DNA of 64,000 nt from Auanema rhodensis (lineage: Eukaryota > Animalia > Nematoda), in NCBI GenBank assembly GCA_964057225.1, contig OZ059896.1, positions 17,050,001 to 17,114,000 of the forward strand. The letters run 5' to 3'. The translations under genes and the position numbers were made by a program. The notes beneath the pieces were generated by a model that worked only from the letters and a program-made list of their open reading frames with translations, did no database searches and was not told the DNA's origin. Numbering within the stretch: the first letter of the stretch is position 1; the number at the start of each line of letters is the position of its first letter. Below, in pieces: positions 1 to 64,000 of this stretch.

Positions 1-2164
1 TGTCTTGCTAGAGATCGGGGGCAAATTTATGATGCCTCTGTTCAATTCAAGGAAGCAATGTCAATAAACCCCGGTCATGCTGACGCCTGGACTTTAATAG
101 GTAATTTGCATATGGCAAAACATGAGTAAGTTGATTTATAATTCAACATGTTTTGAACAATTTTTTATAGATGGGGACCAGCCCAAAAGAAGTTTGAGCA
201 CATTCTCAAACTTGGCGATCTCAAGCACGATGCCTACTCACATATAGCCTTAGGAAATATCTGGTTGGAATCTTTATTCAGTCCAACAAGAGATCGTCGT
301 AACGTATCATTTTTATATTCCTGTTTGCTTTGTTAATTTTCTGTATTTAGGATGAAAAATACATGGATCGTGCTATCAGCATGTTCGCTAAAGCTATCAA
401 AATTCAACCAAGAAATATGTGGGGAGCAAATGGTTTAGGTTGTGTATTAGCTTTGAAGAAACAATGGTTAGAAGCTAGAGATATCTTTACTCAGGTATTT
501 TTTCATTAATTGTTTAACTTATCGTTATTTATGTTAGGTTCGTGAAGCAACAGCTGAATTTTTTGATGTTTGGATCAACATTGCTCATGTATATATGGAA
601 ACTAGACAATACGTTCCAGCTATCCAAATGTAAAGTTCTCTCTTCGAAATTTAGGCAAGGTTTTTCTTATAGGTATGTCAATGCTATGAAGAAATTCGGC
701 CGAGAAAGTGATTCTCTTATGCTTATGTATTTAGCTAGAGCCTACTTCCGAGCTAGCAAGCTTCAGGAAAGTAGAGAAACTCTAGAGAAAGCTATCTTTG
801 AAGCTCCAGATAACGTGCAAATCAAGTTTAACCATTCTTTCATTCTAAAAAAAATGGCTAAAGAAACGTTGGAAGACGTAAAATCCACAACTAATATGGT
901 CAATGGAGCTATCGAGGATTTACGCACCGCTGAACGGTTTAGCTATCTGTCCATCCCTTGGTTTATTTCTTTATTTCAGTGTTTTAACTTACATTAGCAA
1001 TAACAAAGATGATAGCTTAAGCGGTGCTAGATATATATCACGTACATCAGCTGGAGAAGAAGCTCGTGAATGTAGGGATTTGTTGAAACAAGCTCAAACA
1101 TATCTTGCTCGCGCCCAGCAGCAAGACGAAGAGGAAAGTCGACTCAGAGCAAAACAAGAAGAAGTCTGTGATTTTATATTTTTCTTTCATTGTTTCTTAA
1201 TTGCAGGAGCGCTTATCGTTAATGCGCAAGATGCAAGAGGAACAACAAGAAAAAGAGGCCGAGCGATTACGAAAGGAAGATGAATTACGGTCTCTACGTC
1301 ATACTTATGTCAGTATGACAAAGGATATCTTGAAAATGCCAGAGGTGAGATATCATCCAACTATTCAACTCATATATGGTTGTAATTTTTTTCAGATTGT
1401 TGAAGAAAAGAAATCCAGAGGATATGGAAAGAAAAGGAAAGGAGGCGCCGATGAGGGCGAATTTGTTAACGACAGCTCTGATATGGGAGATTGGCAGGGT
1501 GAAGAAGGAGGAGAGCGAAAGGAAAGGAAGAAGAAAGACGTACTATATATATCTTATTTTCGTGGTGGTATAAATTCCTACTTTTCAGAAAGAATCCAAG
1601 AAAGCTTCTCGTAAACGTAGAGAAAAAAGAGAAAGAGGTGGAGGTAGTGGATCAGATCAAGATGATCGTAAAGCTGATAGACGAAAAAAGAAGGAGGAAG
1701 CTGCTGCTCGAAAAGCTGAATCTAAAATGTCAAAACAAAGTGCCAAATGTATGCATAAATTTGGATATTATCAAGCATACAAATTCATTTTGCAGTTAAA
1801 AGTCGTGCTTTCCTTCCATCAGACGAAGATTCTTCGGATGACAATGCTCCAGGACCTTCAGAACCAAAAGATGACTCAGCTGCAGCTGAATTTGAAGATA
1901 GTCCACCTCGGGCTCCAATCAGTAGCAGTGATAGTGACGATAGTGTACCAAAACCACGAAAGAAGAAGGTATTAGTAATGAAAAGTATATCCAAGTATTC
2001 TATGTTAATTTTAGGCTGCTGTGGATTCTGATGAGGAGTCTGATATGAATTCTGACGCGTCTTCCCCTGCCGTTAGGCCCTCCAGAAGAAGCGAAGATGA
2101 CAGTGAAGAAGAAGGTCCCAACTTAAAAAAGATTATCGCTAGTGATGATAGTGACTCCGACTAG
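1..2164 (+). CDS. ctr-9: CTR9 (Paf1 complex TPR subunit), 5'-truncated, multi-exon
   Basis: Spliced translation gives TPR-type segments: [88 protein letters not shown]. These are followed by a K/E/D/S-rich C-terminal tail. About 10 GT-AG introns of roughly 45 nt; stop TAG at 2162-2164. Confidence 0.93.
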
Positions 2165-2451
2165 ACTTTCTTAGATCATTTTTTCCGGTTTCTTTGCTTT
2201 CTAACCCGTGAAAATTATTTGTATGTCTTAGAAGGGTCTTATCTTTGAAGTACTAATAGTAAAACGTCCGTTCCCCATTCAAATGCATACTGTTGTACAA
2301 ATTATTTATTTCTACCAAGTTGTTGTTCACGTTTGTTAACATGCTGAAAAAAAAATTAAAAGTCTTCATGGTTTTGTTTTAGTTTCAAGCGATATCGCCA
2401 AGTTGTTTTCTCGGGAATCTAAATATGACAACTATTTCCTAACAAATTCAG

Positions 2452-5400
2452 ATGTCGGATGATGAAGAACAGACTTTCTCTCAACTTCAAGCTGAGCAAA
2501 ATAGAAAGCATAAAAAAGCAGGAGGATGGCAAGTTTTAGGTTTGTATGCTACCTTGTTTTTGATACAGTTGTTTCTCAAGGTCTCGATCATACTGTTTTC
2601 AAAGGAATTGAAAAGAAGGGTTTCAAACAGCCTACTCCTATTCAGGTTTTTATTAGGATTAACTAGCTTTCTTCATTTTTTTTTTCAGAGAAAAACTATT
2701 CCATGTATTCTTGATGGTAAAGATGTAGTCGCTATGTCTAGAACTGGAAGTGGTAAAACCGCTGCATTTGTTATTCCTATGTTACAAAAGTTAAAAAGAA
2801 GAGACACTAAAGGAATTCGTGGTTTATTAATATCTCCAACAAGAGAATTAGCTTTGCAAACTTTTAAAGTTGTGAAAGAGGTTTTATATATAATTTTCCT
2901 GTTCTAATGTAACAATTCAGTTTGGAAAATACACTGGCTTACGATGCGCTATTATGGTAGGAGGAGATGCTATTGAAGATCAGTTCTCCACAATTCATGA
3001 TAATCCAGATATGTGAGTTCAATTTTTATCTAATTGAATCATATATTATTTACATTCAGCTTAATTGCAACCCCTGGACGTTTACTTCACGTCGTAGTTG
3101 AAATGGACCTTAGATTATCTCAGGTTCAATATGTGGTATTTGACGAAGCTGATAGATTATTCGAAATGGGCTTTCAAGATCAATTAACAGTATGTGAAAC
3201 ATGCCTTCACTTGAGATGGTTTTGTATTATAGGAAACGCTGAAAAGAATTCCTGAAAATCGTCAAACACTTTTGTTCTCCGCTACTTTACCAAAAATGCT
3301 CGTAGACTTCGCTAAAGCTGGTCTTACAGACCCTATGCTTAGTAATTTTATAACGTATTAATTTCTCAAAAAATTTATATTCTTCAGTTCGCTTGGATGT
3401 TGACGAGAAAATTAGTGATAAACTTTCTATGGTTTTTGGTTTATCCCGAGTTGATGATAAGCTAGCTACTCTTGTTCATTTATGTCGTAAAATGGAGGAA
3501 GAGAAGAAACAAACTGTAGTATTCTGCGCAACTATGAAGCATGTAGAGTAAGTTTTTTGTTTTCTTGAAACTTCTTTATGGTTTTCTATTCAAGATATAT
3601 CGTTGGTGTTCTTCAACGTGCTGGTATTGAATCATCTTTCATCTACAGTCAGCTTGATGCTACCGCTAGAAAGATGAATATTGCTAGGTGATTCAAACGT
3701 TTGTTTCAATAACTAGATTTTTTTCAGATTTCACGACAAAGAAAATTATATTCTCGTTGTAACTGATGTTGCAGCTAGAGGTGTTGATATCCCATTCTTA
3801 GATACTGTACTGCTTGCTCTGTTTTGTGTTCCTATTATTTGCATTACAGGTTATAAATCTTCATTTCCCCCCCAAGGCTAAATTGTTTGTTCATCGAGTT
3901 GGTCGTGTTGCTAGAGCTGGAAGATCTGGAACTGCCATATCTCTAGTAGCCCCTGATGAGCTTCCATATGTGGCAGATTTATTCTTATTCTTCGGAAAGC
4001 CTATGCATTTTGCTAGAGATGAAGATAAATATAATGGTAAACCTTATAACAGTTGTGCAAAATTATATTTATTAATTGCAGAGAATTTAACTCTCATTGG
4101 ACGTGTTCCTGATGAAGTTGTATCTTTAGAAATCGAATTTTTGAATTCTATTCATGATAACAATGAGGATCTGGTAAGTTAAATTATAATTGATTATCTT
4201 ATCATTCTTACTTTTTTAAGTTGGATCTACGACAAAAGTCTAGAAATGCTATGATGAAGTATATGCGAACAAGACCACCACCATCTGCTGAATCAGCACG
4301 ACGTGTTAAGGAAGAACTGAGATTGAAAGCTCTTGAATGCTCAACTCATCCATTCATTCGTCTGGAAGGTGATCAACAACGATATGATATTCTTAACCAA
4401 TTAGCGAAATACAAATCTCATGCAGTAAGATTACAGTTTGTAACAAATAGTTTGTTATTTTTTTGTAGACCATATTCGAACTGAACATAGGAAGTAAAAC
4501 TCAAAGTGCACAAGTGATGAAGGAAAAACGACGTCATCATCAATTGTTCATAGAAGAAGCCACAGAAAAGAAGGTACTGTTACTAAATTTACAGCGGGAA
4601 AAAGATGTATTTAGGAAAGAGATAGGGCTGCCTTACAGGATAGAGCAATTGAAGAAGAAAAAGAACGAAATACTACAGTCGTAGAAGTTGGAGATGATGA
4701 ATTAGTGAGTTGAAACCTCTATAAATAAAGTTAATTGTTGCCTCCTAGGCTGATGTTTTTACAGCGGTTGTAAAAACAGCAAAATCCAATAACAGAATAG
4801 ATAGAGCTGAACAAAGACGAAAAGAAAAGGTACAACTCATTTTGTCTTAATAACTTGAAGTTTCATATTTCAGGAGCATCATTACTTATCTTATACTGCA
4901 GCTGATCATGCTTCTGAGAGTCAGTTAGCTCTTCAAAAGATTGATTTTGCTAAGCAAGCTGAAAACGCTGCTGTTGAAATTATTGGAGACGATGATAAAG
5001 GGATGTATAAACATCAGAATGCTAAAAAATGGTATATAAGCTATTCTCATTGGATAATTCACCCTATATATCTAGGGATCGTAAGAAGAAGAGATACGTT
5101 GGTGTTTCCGGCGATGATCCAGCTCAGAAGAAGATTAGAACTGAAGATGGAACATGGTTACCAGCTTCATACAAAACAGGAAGATATGAAGAATGGAAAA
5201 AGCAGCAGCGTATTGGTTTCAAAAAGGTATTTGTACCCAAAATGATACATATATCATTTTCTTATTAGAATGAAGACGGAGACGGAGAAGGCGATGAAGA
5301 AAGTTCAGCCCATCAAGGAGGACCCCGTCGTAATAAATGGGGCAAACAGAGAGGAAAGCAAACTGTAAGCCTCTAATTTTAATTACTTAAGCATTTATTT

Positions 5401-5575
5401 TATCTGTTTTCAGAACGTTAAATCTGAACTTAAAAACTTCGACCAAATTTCTAAAGAGCGAAGAAAGCAAGGCAAACTTCAAGCATATATGGAACACAGA
5501 AAAACAGAAAACATTAAACGAAAATCTTCCGGTTTCAAAGGAGGCAAAAAAAGTGGTAGAGGAAGAAGAAAATAA
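2452..5575 (+). CDS. ddx-54: DEAD-box RNA helicase DDX54/DBP10, about 18 short introns
   Basis: ATG at 2452 directly follows a TTCAG acceptor. Motifs: Q ([14 protein letters not shown]), I (SRTGSGKT), Ia (SPTRELA), TPGRL, DEAD ([13 protein letters not shown]), [14 protein letters not shown] and [13 protein letters not shown]10-type C-terminal segment [11 protein letters not shown]...[22 protein letters not shown]. Stop TAA at 5573-5575. Confidence 0.95.
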
Positions 5576-5848
5576 TTTTAGTTGTTGGACAATCATTTAT
5601 TGTTGTTTTGTTTTTGTTATTGTTGAACCTGTTAAGATTTATTTACAAATTAAACTTTTACTATTAAATTTTTAACTTCTGTATAACAATCGAAACAACA
5701 AAGACACCTGATTTCCTTGAGGGAAAAAGAAATTGATATAATATATAAATTACTCTTCACACCTATACATGCATTACCACATGAACTAAAATAAAAAGAA
5801 CAGTGATATGGTACTTCGGGGTACGTGTCATTACGTTCGGGAAAATGT

Positions 5849-5881
5849 GGCGCGAATTATAATTCTTTTTTTGGCGCGAAA
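5849..5881. promoter_or_regulatory. Tandem E2F/DP sites (TTCGCGCC on minus strand) in PCNA promoter
   Basis: GGCGCGAA at 5849-5856 and GGCGCGAAA at 5873-5881 sit in AT-rich DNA about 150 nt upstream of the PCNA ATG. They match the E2F consensus TTTSSCGC / EFL-1 TTCGCGCC, and PCNA is a classic E2F target. Confidence 0.8.
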
Positions 5882-6026
5882 TTCTTGCTGAAAAGGATTC
5901 ATTCTTGTCATTACACGTCGTGGTGTTTCATTTTGAATTGTTCTGTTGCTTGCCTCTGTCTTCATTTGCTATCTGTTATATTGTCAGTGATTTAAAATAT
6001 TTTTTTAAGACTAACTTCCCCTAATC

Positions 6027-7087
6027 ATGTTTGAGGCTAAACTCGCTAACGCTTCTCTCCTTAAGAGAATTGTTGAGTCAATCAGGGTTTGTTTAGTACA
6101 GTCATGCTTCTTATTATTAGAATTATATAGGATCTTGTCAATGACGCTCCCTTCGATTGCTCCGAGTCCGCTATGTGCCTGCAAGCTATGGACTCTTCTC
6201 ACGTAGCTCTTGTATCCCTCAAGCTCGAGGTAATTCATTTTTTTCATTTCTAAAAGTACTAATGTATTTTAGGTTGGACTTTTCGAAACTTACAGATGCG
6301 ACCGTACTATCAACCTTGGAATTTCTTTGGGCAACTTGCTCAAAGCTTTAAAATGTGCTAACAATGATGATACTTGCATGATTAAGTATGAAGAAACTGA
6401 CGGAGATAGCATCAACTTGTGTTTCACCGACCCAAAGAGAGATAAGACCCAGGTTCGTTCTTTCGTTCAATTGCAGCTTATCTTTGTCGTTTAAGGAGGT
6501 CACTATTAAAATGATGGATATTGATAGCGAACATCTTGGTATTCCCGAGCAAGATTACTCGGTTGTTTGTGAGATGCCTTCTGCTGAGTTCCAGAAGACA
6601 TGCAAAGATCTTGCTATGTTCTCTGATTCCATGAACATCACCGCCACTAAGGTTTCAGCTTGAGTGAGCTGACGATTGTTAATGTCTTTGTTTCAGGCCG
6701 GAGTTACCTTTACCGGAAAGGGAGATTCAGGACAAAATGTCGTCACTTTCGCTCCATCAGGTGATGCTGATAGCGAGAAAGATGTAAAAATAAAAAGTAT
6801 TCGAAAAATTAAAATATACTCTGGATTTTAGGCTGTAACTGTTGATGTTAAGGAGCCAGTTAATGTTAATTTCTCCATTAAGTATATGAGTCAATTTACT
6901 AAGGCTACTCCTCTTTCTGATAGAGTTCGCATTTCATTGTGCAACGAAGTTCCAGTCGTTATTGAGTAAGTCAACTGCTTTAAATGCAATATATACTTGC
7001 CCTAGGTACCCAATTGAGGACAACGGATACTTACGTTTCTACTTGGCTCCCAAGATTGATGATGATGATGATGCTAACATGGAATAA
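6027..7087 (+). CDS. pcn-1: Proliferating cell nuclear antigen (7 exons)
   Basis: [53 protein letters not shown]...[11 protein letters not shown]...[15 protein letters not shown]...KATPLSDRV...[20 protein letters not shown]. Six introns of 40-48 nt; stop at 7085-7087. Confidence 0.98.
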
Positions 7088-8474
7088 CTTATTACTCTAA
7101 CTCCTTGCCTTGTTTTTATGCACCATTTTTGTAAAATTGTTAATTTTTCCCTGTAATGAATGAAGTTTGATCTCAATCCCTGACTCGCTTAAGCTGAAAG
7201 AAATCTTGTTGAGAAAATTCATGTGAAGATCTTCTGTTATGCATGGCATGTTTTCTGCCAGTCAGCCGGACACCTTTAAACTTGAATGGATGAGTGAGTT
7301 GTGAAGGTTTAACTGATTTTGTAAGGTTTTATTCAGGCGATTGCAACATGTTGTAAGTAAGTTCGGCTGTCAAATCTGTTGAGAGATAACTATGCGATAG
7401 GCAGAATAACGAAGAGAAACTTGGAGTTCTAAGATGAGAGAGAATTAGAACGATGAGAGGAGTCATGACTGATATTTATTACAACAGAACACGGCGAGAA
7501 AACTTTGGACACAGACTGGACTCTCTCTGTTTCCTCTTTATCTTCATCAGCTTCTCAGCAACTTTATTGCCAATAGTCATATGGATTTGAATGTTGATTT
7601 CATTTTATAGTGATTCGTCTTCTGAACCTTTTCGCATCTAAATAATTTTTTTAACGCAGGTGGTCTTCGCCTGAGAGCTTTTAGGAATATTTAATATTTT
7701 GACCAATCGTTAAGTACTTCTCCGGGTGAATGTTTATAAACTCATTGAACCATTTTACTCGTCATTAAGCCTGCTTCACATACTTTTGATATCAGAAAGC
7801 GCACAATTTTATGTTTTTACGTCTTTTTCTAACTTTTGAGTGTTTTTGCCTATGTCATTTTGGCTATTTTGAGCCATTTACAATTGATTTAAGGTATGTC
7901 AAAGAGTTTATAATCAGATCCAGATGCATATGAGACGAATTCGTTTTATCTTAGTTATTCAAAACATTTGCAACTTGGGTTGTATGTAGAAATTATTTCA
8001 CGATGTTGAAACGAGAACCATCTTGTTTATGACTTTTATAACTTATTCTCACATTATCATTCATTTCAGTTTGTTCTAGCTTAGGGCCAACTTAGCTAAC
8101 CATTATTTTATAGTATTTTTTCATTTCTTTATATTCTTATAGTTCATATCATTTGTTGAAATTATTTTGGAAACTTAAAATTTAAAAAATATTCAGGCAG
8201 AACAGTTGATCTTTAATAAAGATTATCATCCCTCTCTAACTAAGTTGAGAATTTCTCTCTCTATAAAAGGAGAATGTGCTACATTCACTTGTGTCATCGT
8301 CATAATTAAGAAGCATATTGTTTGAAGATATAAGGAAGATTTTCTAACCTTCCTCATTGTCTACACTTAGCCTATCATCGATTTGCTCGTTTTTGAGCCT
8401 GTTGTGTGTGAGTAGACGATTGAGCGAACAACTGTTGATCTCAATCAGCTTTCAGCACTAGTAGTCAAAACTAC

Positions 8475-11400
8475 ATGAATACACCATTTACGGGAATAAT
8501 GCTTTCTATTTTTGGTAATTCTGTTGAATATTGCTTAAGCTTTGAAAAGTTTACATCGATCGTTGCAGTTTTCTCATTTTTAATACAATTGTCTGAATCG
8601 AATACATGGAATGTGATAAGTCAAGATAATTGCCTGGAACATCGTTCCATATGCCTGAGAGATGAACGTTGTAGCTTTCATTTTGAGACATTTGAACGAA
8701 CTTGTGGATATTCGTTAAGTAGTAAGTATTGAGAATAAATTTTTCCTTTTCTCATGTTTTTTCCGGATAATATGATTGATAGAAACAACTTTTCTTTTTT
8801 AGGTTGTTCAGTACCATCTCCTTCAGATTGTGTAGTAGTAATACGAAAGATTAGAGATTTTTTTCCATATCAGAAGTGTGTATGTTATGAAGCTTTAGGT
8901 AAATTTTCGTTTATATTCATACGAATGATTTTTTCTTTCAAAGGTCTAACAGAAGACTGTGATTTTTTCCGTGAATTAATCTGGAATCATCCATGTGAAC
9001 GACGACTTAAAGATGCTGGGCGAAAGCATCTTCGTTTAGAACGGTAATACATTACAAGTTATATTATACAATTAAAACTATTTTATAGAATAAACAATCG
9101 TCCTGGTCAGACAATCAGCTTATTTACACCTGAGCCACATCGTCGTCGAACCACTCGTGTTCCTTTATCTGACCAAGTGCAACAATGGAAATCCCAACTT
9201 AGTGGAGGTTTGTATAGATTTCATCGTCCTAGCTATTTTTCCGCTAAAAAAACTTTTATGGAGAAGAAAACATTTTGGTGAAAAGTTTTTTGAAGATAAT
9301 TAGCTGAGCAAAAACGATCACTTCATAGCTCCTTGAAGAAAAATTAAATTTTCATTGATTGAAGTTTTTTCGTTTTTTGAAAAGTTAGATATTTAAGAAG
9401 AGTTATTACATGAAAAACTGGAGATAATTTTGAATTTGAACCAAAAACTTTCAGATTTGGAAACACGTGAAATGATAAGTCAAGGTACATGCAATGAAGC
9501 ATTGAATGATGTTTGTCTTACCCATGTCAGTTGTCGACAACTTTGGCGTCTTTTCCGAAGTAGTTGTGGAGTAGACGAAGAAAATAAGTGCACAATGGCA
9601 GATAGGTAATTTAGTTATATGATATAGTTAACAACATATTATATTATTCTAGAGAAATATGTTGGCAATCATTTGAAGGATTAACTTGGACAGGATTGGG
9701 TAACTGTCGGTGTGATTCCAATAACTCTGATTGTCATTGGATTCGTTTACATACTAATTATAATAAGTGTATATGTAAGTATATTATGTAGTTAATGTTC
9801 TCTATTTTCACAATATCATGTATTTTTTTCTATTTGGATAATAATTTCAGATGAAATTTCTAAAAGTGGTCAACAATCTGGTAAATCATCTTATAAAACA
9901 GCTCAGCAGTACCAGCAACGATATGAAACACGCATAGCTGAAGATAATCGAAAGCAGGAACAACATAATGTGCCGTACTATTATCAGGCAAAGCCTACAA
10001 CATCTAGTCAAGCATCTAACAGCCGTACTCCACCATCTTCATGGGTTCCAAATAAATATTCAACTTCTGATACCCGGTATCTTTCCTTTTTTTTGTTATG
10101 TTAAATGTTTTCCCATTAAGAACATTGACAACATCGTCTTCATACAAGGAGGAAAGCTCTGTTCGTACAACGATTCCTCCTTGGTTTACCGGCCTGGAAG
10201 CATCACAATCAGTTCCAAGTTCTTCAAGATATCAGCAGACATTGCATTCATCGTCGGCATCATCTCAATCATCAACATCAGCAAAAAATTCTTCAAGGCA
10301 ATCTGCTGGATATCATCAAACTACGTCATCTCCTCCTTCATCATCATCCCTACCTTCATTGTCCTCGTCATCGTCATCATCTACATCTTCATCAATCAGC
10401 GACCAACATAAGGCAGCTTCTACTTATTTTTTACTTTTGTTTGTATTTTATCTAATAGATTGAAATATGTATATGTATAAATATATAAATATATATATAC
10501 ATATAATAGTATATGAATGTCCTCGTTCTTCATACAAAAAATTTCTTAAAAATTATTTTTTGTTTGTCAATTGTCCAATTTAATAAAGTGTCGTTAATTC
10601 TCACATGTTAACTAGTCACTCTAAAACATAAATTTCCCCTTTTCACCATTTGTGTGTTTGTTTGCTTTGCTTTTTCTCATCTGGTCTCAACTTTTTTTCA
10701 TTTTCTCCAGGTTTTCTATCGACCTCTTTTCAATCAAACTATGGAAAACAACCAAAGATCTACCAGTAGTACAGGTGCTATTTCAAATAATTATGAATCA
10801 ACACCATATCAACGAATTCCTCCGAATTATCCAGATCGGAACAGAGTAAGTTTGTATCTCATTCCCTTCTAGTTGTACTCGAGTTTAGAGATGATCCCTT
10901 TCAAAGATAATTCATTCGCTGTCCTCTTTCTTAACCCTTACAAACTTCATTTCCTTAAAATTTTCGAAACTTTTCCATCTTTAGGAGTCAAATTGGCAAC
11001 ATCCGTTAATGAGTCAGATGACAACCCCAAAGACATTTCTAATTGGCAGTAACAACAACCAAACAAGGTAAAAAGTCGAAAGCCTTCTGTCTCGAGGGTA
11101 ATAAGCTAACAATGAAGCCAATTATGTTCTTCCTTGTTGTATTTTCGTCCTTATTTTCATTTTAACTTCCCTTCTTCAGATTTCCAACATACACGCCTCC
11201 TGTTCAATCGTCATCATCAGACATAACATCTTATAATATGTATCCGATTAAACAGACAAGGAAGATGAACAATTCTGAGAGTAAGAATGTTCCAGAGCAT
11301 AGTTCAAACTCTAGATCTGATGTACGTTTGGGATAATTTGCAAGTAATCTTGTTTTCTTTCTTCTATCTGCAGGCCATACACGGTGGATTCGTTGTGAAA

Positions 11401-14400
11401 GTTCGTCAACAAGAGACACCAAGAAGAGATCCAACAAGGGATTCAACTTATTCAACGAGCTCCAATCAGAATTATCTTCAAAGACATAGTGAATATACAA
11501 CTTCTACAAGACCTATTGATTATCGAAATTCATCCGGATATAGGACATCAGCTCCGAAATATGATTATTCGGTTACTCGTTCCCCACCCTCAGCATATAA
11601 CAATCATCATAACGTACACTCTGGAAGTAATAGGATCTCAAACACAGAATACAGTTCAGCACCAAATGATAGATATAATCCATTTGTATACAAAGAATCT
11701 AGTAGTTATCAGAAAAATTATATAACATCCACATCAACACCTACTTCCACAAGCCGCACATTTCCTATGACTACGACAACTACGACAACTACTACATCCA
11801 CATCTTCTCCATTTCCGACGTCAATGGCTCATCATCAAGAATCTCGAATTGAATTCCCGACAAAATTCCAGGCGAAGAATCCAGCATCAAGTGAGTTTTT
11901 TTTTCGCAAAGTTCATTGTTCAGTACAACTATTTAAAATCTTGTGGGTTTCCTTCTTTTGTCTTTCCTATTGCGCATGAAATAACTATTTTTTTCGCTTG
12001 AATGATTTGTTCCATTTTATTTCAAAATAAAATTGAACTTTCAACCTCCAAAATTTGGAAAAAAAACTTCGGAAAAGTATATTTACCTGTGTGTATTGCG
12101 AAACTTCTATTATGACTTGTATCTTGTGCTCACTTCTCTTCTCATAACTGGCTATTATGTAGCGGATAATAATATTTCTGATATAAGCATATCTTCCCCT
12201 GCCCTTTTTTCTTTTGCCACAGATATTCAACTTCAATTTTGTCTTTTTAATATTGGAAAATCGCTTTTTTTCAAAATCTGAAAGCATATCTACTTGTCGG
12301 AATGTGTCAGAGTGTGATGAATGACAACTTAAACAACGAGCTAGACTTTCAGATAGCTTTTTGTACAATTTCGTTTGAAAAAAAAATGCACCTTATGACA
12401 CTATGCATGGATCGTTTACTGTCAATAATACGAAACATTGAGAGATTGTCACTATCTCAGCTTCCTTTCTATGGCAAATTTATGTCAAACTCTTTAGATC
12501 TTGGCCTTTTGTGTGGCTATGATCAACATCAAGCATCCAACTAAATAGCTAAACTAGCCTGCTTATAGGCCCACTAATTGAGACATTTAGACAATTTTCC
12601 AAGTTTGAAAATAGGTTTCCGGATGGCAAGTTAAAAGAGAACGTTTGTCTGAGATCCAGTCAAGAAGCTGAAAAAAAAATAAAAGAAAACTTAAAGTTGC
12701 TGCACTTCTTCGTTAAGAAATTTGTTGGAAAATTCATTGAAAAATATAAAAAATCCAATATATTATTTTGGCTTTTTCCACATTTTTGAAAACGTTTTAA
12801 TGGAATTCTTCAGTTTTTCTGGACGACATGAAAAAAACCAACAAAGTATAGCTTTGTCTGGAAATATCTCAATGAGAGTGCGAAAGTGGAGAATACTCCA
12901 TTCGATTTTTTAAAATAAATTATTGAGAAAAAATGCTTATTCTCTGCTCTACTACTCTATTTCGCTACTTCTGGAGATTGAATTGCACATGATGAACCAC
13001 ATATCTGACCTTCTTCACACATACACTTCAGTTACAGGCATCATTACGATCATCTTCAATCTGCTCCTAATTTTGCTTCCCCTCATCATCATCATAATTG
13101 TTAATGCCGCCGGTCGTCGTTGTCCTCGTTGCTGTGTCTTGTCGTCTGCCTCATCAACAGAAGACGTGGTCACAAAAAGTATGCTGCAGCAAGCTCAGAC
13201 ACAGCTGCAGCAGCTCCGTTCGATTCAAGTTAGAGCCGTCTTTTATTCGTCTGACTGAATAATTCAACTTTGGCTGCTGGTCCATGGGTCTGCTTGACTC
13301 CTGGCTTTATGGCGTAAGCGGTTCTTTCGTCTTCTCTGTCGTTCATTCATCAAGTCTCAAGATTGTCATGCTTTTCACAGCAAAATATTGAATCGACGAT
13401 TAAAGAGTCGTTACAAAGTCCTTGAATATCGGTTTTATGGTTTATAAAAAGAAGCATGGGTGCAAGAAGTTAAAAAAAGGACAAAAAAGATTAAACATTT
13501 TGAAGAACAGATCATTCTACTTTGATCTTTCTCTCTCCTACTCAGTAAGCTCCGTCAGGCTCTATTATGGCAACCTTTTCCGCTTTTTTTTAATTTTCAA
13601 CTCTATGAAACTGGAATCGTTTAAAAATAGTGTTGAAATACGCATATGAGACTTTTATAACCAAATAATCTATGAGAAATATATGAGATTATTCTGGAAT
13701 AAGTGGCCCAAAATATCCGGAGGCAATACTTAAAATCGGTCGTTCGAAGTTTTGAAATGATGCTCGTCTGGCAGTCCCCGACGAGCTCCATCAGGAGCAT
13801 CATGATCGAAATAGTTTTTTTCTTTATTCCTTCACCTCTCGAACCACCATTTCCCATCATCTGAGCTCTCAACGGAACTTTTTCACGAACAATTCGTCCG
13901 AAATGGCATCGGCAAGCAAGGCGTAGTTGTCTTTCGGAGGAAGATTGTGCATGGAAGAAGAAAAGAGGTAAATCGGTTAGAAGTGCTTTCAATAAAATTT
14001 CTTAAAGAAGCTGTTGAAATACATTAGAAGCAGATGAAAGGAGGGCGAAATATAATGATGACCAAAAAAGGAGTAGGCGGAAGAAGCTTCAGACAATTTT
14101 TCTTCAGGAGAAGTTCGGCGAGAAAGATAAAAAGACTAGATGGGAGGAGAATCGAAATGAAAAAAAAAGAATAAAGACGAGAAAAAAATAGGAGAGAATG
14201 AGAGAGTTATGTGTTGAGAAAGTTATATAATGAGAGAGAGGCGCGAGACAGACAGACGGATAGAGGGGGAGAGAAGGAAAGAGAAAGAGAGAAGCAACAT
14301 AAGTTGAAGAAGAAAGCTTTTGACAAAGGGGCGGGACCAATGCTGCGCTTGCACAGCATCAACTAGCTTTCCCTCTTTCTCCTTCTTTTACCCCTTTTTC

Positions 14401-16157
14401 TTCTGTCGCCTGGTGGTACGGGTCTTCTGGTTTGCCGTTCTCGTCTCCCATCTCAAGACTAGGGTTGTCGCAACCATTGCTGTTACTTTTTATTTATTCA
14501 TCTACAGTAAGCTAGGATATTCTTACGCACGTCTATGAGCAGACCGAGACGAGCACGTATTCGATTGGTTCTCTCACCATCTTATTCATCCAACGACAAC
14601 GGCATTACACGGAAGCGCGTGTTACCGGAGCAGCAACATCAGCACGATAGTGACCACGCGGGCAACACGTCGTCCGATCGTCTGCGGTAGCAGAACTCAG
14701 GGACAGGCGTGTTTGAAGGTGTTCACGTCGACCCCATCCCATCAGCAAACCTTTCCACCAAATTCGTCTACAGCATCACAGTCGTTGTCGTTGGTATCTG
14801 AATCAACAGCACCTGTTGTCAGGCTTCTTGCATCCTCCAATTATTATGTTTCTGAATCATTATTCAGCATTTCTATACGTTCCCCTACGAGTTTCAGCAA
14901 AAGTATTAAGAACTATATACGGTTTTTACCAAATCGTATGATTTGCCATGTGTTCGTATCGTTACTAATTATTTGTCACATTAATTCTGCAGCTGCTGTT
15001 CATCAACTTCCACCAGGTTTTTATATTTTTACGTTAAATGTATTCGTTTCTTCTGATATTATTGATAATAGTCTTACTTGCTTCATAACTAATACTACTT
15101 GTTCCATTTTTGCTTATTTACGTTTTTGTGAGGCTTAAATGCTCATATATACCGGTATAAAGACAAAACACAGACAAAAACATACAAAAACTGAGAGAAA
15201 GAGAGAGACGAGAATGAGGCCGGAAGCGGAAAAACGGCTGCGGGTGGTTGTCTTCCTGACAATTGCATGGATGAAACTTGGAAAGCACTAGTGTGAAGCT
15301 CCCCTTGAGGCTATTTCATCGTCCCCTGGTGGTCGAATGTTTCCGAAAAAGTGCCCATTGGGGTTAGAATAGGAACAACTCAGCCGAGCAATCAATTAAT
15401 CTGAAGATATGTTGTCAAGTAATGCACAAACTGACCTCCTTCTTCACTTCTATCCATATTCGTTTTTTCTCCGTGCTCACGTATGTCTTGAAATTCCAAT
15501 TTTGCCATCACGTCCGCGTCTGGCCACGAATTGTTTTCCCCATTTCATTTTCAGGTCTAGGAGAAAATACGAGTCAAGAAAAGAGACTTTCTTATCCTCA
15601 CTCACTCACTCTCTAAAATCTATCTAGTTTTTTCTCTCTCCCTTGCTACTAACCCCTACTACTTCCTCACCCATTTTTGGAAGTAAAAATCTTGGCTGTG
15701 AGCATATAGAACACCTAATCGAGTTCAGTCATTATTGTTTGAAATCGTCTATAGCCTTGTATGTTGTTTAATTCTTCGTTTTTTTTTTGTTTTGAACCTA
15801 ACAAGAGGACAAATAACTCCAAGAGTCTGAGTAAGAGTATTGAGACTCTCCAGTTTTCATAGCATTTTTCTTTTTTCCTTCCCTTTCTTTCTCATTTCTT
15901 CTTTTTTCTCTCTTTACTTCTTATTCTTTTGGGCTTAGAGATGTCCCACATTGGTCGAGCTGGATGGGACCCAACTCCTGCAACCAAAAGGCCTTAAGAT
16001 GAGTAGATGGTGACTGCGGGGAGTAAGAATAGAGTACATAGTAGCTACTTCCAGCGATGAAGTGAGCGGAGAAGCGAGAATGAAAAAAAAAGGAAAAATG
16101 GGACTGCGGGGTATAGATAGGCGATAGTGAGAGGGATAGTGATAGTTAAGTAAGTTA

Positions 16158-16215
<58 letters not shown>

Positions 16216-16761
16216 GGACTACAAGTAGAGAAGAAAAAATTACAAGAATGAAAAACAAAATTAAAGTTGTTTTATATAATTACCTTTAGTTTCGGATAGA
16301 AGCCACATTGATACTTATGACTTTTATTCAATCAAATATATATTATTTCATTTGTAGTATTCTCCTATTTACATGTAAGAATAGGAAAAATAATTTAGAA
16401 TACATTTGAAATTTTCTTTTCTTTTTGTATCGCTAATTCAATTATTTTCATTTTTTTTTCTGCCTTAGCTTTTTTAATTTTTGTTTCAATCTATTTACTG
16501 TATCTGTGACAATAGGAAATTTGAAAAAAGAAAGAGTTGAAAAACAAAAAAAAACAAAGAAAAATGAAAAATCCATTTTTCCAAATTAGAAATTATAATT
16601 TCAGGTTCAAGTTGCCAATTAGCTCTAAGCAAATGTGATCAAACTGAAGATTGTCGCTGGCATTTAGGTGAACTACGTGTACGCTGTGCTAGACCATCAT
16701 GTCGTCGCGAAGATTGTGCTGCGGTAATATTTCAATTTTGAAATGCTTTTGCACTCAAAGG

Positions 16762-16797
<36 letters not shown>

Positions 16798-19700
16798 TTC
16801 ACGTGTGTTAATAGCACGTGAGAGTCGACATGTCTACCATTTTTGTTATTTTCACGTTTTACATGCAAACAATCGGTTGCTTTTAGCAAGAGGAAAATTA
16901 ATATTTGTCTCTTATTCGATAAAAAAACTTTTTTTCCTGAGCGTTTTTTTGTTTGTTTTTTTAAATTTTATTCACTACTTATCCCTTTCTTTAGAGTACT
17001 TATCCTTTTGCTCCCAACCTATTTATAAATGCCAACTTTTTTTTCGAAAAAATTGTTTGTATGAAAACTAAAGTTCATTATCTTTTTCTTTTTCATTTTT
17101 TTTTGAAGTTGCAGCTAAAGTTCTGTTTTTTTTTTGTTTTGAATGAAAAATAGCCAAAACACTCTAAAAGGAAAGAAAACACTAAATTACTGCTTCATAG
17201 TTAATCAACAGATGTTGCTGCTTCTAGTTCTACTATCTCAAATTCAATGTGTGAAACATCTAGCCTAGAAAGAATAAACTAGAATCAAGATTCGTTTGCA
17301 ACTTCTAAACACTGTTTTCATAGTTTTGTTTTGTTTTTTCCTTCTGTTTTCTTGAACGTTTCTGCGTTGAGAACGGAATGGATGATGAAAAGAAGGAAGG
17401 ATAGAGAGATTGGAAAACTTTTGTTAAGCTACATGAAGCTATTTGAAACTAATAACAGAAATTCCCATTTTTCAAAGTAATCATGATTTGTTATTCTTGA
17501 AAAAAAGTTTCAAAACAAGAGAAGTTTGAGCAGTACAGACGGAAAGGATTGAGAAACAAGAATGGAATAGGTTGAAATAACTGGTGCTGAGCCGCTAGGA
17601 AGAGAGTAAAAGCGATGTAGATGAAGAAAATAGTGAATAGATACTTTGTTGTCTTTTTTTAAATATTGAGGAACAGAAGAAAAGCTAGAAAAAATGGAAA
17701 AAAACCTGAACAACAAAATAAAAGTAGCATTGTTTTTCAGGCTTTACAACGGTTTTCACGATATGTGCCATACGAACTAGTTGAAGCAATTATGTTTTGT
17801 CAATGCTCTGCTTATGATGTTAACTGCTCAGAGCATCAGGTAACGTTTCATCTATTAATCAAAAAAATTGTATAATGTTGTTGGGTAAAGAAATTCGGCT
17901 GTGTAACCTCAGTGAATTGCGGCCAAGTTTGTCTATATTCCTATTCCAATTTAGAGCACAATATTGAAAAAAATTCATTCGTTGCAACTGAGAAGATCAG
18001 ATTAAAGGTTAAAAAACAATAGAAAAATGCGTCAAAACTTGAGCAAATTCGGTTAGACAGCGCTTCAAATTGACTTTGATTGAAAAATATCTACCAGAAA
18101 CTTTTTTCAGCCTAAAATCGAGCAGCATTTCCTTCCATTTTAATAGTGTGCATGTGATTGATTCGAGGGTCACTGAGCATTATTTGAAAAGTGGATATTG
18201 CTCTTTATTGGAAGTCATGTGTCAAATTTAAATTGAATACTAAAAAGAATAAGTTTATTGAAATAAATTGAAAAAAGAAAAGGATAAGCTGATGAATATC
18301 ATAAGCTGTTTCTTCTTATCTGATTTAGTTGTATACAAATAAAGTATCAAAATAATGTGTAAAAGAGAGGGAAGGTAAAAAAGGAGTTAAATGAGAAAAA
18401 TAGAGTTTTCGAAATCTAAATCTTCTTATATTCTCACTTGTATATTCATTGGTACTTTCATCTTTTATCATGCTTCAAAATAGTTTTCACGTAACATTCT
18501 CAATTCTACGTGAGATTTCAATGAAAGCGTTTGCAAACTTATTCTTAATAATTCATTTGCACTGAATGGTTGTCTTCTCTCACAACTTCCTTCTAAAATC
18601 TTTTCATTTCCTTGTTGTCGTTTTTCTATTTTTTTTATAGTCAACGAAAAGCAATCATGTTCAGAAATCTTGAAAGATAAGATAAGAGATGTTTAATTAA
18701 GTGAAAACTATTGCATATGTATTCAAATGCCTATAGTCCATGCTTCTAAACATCTTTTTACATACAAAAAGTAAACTTTCAGGATGTCCTATATCCAAAA
18801 TGTCTTTATGCTTCATCTCAACCTGTCCCAACTTGTACCCAAACAAATCGCAAATGTGAAGCTGATCCAAAGTGCAGGTAAGAATAAAATAAGCATAAGA
18901 AAACTTTTTTTTTCATTTTCCTTTTTTTCCAGACATTTATTACGCTCAGTCGCCAGTTTCTGTCCAGTATCAAATGGTGAATGTATTACATCAAACTTAA
19001 CTCAATGTAGGCAAACTCTGTTAACTGCTAGGTGAGTAAGTCATAAAGCTTGTAAATGCTTATGGATATACATAAACTTTTTTTGTTTTATAAGTATTAC
19101 CTAATACTTTTTCTCAGCATATAGTATATAGTAGTGTATAGTTAGTGCATATAATTAAGCCTTTTCAGAGCTTCTATACTAGAACAACCATGTTTTTGCC
19201 CATTTTCTGATGTAGAATGTATATCATATCAAAGATTAATGATACCAAATAATCCTTGTATAGGTATATTAATTATAAAAACTATTGGTTTTTCAAGCTG
19301 AATAACCGATTTTGTTTTCAGAAAAATCTATGTTAGATTACTCGCGTGTATATCTACGTCCGTTTACTACTAGTGCACATACAACTGAAAAAACTCCAAG
19401 TAATTTTGAAACAAATAGGGTACAAGATATTCTACCATTATATGTAAGCTATAATATAGTTTACTTAATTATATATGTATGTTTATTTTAGAAATCTATT
19501 GATGATAAGAGTTACCGAGTTGGGGAAGAACATGGAAAGTCATCGAAAGTTAGGCCATTAACAACCTCAACAACAACTCAACCAATGACAACAACATTAC
19601 CAGAAGAAGTTGCAAAGCAATCTGGGTACGAGATGACATTGAAATAGATAGTTTTATTCAACTATGTTTGTTTTGTGTTTAGAAGGAAAACGACGAAAAA

Positions 19701-20885
19701 GTTTCGTACTACTACAGCCAGTCCTCCTACAACATCTGAAGCCCCTCCACCATGGATTACAACGACTACATCTGCTCCAACCACGACAACAACCTTCATG
19801 ACCCACGCACCTCCTCCTCCAGGTATCAAGAATTTGAAAGAAGGCTTAAATTATTTGGGTTTTCACTTTAGAAGGTTGCACAACAAGAGATGCTAATGGA
19901 CGATGGATTTTTGCTCCAGTGGGAACAGTTATTCGTCGTTATGTAGATTGGTCAGGACGTTGTTCATCCTGGTGTGAATGTGTTGATGAGAATGAATTAG
20001 CTTGTCAAGTAGTACCATGTCTAGAAGAAGGACGATGTGAAGCTCCGTTAACATTTGTTGGTTCGTTTCTTTTCATTAATTCTCTGTAATGTCTGCTTTT
20101 AAGAATTCGGTGAACGAATATTCTTGAAAGATCGAGGAGCTTGCTTCTGTGAATCTTCACAATTCATTTGTGAATATCCAGAAGACATACCCGAACTTTA
20201 TCCAGGTTAGAGCATAAACATAACGCACTTACACCACTTGTTCTAGGATTGTATATCTCAGCTGGTTACTCAGGCCTTGATGTAGAGATGCTTCGAAAAG
20301 AGGTTCCATCTCATGTTCTTGAAAAAGCCGGTTTCTTATCAGCTGATGGTGCCACTGATATTGCAAGTCGGCTTCAAATAGCTTTTGAACGTCTATTGCC
20401 TGATGTATTATCAAAACTCAATTACCTGAATAATCATCTATTTTCACAGGACATTCAATGTCGTGTAGTACTTTTACCTGAACTCAGTGATGTTGGAAGT
20501 GCTTTTCTACGAGTTGAATGGTATGGAATGAATAAATTACTGAATCACACAAAAACTCAATGGCATTATGGCGATGCGGAAAAGGTATAAGCATCTAAAT
20601 CAATATAAACTTTTGTTCAATTGAATCATTTATTTAGGTCTGCTCACCTTACGTCGTAAAGCTTGCTGATCAGTTTGCTCAAGGCGATTCGTTACGGTAT
20701 CAACTAGTGTTGTCAACCGTTAAACAGATTAAAGTACATTTGAAAACCATTTTTTATCTAATATAATGAATTAATTATAGGTCATCGATTATCTGGATGG
20801 TCTGCCGAAATCGGCAGCGGCATCTGTAGTGGTCTCCATACTTCGAGTCATATCCCTTATTGTTATCATGAACTTACTTTCCTGA
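8475..20885 (+). CDS. GDNF-family-receptor-like (4x GDNF/GAS1 domain) secreted protein with S/T-rich stalks, RECK-like C-terminal region and GPI-type tail
   Basis: Signal peptide MNTPFTGIMLSIFVFSFLIQLSES after removing intron 8515-8568. Four Cys repeats of the form C..(6)C..(5)C......C...C...CxC...C...(N/P)xC: CLEHRSICLRDERC...KCVC...WNHPC; CNEALNDVCLTHVSC...NCRC...YNKC; CQLALSKCDQTEDC...FCQC...YPKC; CTQTNRKCEADPKC...PCFC...NNPC. Then a Thr-rich stalk, a Cys module at 19872-20205, and the hydrophobic end PKSAAASVVVSILRVISLIVIMNLLS* (TGA at 20883-20885). Splice phases are consistent throughout, except that the join at 10412 needs a GC donor. Confidence 0.8.
14328..14336 (+). promoter_or_regulatory. 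GC box (Sp/KLF-type) at the start of a GC-richer island; candidate internal promoter
   Basis: GGGGCGGGA is followed by about 450 bp of CpG-containing sequence, then a TTTCAG acceptor (14892-14897) and a signal-peptide exon (ATG 14938). Confidence 0.45.
14938..15016 (+). CDS. Putative alternative first coding exon (signal peptide) of the GFR-like gene
   Basis: MICHVFVSLLIICHINSAAAVHQLPP ends in a phase-1 donor CAG|GTTTT at 15016/15017. This matches the phase-1 acceptor of the GDNF domain-3 exon at 16605. Confidence 0.65.
16164..16212. repeat. (GA)n microsatellite
   Basis: Uninterrupted AG dinucleotide run. Confidence 0.95.
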
Positions 20886-21166
20886 ACACATAATTATTTC
20901 CAAATTTTAATTCTCTTTCAATATGATAGATTGAAGATATTATACGAAATTTGTTTTTTTTTTATTAAAAAAAACAACAAAATATTTATTTGAACAGAAC
21001 AGAACAGAATACATACATACATAGATATGTGTATGTATAAACATCATAACATGTCCATGAATATATATTATATATATATGTACTGAATAAGAACATATAG
21101 AAATAAGACATTCTTCTTATACTAATATATATTATATGAAATATGTATTTCATTGTTTAATCCTTT

Positions 21167-21230
<64 letters not shown>
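21167..21230. repeat. (CT)n microsatellite
   Basis: TC run with one interruption. Confidence 0.95.
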
Positions 21231-21237
<7 letters not shown>

Positions 21238-22031
21238 TCTTTCTTTCTCTTCTTTTTTTAAAAATTTTAATATTTCTAAAGAATTCTAATATTATTTCAC
21301 AGATTTCTGCCCAGTGCCTTTGACATATTTATTTTAAAATATGTTATCCTAGTATACTTGTGAAAAGTTACAAAACCAGGTCTTCTGTTTTATTATTATT
21401 ATTTTATTTTATATTGTTTAGTTAAAGTTCCATTGGCTAGAATAAACATTGTTTTCTGAAAATTTCACTTCCTTATTATACGTTAACGCTTAGTTTCCAC
21501 GTGTGCAATGACGTGAACTGTGAATACACGTGAATATTTTTCCGGAATGTGATTCATTTTCACATAAGTTGTATAGAGAGCGGTTGAATATACAAATGTA
21601 GTAGAGCATAATATAGTATTTCGAATTAATATGCTGTCGTGGATTTAGTGTGTATGTCTGTCTGTTGATAGATGAACGATATTCAGTTCTCGAAAATGCG
21701 TCAACAATTTTTTTTTCATTTTCTTAAACTTTTTTTTCTTGACAATATGAAAAACAAAATTTTGTATTCTTTCTTTTCAACTTCTAATGAGATTGCAAGC
21801 ATTTTACAGCCGTCAGATAATTATAAGAGCTACTCTCTACAATCTGCAAATTGCTCTTTTTTTTCTTGATTTTCAGCATTTTTTGTTAGTTCTAATAAAT
21901 AATTACATTCAAACATGTAGTCGAGTTGTAAATATCAATAGAATTTCTTCTTTTTATAAATATAAAAAACAAATGTATCTTTATTTTAATTTAAAAATTA
22001 GCAACTTCATAAAGTATATTGAAGTCTAATA

Positions 22032-24355
22032 CTACACTTTAGAGTCTTCATGTTCTTCTTTTGACTGAGAGGTTAAAGGATACATCAGTGAATTTTTGGG
22101 TGCAGGAAGCATTTTTTCTTCTTCTTCGAACAGATCATTTTTCTTTTTCTTTTCCGGTAAACTCTCAGGTAAAACAGTTCCTTTGGTTTCCGGAAGAACT
22201 ATTTGAAACAGAGCTGTATCAATGGCAGCCATTATGAATAAGAGAACATAGGGGAATGTTAAAGATGAAGATGCCTGTAAGTGAATTAGTTTTGAAACAA
22301 GGAGATAACTACTGAAGGAGACGAAAACAACTTACAAGGAATAATTGTGGGGCACAGATTGTTCCAACACGACTACAAGTAGATTTGAATGCCATAGCTG
22401 AGTTTCTGACAACGGTTGGGTAATATTCCATAGCAAGAATGGATTTTGAGATGAAAATCTGAAATGAAGTAGTGTAGGGAGTAAAAATCATATAGTTCTC
22501 ACCTGAGATGTGGTAGCTGTGGCAATAATGGTTGATGATCTGATGAATCCAGCATATTCTTCTTCAACACCTATAATCATAAATTATAATGTATAATGAT
22601 ATTAATAGATATTTATACCAAAATAGTAAATAATAGCAATGCCACCAAGACAGAAAGCAATAGTAGCCTGAGAAGTAAAATGAACAAGTTTTCTACCGAC
22701 TGTTGTATATCTGAATATGGATGAGATTATATTTGAATAATAAACTTCTGAACAGACTTATAATCCAGAACTCCGGTTATAATATTAATAAACCAGCGAA
22801 GAAGTCCCATGATAACAGAATTAAGAAATAGAGATCCAGCTAAGCCTTCCATGTTGAATACTAAACCATAGTTAATCATGCTAGTAAAGAATCTATAAAA
22901 TAGAAATATAATTAAAATTTAAAAAAAAGATATTTTTACACTCCAGAACAGAGAACAAAAGTGGCAAACGCCATTGTAGGAGTATAGAAGAGGTGACGAA
23001 TTGAATAGTTTTTCATTTTTCCTTCTTTTGCCAAATGTTTCTGATAAAGAAAGTTGAATGATGATTGGATAACAATCATGTATTACTTGATATTCAACAT
23101 CTAACATCTTTTCCATTTCTTCTTTCTTTAATTCGTTTACTTTATCAATTCGTTGAATACTTTGCATGATTTCTCGAGCTTCAGTAATACGTCCACGTTG
23201 AATAAGCCATCGAGGAGATTCATATACATAGCTGAAACATACAACAAAATATATATTCTTTTCTGTTTTTTTTTGAAAAATAGTTGTTTGACTAACAAAT
23301 ATAAAATGAACGCTGGACAACTAATAATAAGAAGAATCTGTTGGAACGTTCTCCAGTCTCCTGCTACATATGCTAAAACATAGAGAAACTTGAACTTAAG
23401 AGCATGTTTGAGCATATTTACCTATTCCATTGAGAATGATAAAGTTGGGAGCCCATGCAATTACAGTTGCTACCCAGAAACGATGCTTTTTGGGAATCTG
23501 TTCCATCTTGTACACTCCGTATGTTCTATAAGTATAGAAAAGACGAACTTTAATCTTATTTGTAATCACATTGAACGAACCCAATGACACCGCCATTGAA
23601 AAATCCTAGTATTGTTCTGAGTATAGTAAACATGGTTAGTGAGGTTGAGAAAGAGCACAGTAAGGACATAATTGACGTGAGAGTGAATGAAAACATGAGA
23701 ATCTGAAGATTCGAATGAATAAAATTTACTGGTCAACAGCCTCTAAGGTAGAAATACATACTTTTAAACGACCATATCGATCAGACAAACTTCCAAAGAA
23801 TAATGTTCCAAATAATACTCCAGTCATTTGAACAGAAATACTACTTTTAACCAAAGCTGTTTCTTTACATAAATAATTAAACTGGAAAAAAGAAAATTAA
23901 ATGACTAAAATTCAATAAATTGTTCAAGTGTTTCAAGATTTTTCAAAGGTTACTAAGGAGAGGGAAGTAGATTCTAAAGTTTAAAACTTACTTCAACGTT
24001 TATAGAAATAAATTCATGTTCGGTTTTAATTTCACAATCAGTTAATTCTCTTGGGTTTAATCCCTGCTTACAGACGTCCTCGATGGTGTAATTGTTTCCG
24101 ACACATGATACAGTTCTCGGAGCAGCCCCTAAGCAATACCTTATGTTAGGAGAGAAGTTAGGATAATGAGTTAGTATTACCAGTGTAAACCATATAGACC
24201 ATGTTTCCAGCTCCGGAGAGCAGGAGAAATTCGGAAAAAATGAGGATGAGGTAGCAATATCTGCCCATTCGCACAAAATCATCAAAAGGACGGATATTAC
24301 TCAGAGTCATCGGTTTATCTGACTCCACGACCTCATAATCTGCAGCTGAGGACAT
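22032..24355 (-). CDS. SLC22/organic cation transporter-like MFS transporter
   Basis: MSSAADYEVV...PFDDFVRMGRY, TM1, then a Cys-containing extracellular loop ending EFISINVEFNYLC. Further motifs: GVLFGTLFFGSLSDRYGRLK (MFS motif A), MEQIPKKHR, VYESPRWLIQRGRITEA, MEYYPTVVRNSAMAFKSTCSRVG and VLPETKGTVLPE. Stop TAG at 22032-22034. Confidence 0.93.
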
Positions 24356-25220
24356 GGCCTGAAGAAAAAATAAAATGGAATCGGAGGAGAAGAAATTTTT
24401 GAAGTTTATGGAACAAATCGAAAAAATTTTTTTTCCTGAAAGTGCTGCGAAAATGAAAGTGACAGGCGAACAGGTAGGAAGAGGTCGGTTAAATAAAAAC
24501 TTTTTGAAATGAATTCAGAAATGCGAGCACAAAATACAAGTAACAACTTTCCATTCATGGGCATATTGTCTATTATATATTTAAACATATGCTAAGCCAT
24601 GCGGTTAAGAAGATTATTGAACTTATTTCCATTTTCTATACTCGTGCCATCAGTGGGATAACTTTTCTTTTGCTCTGTTTATATCAATAAGCCTCTGGGT
24701 TTCGCTGATTTTTTGAACAAATTGCTCTTTCTATTCTGAAGCTAAGATCACATTTGTCTAGTTTTATGATAAAAAGTTGGCAACATAAGACAAAATGAGG
24801 AACAGACGTCGAACAAGACCAGTTGATAGATTTTGACAACCACTTATACGCATAGAACACAATATTTTCAACTGTATCTGAGAACTGTGGCCTTACTCCG
24901 GAAAACAGCTGATAGTAACTGAGAAACACAAAGACAGATAGAGAGGGAAAATAGAAAAATGGGTAGGCGAAAGCTTAACGGAAGTAATTTATTCTTCTAG
25001 TTCGAATCAAAAGATGATAGTACATGCTACAATACAAAACGTTTTAGCAGCATCCAAGGTTTCGATAATCTTAAAATATATCTATCTGAATAAAACATAA
25101 ATGTTACGCATAGAAAAGAGCATTACTTTTCTATGTCTTTTGTGTACATGAAAATTGAAACAAAACTATTTGAAAATGAAAAAATACATCAAAATATGGA
25201 ACAGAAGTTTGCTATTATAT

Positions 25221-26626
25221 CTAATCTAGGGTTATGATTTCAACGTCAGTATTTGATACACTGGCGCTTGCTTTTTCATTTTTTTGTCTTTTTGGAGTAG
25301 AATTATTATCTGAAAACATAATTGATGTAATGAACGAGAATCTATCATATCATACTCTTTTCAACATTTTCGTCTTGAGATTCAGTTGACGAACTTCTCT
25401 TATACTTGTTATTAAACTGGCTTATTACAGTTGATGTATGGTTAATATCAACTCTACTTTCCTTTTTTTTTGAAAATTTTGCAGATTTGATTACATTTCC
25501 ATTCATATCTAGCTGTAATTCAATGCTTATCATAGTAGCACATGAAAATAAGATTGGTACTTTACCTGAGTTACAACATCATCAACAATAATTTCCATAT
25601 CAGTCACCTCATTATCCATAGATCTTAAAGATTGATTGTTATAGACAATGATGTACATATATCATACTTCTGTATTCTGTTTGGTGTTGGTATCTGCGAA
25701 CCACACCTTACTTGTTTCTTTTTCTCAAATTGTCGCGATAGATTGGGAACGACGCTAAGTGATGTACGATGTCCAACACGTAATTTGGAAGCTTCGCACT
25801 TGTTTGAAAGTTTATCTGCTGTTGGCAAAAGTGGAAGTGGCTTAAATCATATTATTCAAGTTAAATATGAATTCTAATTTACGTTTAATAAGTTAGCCAT
25901 CATACTTCGTGGAGACAATGGACATAGATCAACTTCAGGTAGTGGATCATCTAAGAAGGATCTTCAAAAGATATAAATCAAAGACTAAATCTAACTTAAG
26001 ACTTACACCTTGGTATGGTGATCAGAGCTTAGGCGACGGGGCTTCAAACTTAGTAAATTAAACAATAATAAACATCAATTTACCAGAATTGTTCTTGAAA
26101 CAGTTGATTGGGGTCGCTTTAATTTGGGAGCAGATGAATGAAGAAGAGATGAAGTACTTGGTGGATCTGTTTGAGTTGGGCGATCAAACTTGACCAAGTC
26201 TTTAAAACCTAAAAATGAAAGAGTGTGTGATACATTATTTCAAATTACTTGAGGGATCGGGACAAATTGATGTTGCGTACTTTTCATAAACATTCTTAAG
26301 CTTATCGAGTGGTAATTTTGTTGGATCAATAGTGGTTATAATTCCCTCCTATAACATAACAGAATAGGAAGTTAGTTTACAAACGAAACTACTCTGCTTT
26401 TGTGATTGCATTTCACGTGATAACTAGCAAAAGCTGCACTAAAAAATTTTATATCACACAGTTTACACTGATATAAGGCAATTTCTGAAAGAAATAAAAA
26501 ATCACTGCGAATCGGAACACTATTCTTACCTTCATGTTCAATCGCTATATGTTCGAGTAAGACACCAAGGTGGTATGATGTGTCTCCTTTACACATACAG
26601 CATTTGAAAATCGACTTTGGTCCCAT
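25221..26626 (-). CDS. C2H2 zinc-finger protein (2 N-terminal fingers) with low-complexity tail and SIM-like motifs
   Basis: FKCCMCKGDTSYHLGVLLEHIAIEH and YQCKLCDIKFFSAAFASYHVKCNH. A phase-consistent exon chain leads to ...TDMEIIVDDVVTQ...PKRQK...NTDVEIITLD* (TAG at 25221-25223). Some internal acceptors are weak AAG/CAG choices, and an upstream exon is possible. Confidence 0.7.
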
Positions 26627-27263
26627 TTCCCGCGCTATAATATAAAAATAATTTTAAAAAAAGTAAAACGTAATTGCAAATTGTATCTGGCAAGACTTGT
26701 AGATGTGATAAGTGAAGTGCCAGCTGGATATAAGTCTTGTTCGACTCAAACGACAATACGAGCAATTGAAGATTATATTTCGTAAGAGTTTATCAAAGTT
26801 TTGAATTATAATATAAATAAATAAACAAATTATATGAGAATTATTAATAAATTTCAATATATAACACATAAATTTGCTTAACGTATACGCAACATTTCAA
26901 ATTGAATTAAATTCATAATTTCTTCTTTACGTATATACGTGCAACTTTTAATTGTGACTTTATCTTGAAAAATTGTTACAGCTAATTTCAATTTTTTCAA
27001 ATACTTAATAAAGTACTAAAATGGACGTTAAACCAAAGAATAAATCAATAAAAACATTCGATGATTTCATCATTTTGTCAATTTATTCAAAACAATAAAA
27101 TGAAGCCATGGTCTAGATTAAGTCTGGTCAGTCAATTCAATTGATAAAATCTTGTTTTTTCAAGCTGATTAATGGTTAAACCATAACAAAATATGGAAAT
27201 TGAGTTTTAAACAAGGATAAAAATGGTTCAACTTCTCACAGGTATTTCTTCTACTACCTGATT

Positions 27264-29694
27264 ATGGGAAGAGTATGGCTCTTTTCCTTATTTCTAGTTG
27301 TTGCTTGTCCATTTCATGAATTCACAGAGGTATGCTTATAAATAAAAATATTCTTGAAAAAGTTTCACAAACTTTGAAATAAAATAGACATGCTCTTAGG
27401 CTTCCATGCTGTCAATGATTGGCACAAAATCCAAAACATCCTTCTGTACTTATTGCCAAATTTTGAATCTTCGTTTTCGAATCAGATTATACTCATCGCC
27501 AACGAATGAAGAATTAATAAGTATGATTAGGTTTGTTTATAAACCAAGTATATAAATAGTTTCTGAGTTTCCCAAATAATTTTAAGAGAACACTGTGTCT
27601 TGATTACCCCATCAGAACTGTGCCATCAGTTACTAGATGAGTTTGGGGTTTGTTTTTGGATTGCAAGCATGTAGCCTATTCAATCCTAACTTCTAGGAAT
27701 CAATAGTTAGTACTGCAAAAGTTCTTCTTCAAAAAGATGTTGATGTTTGTGGACAATATGTTACTGGATGTACAAATGGAAATTCTCTTATCAACTCTTT
27801 ATGGGATATTGAACTACCTGAAAAATCTTTACAACAAACATTTACAAACAATGTATAATACTCATATAATTGTGCTGAAATAAGTCCGATGATGTTTAGA
27901 CAGGAACTCAGAAGAAACTTCGAGTTTTACATCTCACAGATCCTCATATTGATTATAACTATACAGAAGGATCAGAATCTGATTGTACAACAAAAGAAGT
28001 ATTAGGATCAGTGTTACTATGCTGTCGTGGCGGTCCTACCCCAGGTTAATCTTTTTACATTTTTACAGATATTTTTGCCAATTCTAATCTTTAGATGTCA
28101 AAATACCATCAGGTAAATGGGGGATGCCCATGCATTGTGATCCACCTTTTCGTCTATTTGAGAATGTAATGAAATATATAAAAACAATTGAAAATGTATC
28201 CAAATATATAAAATTATAATTATAATTAATATAATTATAGATTGATTATATTATATTAACTGGTGATTATGATGTTCATACTGTATGGGATGGTAATAAC
28301 GATAGATCTATACAAGCAATGCTTAACATTACTCAAACAATCAAAGAGATGTTGCCTGATATTCCATTATATGTAACTATTGGAAATCATGAAGGTGATC
28401 CATCAGATTCGTGAGTTTCAATTAATTTTTTATATTGAAGAAAAAATATAAAATTACTATAGATTTCCATCAGATAAAGCTAGTCAACTTACTAATATTT
28501 CAACTAATCCCCGTGATAAAATGTATCAAAGTTTAAATTCAATAATGTCATCCTATATTACGGATGCTCAATCAAAAAATATCCAACGGTGATCTACGAA
28601 GAACTTTTCTCTTTCAAATTATTCATAAATATTTTCAGAATTGGAAGTTATTCAATACATCCAACAGATAATCTAAAACTAATTTTAATTAATAATAACT
28701 ACTGTTCTGAAGCTAATTTGTAATTTTTATAACAAATGAAGGCAAACAGGTTTTCAGCTTTCAAATTTCAGTGTGGACTATACTGATATGGAAGATCCTG
28801 ATGGAGTACTAGAGTGGTTAATCAGCGAGTTAATAGAATCTGAGCTTCTGAATGAAAACGTATAAACTATGTTTTAACATATTCTAAATAATAATAATAA
28901 TAATATTAGGTTCATATAATAGGACATATTCCACCAAATGATAATTGTTTAAAAGGATGGTCAAATATGTATCTTAAGATTGTTCGACGGTAATTCAAAA
29001 AAAAAAGAAGGAAACTATAATATTCAAATATAACTTCCAGTTTTAATAATATAATCAAAGCTGAATTTTACGGTCATACACATCATGACCAGTTTACGGT
29101 ATATAGAAAACAAATAAATAACACAAACAATTCCTTTTATAGGTTTATAGAGATGATGAAAAAGCATTTGGTTCAGCATTTATTTCTCCTTCATTTTCAA
29201 CATATCCTGGTCAAAAACCTGCATTTAGAATTTATAATTTAAATGAAAACTATGAAGTATGATAGAGAGTTTACAATGATATTTTTGATTTTCTTTTATT
29301 TTCGGTTGATGATATTGAGTCATATACATCAGATGTAATGAGAGCTAATTTTCAAGGAACGGAGCCTGAATGGTACAAAGAATATACATTTAAGGTTAAA
29401 CAATCCTTTAAATAAAATTTTTTTTTGAAAAGAATCAAAAGCTTTTAATAATTTATAATTTATTGCAGAAATTATATGGATTAGCCGATTTATCTCATAG
29501 CACACTTTATAATTTGACCCGATTTTTGAAGAATTCAATGTATTTTGAGCGATATGAAGAGTGAATTCTATAATTTTATTATTACTAATGTTAATATTTT
29601 TTTCAGATTCTATTGGAAAAATTGGAAAAAGATGTGCAAAACTAATGCTTGTCGTATGAAATTGAGAGATCAATTAGTTTCAACTATAATTTAA
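27264..29694 (+). CDS. Acid sphingomyelinase-like (saposin B + metallophosphoesterase); one defective acceptor
   Basis: Signal peptide MGRVWLFSLFLVVAC, then a 6-Cys saposin domain (CTYC...HC...LC...VC...GC). Catalytic motifs LHLTDPHID, CCR...GKWG...CDPP, ILTGDYDVH, TIGNHE, IIGHIPP and FYGHTHHD, followed by SPSFSTY..KPAFRIY. Stop TAA at 29692-29694. Confidence 0.9.
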
Positions 29695-29746
29695 CAATCT
29701 CAAATGATTTATTTAACAAATTACAAAATTAACAACATGTACATGT

Positions 29747-30582
29747 TTAGCTCCGACCTTGTTTGACAATTAAATCATCAAAATATTCTTGATCCTGTAA
29801 TCGGAAGTTGTAGACAGATTGATAAAGTTTTGGGTTTTTGTCAGAAGTTTGAAATGTTATATCACTAAGGCAATCAACTGCATATTCTTCATTTTTAGGT
29901 GAAACCTGAGAAAAATTTAAATTTAAATTCAAATAATATTTTCATAAACTGACAATTCCAGGTATACCATATTTCAAACTATAAAAAGCTCCATCCGGAT
30001 TTATACCTAAGTGATAATGATCCATTTTCCAGAAAATTTCATTAAGCTGTAAAACAACTTAGAATAAGTTATTCTATGAATAGAATTTACCTTCTTTGCT
30101 TCACCAGCTGACAGTTTTTTCGTCAGTTCGGGCTTATAGATCGTAGACCAAAGTTTCTTCAGATTCGATCGCATTTCAATGTATTCATGAGCCCTCTTGA
30201 CAGCATATTTCTTGTTATCATACAAAGTACTTGACTTACTTTTAATTGTACCCTAGAATATAGTTAATTTAATTATTTATATTAACAGTTTCAAATTACA
30301 AAATTTTTATCTGACCAACTTGTGATTCTTGCTTTCTGTTTGGCGAGCGTTGTATCAGAATTCAATCCTTGAGTAAGCTGGAAATATAACGGTTATATAT
30401 AAATATATTTCTATTAAGGATATTCAATATAATAAAAAAACTTTTAAAACCTTTTGCAACTTATCCCATGTAGCATGAATAAATAGTTTTTTTAGATAAC
30501 ATGGATGAAACTTCTGTGATTCAGTAGAAATGACAAGAGCTAATAGTACTGCAATTCTCATAACAGAACTAACACCTCTCAT
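29747..30582 (-). CDS. Small secreted protein of unknown family, paralog A (5 exons)
   Basis: MRGVSSVMRIAVLLALVISTESQ signal peptide; exons ...WDKLQK | LTQGLNSDTTLAKQKARITSWSDKNF | GTIKSK...GEAKK | LNEIFWKMD...GI | VSPKNEE...QGRS*. All introns are phase-0 GT-AG. Confidence 0.8.
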
Positions 30583-31075
30583 GATGACCGAGGTAAAAGA
30601 ACTGAAGAGATCTCAGTACTGAACTTTCCAATCAGATCGAAATTCATATCTAAAGGGGATAAACACTTTACATCGCAATTATTAGGAGGATAATACGATA
30701 TTAAAAGAAAAAACGAAAGAGAGAGAGAGAGAGAGTGTTTCCACCTCAAACCGTTATAATCAGATTCACTTTTTTGATCTCAAAATTCGCACTCTGTCTA
30801 AAGTTGCAAATATATAATCTCTTCATGAAAACTTAAAAATCAACAAAATATATTTATGTATATACATATGTACCGATCTTTAATTTTTAAAAAATTATAA
30901 AAACCAATAGTATGCATATGTATGCAAAATAGATTGAAATATGAGTGAGTCAATGTGTCTGTTTTGATGTTTTTTTTTTTGTTAAAAAATAAAAAAGAAA
31001 ACGTAAGATGGATAAATAATGATTTATTGCTTCAAATGTTATATATTTGATCGTAACAATGCAATTTAGTACAAT

Positions 31076-31949
31076 TTAGTAAAAGGATGGTGAAAATGGA
31101 TAACTGAAAGTATTTCGGTAGTAGGTATAGAGAATAGCTCCATTGAATTCTTTAGAGTTTTCTGCTGTCGTAAATATATCTGGCACTAGGCCCATTAACT
31201 TTGATTGTGTAATTGAGCTATTCTAAACAAAATTTATTAAAACTTAAATTAGAAACTTGAAAAGCTACATACATCCATAGGAATTAGATCAATGGCATTT
31301 GATAACGCGATTGGAATTTCAAATCCGTCGTTCATAGCATCAAATGTCGTAAATCTTTCCAAAAACTGAAAATAAAATAGAAATATTTTAAATGCTCAAA
31401 TTATATTATTTCTTTTCTTTTCTCAACCTTTTTATATATAGCTGCTCCAAATAGATTTGTAATTTTTGGTTTAGTAACTTTGTTCGTCATCTTAACTACA
31501 GCATCTCTATATTCCAGAAATTGTAAAGCATTTTCCAAAATAACTGTTTTATTATCAGCTGAAGAAAATGTTTTAGTTGTTATAGTACCCTGTAATATAA
31601 TCCTCAAATTGGGTATAATATATGGTGTAATTAAAAAAAACTATGAAAAGCTAAAAAAAACGTACAAAATTATTTTTGTGCCAATTTTGCATTCGCTTTT
31701 TACGAGCAGCAAGGGTTGTGTCAGAATTCAATCCTTTACATAGCTTCAACAATAACATATATGTATATATATTTGATTATTTTGTTTACAAATTAGAAAA
31801 TTGAATATAATAAAACTTACATTAAGCAGCTTACCGAAACCAGCGTGGTTATATATTGGAACAAAGAAATTAGGTGCAAACGGGCTTTGAGCTTCGATCT
31901 GTGGCAAAGCAATAGCCACAAACAGTACTAGTATACACGTTGACCACAT
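31076..31949 (-). CDS. Small secreted protein of unknown family, paralog B (5 exons)
   Basis: MWSTCILVLFVAIALPQIEAQ signal peptide; exons ...FGKLLN | LCKGLNSDTTLAARKKRMQNWHKNNF | GTITTK...AIYKK | FLERF...PMD | NSSITQ...PSFY*. Exon structure is the same as paralog A. Confidence 0.8.
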
Positions 31950-34900
31950 TGTTTCCCACAGTATATTTGAAATAACTGAGCTGAGATAAACGAGAAGTTG
32001 ATTAGATATGGAAACGTAAACGTATAATACCGTTCTCGCTAATCGTTTCAATCCAGCATAGTGTGATGTTTCATATCTATTACATGTACATGTATTTCCC
32101 ATATATCATCACCAACTTTTTTTTTGAAAGTTTCAAATTTGAGCGAAGATTAAAGATTTATTTTTCAAATTACACTACAACATTCTTTTTTGTCCTTTCA
32201 ACTTACAAATACAAAATGATTTTTGTGTTGAGTGATCAAGAAATTGAGGGACATTCAAAAAGAGATAGATAAGTCTTTTGGACTCTGCAAAGCTATTGTT
32301 GTTGAACATTTTTGTCTGATTTAAGAAAGAATTAGCAGAGAAAATCAACGTCTATTTGGTAGCATTGTAAGGAAAAGACATATATGCAACATATAGTATC
32401 CTGTCTAAATATCTACAAGCTTAAATGCTATTAAGAAACTTTTGTTCGAAATCTCTCAATTCAAAAAAGACGACGAATAAGATTTGAAGCTTTTATCAAA
32501 ACAATTTATTTTTGATACAAAAAATAGACAAAATCGAAGATGATTATACGTATTATTCTTATTGTTTGTTTTACTTTCATTGGTTAACCAACAAAAAAAA
32601 CTGATTATTAAATATGAAAAATATGCTGAAGATGATGATAATGTGTTGTTTGATATGCAAACAACTTCCCTTATATTGCTTCAGTTTTGCTTTTAGCCCC
32701 ACAAAACTTCATAGTTTTTATTTTGCAAAACTGAAATTCATATAGTAAGTTTGCTAATTTTCTAAGTTAAAAAAAAAGAAATTTCTCAGTATTTCCTTCT
32801 GTAAATTCGTAATTCATACTTAGAAATCCACATAAATCAGAAGAAAATTTAAAATATAATATTTATAGCTCTTTGTCAAAGTGTTTAATTAATTTTTTTT
32901 AAATAATTGATTGATTTTTTCAGTGTTAATGTCATCTATATATATATATATATATGCATATATTTATGTATTCGTTTAAAATACTTTGATTTTCAAACAA
33001 AGCATTTGATTTGTTATCAGAAAAAGTAAAAAAAACGAAGATTTATACATATTGTTCCCTAAAAGATTATGAATACATTCAGAAATTGAAGAAGAATGTT
33101 TTGTTGTTCAAAGAAAAAAACTGAAAATGTGAAACAAAATTAATTTTTTTTTCTGATAGATCATAAGATCTTTCTCTCTTCATGAAAATCACGTACAACC
33201 TGCACGTACAACCTTTTAAAAAACGTTAAGCTCATGAAGTGCTGTTGTTACAACTTTTCAATAAAAATTTTTCAAAATGAAAATTGCATCAAAGATTATA
33301 ATACTTTAAACAATCATAATAAGGTTATACGTATAATATGTACTTAATGAAAAAACCGGCTTAATCTTTTTTAAATATTTTATGTGAATCTCTACATAAG
33401 TGATTTCAATTTATATATTAAGGTTAGTTGATGAATCATTCATCTCATGGATTATATCATTATTATAGATATGTATTTATAATATATTAATTAACTAATA
33501 TATAATAATGGTTGAATAATCTTTTATGAATATACAAAGAAAATATTTGAATATGTCAAAAAGAAAAAGAAAAACAGAGTTAAAGAAATAAATTTTCATT
33601 TCTTGAAATAGTTTTGTTTGAAAATCTTCTCTCTCTTTCTCTCTCTCTCTCACACACACTCTTTCTGTAGTTTTTAGATCTCAAAATATACCTTTAATTA
33701 TCTTTTTTCAGAATATTGTATGATAAATATTTTTTGAAATTTCATAATATTTGTTAAAGCTTATTGGTCTTTTTGTTTCGAAAAAAAAACGTCTGAATAC
33801 ACCAATCCAAGAATGGATAAGATCGAAATATAGAAAAAGATATTTATGCGTTGCCAATTGAATATTCATTCTGAAATCTGATCTTTGAAGTTTGTAAAGA
33901 AAATATATAAAAAGCTTTCGTATTTCCATGGCTACAGTTTCACTCATCATTTTGCTTGTTCTTCCTTTTGTGTCTGTTTGTATAGGTGTGAGTATGTTTC
34001 AATTTTAGCTTAAATAGTTTTTTCTCTTAAAGAAATACGAAAAGTGAACCTCTGTTTTTCCTTATTGGCCGTGAACAGCCAATATAAGATGAATACGTTT
34101 TTCCATATTACGTGCACTAGTAAGTACAAGTTGCTCATACTCTGCTGTTGCAGTTTTGAAGTCTTATGATATATAATTGAAAAACTTTATTTTCTTCATC
34201 ATCTTCTTTTCTTCAACCTAATATTCGACTTGAACTTAGCCGAAAAAGAAGTTTAACATAGCATTGCCTGCATGCATGTGCTAGCATATCTGCATCTGGA
34301 GTGTGTATGTGACTATGCTGTTGCGATGAAGCTTAGCAGCTTCTCTTCGTCGTTCATTTTATTTTCATGTCGTGAGGTCCATTTTTTTCACAATTTCCAT
34401 TCAATAAGGTTGTATAACTCTGTTCTTAAGGTTCTCAACTCAATTAATATTTTATTTGAAAATTGTTGAGAACTTTGAAGCTAATTAGATGGAAGAGCAG
34501 AAAAGAGAAACGTATGAATATTTAAGAAGCTAAATCTTCTTCAGTCTATCTGCCTGTTTCTTCAACATCTTATACCTAATACATGTTAGCTCTATATCTT
34601 TTTACCATTTTGACTTTAAAGCTTTTCATCTACACAATTGATGATGTTCTAAATATATTCATATATATATTATATATTATGTGAATAATATATAATATAA
34701 TATTAGATATGAACTTTAAAAGCATTCTAAATCATAAAACCAATTAAAAATTAAATATATATTTCATTCTTATTCCTACTTTCATATTACTTCAAAAGCG
34801 GTTTTTTCAACGACTTTGCAGCTTTTTCTGTTGGTTTAAATTGCAAAAGATACACAGTAATATTTAATTTATATTCAAAACTTTGATTAGTCGTTGAGTT

Positions 34901-36014
34901 TTAGTTAATAAGCTTTTTTACTTCATTATTCTTATTCTTTCATATTTCTTGTCTTATACTTTTCAATTCTTCACATACTTCTTCCATTTAGATTGCTATT
35001 CTTTTCTCATTTTCATTGCATCATTCTCTCATTCATTTTATATTCATTATTATTATTTTCTTTTATAAATAAGGACACTTTTCATTCTTATAATATACTA
35101 TATGTATATATAGTATGAATATTAAATGTTATGATTGATAATAGAACTTTTTCAATCTTTTTTATTTATTATTGAAGTAATGAAATACACAATTCTTTCT
35201 TCTTTACTAAAAATAAATTCTTTATTTTTTAAAATTTTAATATTGCTATACGTAATATACTTAAATTCAACGTTAATTCTTAAATTTGAATTACTTACAG
35301 TAAAACGAGGGGAAGGAGTGAGAGTCAATTAGTTTTAAAACGAAAATATTGAAAACATGAAATTTATTTTTTAAAATTATGTTGTAATTATATTAAAAAA
35401 ACTTAGTAATAATTTTAAATTATTCTATATTAAATACAATACAATCAATTATTTGTTGTGAATTTTAAAATCAAAATTATCTGAATTATTACGTGATCCT
35501 AATTCCACGTGAATGCATAACGTTGACGTGTGTCTAGCTAATTATATGCTAATTATATGATATTTGAATGTAAAATATAATTCATGAGAAAACAAATGTA
35601 TATAAGGTGAATTGTACTTATATATTATGATTTTTAAAGGTAAAATATGATAATTACATATTTGTTATATAAATAAAATACATAAAATATAAATATTTGC
35701 ATATATTATATATAAGTTCTTTAAAAATATATGTATATATTACTATATGTCTAATATTTGTCTAAATTACTTTTATAAACAGTCTATTCTTATTTTTTCC
35801 GTTATTTCATCTAACTAATTGTAGTTGTTGTAGCAGTTGCTTGAAGAACTACGAAGTTTCCTTCTACTTTTTCCTTTTTGAATAGCATTCTGAAAAAATT
35901 TCAGACATCTTTTGGTGTTGAATTTGCTACATTATTGTCGCATTAATCAAACATTTTCTTAAAGGTTATAACTTTTTGATGATCGAGAGGAAAAGAGTAC
36001 GATCAAGAGGAAAT

Positions 36015-36054
<40 letters not shown>

Positions 36055-36789
36055 TGAAAAGCAGATAGTGATGAGACAGAAGGGCTAAATTTTTAATAAG
36101 AATTTTTAGTTTTTTTCTGTGTCTAACCTCGAATAGCTGGAAGGAACGAAGGCTAAAACGTCTAAAGAGGAAGTGAGGTGTCATACGTGCTGGCCGTTAA
36201 GCCGCTTTAGGTGACCAGCACACTTCTCACAGCATCCATCGTTGCGGAAGCAAGCTATGAAACAAACAAACCAACAACAACATACATGCATATAGATATA
36301 CATATATAATTATATATATATATATATATATACTTTATATGTGAATAGACATAGTTTTCTTCTGTTATTTTCTGATTAATTCATATTTTTATTGAACAAT
36401 TTAAGTAAAATTGTATGTATGTAGATGTTGTTTGCATTTTTAAAATTTCAAAGTTGAACAATCTAAGCTAAATGAACTACTTTAAACAGACTAGGGATAG
36501 TATGAGATAGAAAGAGAGTAAAAAGCTAACTACTTATTCATTATTTTTGAAAAAAAAAAGAAAAATGAGATGTCAATATGCATAATAATAAACAGAGGTC
36601 TATATTAAATTCATAAAACTAAGTTTCATATTCATCTCTATTTAATTTTCATTTCTTAAAGTTTGAAAGAAACATTTATAAAGTTTTTTGTGTTCATGAC
36701 CTACTATGCACATAAATATACACAACATGCATGTATATATGTATATAGATTATTGCTTTTTTACTTTTACTGTTTCCCTTCTAATCTTC

Positions 36790-36824
<35 letters not shown>

Positions 36825-37118
36825 CCTCTCTCCCTCTCTCGAAAACAAATACAAAAAATAGATAGAGAGAGCGGGAAGGGGATGTTCTGGAAGAAGGTTA
36901 TTGAAGCAAGATTGAGATACAGATGAAGAAAAACGAGAACAAACGAAATGGTCTTATGTGCTTATCGGAAAACTTTCTTTTTGACTCAAAGTTCTGCATA
37001 TTAACAGCGTGCCCCTTAAGGCATTATTTCCGAATGAACTTCCTATACGCACCTGCTTGGCATTTTCCGAATCGGAAATATATTGCCCTGTTTTCATGAA
37101 AATTCCCTGTTTTCATCC

Positions 37119-37162
<44 letters not shown>

Positions 37163-39448
37163 GTTTTACTCATATATGGAAGTGAAGGACTTCTCTCTCG
37201 CATCTTTCCTTTTTGTCAATTGCCATTTAACTTACGGCTCAGCTCATCATAGTTTTACCGATTAGTTTTGGCTTACTTATCTTTCTCATCATCACTCTCT
37301 TCGTTCTATTTCTCACTATATTTTGTTTGAAAATCACATCCTTTTCTCAGCTTTCTTAGTCTAAGTGTGTTCAAAGAAAAAAGAGAGGGTGAAGACCGAG
37401 AGAGAGAGAGAGGGGGACTGAAGGGGTGGGGAACACTGGATTCTTAATGGCAAAAAGAAAAAAATGTGAAAGCTCAACATGCTGCCAGTTCTTTCACATC
37501 TGAAAAAAGAAAATAGCTAAACCATTAGTAGCACACATGATACGGAACAATTCAAATGTTCATCTATGCATGTGATTGGAGATGATTCGTAAAAGTTCCT
37601 AATGTACACTAATGACTTCTAACGTCATTCAAATGTAGGCTGTATTTGCCTCGTATCAGTAGCCATCTGAATCGCAATTTCAGGAGAGATTAGATAGTCT
37701 ATTCAATTTTAAAATTAACATGTATTTAAATTTTTTTAAAATTCTTCACATTACATATTGAACTAAACCATTCATTTATTCAGATTGAAAGTTGAAAAAT
37801 CACTTCTGGCAGCTTCCTCTGGAAGTGTCTGTTCGCCGTTTCTCGTTCTGACATTGCCCCAGCTTGTTGTGTGTCATCTCATTTGCGCTCTGACTTGATG
37901 TCGTTTTCCGGGTCCTCTGAGGAGCCAAAGAGGCATCCCCGAGCCCGCACACTCTCTGCCCTCCCTCCCACCCACAAAACGTTCCGTAAAAGACATTTCA
38001 TCCATTTTTTAAACATTTTTTTAGATTAAACAAATTGAATAATATTATTAATATTACATGTTACATGTGATTACTATGTATCATATCTGTCTAAACTCAT
38101 ATTATAGTTAATGAAAAATAATTTTTCATCTTCTAAATGTTTTCTTTTTTTGGGCGCAACCGTTTAGTAATTCATTAAATATTTGCTCGAAATATAACTA
38201 TTACAATACTAATAGCTATAGCTAGCTTAAACATCTCCTTCTCTTCCAACCTTTATAACTCTATTTCCACCTATTTATATGTATGAATATCTTGTTCCTA
38301 CTACTTTCTCTCTCTTTCTAGCTTTCTGTTTCTCTCTTCTTTTTTCTCTCTCAGATTCTCTGCTAATATCTTAATTTCATTTGAAATTTATAGATTTTTA
38401 GAAAGAATTTTTTTTCAACTATAAAGTTTCCAAAAACACTTCTTCATTATGGCGCTTCATTCTATATTTGTGTTTTTTCTTCAAACCAAATATGCATAGA
38501 CATTATACTTTTTGTAAATTTCATGAATATTTTTAATTATATTATCTTATAATTATAAAAATTTTAAAATTAAAATAAGTTAATTATTCAACATTTTATT
38601 ACAAATGTTTGAAACTATGAATAAATCAAAGATCTTCATCTCCTTAGGGAATATTCATACTCTATCTTTCAGCCTGAATTTATTTTTTCTCGAAACTTTC
38701 TTTTTTCATATTTGGTTCGTAAAAAATATTCGTCTACTTGTAGTTAATGAACATACCCTTCAAATATTTTCATTGTTCTTGATATCACAGAGATAAATCA
38801 TTTGAAAAGAACCTCTTTTGAACAACGTACTTTTGAACTTTTTCTTGCAAAAGTGAAGCCTCTAAGCTACAAGTCACAAGCCAGGAAACTCTGTGTCTCT
38901 TTTCATAGAATTTTCCAATTTATCCAGCTTTTGTTCATTTTTTTAATCTCAAAATGTTTCTTTATTGTTCTCTTAGCTACTATCTATGTTCGTTTTCTTC
39001 TTGTCTTCGTATTCTTTCTCTCTTCGCACACACTTTTCATCTTCATCCCTTTTCTTTTTGAACTTTCACAAAAGTTCTTTAAAAGTTTTAGATGAAATTT
39101 GCAAGAAAACAAGAGAAAAAGCTTTATCTATATATGGTGAGAATGTACTAGAAACATGATCTATCTATTCTATTATATTAAACTTTTTATTATGAATGAA
39201 TGAACGAATGATATGATTAAATGAAGAAAAATATTTAAAAATTACGAAATTAAAAGTTCTGATTTAGTTCATAAACATATAAACTCAATTTGTATTAATA
39301 TGTATTTCATATTTCTATCTTGTATTATTTTTCATTTTAATTTTCAAATAACCATATTTACATTTCTCTTCCACACATCCTTTAGACATACCTCCCAACC
39401 CCAACCAACCTCCCACTACATAAGCTAGACTCTTATTCTCGCCTTTAT

Positions 39449-39451
<3 letters not shown>

Positions 39452-39532
<81 letters not shown>
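39452..39532. repeat. (CT)n microsatellite
   Basis: About 80 nt TC run. Confidence 0.95.
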
Positions 39533-39533
<1 letters not shown>

Positions 39534-40707
39534 TCTAAAAATAATTTTTCTTTTGATTCTTTATTCTTCCCTCTTCAACCTTCTTCATCTTCTCTTTCTT
39601 CTACTACTGCTTGTTCCAGCTTCTTATTCATCTTCTTCATGTGCGCATATCCTTTTAAATTAAAAAAATATAAATCAAGAGAATCCATATATGAATATAC
39701 ATTATATATATATTGAATTGTTTTTATACTATATATTGCTTCTTTTATATTTATTTTCTTCATAAAAATTGTAATGAATTAATCATTGTCTTAACTTTTT
39801 TCTTCCTATTTCTGATGAGTGATACAAGGCCGAGTCTCACACGATAATTGAAGCGGGAACTACCTCGTGTCTGAATGATATATAGAGAGAGAATCATAAC
39901 TAAAAAGAAAAAAATTTTAACGAAAAGCTTGTGAAACATTGTGAGAGAGAGAGAGAGAAAGATAAAGAAAGAGAGAGAGAGCTGAACTACTGATAGAATG
40001 AGGAAGAAGTAAGCATAAGACGAGAGACTCTTGGTCTTTTAAGCAAAGTAGTAGTTCGTGAGAAGTTGTAATTGAATCTTGAGCTTATTCCCAGTCGTCA
40101 ATAGTTTCATCCAAATCTATAATTCTTTCCATATTTCAAGATCATCGCCGTTTCTGCTAACTGAAATCCTTTTAAAATTTCGTCTAAATTTCATTTCCAA
40201 AAAAAACTTTCCGAACGAATCCTGTCAACTTATTTTTTTTATCAAAAAGAAAATCCTTTTTGATGTTATTTTTCTTTTTTCTTCTTCACCAGATTCTGTA
40301 TTTTCCAAAAAAAAATAAATATCTATCTATATATAAATAAATATCCAGATATAAAGATATTCATATGTGTTTTCATGACTAAAAGCTGCATAGTTAAATA
40401 AAATTTTTATAGTTAATTCAATTTACTTCTGAAATGTCGACCATTTTTTTATGCTTTCTAGTCATCTGTAACATATAACATTCAAAACTTCTTTGTATAA
40501 TATATGTATGTGTATGTATATATATGTATATGATTTCTTGTGACATGTGAATTTCGGATCTATTCTCAAATTTCTTGAACCATATTGCCTTCGTTGCATT
40601 CAAACTCATTTTTCCTATTTTCAGACACTCTTTTGGCATAAATCTCTCTTTCTTCTTCATTTTTTACGCACTTCTAACAGCCATTTGTTGCACCATATTG
40701 ATAGAAG

Positions 40708-43700
40708 ATGGAGTTCTTGTCTCGAGAAAAATTACTGACAGAAATTGAAGTTCGGGATGAAATCATAGAGGATTTACGACGGGTTCGTTAACATCTCTAT
40801 TCACCTCTCTCTATCACTTACAGTACAATCTGCATTTTCAATCAATACTATAATCTATTATTTTAAAAATTAATTAAGAATATTCATAGAATTATAGGAG
40901 CTGGATTCATTCCGTAACAGTAACTATTCACGAAAAACAGCTGTCTCATCTGAAGCAGACAATGCTGCTCAACCGGCTTGTGCAGTAGGAAAAAGTGATG
41001 AGTACGTATTTTCATTTATATTCACATATTTCTTTAGTTCCTATTCTCTCACGAATATGTATTACTTAAATCTGTATTTTTCTTAGATATAGAAGTTTTT
41101 TTTTGTCAAAAAAAGAGAAGTAAAACTGAAAAAATGAAAAAAAAAAGAAGAAAAATCAAATCGGCTGACACAGAGCAAATTGAAAATAAGAATAAGAAAG
41201 GGTTGTGCCCTTAGTTCTTATGTTATGCTTTTGAAATTGAAGGATATTAGATCGTGCATCATTCTTCAATTCAAAAATATATTTTAAGATGAAGCAAAAA
41301 TATATTGTGTTATATATTTTGTTTGTGTCAATATAATCTAAGATTTGTTGAGAAGATATTATATCATAACTTCATATATGCCAAGTTTCTATATCTCAAC
41401 TCATAATCTGAAAGCAGCATGCTTCATCGTTAGAAAAAATGCTGATGCAACACATTCATCATCAGTAGCTATTAGATTATTATGCAAATAAGAAAGTTTC
41501 TCTTAAAGTATATAAGAAAATAATTTATATTAAATAATATTTTATATAATAAAAATAAAATAATATTAATTATAAAATTATAATCCAAAATACTAGTAGT
41601 TGCTGTAGTTATAGTAATGAGTTGGAGCAAAACTATTCAAAACAACTACTATACATAGAATATATTGGCAATTATACAGTAAAAAGAAATAAATAAAAGA
41701 AATAGCCTTAAAGATGCATTTAGTTTTTGAAATAATCCAATTGTATTAGTTATTCATACCTTCTTTTTTAGTTTTTAAACACTTTTTCTTTGTAATATTT
41801 TGAAAACAAACAACTTTCTTCAACAATTGCTTCCATTATCCGGACTAGCGAACGGCAGAAACAAAAACTTGAAAACAAAGATAATGTCTACACTATTCTA
41901 TATAGAATAAGATAACTTTTTCTGGCCCATATTTCAGTTTGTTTTACTTTTCTCTATATAAGTAACTATCTTGCAGTTTCCTCCCACCCATCTCACGTAA
42001 TTGTCAAATACTAGTAAGAGCATTACAGTGGTTGTTTCAAGCACCCACATATTGACAAATACACAACACATACATACATGTATATACAAGAGAATAACAA
42101 GGTGTAAAGATTACGGAGAAAAACGATGAATTTTTGAAAAAGCAAAAACGAGTTAAATTCCATTATTTCGTTAAGTTATAATCCTCGTTGGCGCGCATTG
42201 ACAATAATTATGCAAACAGATTACTTACTCTTCCAAATTTTCAGCAAAAAGATTTGCAGATAGACAGTTGACACAAAGACACAAAGAGAGTTATAGAGAG
42301 AAGAAGGGAAAAAAGGAAACAGAGAGATAATGAGGCAGGCAGGAGAGGAGAAGCATGAAAGCGAGAGGAAAAGCAGGTAGTAAAGAAAAGGATAACACTG
42401 TAAGAAAGGTGAAAACGAGAGAAGAATATTGCGAATGAGTACAAAATATTGTACACATATTAGAGGTTGACGAACTAAAAAGAGACAACTACAATCACAT
42501 CATCATTTTGCTGCGCGTATGGAAGATCTAAATCTGCAACTATCGCTGCTCAACAATCTAAAAAAAGCTGCAAAAAAATCTTCGGAATGCTCAGCTCATT
42601 ATGAGTCTTAGGTTATCTCTCTCTTCTCTCCCTCTCTCTCTCATCTCTCACTTTCTATTTCCTTCTCGACTCATCTAAATACCACGGAAGGTCGAAAAGG
42701 ACGCGGACCCCCACAACAGACGGTCGAAGACGGTTTTCCGACGTCATCAGGCCAGGCACATTGTGCTTGTGCAGAGTGCATTCCAAGCAAACGGTAGCTA
42801 AGAGAATAAGACGACGGCTAACAAAAAGAGGACGAAAGGAAGGGCTCCCTCAGTTTTTCGGACGACCGACCTATAGACGAAGGACCTACACAGTCTCTGT
42901 CTTTCCCTCTGTGTCCGCCACCTGAAATCTCAATTTGAGATTTTTCCATACTTCTCTTATACCACAACCCTCGTTACTCTATCTATCTTAATTAATTCTA
43001 TATTCCAATTGTTTCTAAATCTATAACAGGCTCTTAGTCTGTTTATATCCTATAACTCAAGAATATCTAAATTCTACTTGACAATTAAAACTTGTCAAAA
43101 CTTCTCAAAGACAATTTTGTTGAAAAAAATTGAAAAAAAAAACAAAGAAAATGAGATTCCGTAATCACTCTAATTTCTTGCGTTCTCGTACTTGCCGTTA
43201 TATACCAGCCAGGTAATCAGATAACAAAATCAATTATTTTATTTCTAATAATAATGAGAAAAATATATTTAAAAGAGTTAATGAATGAACATAATCTTAA
43301 AATCTTTTTAATTTTAATTGATATTTCTTCTTTTTTTTCCAGAGCTTTTGAGAATATCGAACACGCACTCCGTTCCAATGCTTTTCTCAGTAATCTTGAT
43401 TCAAATCAAATTGATCGTGTTGCTTCGTCCATGTTTCCTATTGAGGTTTGAGATTTGAATTTCGTTTAAAAGAAATGAGAAAATTTTTTGGCAAAAAAAG
43501 ATGGATTTGCATCATTGAGTATCCATTTCATTGGGAAAAAAACGAAAAGCTGAAAAATGGGATTGAATATCAAATTAAAGTTTAAATGGTTAAGGTGCCC
43601 CAGGGAGCTACAATAATTCGTCAAGGTGATCTTGGTAATACTATGTATGTCATACAAGGTTAGTTCATAGAAGCTCTTTGTAATACACGATTGAGATATA

Positions 43701-46700
43701 TTATAGAAGGATCAGTTCAAGTTTTGAAAGACAACAAGTTTATTCGAGCAATGGAAGCTGGAGCTTTATTCGGTGAATTGGCTATACTTCATCATTCAGA
43801 AAGAACAGCTACTGTTCGAGGTATATACTATTACTGTACTATTAATTAAGTTTAATTTAAGATTTAAACTATACTAAAACTTGAAACTTATAAACAAATT
43901 ACAAATATTCTAAGAAGAAATAGTTTTTTTAATTATTTTGAAGTTAATTTAACCATGTGATATTGTTAAATGTCATTCAATTAATCTATAATATGACTCA
44001 TCTATGGCCATTTTCATTTTTTTTTTGAAATTAAAAAGTCACTTGAAGTCACACTATGTCAAAGTTCACGTATTGGCTATAGAAAGGTCACGCATACATA
44101 TCATGTCATGAGGAAATTAGACCATAAATCTATGTGAATCATTCGAATTTCAAATAGTTTTTGGCTTTTCAAAGTGACATTTGAACACATTGATATCACT
44201 TTTAAGAAAAAATAAAATATATTTTTCATTTTATTTTGAAAAATCTTTTTTATTTTTGAATTTTAGCAATCTGGCCATGTAAATTATGGGGAATTGAAAG
44301 AAGTGTTTTCCATTCAATTATGGTTGAAACAGCTCATGAAAGAAGAACAGCTATAAAACGTCATCTCAAATGGTTTGTCAAACTTTTCAGATTATGGTGG
44401 ATGATAAACATGAGCTGTTTTAAGGTCACATCGATTCTCAAGATGTGCTGATCACGAGCTTAATCGCATAGCTGATCTATGTGTTGAAGTGAAAATTCCA
44501 GCTGGACGATCAGGACTAGTGCAGCCGAAGTATCTTTATGTCGTCGTCAAAGGCCAGGTCAGTTCACACTAATATTTGATTTTGAATATAAAGTTTGCCA
44601 TCTAAGTTGCTCTAACTTCTCATATCATCACCATCGGGGAAAATATATAATATTTCAATCTATTTATCAATCGCAAAATCGTAAATTTGATCTTTAAACA
44701 ACAAATATACAGACTTATTTGTCTTTTTTTTTGAAACTTTTTTGATTAACTATGGTATTTGGTTGAATGAAGATGAAAACATGAAAATTCTATAGTATAT
44801 GTCATTGTAATTATTGACATTTTTAGAAAAATTTTCGGATTAACTATGATTTCATGTTAATAGTATTAACTTAACTTTTCATCTTAAAATTACTAGAATT
44901 GAAGTGTGATGCTTAAACAACGGCTTAGTAGTTCGATTAATCTTTTGCCGATCTTGATGACATTAGATTGAGAAAAAACTGCTTCTCATTATCAGCTTTT
45001 ACCCCTATACAAATCTTGTGTGTATGTGTGTGTGTGTGTGTGTGATGTAGCTGATGAGCACGAAAACAGTTTGAAAAAAACTGGAAATATGCTCCTCACG
45101 ACGACAACTATCTCGACGTCATTGGTGGCATTCAAGCTTGGAGTTGACAACAGATTTTGCACGTGTCCAACTTTGTTGTATTCAGATTTTTTTTATTCTG
45201 CACAAAAAAATATTTCTACATACATATATGCAAAATATTAAAAAAAATTAAAGTGATGACATGATAAATAAGAGAAAAATGAAAACTACAGATATGATTT
45301 CGAATGTTTTCGTTACCAATCATTCCTTCTAACCAAAAAAAAAAGTTTGAAAATAAGCTGGAAAATATGCTGGAGGATACATGTCTTTAAATGGCATTTC
45401 AAAAAAATTTTTTTTCCTATTATACCGTGTGCCATGCAGTTTGATTGCTCTTCTTTAGCTTACAGTATCAATACCATATCATGAAGTGTGCTTAAAATCT
45501 TTTTTAATTTAATTTTATCTGATTAGTTTAAGACTTTATCAAACAAATCATAAAGGTCACAAAGACAAATCATAAATTATTATTGGAAAAGTGGATCTAT
45601 CTAATCAAAAATTTGGAAATTTTCCTTCTTTATGATTAGAGAGGCAAGAAGTGTTGAAGACAGACAACATACAAGGAGAGAGAGATTGATGTTCTTAGTC
45701 GTTTCCACGTTTTGGCTTTGTTCTTAATCTAACTTATCAATGTCTTATGATTCAATCAAGTGATAAGATAATTTTCCATTCTTTCTCTCTCTCTCTTTAA
45801 TTCTCTCAGTCAAACCTAATCTCTCAATATTTCTCTGTCTACCGTCTTTCTTTCCATTTTTTTTCTGAAAACCTTTCTATTCCAATATTAAGTTTAAAAA
45901 AAATTTATTAAACAAAAAAAAAGAAGAAAAGAAATAAATATTAACAAAATAATTCTCAACAAACGGTTAATTTCTGATGAAAACTGTGAAGAATGAATGA
46001 ACTTAAACGAGATCCGACTGTAAAGTTACAGTTTTAGTAATTCAAAAATCTTTATAATTTCAATTTCATAGCTTTATCCTAAGAATCTATTCAAATATTA
46101 GAAATGATACTATGAAAAATACATTTCTAAACAACTTGAAAAACTAATATTGACGATTTCATTTATTAATTTTTCCTACATAAGCTGTTAAATTTCTGTT
46201 GTTATGTGAGCATGAGCACAAGAAAACAACTCCAAGCTGAAGAATTTGGTTCCGATATTTCACAATAAACACTTGACTTTTAACCTGAGAAAAATATTGT
46301 TCATGTCAAGCTTATGTGTGTTGTTGTTTTTTGAAGAAAAACTTGTTGAAAACTTAAGTAAAGGAACTAGAACTTACTCATAGTCTTTTGTTATAATCAC
46401 TACTAGTTGGAGAAAATAGGAGATGTAACATCCAATGTCACTGCTAATCCGTCCTTTTTTCTGTCCATTCTATTGTTGCCATATAACTAATATATTGATA
46501 ATTCAATTTTTTTTCTTTTGTTTTTCTTCTTTTTTTATAATTATACATTCACTAAAAATATATTATTAACTATGTGTATATCGCATCATAGGCTAAAAAG
46601 TTCATTTTTTTTCTTTTATTTCTTATCATTTTCTTAATTTTCGCATCCTGTTCCCCTGTTGTCTGCCATTTGAAATTATTTATCAATGTGTCTTCAACAA

Positions 46701-46750
46701 GATGGAACTAAGGAGATAAAATCCGATGAAAACGGAGAGAGTTCTTCTAA

Positions 46751-46798
<48 letters not shown>

Positions 46799-47802
46799 TC
46801 TCTCTCTTTCAAAAATGTGAATTTTACCTTTCTATGATCTCCTTCGTCTGCCTCTATTTCGCACATTACATCTCCTTCAGCCATAAAGGGTCACGCGTTT
46901 TTCTTGTAAGCAATGTTTGATGACGAAGACTAAACTGTCTTAATCTGATAGTTTGACGTCAATCTTATTTATTTCTTATCATACATTTTCTTGGTACACG
47001 AGCACTGCATGGGAAACTGATTCGATTCAAACTTCAAAGCCCATAGCACATGATGATGCTTATCTTCCAATCACAATTCTTTCATCAACTTTTCCTTTCA
47101 TTTTTGATTGAAAAACGTTTCCGTGAAAAGGCAAACAGATTTTTAACGTTTCAAGCTCATAAAAATGCTTAAAACGTGGCAACTAAGTAGAAACACGGAG
47201 AGATAATTCGAGATATTTATCATTTTTTCAACAAATTTCTACACAATTTAAACATTTTGAAAGAGAATATCACATTTTTCGAGTAAATTATATTTTTTCT
47301 ATTTTCTAATCAAATCAAAAATTTTAAAACTATTTTTGGTTTTCTTTGATTAGAACTCTCATAACATTGGCTATTTCTGATAAAATGATGACCATACATA
47401 TCAAGCTTAGAGCATAGAACAGCAAAAGTTTAGTGAATGAAAACATAAAGAAAAAATTTAAAAATTTCTTTTTATCTTTCAAATATTAAGCTTTTGCAAT
47501 ATCATCATGAGAGACTTATGTAAATCCTACAATTCATTAATAAAAGATTAGACTTATATGTCTTAATCATATAAATTAATTTTGTAATAACCCTCTAAAA
47601 GAAATATATTAAGTTTTATATAATAATTTTCTTGATTATTAGTTTAAAAGTATAAAATCTATATATTCATTGTGGCCGTGATATCGGATCAAAGTTCAAA
47701 AAAATGTCTTTTTTTTAAGAAATTGTATCGTCATCTGTCTGCTTTCAATATCTAAGAATAGCTTTAAGAAAAGCAACTAGGACTGGATATTATAGTTTTT
47801 CT

Positions 47803-47871
<69 letters not shown>

Positions 47872-49050
47872 CCTCTCTCACTCTCTCTCCCTCCCCTCTC
47901 CTTCTCCCTCTCTCTCTTTTCTCTCTCACATACACCTTTTCTTTACTTTTATTTCTCTCTCTATAAACATATATCTTTATCTTTTTATTCTTTTCATTCC
48001 CTTGTTTCATTTTTAACTGCTTTCGTTTTTTTATTTACTATCTCAGTAATAGACATTAAACTATATTTGTGAAATATTTTATCAAATAGTTGATGAAATA
48101 AGAAATATTTTTCATTTTAAAGATGAACAATGAAACAAAAAAAAACATAAAATAGCTGCAATGATTATGAAAATGGGAAACATTTTGATCTTGAAAAATA
48201 CAATCAAAAACATGTTATGATCGTCCTTTGCTTGTTCACATATAGCATGCGCTCAGATAGCTAAGAAAATGGTTGCTGATCGTAGAGTTGGAGGAACTTA
48301 AAGGTCAATAATGATACGATGCAAAATTATTATTTAACTAATTCATATAGTTAAATGTTATTTGATTACCTGAATTTTTAAAATTAATATAATTTATAAT
48401 TCAATTTATTAGAAAGTTCATCATGAATTTGACACTTTAACCTTTTTTTTGCAAAATAATACTCTTTGAATATGTAAAACACATGTTGCTTCTGGTCATT
48501 TGGTCATCTGATCATTATCCAATACCGAAGATCAGTCTAGAACTGAGAAGAGGAAGAAGAATACGAGCGAATTTCGAGAGAAAGAAATAAATGATGAGAT
48601 GAGTAGCAGCTCGTGTGTTCAGGCTCAAACTTGAACAAAAAACAGAAACAGCGAGCTATACAACAAGCAGCTTCTTAAAAGCCTTATTATATGCTCAACC
48701 TATGAGCTTAATGCTATAACGACTGATGAAGCTATTTTTCTTGCTTGTCTCACGCTGAATCACGTCATCATCGTGCAGAAACGTCTTCATACTATGTGCT
48801 GCTTGCAGTCGAACAGCAACGCTGTGTTAAGCTTCATCCGATGATGTGACAGCATTTCCAGTAGTGTTTTCGACTCCGTATTTGGTATTTATCTTCTTAT
48901 GTCATCCTGTTCCTTTTTGCTATTTTTTCTTGTCTTTGACCAAATGGAAAATGATTTGATTGCATTTCTAGACCCCTTTTAGATGAATCGATTCTCAATT
49001 ATCACTTTTCTTCCTTAACTATGAACACTTCATATACCTTTTATGTCATT

Positions 49051-49096
<46 letters not shown>

Positions 49097-50197
49097 CTCT
49101 CTCACTAATTCATAAATTCTCAATATATCTATCGCTCTATCATCTATTATCTTGTTTCCTTTTTTAAACTTTTGACTGATTATGGTAGAAGTTGAAAACT
49201 GTCATGATTTATCAATATTCGTGTTCAACAGACCTTTTTCAAATTAAGAAATAATATTAAATTTATAAAATAAACATAAATAATTCTTAATGATAAGACT
49301 TTATCATGCCAATTACAAATTGTTTAAGATTTTTATCTCAAATTTTATTATATTTTTCACTCATTTTGTGTGTTAAAGTTCTGAGATGGCTCTTAAGCAT
49401 CATGTAACATTTCAAACTTTTCCATGCCCATTATAGAAATAATGAAATGAAAAAAAAATTAATTGTAATGTGTACATGAAGAGAAAAGTATGAAATTGCT
49501 GTGGAAAACTAAACAGAATTGTCCGAAAAAATGCTAAAAGTTTGTAGAAACATCAAACGCATCTAGCAACTGCGTGTTCAGTGTGTAAAAGATTTAGTCA
49601 AGTTTGAGAAATAAAGAGAGAAAAAGTGATGGAAAAAGAGAAAAGAGAGAAAGATAGAGAGAGAGAGAGAATGGAAATTTTTATTTTGCATTCATTCGAA
49701 CAGTTTGTAGAGAGTGTCAGAACAATTTTTTTGAACCTTATTACTATTGATCAGAGAAGATTGGTTATGAAAATGATTATTTTGCTGTTCCCTTCTAAAC
49801 TTCTCACCCCACCCTATCCTATTTCTAGTCATATACTTTGTATCTTCTATGTTGCTTCTAATCTGATCATACAGATCAAAATGTGAAAAAATGATATCAG
49901 CAGGTTCATAGAATTGTTCTTTCAATTCTATAATACATCTCTCTTTAACTTCTATATATTATAAGCCATATAATGTTCGATGTATTCAGTTAAAATATGA
50001 ATAAAAACGCAACAAGTTCATGCAATCATTGACCGTTTTAAAGAATTTTGTAATGATTTGATGATATGCTATGCCAGATACATAGTATGTACTTGGTCCT
50101 AACCCGAATGCATTCATTTCATGTTTCGTTCACGTGTTCAAGTTTTGATTAAAAAACGGGATGTCAGCAAAAGAAAGAATTTAGTACACAGAGAGAG

Positions 50198-50230
<33 letters not shown>

Positions 50231-51488
50231 AGATAATGATTATTCATTAATATAATAGTGATAAAAAGGTAGAGAAAAAGTAAATTTAAGAGAAAGAGAA
50301 AGGAAGATAGAGAGAGAGAGAGAAAGAGAAAAAGACAGAGGAAACTGTATGTATGTGGAACAGTAGCCAACGAAATAACAGGCGACACGGTATTTGAAAA
50401 ATAGACCACCCAGAATGTATTTTCTGGGTACAATTAGAACATTTTTTTTACCAAAAAGATCAAAAAGTAATTTGTTTTTATGTTTTCAACAAATAAATTT
50501 AGTAATTAGATTAAATATATCCATATAATATATAATTATTTGTGTATATGTATGTGATGTTAACTATGCATTGTAAACAATGCAAATAAAAAGTTGAAAT
50601 GGATCGAGAAGACATTATGATCTGACAGATAATCATCGTCAAAAAAAAAAGAAAAAGGAAGAAGACTATGAGAGAGAGAAGAAACTTTTCTCTGATCTAC
50701 TTTTGAAAAATCCATGTTTTTCTGTATGAAAACCGATTTTGCCAGTTCGCTTGTACAAATCATCCGATAGGATGATGGAAGAATGATAATGATAGGCAAA
50801 GATCGAGAGCACATTCTGAACCTTTTGCAATATAATGATTAACTATTAGTATATAGTATAGGAAATAACTATATATATATATATTTGAAAGAAAAATTAA
50901 TTTTTTCTTTGATTATATTTGTTGACATTCATCTAATGTTTTTGTTGTTTCGATATAAACAGCTGTTATTAACATTTCACTTGATCAGCTTTAATTCACG
51001 TGAATTGAATAATACAAATTGAATTTGTATTTTTATTTTTTTCTTATTTTTTATAAGAAACAATATATATTATATCATTTATTCTTACATACACACACAC
51101 ACACACACTTACTTACTTACTGACAGACTGAGGCGGCATCTGTTGCTTTCACTTTAAACGACGCCAACAACGAATTCTTAATAACTTGATAACACCTTCA
51201 TATTGATGTTCCATACTTGCAGACACATCTACTATAATCTAATTATCTTTGAACTATAATACTAAATACTATAATATCTATTATTAGATGTATTTATCAA
51301 AAATATTTGTACATATACATATAAAGGGCTTGAAGAGCAATTGCTCTGCAAAGCTAAAGCACAGACTGTAATGATCTACGCATGTAGAGCTTCTGCATAC
51401 TTCAATAGCAACTTGTTTATATATTTGTTTTGAATATGTTTTTTATTAATATAGTCTCTCTCTCTATCATATACACACAATTTCCATT

Positions 51489-51524
<36 letters not shown>

Positions 51525-53867
51525 AATATATATCTCGCTTTAATCCTCTCTCATCTTTTGCTCCTCTACTAATTTCTCTCATCCTCTTCTTGGACCCAAT
51601 CTATTGATGCATCTCTCAATTTCCCTTAGAATTGCTTTTATTCTAAATTAGTTATATTGTTTATACAAAGTCTCATGATCTACCGATCAATGACATTATA
51701 ATATTATATTTCATTTCTGACTTTTGAATACGATTTCTCCACATTTGTACGAAAAAATGTTCTGCAAATCGCTATATGTTCATGATTTTTCATGGCCATA
51801 TTCTCGAATGTTTTGTCGTTTTTCGAATGAATGCGATCATCATCATCATAATGTCCGGGCTATGATGCTCCCTTTCGTGTGATTCTTGTTCGTTCTTAAC
51901 ATTCGTTCATGTAATTAGCTCAATTTTACTGATCGATGATCGCAACGAGCTTTGTCTTCAGCAACGGCATGTTCTACCGTCGGGGCTGAAGAATATTTTC
52001 TTTTGGAACGTGTTCACTATCCATAAAATTAGAAAAATCTGTCTAGTAGTTAGTTTAACGACAGTCGTACGACTCAGGCAAGTCTTCGTTGCCTTTTCAT
52101 ATGTTTGCGAACGATTCCTTCTAGATTTTACCTGTGCTCCTCTCGCTCTCTACGTACAATGTCTTCAGCGACACTTTTTCTTTTAACCTTCTGCTCTCTT
52201 GCTTTTAGCTATTCCTCTTCCTTGTTTATGCTTATGCATCATCTCTGTGTCGTTGTCTGCTCCTTTCTTTGGGCTACAGTTCAGACATAAGTAAACTTCT
52301 GCCGCTGCTCTCAGCTTTTCCTTTCCTTCTCAGTTTCACCCTCTATCTTTCATCCAGTTTCCTACCCTATCTTCATAAATTCCCTCTCTCTCTGTATGTA
52401 CTCTTCATTCACTTTAATTTGATACATCATCATCTTCGTCGACATCCTATAAGCACACAGCTGTAAGTCAATCATGCCTTTCATGATTTTCTCTGTTAGT
52501 GACGTAGCTTTCCTCCTGACAACATCACCAGCCTGTTTCTCCTTCAACCTCATACGCCTCCACCCTATGCACCCGGATCGTTTCGCCACGTACTCACATT
52601 CGGTTCAAATTTTATTTTCTCGCCGTCACAACTCTTCAATATCATGTTATCTCCAATGCTTTATAATTTCCAAAGTACATATAACTTCAACTGCTTCTAC
52701 AAATATCTTGAGTCACTTGTCAGCTATATCATCCAGATCAAATTATTCGAAACCTCTTTTTCCATATTTATTACTTTTTAAACTTGAAACCCGCCTATTT
52801 TCCAGTTGATTTGTTATTGCATTGAAGAAATGAGGCTTCCCGGCCTCTAAGAGATATATCAGAATGTCAATGACACTCGTGGGCTTTTCAACTGTAATGC
52901 TGATCATTTTTCCGTCTGGAAGATCGTATGGAATCATTCATCTGGCCACCGGACCTTCCCCCGAATACACCCAATATTCTCCCGGTTTACACTAATATAG
53001 CCTGATAAACCCACCAATATCCTCCAATCCGCCGAATTGTTGAGCAAAATGTTCAAAAAACCTTCCTTCATGACATTTCTCGAAACTGTGTTTTGCGTTC
53101 CCTCTTACAGCTCATTTCACCTCCTAGCATTTTCTTAGATTTGTCAACAACCTAACAGCTTGCTATTTCAATCTTCACTTACTTCCAAAAAACTTTCAAA
53201 TTTCTTAACATTTTGCTGTTCGTTTTACGCATTTTCTAGATTTTTGAAGAACTTTCGATAAGTTTTCATGTTCTTTTACGTTTCTTTTGAAGAATAGAAA
53301 TGTCAAAAGATATCACTTCTATCTCTCTTTCACACCTTCTCTTTCTCTTCTTTTCTCTCTCTCACTCTCTCTCTCTCTATTTCTGTCCAACATGCCAGTT
53401 TGTTTCCTCCTTAATTCTATCATTTTTTTCCATTTTGATCTTTATTGTCTACGTTAGTTGTCATTTTATTTTAAATGATTATTCATTTTTTACCATTAAA
53501 CCATATAACCTTTACCTGATATCCACCAAAAATCGACATGTTTGTTAGTTCATTTCGCTAAATACCGTAAATATCTTCTATCATCAACCTATCAGCACTC
53601 TGCCCCTCTCAACCCCTTTTCCGACTCTCCGTATTTCATTTTTACTTCTGTTTCAAAGAGAGTAGTTGAAATGACTAAACGGAAATATTATGACGACGTT
53701 CTAAATCTGTTTTGACATCATCATCTGATTTTTTCTTCAGTAACATCACAACGTACCTTTTTGTCTCTTTTCATCCCTGCTTCTTCTATCTATGTCATCC
53801 AACTCTTCGCTCTCTCATCTATCTTTCTCTCTCTCTCCCTTCCTGTTTCCATCTCTCTCTCTCTCAC

Positions 53868-53916
<49 letters not shown>

Positions 53917-56900
53917 TTCAACAATTTCCAAAAAAAAAGAAAATTTAGTTGATAAACTAGTTGAAATGTTCTTGAAACATGCATATACACAAATCGTAAA
54001 AGTTGTCGTTTTGCTGTTCTTCGCCTTCTCATATTTTTTTGAGTGGCGACCGTATTTTCGTGACAACTGATTACCTTATCTTCATTTTCTTCTTCTCAAT
54101 TCGTTCGGTTCAACAATCATTGCTTCTACTTCTTCTTCTCCACCTTCTTTTTCCATATCCAAGTTCCAATGACATATGATGAGAGAATATAAATAGCCTG
54201 GAGGGTCAATCTAATCATTACTTCATCATATCAAGTTCAGTTGCCGTTTTCTCGGAAACTGAACTTTGTCCTCGTTGTGCTAAACCGAAAAAAAAACTGA
54301 TAGAAACACATTGATTAAGCATTATTTATATAATAACCACATTTATATTTTAATAATACGTTCATATAGTTATACTAAAATGATATTTGTCCTTTTATAT
54401 CATTTCATTTTTATATTTATAGGTTTACGTTGAAGTTGGTGAGCAGTACGAGCTCTTAAGACCAGGTCAAGATTTTGAAATTCGACGACATCTATCGGGA
54501 AGGTTAGTACAATAATACATTTTCTCGTTTATTCTGCAAAAAAATACAAAAAATTTCGCACCTTTTGTTGAAAAAACAAAACTAATTGACAGTAAAAAGA
54601 GCAGATGTTTCATTAGAAAAAAGGAAACAATGGCTTTTGTGTATTTCTATCCTCTTCATACATTCATTGTGTTCAATGAAAATACACATTTTTCATTTTT
54701 AATTGTATTTTAGTTAAAAAAACTAGAAATATGATGATAATGCTCATGACATTTTCAAATTTTCCGGTTTTTCTTCCGGAACTCAACGTCTCATTTTCTG
54801 TCTTCTGTATATTGACGCTGCATCAGCTCTGTATAATCTGAAGCAGACGGGGGGTAATGCTAACGATGCTGACGATGATGATGATAACAACAGAAACGAA
54901 GATTCTCATACTCACCACAATGAGCATCGTCGTCAGCATTATCGGCTTCTGATGTCATTCGTCTATCGTTCTCTCTTTCTCTATTTTTTTGATGCTCTCT
55001 CAGCTACCTTAAAACCATCTTCAGCATACATCATGCACATCCAGCTTTCTCATCAACAACATAATCAGAAATCAGTTCCGTTTGAACGGCTGAGCCAATT
55101 ATTTACTCTGCGAATCGTGTCGGTTCAATTTGAGTTTTCGTTTTTTTTTTGCCTCCAGGAAATTAAAGAAAAAATAAGCATGATGATTTACTCTGCAACT
55201 GTTACTTAGAGTTGCAAACAAAATAAAATGGAAGTCTGTGAAGGAAATTCTTCACAGCTTTCATGACATCTTGTTATTGCGGCTGTTGGCTGTTGAAGTA
55301 CATACGACAGCTAGAAGTCGCACATGTATTTCATGACTCAACTTGTAATTTTACTTCTTCAACCACATAAAAGCCAGTAATGGTGTGACGATAAGCCGCA
55401 CCATCTCTATCTGCTGAACAATTTTTTCGACTAATCATGTGTTATTCTGCTGTTTCCTCGTAATTCAAGCTTCATGTCCATTTTTGCTATCATTTTATCT
55501 TTGTTTCTTATTATCTCTTCATATGATATTCAGTTACAAACTCTCTATACTTTGATGTTCCTTTTCAATCTCTTTTCTCTTTCTCTCTGTAGTATGTATT
55601 ATCTCTCTTTATCATACCTCACTCTCTCTCTGTCTTTCTTTCTTTCTCTTTCTTATAATCTCTTTCTCTTTTCTCTCAGACCAATACATTATCTTATAAA
55701 TTTTAAAATAAAATGACCATCTATGGTCACTTATTACTACAAAACTAAATAATAAAATGTGTCAAATTATTAAAGATAATATTCTTTATTTTTCTTTTCA
55801 TTATCATATTATCTTCTACCTTTGATTTTTCTTTGTCTCATTAGTCTTATTGAACTTTTCGTTATTTAATTTCATTCAAGACAAACAGATGACCAAAGCA
55901 TTACATCTCTATCAACATCTAGCTCCGCTTGCCTCATACTCTCTCAGCATCAGCTACACACATACACACACTCACACAATCTCTTCGTTATATCTTCTTC
56001 TTGTCATATTAATTTTATTAAGATTCTTGTAAACTTTTCATTATTTTAAGCAAATATCGATTTAAACTCCTTCTCTTATCATTCTTATTCTCATAATTTA
56101 TTTACTTTATATTACTGATTATCTACATTTTAAAGACATCAGTTTCCTATCCCATATTATCATTTTCTACTCATTCTGCACCCATATCTTAGCTCATCAG
56201 GTGTATCATTACTCACCTCTGTTCCGTGTCTCTTTTCTTATTCTTCTGAATCATGTCTTTAGATGGATACTATTGTGTGTTGAACAACGAAACATCAGCC
56301 ATATTTCTTTAATTCGAATTTCGTCAATGCCATCTGTTGACAACAATTTTCTATTTTTTTGTATAAATTGAAGTCATTTTCATTATCTTTTTCTTCCGGT
56401 AAAGACAATTCATTCATTAATTTGCCAGTGTATCATCAACACAAGCCTATTAGCAATTGAACTCATTTGAACTTTTGATCTCAAGATCTTTGGAATTCTA
56501 ACATATACATATAATATATTTGAATAAGCTTAACTATCTATACAATATAATATGAACATATTTATAGTTAAGTATAATTGCTGTTCATAAAATTACTTTT
56601 CAAAACCTTAAATTATATTTATATGCATATCTAAGATATTGATTTGTTTATTTGATCTACAATGACCTCTTAGCTCTCTTGTTTTTTAATACTATTTCTT
56701 AATGAATCAAAAATCAAAAACCAAATAAGGAGTAGTATGAGTTTGTGATTACTTTTCATATTTATTCTAATTTTCTTATATATATTAGTAATTTATCTGT
56801 TTTGATAGATTTTTTTTTCTCTATAATAACATGCCTTATATAACTATAATTATAATATATAATTAGTCATATTTCTTAAATATATATATGGTCTCATTTC

Positions 56901-57251
56901 TTCTACTTATAATATTTTCCCTTTCATCTACAAGCATATCTTTTATGTGCCACAAGCCTTTAATACAGAAATAGATGGCAAAATCGGAGATAAAGCCTTA
57001 TCAATACTTGGAATTTTTTTTTTCGATTGAACACAAAGAACTTGTAGATTAATCGCAATATTCGTAAATCTCTCCTTTCTCTGCTCTTATTGTCTAGAAG
57101 TCAGTTTGAATTTGTACTCGTCTACTGATTGTCTGACAACCATCGCACGTGGTAACATCTCACGTATGTAAATCACACGTGGTGTCATTCTACGTGCATT
57201 GAGATATGCTGAGTACGGTTGTTCTCTTTCTTTCTTTCTTTCTTTCTTTCT

Positions 57252-57324
<73 letters not shown>

Positions 57325-60300
57325 CACTTAATTTTTCCTTCTTTTTTACTTCAAAATCTGCAATTCTTGTTCTTCCTATATTCTGATTCTGTCTTCCGCT
57401 CTATCCTTACAATCAATTTTTGTTTTATTTTTTTACATCATGCGTACATCCTGAGTACTTTTGATGAAAAAAAACTGGTCATCCGGAGGACGAAGAACAA
57501 AAAATAATAATTTGCCGTATCTGGTTCAACATCTTAACATTTTGGTCCCATAATACGTGTTTATTTATAATTTTTGTCAGCCTGTTTCCTTGCTACACCC
57601 ATTTCGTCTAAACAACTTTGTACCTGTTTTTTGTGCAACAATTCCTTTGATTTCACGTGCTCGCTTAACAATTTATCATATGTTTCACTATATGCGTTCA
57701 TTTAGATATCTATATTCACATGATTGTTCACACGATATGTGGTTCACCATGTGTTTTCTGTTTTTGTTGTTTCAAATTTCCTGAATATGCTCAGCATTAC
57801 TTTCCGGATTTTAGAAAAAAATTTCTGAGGGAGAGAGAGAGAATGAGAAAAAGCTAAATAAAAAATGGAACGAAGCGACGACAGGAAGGAAGAGCTTGTT
57901 TCGGAAATACCAAAAAAAATTGAAATGAAATGTATTCAGCTTTAAGTTTTGAATCATCACAACAACATAGTTTGTGAAATACTCACAAGTTATATTGAAT
58001 GATGAGATTGAGCATTGCACAGATGCCTTCATCTGAATATTCTGAATTGTCATTCAGTTTCATCACATCTCTCTCTCTCCTCTCTCTCTCTCTCTCCTTC
58101 TATCTCTTTATTCCAATTTGACATTATCTCATCTGTCAGTTTCACCATTTGACTTTCATTTTTTTTCTTCCAAAATTTAAGGTTGTCATAAGGGACAATA
58201 CATGCTTTTTGTGATAATTATCAATCTTTTGTGTGCATGTGGCTGGTAGAAATCGAAATCGGGGGAGGAGAATACAAAGTGAGAATGCAATAGACGAGAC
58301 TGCACGAGGCTTTGAACACAAAGAGAAAAAAAGTTTTTAACTCTTATCTTAATTCTATTATTTATATTTTATCTCTTATCTTCGCATAATAACCATTATC
58401 TAAAACTATCTGCATTTTTTTCATTCTTTGTCTTTCAGTACCTCTTAATCTTACCTCTTCACCCATATTGTGCCGTTTGTCAAAGTTAATGCTCAACCGC
58501 CTACATCATACACAACGATCGTGTTTCTTCTTCCGTTTTTTGAGCTTCCTCTTCTTCGTCGTCTTCTTCAGAATCGTAATGCTCAATTCTTTTTAGTTGT
58601 CTTCATCTTTCTTCTCCTAAATTTTATTTTAAACATCTCCTTCTAAACGAACAACTTTTCTCATCTAGTACTTATATCTTGAACTTCCTGCTCATTCAGT
58701 GAGTTGAGAATTTAACTGACACATCGTTCGTTGTTTTAGCTTTTCTAAAAATAATTTTGTGTGTCTAATTCATCATTCTAAAGCTTTTTCTGGCTTTTTC
58801 TCATTTTTCTAATTGGCCCATTTCTTATTGATCCGGAAAAATACAGTTTTATCTGATTCCGGGTTCATATTATCACCCTTTCTGCTCCATTTGCCCCTTT
58901 CTATTTCTGTCTCTCCTCCCCCCATTCCGTTTTCTTTCTTCCTCTACATATTGCATCCTGTCAATAGTCCATGGCATGGCACGTGAACATGAGGTGGTCA
59001 GTTTTTACTTGGTGTCAGCCTTCTAATTGGCTGTATACTGGCTATCTATCAGAATGGCTCTACCTCTCTAACCTCTAAGCGACCTTTGTCTCTTGTTATC
59101 CTCATTTCTCTTCCATCTAATGCTGCTTCTTCTTTCATTCTGCCCTCTCTGTTCTGACTGATCTTGATATCTTTGCTCTCAGAGTTCTTACAAACTCCTT
59201 TCTTTCAAGTTAAAGAAACGATTTTAGTTTTTTCTTGTTATTCATATCCTGGCACTATCTTTCATATCACATGAGTTTCATCCTCCTTCTCTCATTCACC
59301 TTCTGGTCAGCCTCATTTATCCACCTTTTGGTCTATGATCTTATTGCTGTGGCCCGCGTATATCGCTCAAAAAAGTGGGCGGGGTTTGTGGTGGTGTTAG
59401 TGATGTGCGTCTTCTTTCTACCTGATGCGTTGCGACGACGAGGCCAGCAACATCGTCAGCCGTTGTTTCGTGGTCGACTTCGTCGACCACTGTGCCAGAT
59501 TCTCGCCCGGTTGCGTCTCTATTTCATGAGATGCTTCCATTCATATCTCTAATCATCATCTACCACTCTGTCAGTTTTCATGTTTGAGATTATCTAATAA
59601 CTACATGCCGGCTGACCTTCTTGTACTACGTCAGGATGTCGGAATCTGAAAATGATTAGGTTTTGGCCTAAGGGGTGTGGAGTATGATGTCGTGTGGTGT
59701 TGTCGAAGTATCTAGAGCTACTGCAATAAGACAGACAGAGAAAGAGAGAGATAAAGAGAGGGCTATGGGTTATAGAGAGAATTATCGACCAGCTTTCAAT
59801 CTATACAGTGTTAGATGATTTGGTGGGGTGGTTAGAGAGTAGAAAAGGGGTGTTAGGATAACATTGATCTGTATATTTCTTCTTGAATCATCCGCACATG
59901 TTCTTTTTCTTTATTTATTGATCTTATCACTTTTACATCTCAAAAAGTTTTGTTATTTCTCTCTCTATTACTCTCCCTATTACTCTCTCTGCCCATTTTT
60001 GATTTTAACCTACTTTTCTGGGCAAGAATTACAAAATTAAGTGTTTTGTGTGTGCTTTGGTAAATCAGTCATCATCATGCAATACTCCTCACTCCACACA
60101 TCCACCTCTTATGTGAGGCCACACAGAGGCCAGGCTACAATCAACACAATCCCATTCACGGCACCCAACACATTCTGTGTGAGAAAATACAGTACTGTCA
60201 GTAGATATTCTTTGATTCCTTATTCTTCATTGTTCTGATATTAAACTGATAATGTTGCTTCTTATCACCATATTCGCTGTATTTTTCATTTCAACTTCGG

Positions 60301-60922
60301 CTCAAATCCATTGCAAGCTGCGATGAACTGGATGGTTAGCATGTCAACCTGTCAGCATCTCATTCATCTGTTCAACATAGATATTATGTACTCTATACTA
60401 ACTATGATATAGAAAAACTTAATTTTCTGATTTTTGATCGTTTTTTGGTTTTGTCCAATGCTGCCTGCCATATTTTAATTTTTCTTCTGTTCTAAATTTA
60501 TATATATAAATGAATCACATTTAGCTCATTTGTACTGCCTATCTTCTATCTATTCCGTTTGGTCTTTCTTGTCTCATTTTTTCCAACTCATTCTCTTTTA
60601 CTTCTTATTATTTCTCTATCCCCCCCCTCTCATTTCTCTGACGTTCTTATATATATTTTCTATTCTCCTTACATTGCTCACTGTCATCACAACTCGCTGT
60701 TCCAATCATATTTCTTTCCCTTTTTTTGGGTCTAAAGATCTTTGAAATCAGGGTATAAACGGTACCATGTCTGAAGACTACAGACTGAGAGCGGGTGGAG
60801 CCAGGCAGGCAGGTACATGTCTGCCGCTCTGTCGATCGCTCTTTCTATTTTTTCTTCTTTTATCTGTTAAAGTCATAATGTCATGTCTGAATGTGTCAAA
60901 CCCAAGTTTTCTCGGTTCACTC

Positions 60923-60979
<57 letters not shown>

Positions 60980-61594
60980 GCTTATGATACAGCTACTTTT
61001 CTTTATGTTCATGTTCATCTATCTAGCTTCATGTATTTTATATATTTAAGTAAATCATCATACGTTCAGCTTCACATCTAGTTGCTCCACTCTATATTTT
61101 TTTATTTTTCCGATTTTTTAAAAGAAAAAAACATCGAAGAGCAGAGTTTTTTTAGCGATATCTTGTTGCAAAAGAATAACATGTATAACTACAACTACTG
61201 TATATTTTTATTCTTATATTGACGAAAGCTATACGAGTCAACTATCTTAATTCTCAAGTAGGATGTATGACACTCAAATCTGATTCATGATCTTTTTTTT
61301 TTTCATAAAAAATACTTGATATTTACGTGAAATACATAGATTCTGCTTTTTTAGCAGAAAGCTAGGTTCTTCTGACTTCCTTGATTCATCGCCAAGATAA
61401 TCCAATATGTTGTTTTTCCATCCTATTTGTTACTTCGTTGTTGCTTTTCAATCAACATCTCTTTATTTCAGATCGCGAGAACAACGATTTATTGCTGAAG
61501 ACGAAACGGTAACACTACTCAAAATGCACGTCGAGCAGTTATGTAAAGCTCTGGACACAACAGATTTGGACGATGAAATACAGCCTAAGTCAAG
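40708..61594 (+). CDS. cGMP-dependent protein kinase-like gene, N-terminal regulatory half (pkg-2/egl-4 family); continues beyond window
   Basis: Exons at 40708-40782, 40898-41001, 43343-43445, 43595-43658, 43707-43820, 44267-44372, 44425-44557, 54423-54502 and 61472-61594 are all phase-compatible. They encode a coiled coil (LLTEIEVRDEIIEDLRRELD), a pseudosubstrate-like RKTAVSSE, cNMP domain A (NAFLSNLD...IIRQGDLGNTMYVIQEG...LFGELAILHHSERTATVRA...LWGIER) and a degenerate domain B. The kinase domain is not in the window, so the kinase call is inferred from architecture. Confidence 0.82.
43151..43212 (+). CDS. Putative alternative first exon of the PKG-like gene
   Basis: AAAATG context; encodes MRFRNHSNFLRSRTCRYIPAR. 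Strong phase-2 donor CAG|GTAATC matches the phase-2 acceptor at 43343, 130 nt downstream. Confidence 0.6.
47807..47930. repeat. Imperfect (CT)n / polypyrimidine tract
   Basis: About 120 nt of almost pure C/T. Confidence 0.9.
52070..53095 (-). pseudogene. Decayed intronless coding-like insert (possible transposon or viral ORF remnant) in PKG intron 7
   Basis: Microsatellite-free stretch that is GC-richer than its flanks. One minus-strand frame links the two listed ORFs (52743-52937 and 52362-52589) and reads protein-like through many stop codons. Confidence 0.45.
53826..53912. repeat. (CT)n microsatellite cluster
   Basis: Interrupted TC runs. Confidence 0.9.
57146..57196. promoter_or_regulatory. 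Array of four (C/T)ACGT(G/A) E-box/HRE-like hexamers at exact 15-bp spacing
   Basis: CACGTG at 57146, CACGTA at 57161, CACGTG at 57176 and TACGTG at 57191; the spacers are largely dissimilar. Confidence 0.55.
57223..57320. repeat. Compound (TCTT)n-(CT)n microsatellite
   Basis: Tetranucleotide run followed by a dinucleotide run. Confidence 0.95.
60926..60975. repeat. (CT)n microsatellite
   Basis: Uninterrupted TC run. Confidence 0.95.
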
Positions 61595-64000
61595 GTTAGT
61601 TCACTTATATGTCTCATATTCATTGTTTACTTATATATACACACATATATATATATATATTATTCATGATGAAAATCTCAATATATTATATTCTTTCAAT
61701 CTCTCGTTGTCTGTCATGCTTACTGCTTCCATACCATCATTGCTGCAGCAATGTGAGAAGAGGCAGTAACACGACTAAAGAGCATATTGTAGATGAAATT
61801 GAAGCATCGAAAATAATATAAAATTTAAGAAACGTGATGTGAGAAAGAGATATGTTTGTAGTAGTTTATGTTGTATCTGTGTATGTTTGACCCTTTTTGC
61901 TTCTCGCACTGTTTTAACTGTAAGAATATCTCACTTTGGAATGATCCTTGATCATTTGATTATTTTTATTAGTTTATTCCAGTTTCTCTCTCTCTCTCTT
62001 TCTTTCTCTCTTTCTTTCTATCTATCTATCTTTATATCCATAAATCTATTCCATATTTCTCCTTATACTTTTCTTTATGTAATATATCTCTTATTTCCCT
62101 TTCAATTACTCAATATCTAACAATGTTTTATGGCCATTGGAAGTATACTTATTAGACCTGAAATGGTATTTAAGCCTAAGGACGTGTATAGCTTCTGTTT
62201 TCCAGCATGGTCACTTCCAAGTCTACTAATAGCACTGATCAAACTTGGCTTATTGTGCTGTTCGTATTTCGAACGAGTGATGTTAGATCACTCAACGAAC
62301 GATCTTTTGCTCTTAGCCGTCCTCTCACTAGCTCGATCGTTTATTCGTCCTCCAATGTTTCTGCGTCTTTCGACTGTGTCGCCGGTTTATTGACATTTGG
62401 GACCAAGAATACATTGTGCGGATAATGCACGTAGTCATTGAAAACGAAAACACATAGTATTGTCTGATGTAACTGTAAGCAAGTAGATGTTGCCCTCCTT
62501 TGCAATGCTGACGAAAGCTGTTTTCGTCTTCTCGAAATACATAATATTCATTTTATTTTCATTGGTCTCTTACAGTATCATGGTATTGAGTCTGGTAACC
62601 TGTATAACAAACGAGAGAGGGAGAAAGGGGGGAGGTAAAGTTGAACGGTTCATTTTTGATTTCGTTGTTTGAAAAAATTGAATATTATCACATCTATATA
62701 ATCTAATCTGTCTTAACACGAAGAACACGAGAAAAAATGCTAAAGATATGATAAGTTGTTTATTGTATCACACTCTAAATGATTAATGAGTATAAGAAAA
62801 ATGATTTCCCCTCCCTTTCTCTTCGAATATAAAAGAAAGAAAGAGATATGAAAAGAATGTGAAAGATACATGGTTAGTATATAGTAGAATATAGAAGATG
62901 AAATGAAAAAAAAAAACAATTTCTCTTCTTTTTTTTCATTCGGGCTATCAAAAGAAACATCATGCTATATCTGATTTGGAATAAGAAGAGACAAAGTGAT
63001 AGAGAAAAGCTATGCACAACCGTTCTGCACGCGAACACCCATCCATATAAACTATTTGAACGAATGTTTTCACGTGAATCACGGAAATGTCCTCTCCTCT
63101 CCTGTCCTGTCAAATTCGAATTTTGAAATTGATATTATGGGAAATAATTCGAACTGAAAACATTTGTAAACATGTCCAATATATGAGATGATCGAGGTCA
63201 TGTTTCAGCTGTTTTTAACCATGACTTCATAATTAATTATAAAAATTTAATATACTTGAATATGATATCAAAAAATATAAAGATTAAAATTCAATAAATA
63301 TAATGTAGATTTTTAATTTCATTTTTGCTTTTTTCTTTTTGATCTTGCTCTCAATCTGGTTTACCAACTACAAAAATCAAACAAAGTAGACTATTATGAC
63401 ATAAGGAGCATTTCTTAATTTCAATCTTGCGTCTTTCATCTTTTAATTTTCGAATTTGTGAAAGAAAAAGTATTTTAGTGCTTTTATATTCAATCGAAAA
63501 TAGCACAAAGAGTAATGATGTATACACAATTGATACTGCTTATGCAGGCAGCATCAGCAGCTCCAGCATCACAACAGTCCAGATGACTGTGTATTGATGT
63601 GCTGTTGTTGTATTAGAAGCGAGGTATAATAGTTGTCTGTGAGTGTGCTTAATATGAACTTGTATATCAAAAAGCTTTTAAGCATATGTATTTATGTTAT
63701 GAAGATTAGAATATTTCATCACGTCAGCAGATAGGTATTGTCTGAAAGCTTTGTATGTCTTCTCTATCTTCTGTCTGATAGATGTTTCTGAGCAATTGTT
63801 GAGCAGACTATATTTCGCTTTCGCTCATCTCTTAACAGACATTTATGTACGCAATGCTTGTGTATCAACTAAGTCTGGTTATCGACGGCTTCGTATCGTT
63901 GATTATCAACAGAAGCTGCACCATCATCATCTGCTCATTCAATATTACGTCATTTCAACAACCTTTTCGTGGTGTGTATGTGAGGATTCTAGACTGTCTT

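What the first reader, a model, noticed from the sequence alone, without database searches (positions are those of the whole stretch)
8475..20885. GFRalpha/GAS1 repeats fused to a RECK-like C-terminal half: a hybrid GPI-type receptor
Seen: four GDNF/GAS1-type Cys domains. They are followed by the module GCTTRDANGRWIFAPVGTVIRRYVDWSGRCSSWCECVDENELACQVVPCLEEGRC...FGERIFLKDRGACFCESSQFIC and a terminal domain GLYISAGYS...QCRVVLL...CSPYVVKLADQF...LVLSTVKQIKV before a hydrophobic tail. From memory of vertebrate RECK, the first module matches its GC...GTLI...C..C.C...L.NC...C...C...G...C.C...VC module. The last domain matches RECK's ...QCDV...C..EAEKI..LI...PLS.. pre-GPI domain. RECK's Kazal motifs and N-terminal CC domains appear to be absent. 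Inference: GFRalpha-type ligand-binding units sit on a RECK-type membrane-proximal scaffold, in a phylum with no recognised GDNF ligand. It could link the RET co-receptor and RECK families. It may instead be the orthologue of insect Gfrl, whose C-terminus I cannot check here.
Basis: partly seen in the sequence, partly recalled or inferred. Interest (0 to 1): 0.8.

Follow-up and report, generated by a model that had tools for sequence, protein, structure and literature searches.

The report
Worm Gfrl receptor with RECK-like stalk
This is the nematode version of the fly cell-surface receptor Gfrl (C. elegans Y69A2AR.31), an already annotated but unstudied gene; its previously unexplained membrane-proximal half folds like the C-terminal part of RECK, a protein that nematodes are said to lack.

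Summary
On the + strand, 8475-20885 carries one multi-exon gene of at least 25 exons. Every internal junction is AG/GT and in phase. The exons map one after another onto abutting residues of Auanema sp. JU1783 protein P0068 (1196 aa). They are collinear with C. elegans Y69A2AR.31.

The product has a signal peptide and four GDNF/GAS1 (GFRalpha-type) domains in two pairs, separated by Ser/Thr-rich spacers. Then come two small Cys modules, an alpha/beta domain and a GPI-signal-like tail.

This is the invertebrate Gfrl architecture, conserved across nematodes and, by cluster annotation, arthropods. It is not a hybrid peculiar to this genome.

The RECK idea survives a structural test. An AlphaFold model of the orthologue's C-terminal 244 residues (pLDDT 90) matched its own family first. 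Next came two RECK clusters (TM 0.67 and 0.65, 215 and 210 residues aligned). Everything else scored 0.36 or less.

The unit reads as fibronectin-type-I, fibronectin-type-I, then a SEA/MAD-like membrane-adjacent domain.

No sequence or profile search reached RECK, and RECK's CC, Frizzled-like and Kazal parts are absent. So this is a shared C-terminal cassette, not RECK membership.

Read evidence could not be obtained. I found no paper linking Gfrl and RECK.

The parts
8475..8721 (+). Exon 1: start codon (ATG 8475, or 8499), signal-peptide-like hydrophobic stretch, first part of GFRalpha-like domain D0
   Evidence: ORF and sequence. Maps to P0068 residues 2-58, 69% identity. Pfam GDNF E 0.0065 on the exon alone. 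The exact start codon is not settled.
8803..9043 (+). Exons 2 and 3 (8803-8898, 8944-9043): rest of D0
   Evidence: AG/GT, in phase. They map to P0068 60-90 and 92-123 at 84% and 88% identity. D0 of P0068 scores Pfam GDNF 35.9 bits and has the GFRalpha fold.
9089..9207 (+).
   Evidence: Restores the reading phase between 9043 and 9455. Maps to P0068 125-163, 62% identity.
9455..9774 (+). Exons 5 and 6 (9455-9605, 9653-9774): GFRalpha-like domain D1
   Evidence: 90% and 95% identical to P0068 165-213 and 215-254. Pfam GDNF is only 17.5 bits in P0068, but the domain is HMM-similar to D3 in three orthologues. The model of this domain is poor.
9851..11890 (+). Ser/Thr/Gln-rich spacer between the two domain pairs: exons 9851-10076, 10121-10211, 10711-10845, 10985-11067, 11374-11890. 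Boundaries between 10077 and 11373 are only partly resolved.
   Evidence: Weak but ordered matches to P0068 256-635. The phases between 11067 and 11374 do not close, so a small exon is probably missing. The donor GTGAGT at 11891 joins in phase to the acceptor at 16604.
14938..15016 (+). Candidate alternative first exon with its own signal peptide (MICHVFVSLLIICHINSAAAVHQLPP + split Gly). It would give a short isoform starting at D2.
   Evidence: Phase-compatible with the 16605 acceptor. Strongylid gene models P0064 and P0073 start MIFCLSLLAIITD...G|SSCQ, directly before D2. The donor GTTTTT is weak and there is no read evidence.
16605..17839 (+). Exons 16605-16723 and 17741-17839: GFRalpha-like domain D2
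   Evidence: 87% and 91% identical to P0068 638-676 and 677-709. Pfam GDNF 29.4 bits in P0068.
18783..19263 (+). Exons 18783-18877, 18933-19031, 19169-19263: GFRalpha-like domain D3
   Evidence: 87%, 72% and 97% identical to P0068 710-805. Pfam GDNF 22.6 bits in P0068.
19322..19822 (+). Exons 19322-19443, 19492-19625, 19683-19822: second spacer, ending in a Thr/Pro-rich mucin-like stretch
   Evidence: All junctions AG/GT and in phase. They map to P0068 807-935. DmGfrl has Thr stretches predicted as mucin-type O-glycosylation sites at the same place (PMC3527400).
19872..20060 (+). Exon for Cys module 1 (fibronectin-type-I-like, six Cys) and the first strand of module 2
20104..20205 (+). Exon for Cys module 2 (Pfam DUF7921, fibronectin-type-I-like, four Cys)
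   Evidence: Pfam DUF7921 E 3e-4 on the window exon, and hits in 28 of 28 orthologues. Model residues 3-93 align to the fibronectin 2F1-3F1 pair.
20247..20733 (+). Exons 20247-20404, 20450-20584, 20638-20733: alpha/beta (ferredoxin-like) membrane-adjacent domain with two invariant Cys. 20405-20449 is a 45-nt in-frame intron.
20781..20885 (+). Last exon: VIDYLDGLPKSAAAS followed by a hydrophobic tail (GPI-attachment-signal-like), stop TGA 20883-20885
   Evidence: Sequence. Small residues followed by a hydrophobic C-terminus are seen in most of the 28 aligned orthologues. GPI anchoring was shown experimentally only for DmGfrl (PMC3527400).

Best explanation
The region is one gene, the nematode orthologue of Drosophila Gfrl and C. 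elegans Y69A2AR.31.

It encodes a secreted protein that is most likely GPI-anchored. Two pairs of GFRalpha/GAS1-type helical Cys-rich domains (D0-D1 and D2-D3), probably the binding units, are held away from the membrane by two Ser/Thr-rich spacers that are probably O-glycosylated. Next to the membrane sits a compact stalk. It has two fibronectin-type-I-like Cys modules (Pfam Fn1_3 type and DUF7921) and a ferredoxin-like domain of the SEA/MAD kind.

This three-domain stalk has the same fold and domain order as the C-terminal part of RECK, so the two GPI-anchored families probably share an old C-terminal cassette. The rest of RECK (CC repeats, Frizzled-like domain, Kazal motifs) is absent.

Shown: the gene structure, the orthology, the domain folds and the structural match to RECK. 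Inferred: GPI anchoring, glycosylation and function.

The fly protein acts with Ret and the TGF-beta ligand Maverick and interacts with FasII/NCAM. By analogy, I propose the worm protein is a co-receptor or adhesion partner. Its stalk would mediate cis-dimerisation or docking to a membrane partner, as MAD12 and the EpCAM/TROP2 C-domain do (my own knowledge of those proteins, not tested here).
For: One gene:
- Every internal junction is AG/GT and in phase. The 25 exons map to abutting residue ranges of P0068 and are collinear with C. elegans P0010.
- Full-length models in Haemonchus and Necator have the same order, and the 5'-truncated Ancylostoma model matches from D1 onward.
- A transcript-like Logan contig carries an uninterrupted 3978-nt ORF that joins GDNF domains with the C-terminal unit.

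Identity:
- P0010 is named NP_500240.2 / CELE_Y69A2AR.31.
- GDNF plus DUF7921 is found in all eight full-length homologues scanned.
- Arthropod 'GDNF family receptor alpha-like' clusters carry GDNF + DUF7921 + Fn1_3.
[quoted passage not shown] The same paper mentions a C. elegans Gfr-like protein of more than 1000 aa (PMC3527400).

Folds:
- D0 matches GFRalpha structures.
- The C-terminal model has pLDDT 90 and pTM 0.86.
- It contains FnI-like modules and a SEA/MAD-like domain.

RECK: arthropod and chordate RECK clusters match at TM 0.67 and 0.65, with 215 and 210 of 244 residues aligned. The next unrelated rows are at 0.36 or less.

Function in flies: Myers et al. 2018, as cited in PMC7017013.
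Against:
- The RECK link rests on one shape search between predicted models. That tool gives no target coordinates, and I could not repeat it.
- No RECK Pfam family and no RECK protein was reached by any sequence search.
- The model is of the orthologue P0068, not of the window's own joined product. P0068 is 85-94% identical to the window over this unit.
- Arthropod orthology rests on Pfam and cluster annotation, not on an alignment made here.
- The second GFRalpha-like domain is below Pfam's cut-off and was modelled poorly.
Confidence: 0.75

Rival explanations
1. The RECK resemblance is analogy, not common descent. Two FnI-like modules followed by a ferredoxin-like juxtamembrane domain would have been assembled independently in Gfrl and RECK, or the shape match is inflated because both sides are predictions.
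Against: 215 and 210 of 244 residues superpose at once over all three domains, so the order and relative orientation are shared. Two separate RECK clusters (arthropod, chordate) score 0.67 and 0.65, while everything else is at 0.36 or less. In Gfrl the unit sits directly before a GPI-type signal. RECK is also GPI-anchored (PMC12842694), but where the matched part lies in RECK is not known from the tool.
Confidence: 0.2
2. The window holds two transcription units rather than one. An upstream gene would carry D0-D1 plus the mucin spacer. A downstream gene starting at the internal signal-peptide exon near 14938 would carry D2-D3 plus the RECK-like stalk. The long form would then be an annotation artefact.
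For: A phase-compatible exon with a signal peptide lies in the 4.7-kb intron. Strongylid models P0064, P0073 and P0066 start just before D2, and two of them share a conserved signal peptide.
Against: The 11890 donor (GTGAGT) and the 16605 acceptor (TTTCAG) join in phase and reproduce the P0068 residues SPAPSS|SCQ. Long models exist in C. elegans, C. briggsae, Auanema, Haemonchus, Necator and Parascaris. The transcript-like contig of P0034 carries D1, D2/D3 and the stalk in one ORF. DmGfrl itself has isoforms with different signal peptides (PMC3527400). Both forms probably coexist.
Confidence: 0.08
3. It is a hybrid peculiar to this genome, made by exon shuffling or by an assembly join between a GFRalpha-like gene and a RECK-like gene.
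For: None beyond the first impression of two unrelated halves.
Against: The same architecture is found in many nematode genera from Plectus to Caenorhabditis, Ascaris relatives, Strongyloides and Heterodera. By cluster annotation it is also found in arthropods.
Confidence: 0.02

Closest known systems
Drosophila Gfrl (DmGfrl; Kallijarvi et al. 2012, PMC3527400)
   Same: Both have four GFRalpha-like Cys domains, Thr-rich mucin-like stretches, a long region between the fourth domain and the anchor, and a hydrophobic GPI-type C-terminus. Arthropod GFRalpha-like clusters carry GDNF + Fn1_3 + DUF7921, as the nematode family does.
   Different: No fly sequence could be fetched, so no direct alignment was made. 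Nematodes have no RET (my own knowledge), so the Ret/Maverick partnership reported in flies cannot apply as such. The worm protein has a very long Ser/Thr/Gln spacer between D1 and D2.
C. elegans Y69A2AR.31 (NP_500240.2, UniProt Q95XG5; 'GDNF/GAS1 domain-containing protein')
   Same: Collinear over its whole length with the window gene. Identity is 50-85% in the domain exons and 53-73% in the C-terminal unit.
   Different: The linkers are shorter in C. elegans. The gene is uncharacterised, and no paper in the library names it.
[quoted passage not shown]
   Same: Both are GPI-anchored. The last 210 or so folded residues of the Gfrl stalk superpose on RECK models at TM 0.65-0.67, covering two small Cys modules plus an alpha/beta domain.
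   Different: No CC (cysteine-knot) repeats, no Frizzled-like domain, no Kazal motifs and no RECK Pfam family were found. No sequence-level match was found. RECK is reported absent from nematodes (PMC12842694).
Vertebrate GFRalpha1-4 and GFRAL
   Same: The ligand-binding domain type is shared. The D0 model matches GFRalpha1 domain 3 at TM 0.70, 22% identity. GFRalpha1-4 are also GPI-anchored.
   Different: By my own knowledge of the solved complexes, the vertebrate proteins have three, two or one such domains and only a short linker to the anchor or TM helix. They have no FnI-FnI-SEA-like stalk and no mucin spacers.
GAS1 / C. elegans PHG-1
   Same: GDNF/GAS1-type domains and a GPI anchor.
   Different: GAS1 has two domains and no stalk (my own knowledge). 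The window gene is orthologous to Y69A2AR.31, not PHG-1.
Membrane-adjacent ferredoxin-like domains: SEA, protocadherin-15 MAD12, EpCAM/TROP2 C-domain

Membership tests
Invertebrate Gfrl (GDNF receptor-like) | Four GFRalpha/GAS1-type cysteine-rich domains | tested here: met
   P0068 Pfam GDNF scores are 35.9, 17.5, 29.4 and 22.6 bits. The window exons are 69-97% identical to these. D1 is similar to D3 by HMM. The D0 fold matches GFRalpha. D1 alone is below the Pfam cut-off.
Invertebrate Gfrl (GDNF receptor-like) | Long C-terminal region after the fourth domain, carrying Fn1_3 and DUF7921 as in arthropod GFRalpha-like proteins | tested here: met
   DUF7921 E 3e-4 on window exon 20104-20205 and in 28 of 28 orthologues. 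Arthropod clusters carry the same families. Fn1_3 itself did not hit in the local Pfam scans. The FnI fold was shown by structure.
Invertebrate Gfrl (GDNF receptor-like) | Thr-rich mucin-like stretch before the stalk | tested here: met
   Exon 19683-19822 encodes TTTASPPTTSEAPPPWITTTTSAPTTTTT. Compare the DmGfrl Thr stretches.
Invertebrate Gfrl (GDNF receptor-like) | N-terminal signal peptide and C-terminal GPI anchor | tested here: inconclusive
   A hydrophobic N-terminus, and small residues followed by a hydrophobic tail, are present. No signal-peptide or GPI predictor is available here. Anchoring was shown by PI-PLC only for DmGfrl.
Invertebrate Gfrl (GDNF receptor-like) | Direct sequence orthology to Drosophila Gfrl (reciprocal best hit) | not testable with these tools
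   No arthropod Gfrl sequence could be fetched. Word and HMM searches returned nematodes only.
RECK | Five N-terminal CC (cysteine-knot) repeats | tested here: not met
   No CC4_RECK or RECK N-terminal family was found in P0068 at E<=1, nor in eight orthologues at E<=0.01. The N-terminal half consists of GDNF domains.
RECK | Frizzled-like cysteine-rich domain | tested here: not met
   No FZ_RECK or Fz hit.
RECK | Kazal motifs | tested here: not met
   No Kazal family hit in full-length orthologues or in 28 C-terminal regions at E<=10.
RECK | C-terminal folded unit before the GPI signal | tested here: met
   Shape search: RECK clusters at TM 0.67 and 0.65, with 215 and 210 of 244 residues aligned and rmsd 4.0-4.1. 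This is by fold only, and the target residue range is not reported by the tool.
Vertebrate GFRalpha RET co-receptors | Binding of a GDNF-family ligand and of RET | not testable with these tools
   DmGfrl did not mediate RET phosphorylation with mammalian GDNF (PMC3527400). RET and GDNF-family ligands are not known in nematodes (my own knowledge).

The most novel reading that the evidence does not exclude
Gfrl and RECK, two GPI-anchored co-receptors (Ret/Maverick and Wnt7/GPR124), would descend in their membrane-proximal halves from one ancestral FnI-FnI-SEA-like cassette. In nematodes, which lost RECK and have no RET, that cassette would survive only in Gfrl. There it might carry a RECK-type activity, such as docking to a membrane partner or control of metalloproteases. 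By position, RECK's poorly matching 'Kazal 2/3' region could correspond to the FnI-like modules.
Probability: 0.2. Interest if true: 0.8.

Novelty: new member of a known kind. Interest (0 to 1): 0.5.

Why it matters
The gene itself is ordinary. It is one more orthologue of an annotated, unstudied nematode gene of the Gfrl family.

What is worth keeping is the reading of its C-terminal half.

[quoted passage not shown] Here it resolves into FnI, FnI and a SEA/MAD-like domain.
- That unit matches RECK's C-terminal part as a whole.
- A 2026 RECK review states that RECK is absent from nematodes and lists this as an open puzzle. It does not mention GFR proteins (PMC12842694).
- I found no paper that holds both RECK and Gfrl in a relevant sense.

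If the match reflects homology, it gives a shared, testable module for two co-receptor families. It also gives a C. elegans handle (Y69A2AR.31) on what that module does.

Tried and rejected
- Read evidence: four runs of one study hold 25-32% of the sampled words of 14900-20899. No letters of 16936-16973 were sent to any search tool afterwards. My scripts read the window only locally.
- PDB sequence searches with the two C-terminal exons and with the family profile gave only chance hits.
- The atlas feature search on the single exon 20249-20584 was uninformative, with scores of 0.83 or less.
- Foldseek against the PDB with the C-terminal model found nothing at E<=0.001, and the wide VIA search listed no RECK. 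Apparently no RECK C-terminal structure has been solved.
- Three word searches and one full HMM search returned nematode proteins only. The weak non-family rows P0045 and P0050 are spurious.
- I could therefore obtain neither RECK nor arthropod Gfrl sequences by reference. I did not run a profile-profile comparison and did not type sequences from memory.
- RECK Pfam families: no hit. TILa (8 members) and VWC (7 members) hit weakly, which fits a small Cys-rich beta module.
- The D1 model was poor (pLDDT about 50), so its fold was not tested.
- The exons between 10077 and 11373 could not all be closed in phase.
- Myers et al. 2018 could not be read.
Full report
**What is there**

The + strand between 8475 and 20885 contains many short open stretches rich in cysteine. 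Reading the splice sites by hand, and checking each exon on its own against the closest full-length relative, gives a chain of 25 exons. Every acceptor is AG and every donor GT. All junction phases fit, except inside the low-complexity spacer between 10077 and 11373.

Successive exons map to abutting residue ranges of protein P0068 of Auanema sp. JU1783 (1196 aa). The ranges run from residue 2 to residue 1196, and the one-residue gaps are the split codons. Identity to P0068 is 84-97% in most domain exons (69-72% in two of them) and 35-66% in the spacers.

The same order is seen against C. elegans P0010, against the full-length Haemonchus and Necator models, and from D1 onward against the 5'-truncated Ancylostoma model. 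P0010 is NP_500240.2 / CELE_Y69A2AR.31, named only 'GDNF/GAS1 domain-containing protein'. Earlier notes of the scan call this genome a nematode, and the relatives agree.

**The observation**

I add two corrections.
- An exon at 9089-9207 was missed. It is needed to keep the frame between 9043 and 9455.
Its 15 residues are absent from the 28 orthologues aligned.

The four GDNF/GAS1 domains are real.
- Single window exons give only weak Pfam hits, because each domain is split.
- In P0068 the four domains score 35.9, 17.5, 29.4 and 22.6 bits against a cut-off of 22.
- The weak second domain is similar to the fourth by HMM in three orthologues.
- A model of the first domain (pLDDT about 90) has GFRalpha1, 2, 3 and GFRAL structures as most of its top 25 Foldseek hits. 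TM is 0.70 to GFRalpha1 domain 3, although E-values are weak.
- The second domain was modelled poorly, so its fold is not shown.

**One gene or two**

The donor GTGAGT at 11891 and the acceptor TTTCAG ending at 16604 join in phase. They reproduce the P0068 sequence across the 4.7-kb intron.

Long gene models that join all four domains to the C-terminal unit exist in many nematode genera. One relative, P0034, is encoded as a single 3978-nt ORF on a 4273-nt Logan contig. That looks like a transcript, and it carries D1, D2/D3 and the C-terminal unit together.

Inside the large intron, 14938-15016 encodes a signal-peptide-like start that is phase-compatible with the 16605 acceptor. Two strongylid models begin with a conserved signal peptide directly before D2. 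A short isoform therefore probably coexists with the long one, as in fly Gfrl, which has isoforms with different signal peptides (PMC3527400).

I used the orthologue P0068 by reference instead.

**What family**

Every full-length relative scanned has GDNF domains followed by Pfam DUF7921. DUF7921 hits 28 of 28 C-terminal regions and the window exon 20104-20205 itself.

The nearest ESM-Atlas clusters by features are one nematode cluster and two arthropod clusters. One arthropod cluster is named 'GDNF family receptor alpha-like'. All three carry GDNF, DUF7921 and Fn1_3. Their scores are 0.79-0.83, so this is a lead rather than proof.

The cloned fly protein DmGfrl is GPI-anchored. It has four GFR-like domains, Thr stretches predicted as mucin-type sites, and a long unexplained sequence before the anchor. 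The same paper notes a C. elegans Gfr-like gene of more than 1000 aa with four such domains.

**The RECK question**

By sequence there is nothing.
- No RECK Pfam family hit at E<=10 in 28 C-terminal regions.
- No CC, Frizzled-like or Kazal family was found in full-length proteins.
- A full HMM search with the last domain, and three word searches, found nematodes only.

By structure the answer is different. An AlphaFold model of P0068 residues 932-1175, built on 34 sequences, has mean pLDDT 90 and pTM 0.86. It shows two small beta modules and an alpha/beta domain.

In the shape search of ESM-Atlas cluster representatives, the model's own family comes first (TM 0.88). Next come an arthropod RECK cluster (TM by query 0.67, 215 residues aligned, rmsd 4.0) and a chordate RECK fragment cluster (0.65, 210 residues, rmsd 4.1). 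All other rows are at 0.36 or less and cover only the last domain.

Because more than 200 of 244 residues superpose at once, the three domains share order and relative orientation with RECK.

Against solved structures:
- Foldseek on the PDB found nothing significant, so RECK's C-terminal part is apparently not solved.

I could not fetch any RECK sequence by reference, so no profile-profile comparison was made. The atlas tool does not say which RECK residues are matched. The chordate hit is a 490-residue C-terminal fragment with Kazal and EGF2_RECK families, so the match lies in RECK's C-terminal half. Placing it between the second and third 'partial Kazal' motifs and the GPI site is my inference from position (PMC12842694).

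**How it probably works**

Shown: a secretory-type N-terminus, four GFRalpha-type domains in two pairs, two Ser/Thr-rich spacers, a compact three-domain stalk, and a C-terminus with small residues followed by a hydrophobic tail.

Inferred:
- The protein is GPI-anchored and O-glycosylated, as shown for DmGfrl by PI-PLC and lectin binding.
- The GFRalpha-type domains bind a partner at a distance from the membrane.
- The stalk mediates cis contacts next to the membrane, as such domains do in protocadherin-15 and EpCAM/TROP2 (my own knowledge).

In flies Gfrl interacts with FasII/NCAM. It is reported to act with Ret and the TGF-beta ligand Maverick (Myers et al. 2018, cited in PMC7017013; the paper itself could not be read). 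Nematodes have no RET (my own knowledge). NCAM-1 or a TGF-beta-family ligand are therefore the natural candidates. This is untested.

**Novelty**

The gene is a new member of a known family, and its C. elegans orthologue is already annotated, though no paper in the library names it.

The RECK-like reading of the Gfrl stalk is not in the 2012 Gfrl paper, which has no mention of RECK. It is not in the 2026 RECK review either. That review states RECK is absent from nematodes and calls this a puzzle. No relevant paper holds both words.

Domain databases may already record part of this through Fn1_3, DUF7921 or a RECK FnI family. I could not check that here.

**Verdict**

The 'hybrid' is a family-wide architecture of Gfrl, and its RECK-like half is supported by fold but not by sequence. 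Interest is moderate. It rests on the possible shared cassette between two GPI-anchored co-receptor families.

Noticed in passing
window 14938-15016: A signal-peptide-like exon (MICHVFVSLLIICHINSAAAVHQLPP) lies inside the 4.7-kb intron and is phase-compatible with the D2 exon at 16605. Strongylid models P0064 and P0073 start with a similar conserved signal peptide joined to G|SSCQ. This is probably an alternative promoter giving a D2-D3-stalk isoform.
   Followed up: partly
window 20405-20449: A 45-nt intron in frame and without stops, so it reads through as 15 extra residues (VLSKLNYLNNHLFSQ). The genomic ORF fragment P0001 of a related species shows a similar read-through insertion at the same place.
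   Followed up: yes
P0013 (942 aa) and P0063 (Necator, 1284 aa): P0013 continues after the Gfrl stalk into three PAN domains. P0063 carries a precomputed PC4 family hit (PF02229) in addition to GDNF. Both look like gene-model fusions with a neighbour rather than real architectures.
   Followed up: no
window 542-1614, 2452-4182, 6388-6663 (+): Upstream neighbours, read from ORF translations only: TPR-type exons that fit the 3' end of CTR9; a DEAD-box helicase (GSGKTAAF and [10 protein letters not shown] motifs); and an exon that looks like PCNA.
   Followed up: no
window 15935-16258, about 16760-16800, 21136-21323: Long CT/GA dinucleotide runs, read as SLSLSL or ERERER in ORF lists, in the introns and just downstream of the gene.
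   Followed up: no
window 10077-11373: The Ser/Thr/Gln-rich spacer exons do not all close in phase (11067 ends in phase 2, 11374 starts in phase 0). P0068 residues 392-412 and 436-474 have no counterpart found. One or two small exons are probably still missing.
   Followed up: partly
L001 (Logan contig of run SRR3401450), 120-4097: A full-length Gfrl homologue (P0034, 1325 aa) encoded as one uninterrupted ORF on a 4273-nt contig, so it is transcript-like. The source organism is not given. It has the highest DUF7921 score among the eight full-length homologues scanned (30.2 bits).
   Followed up: partly
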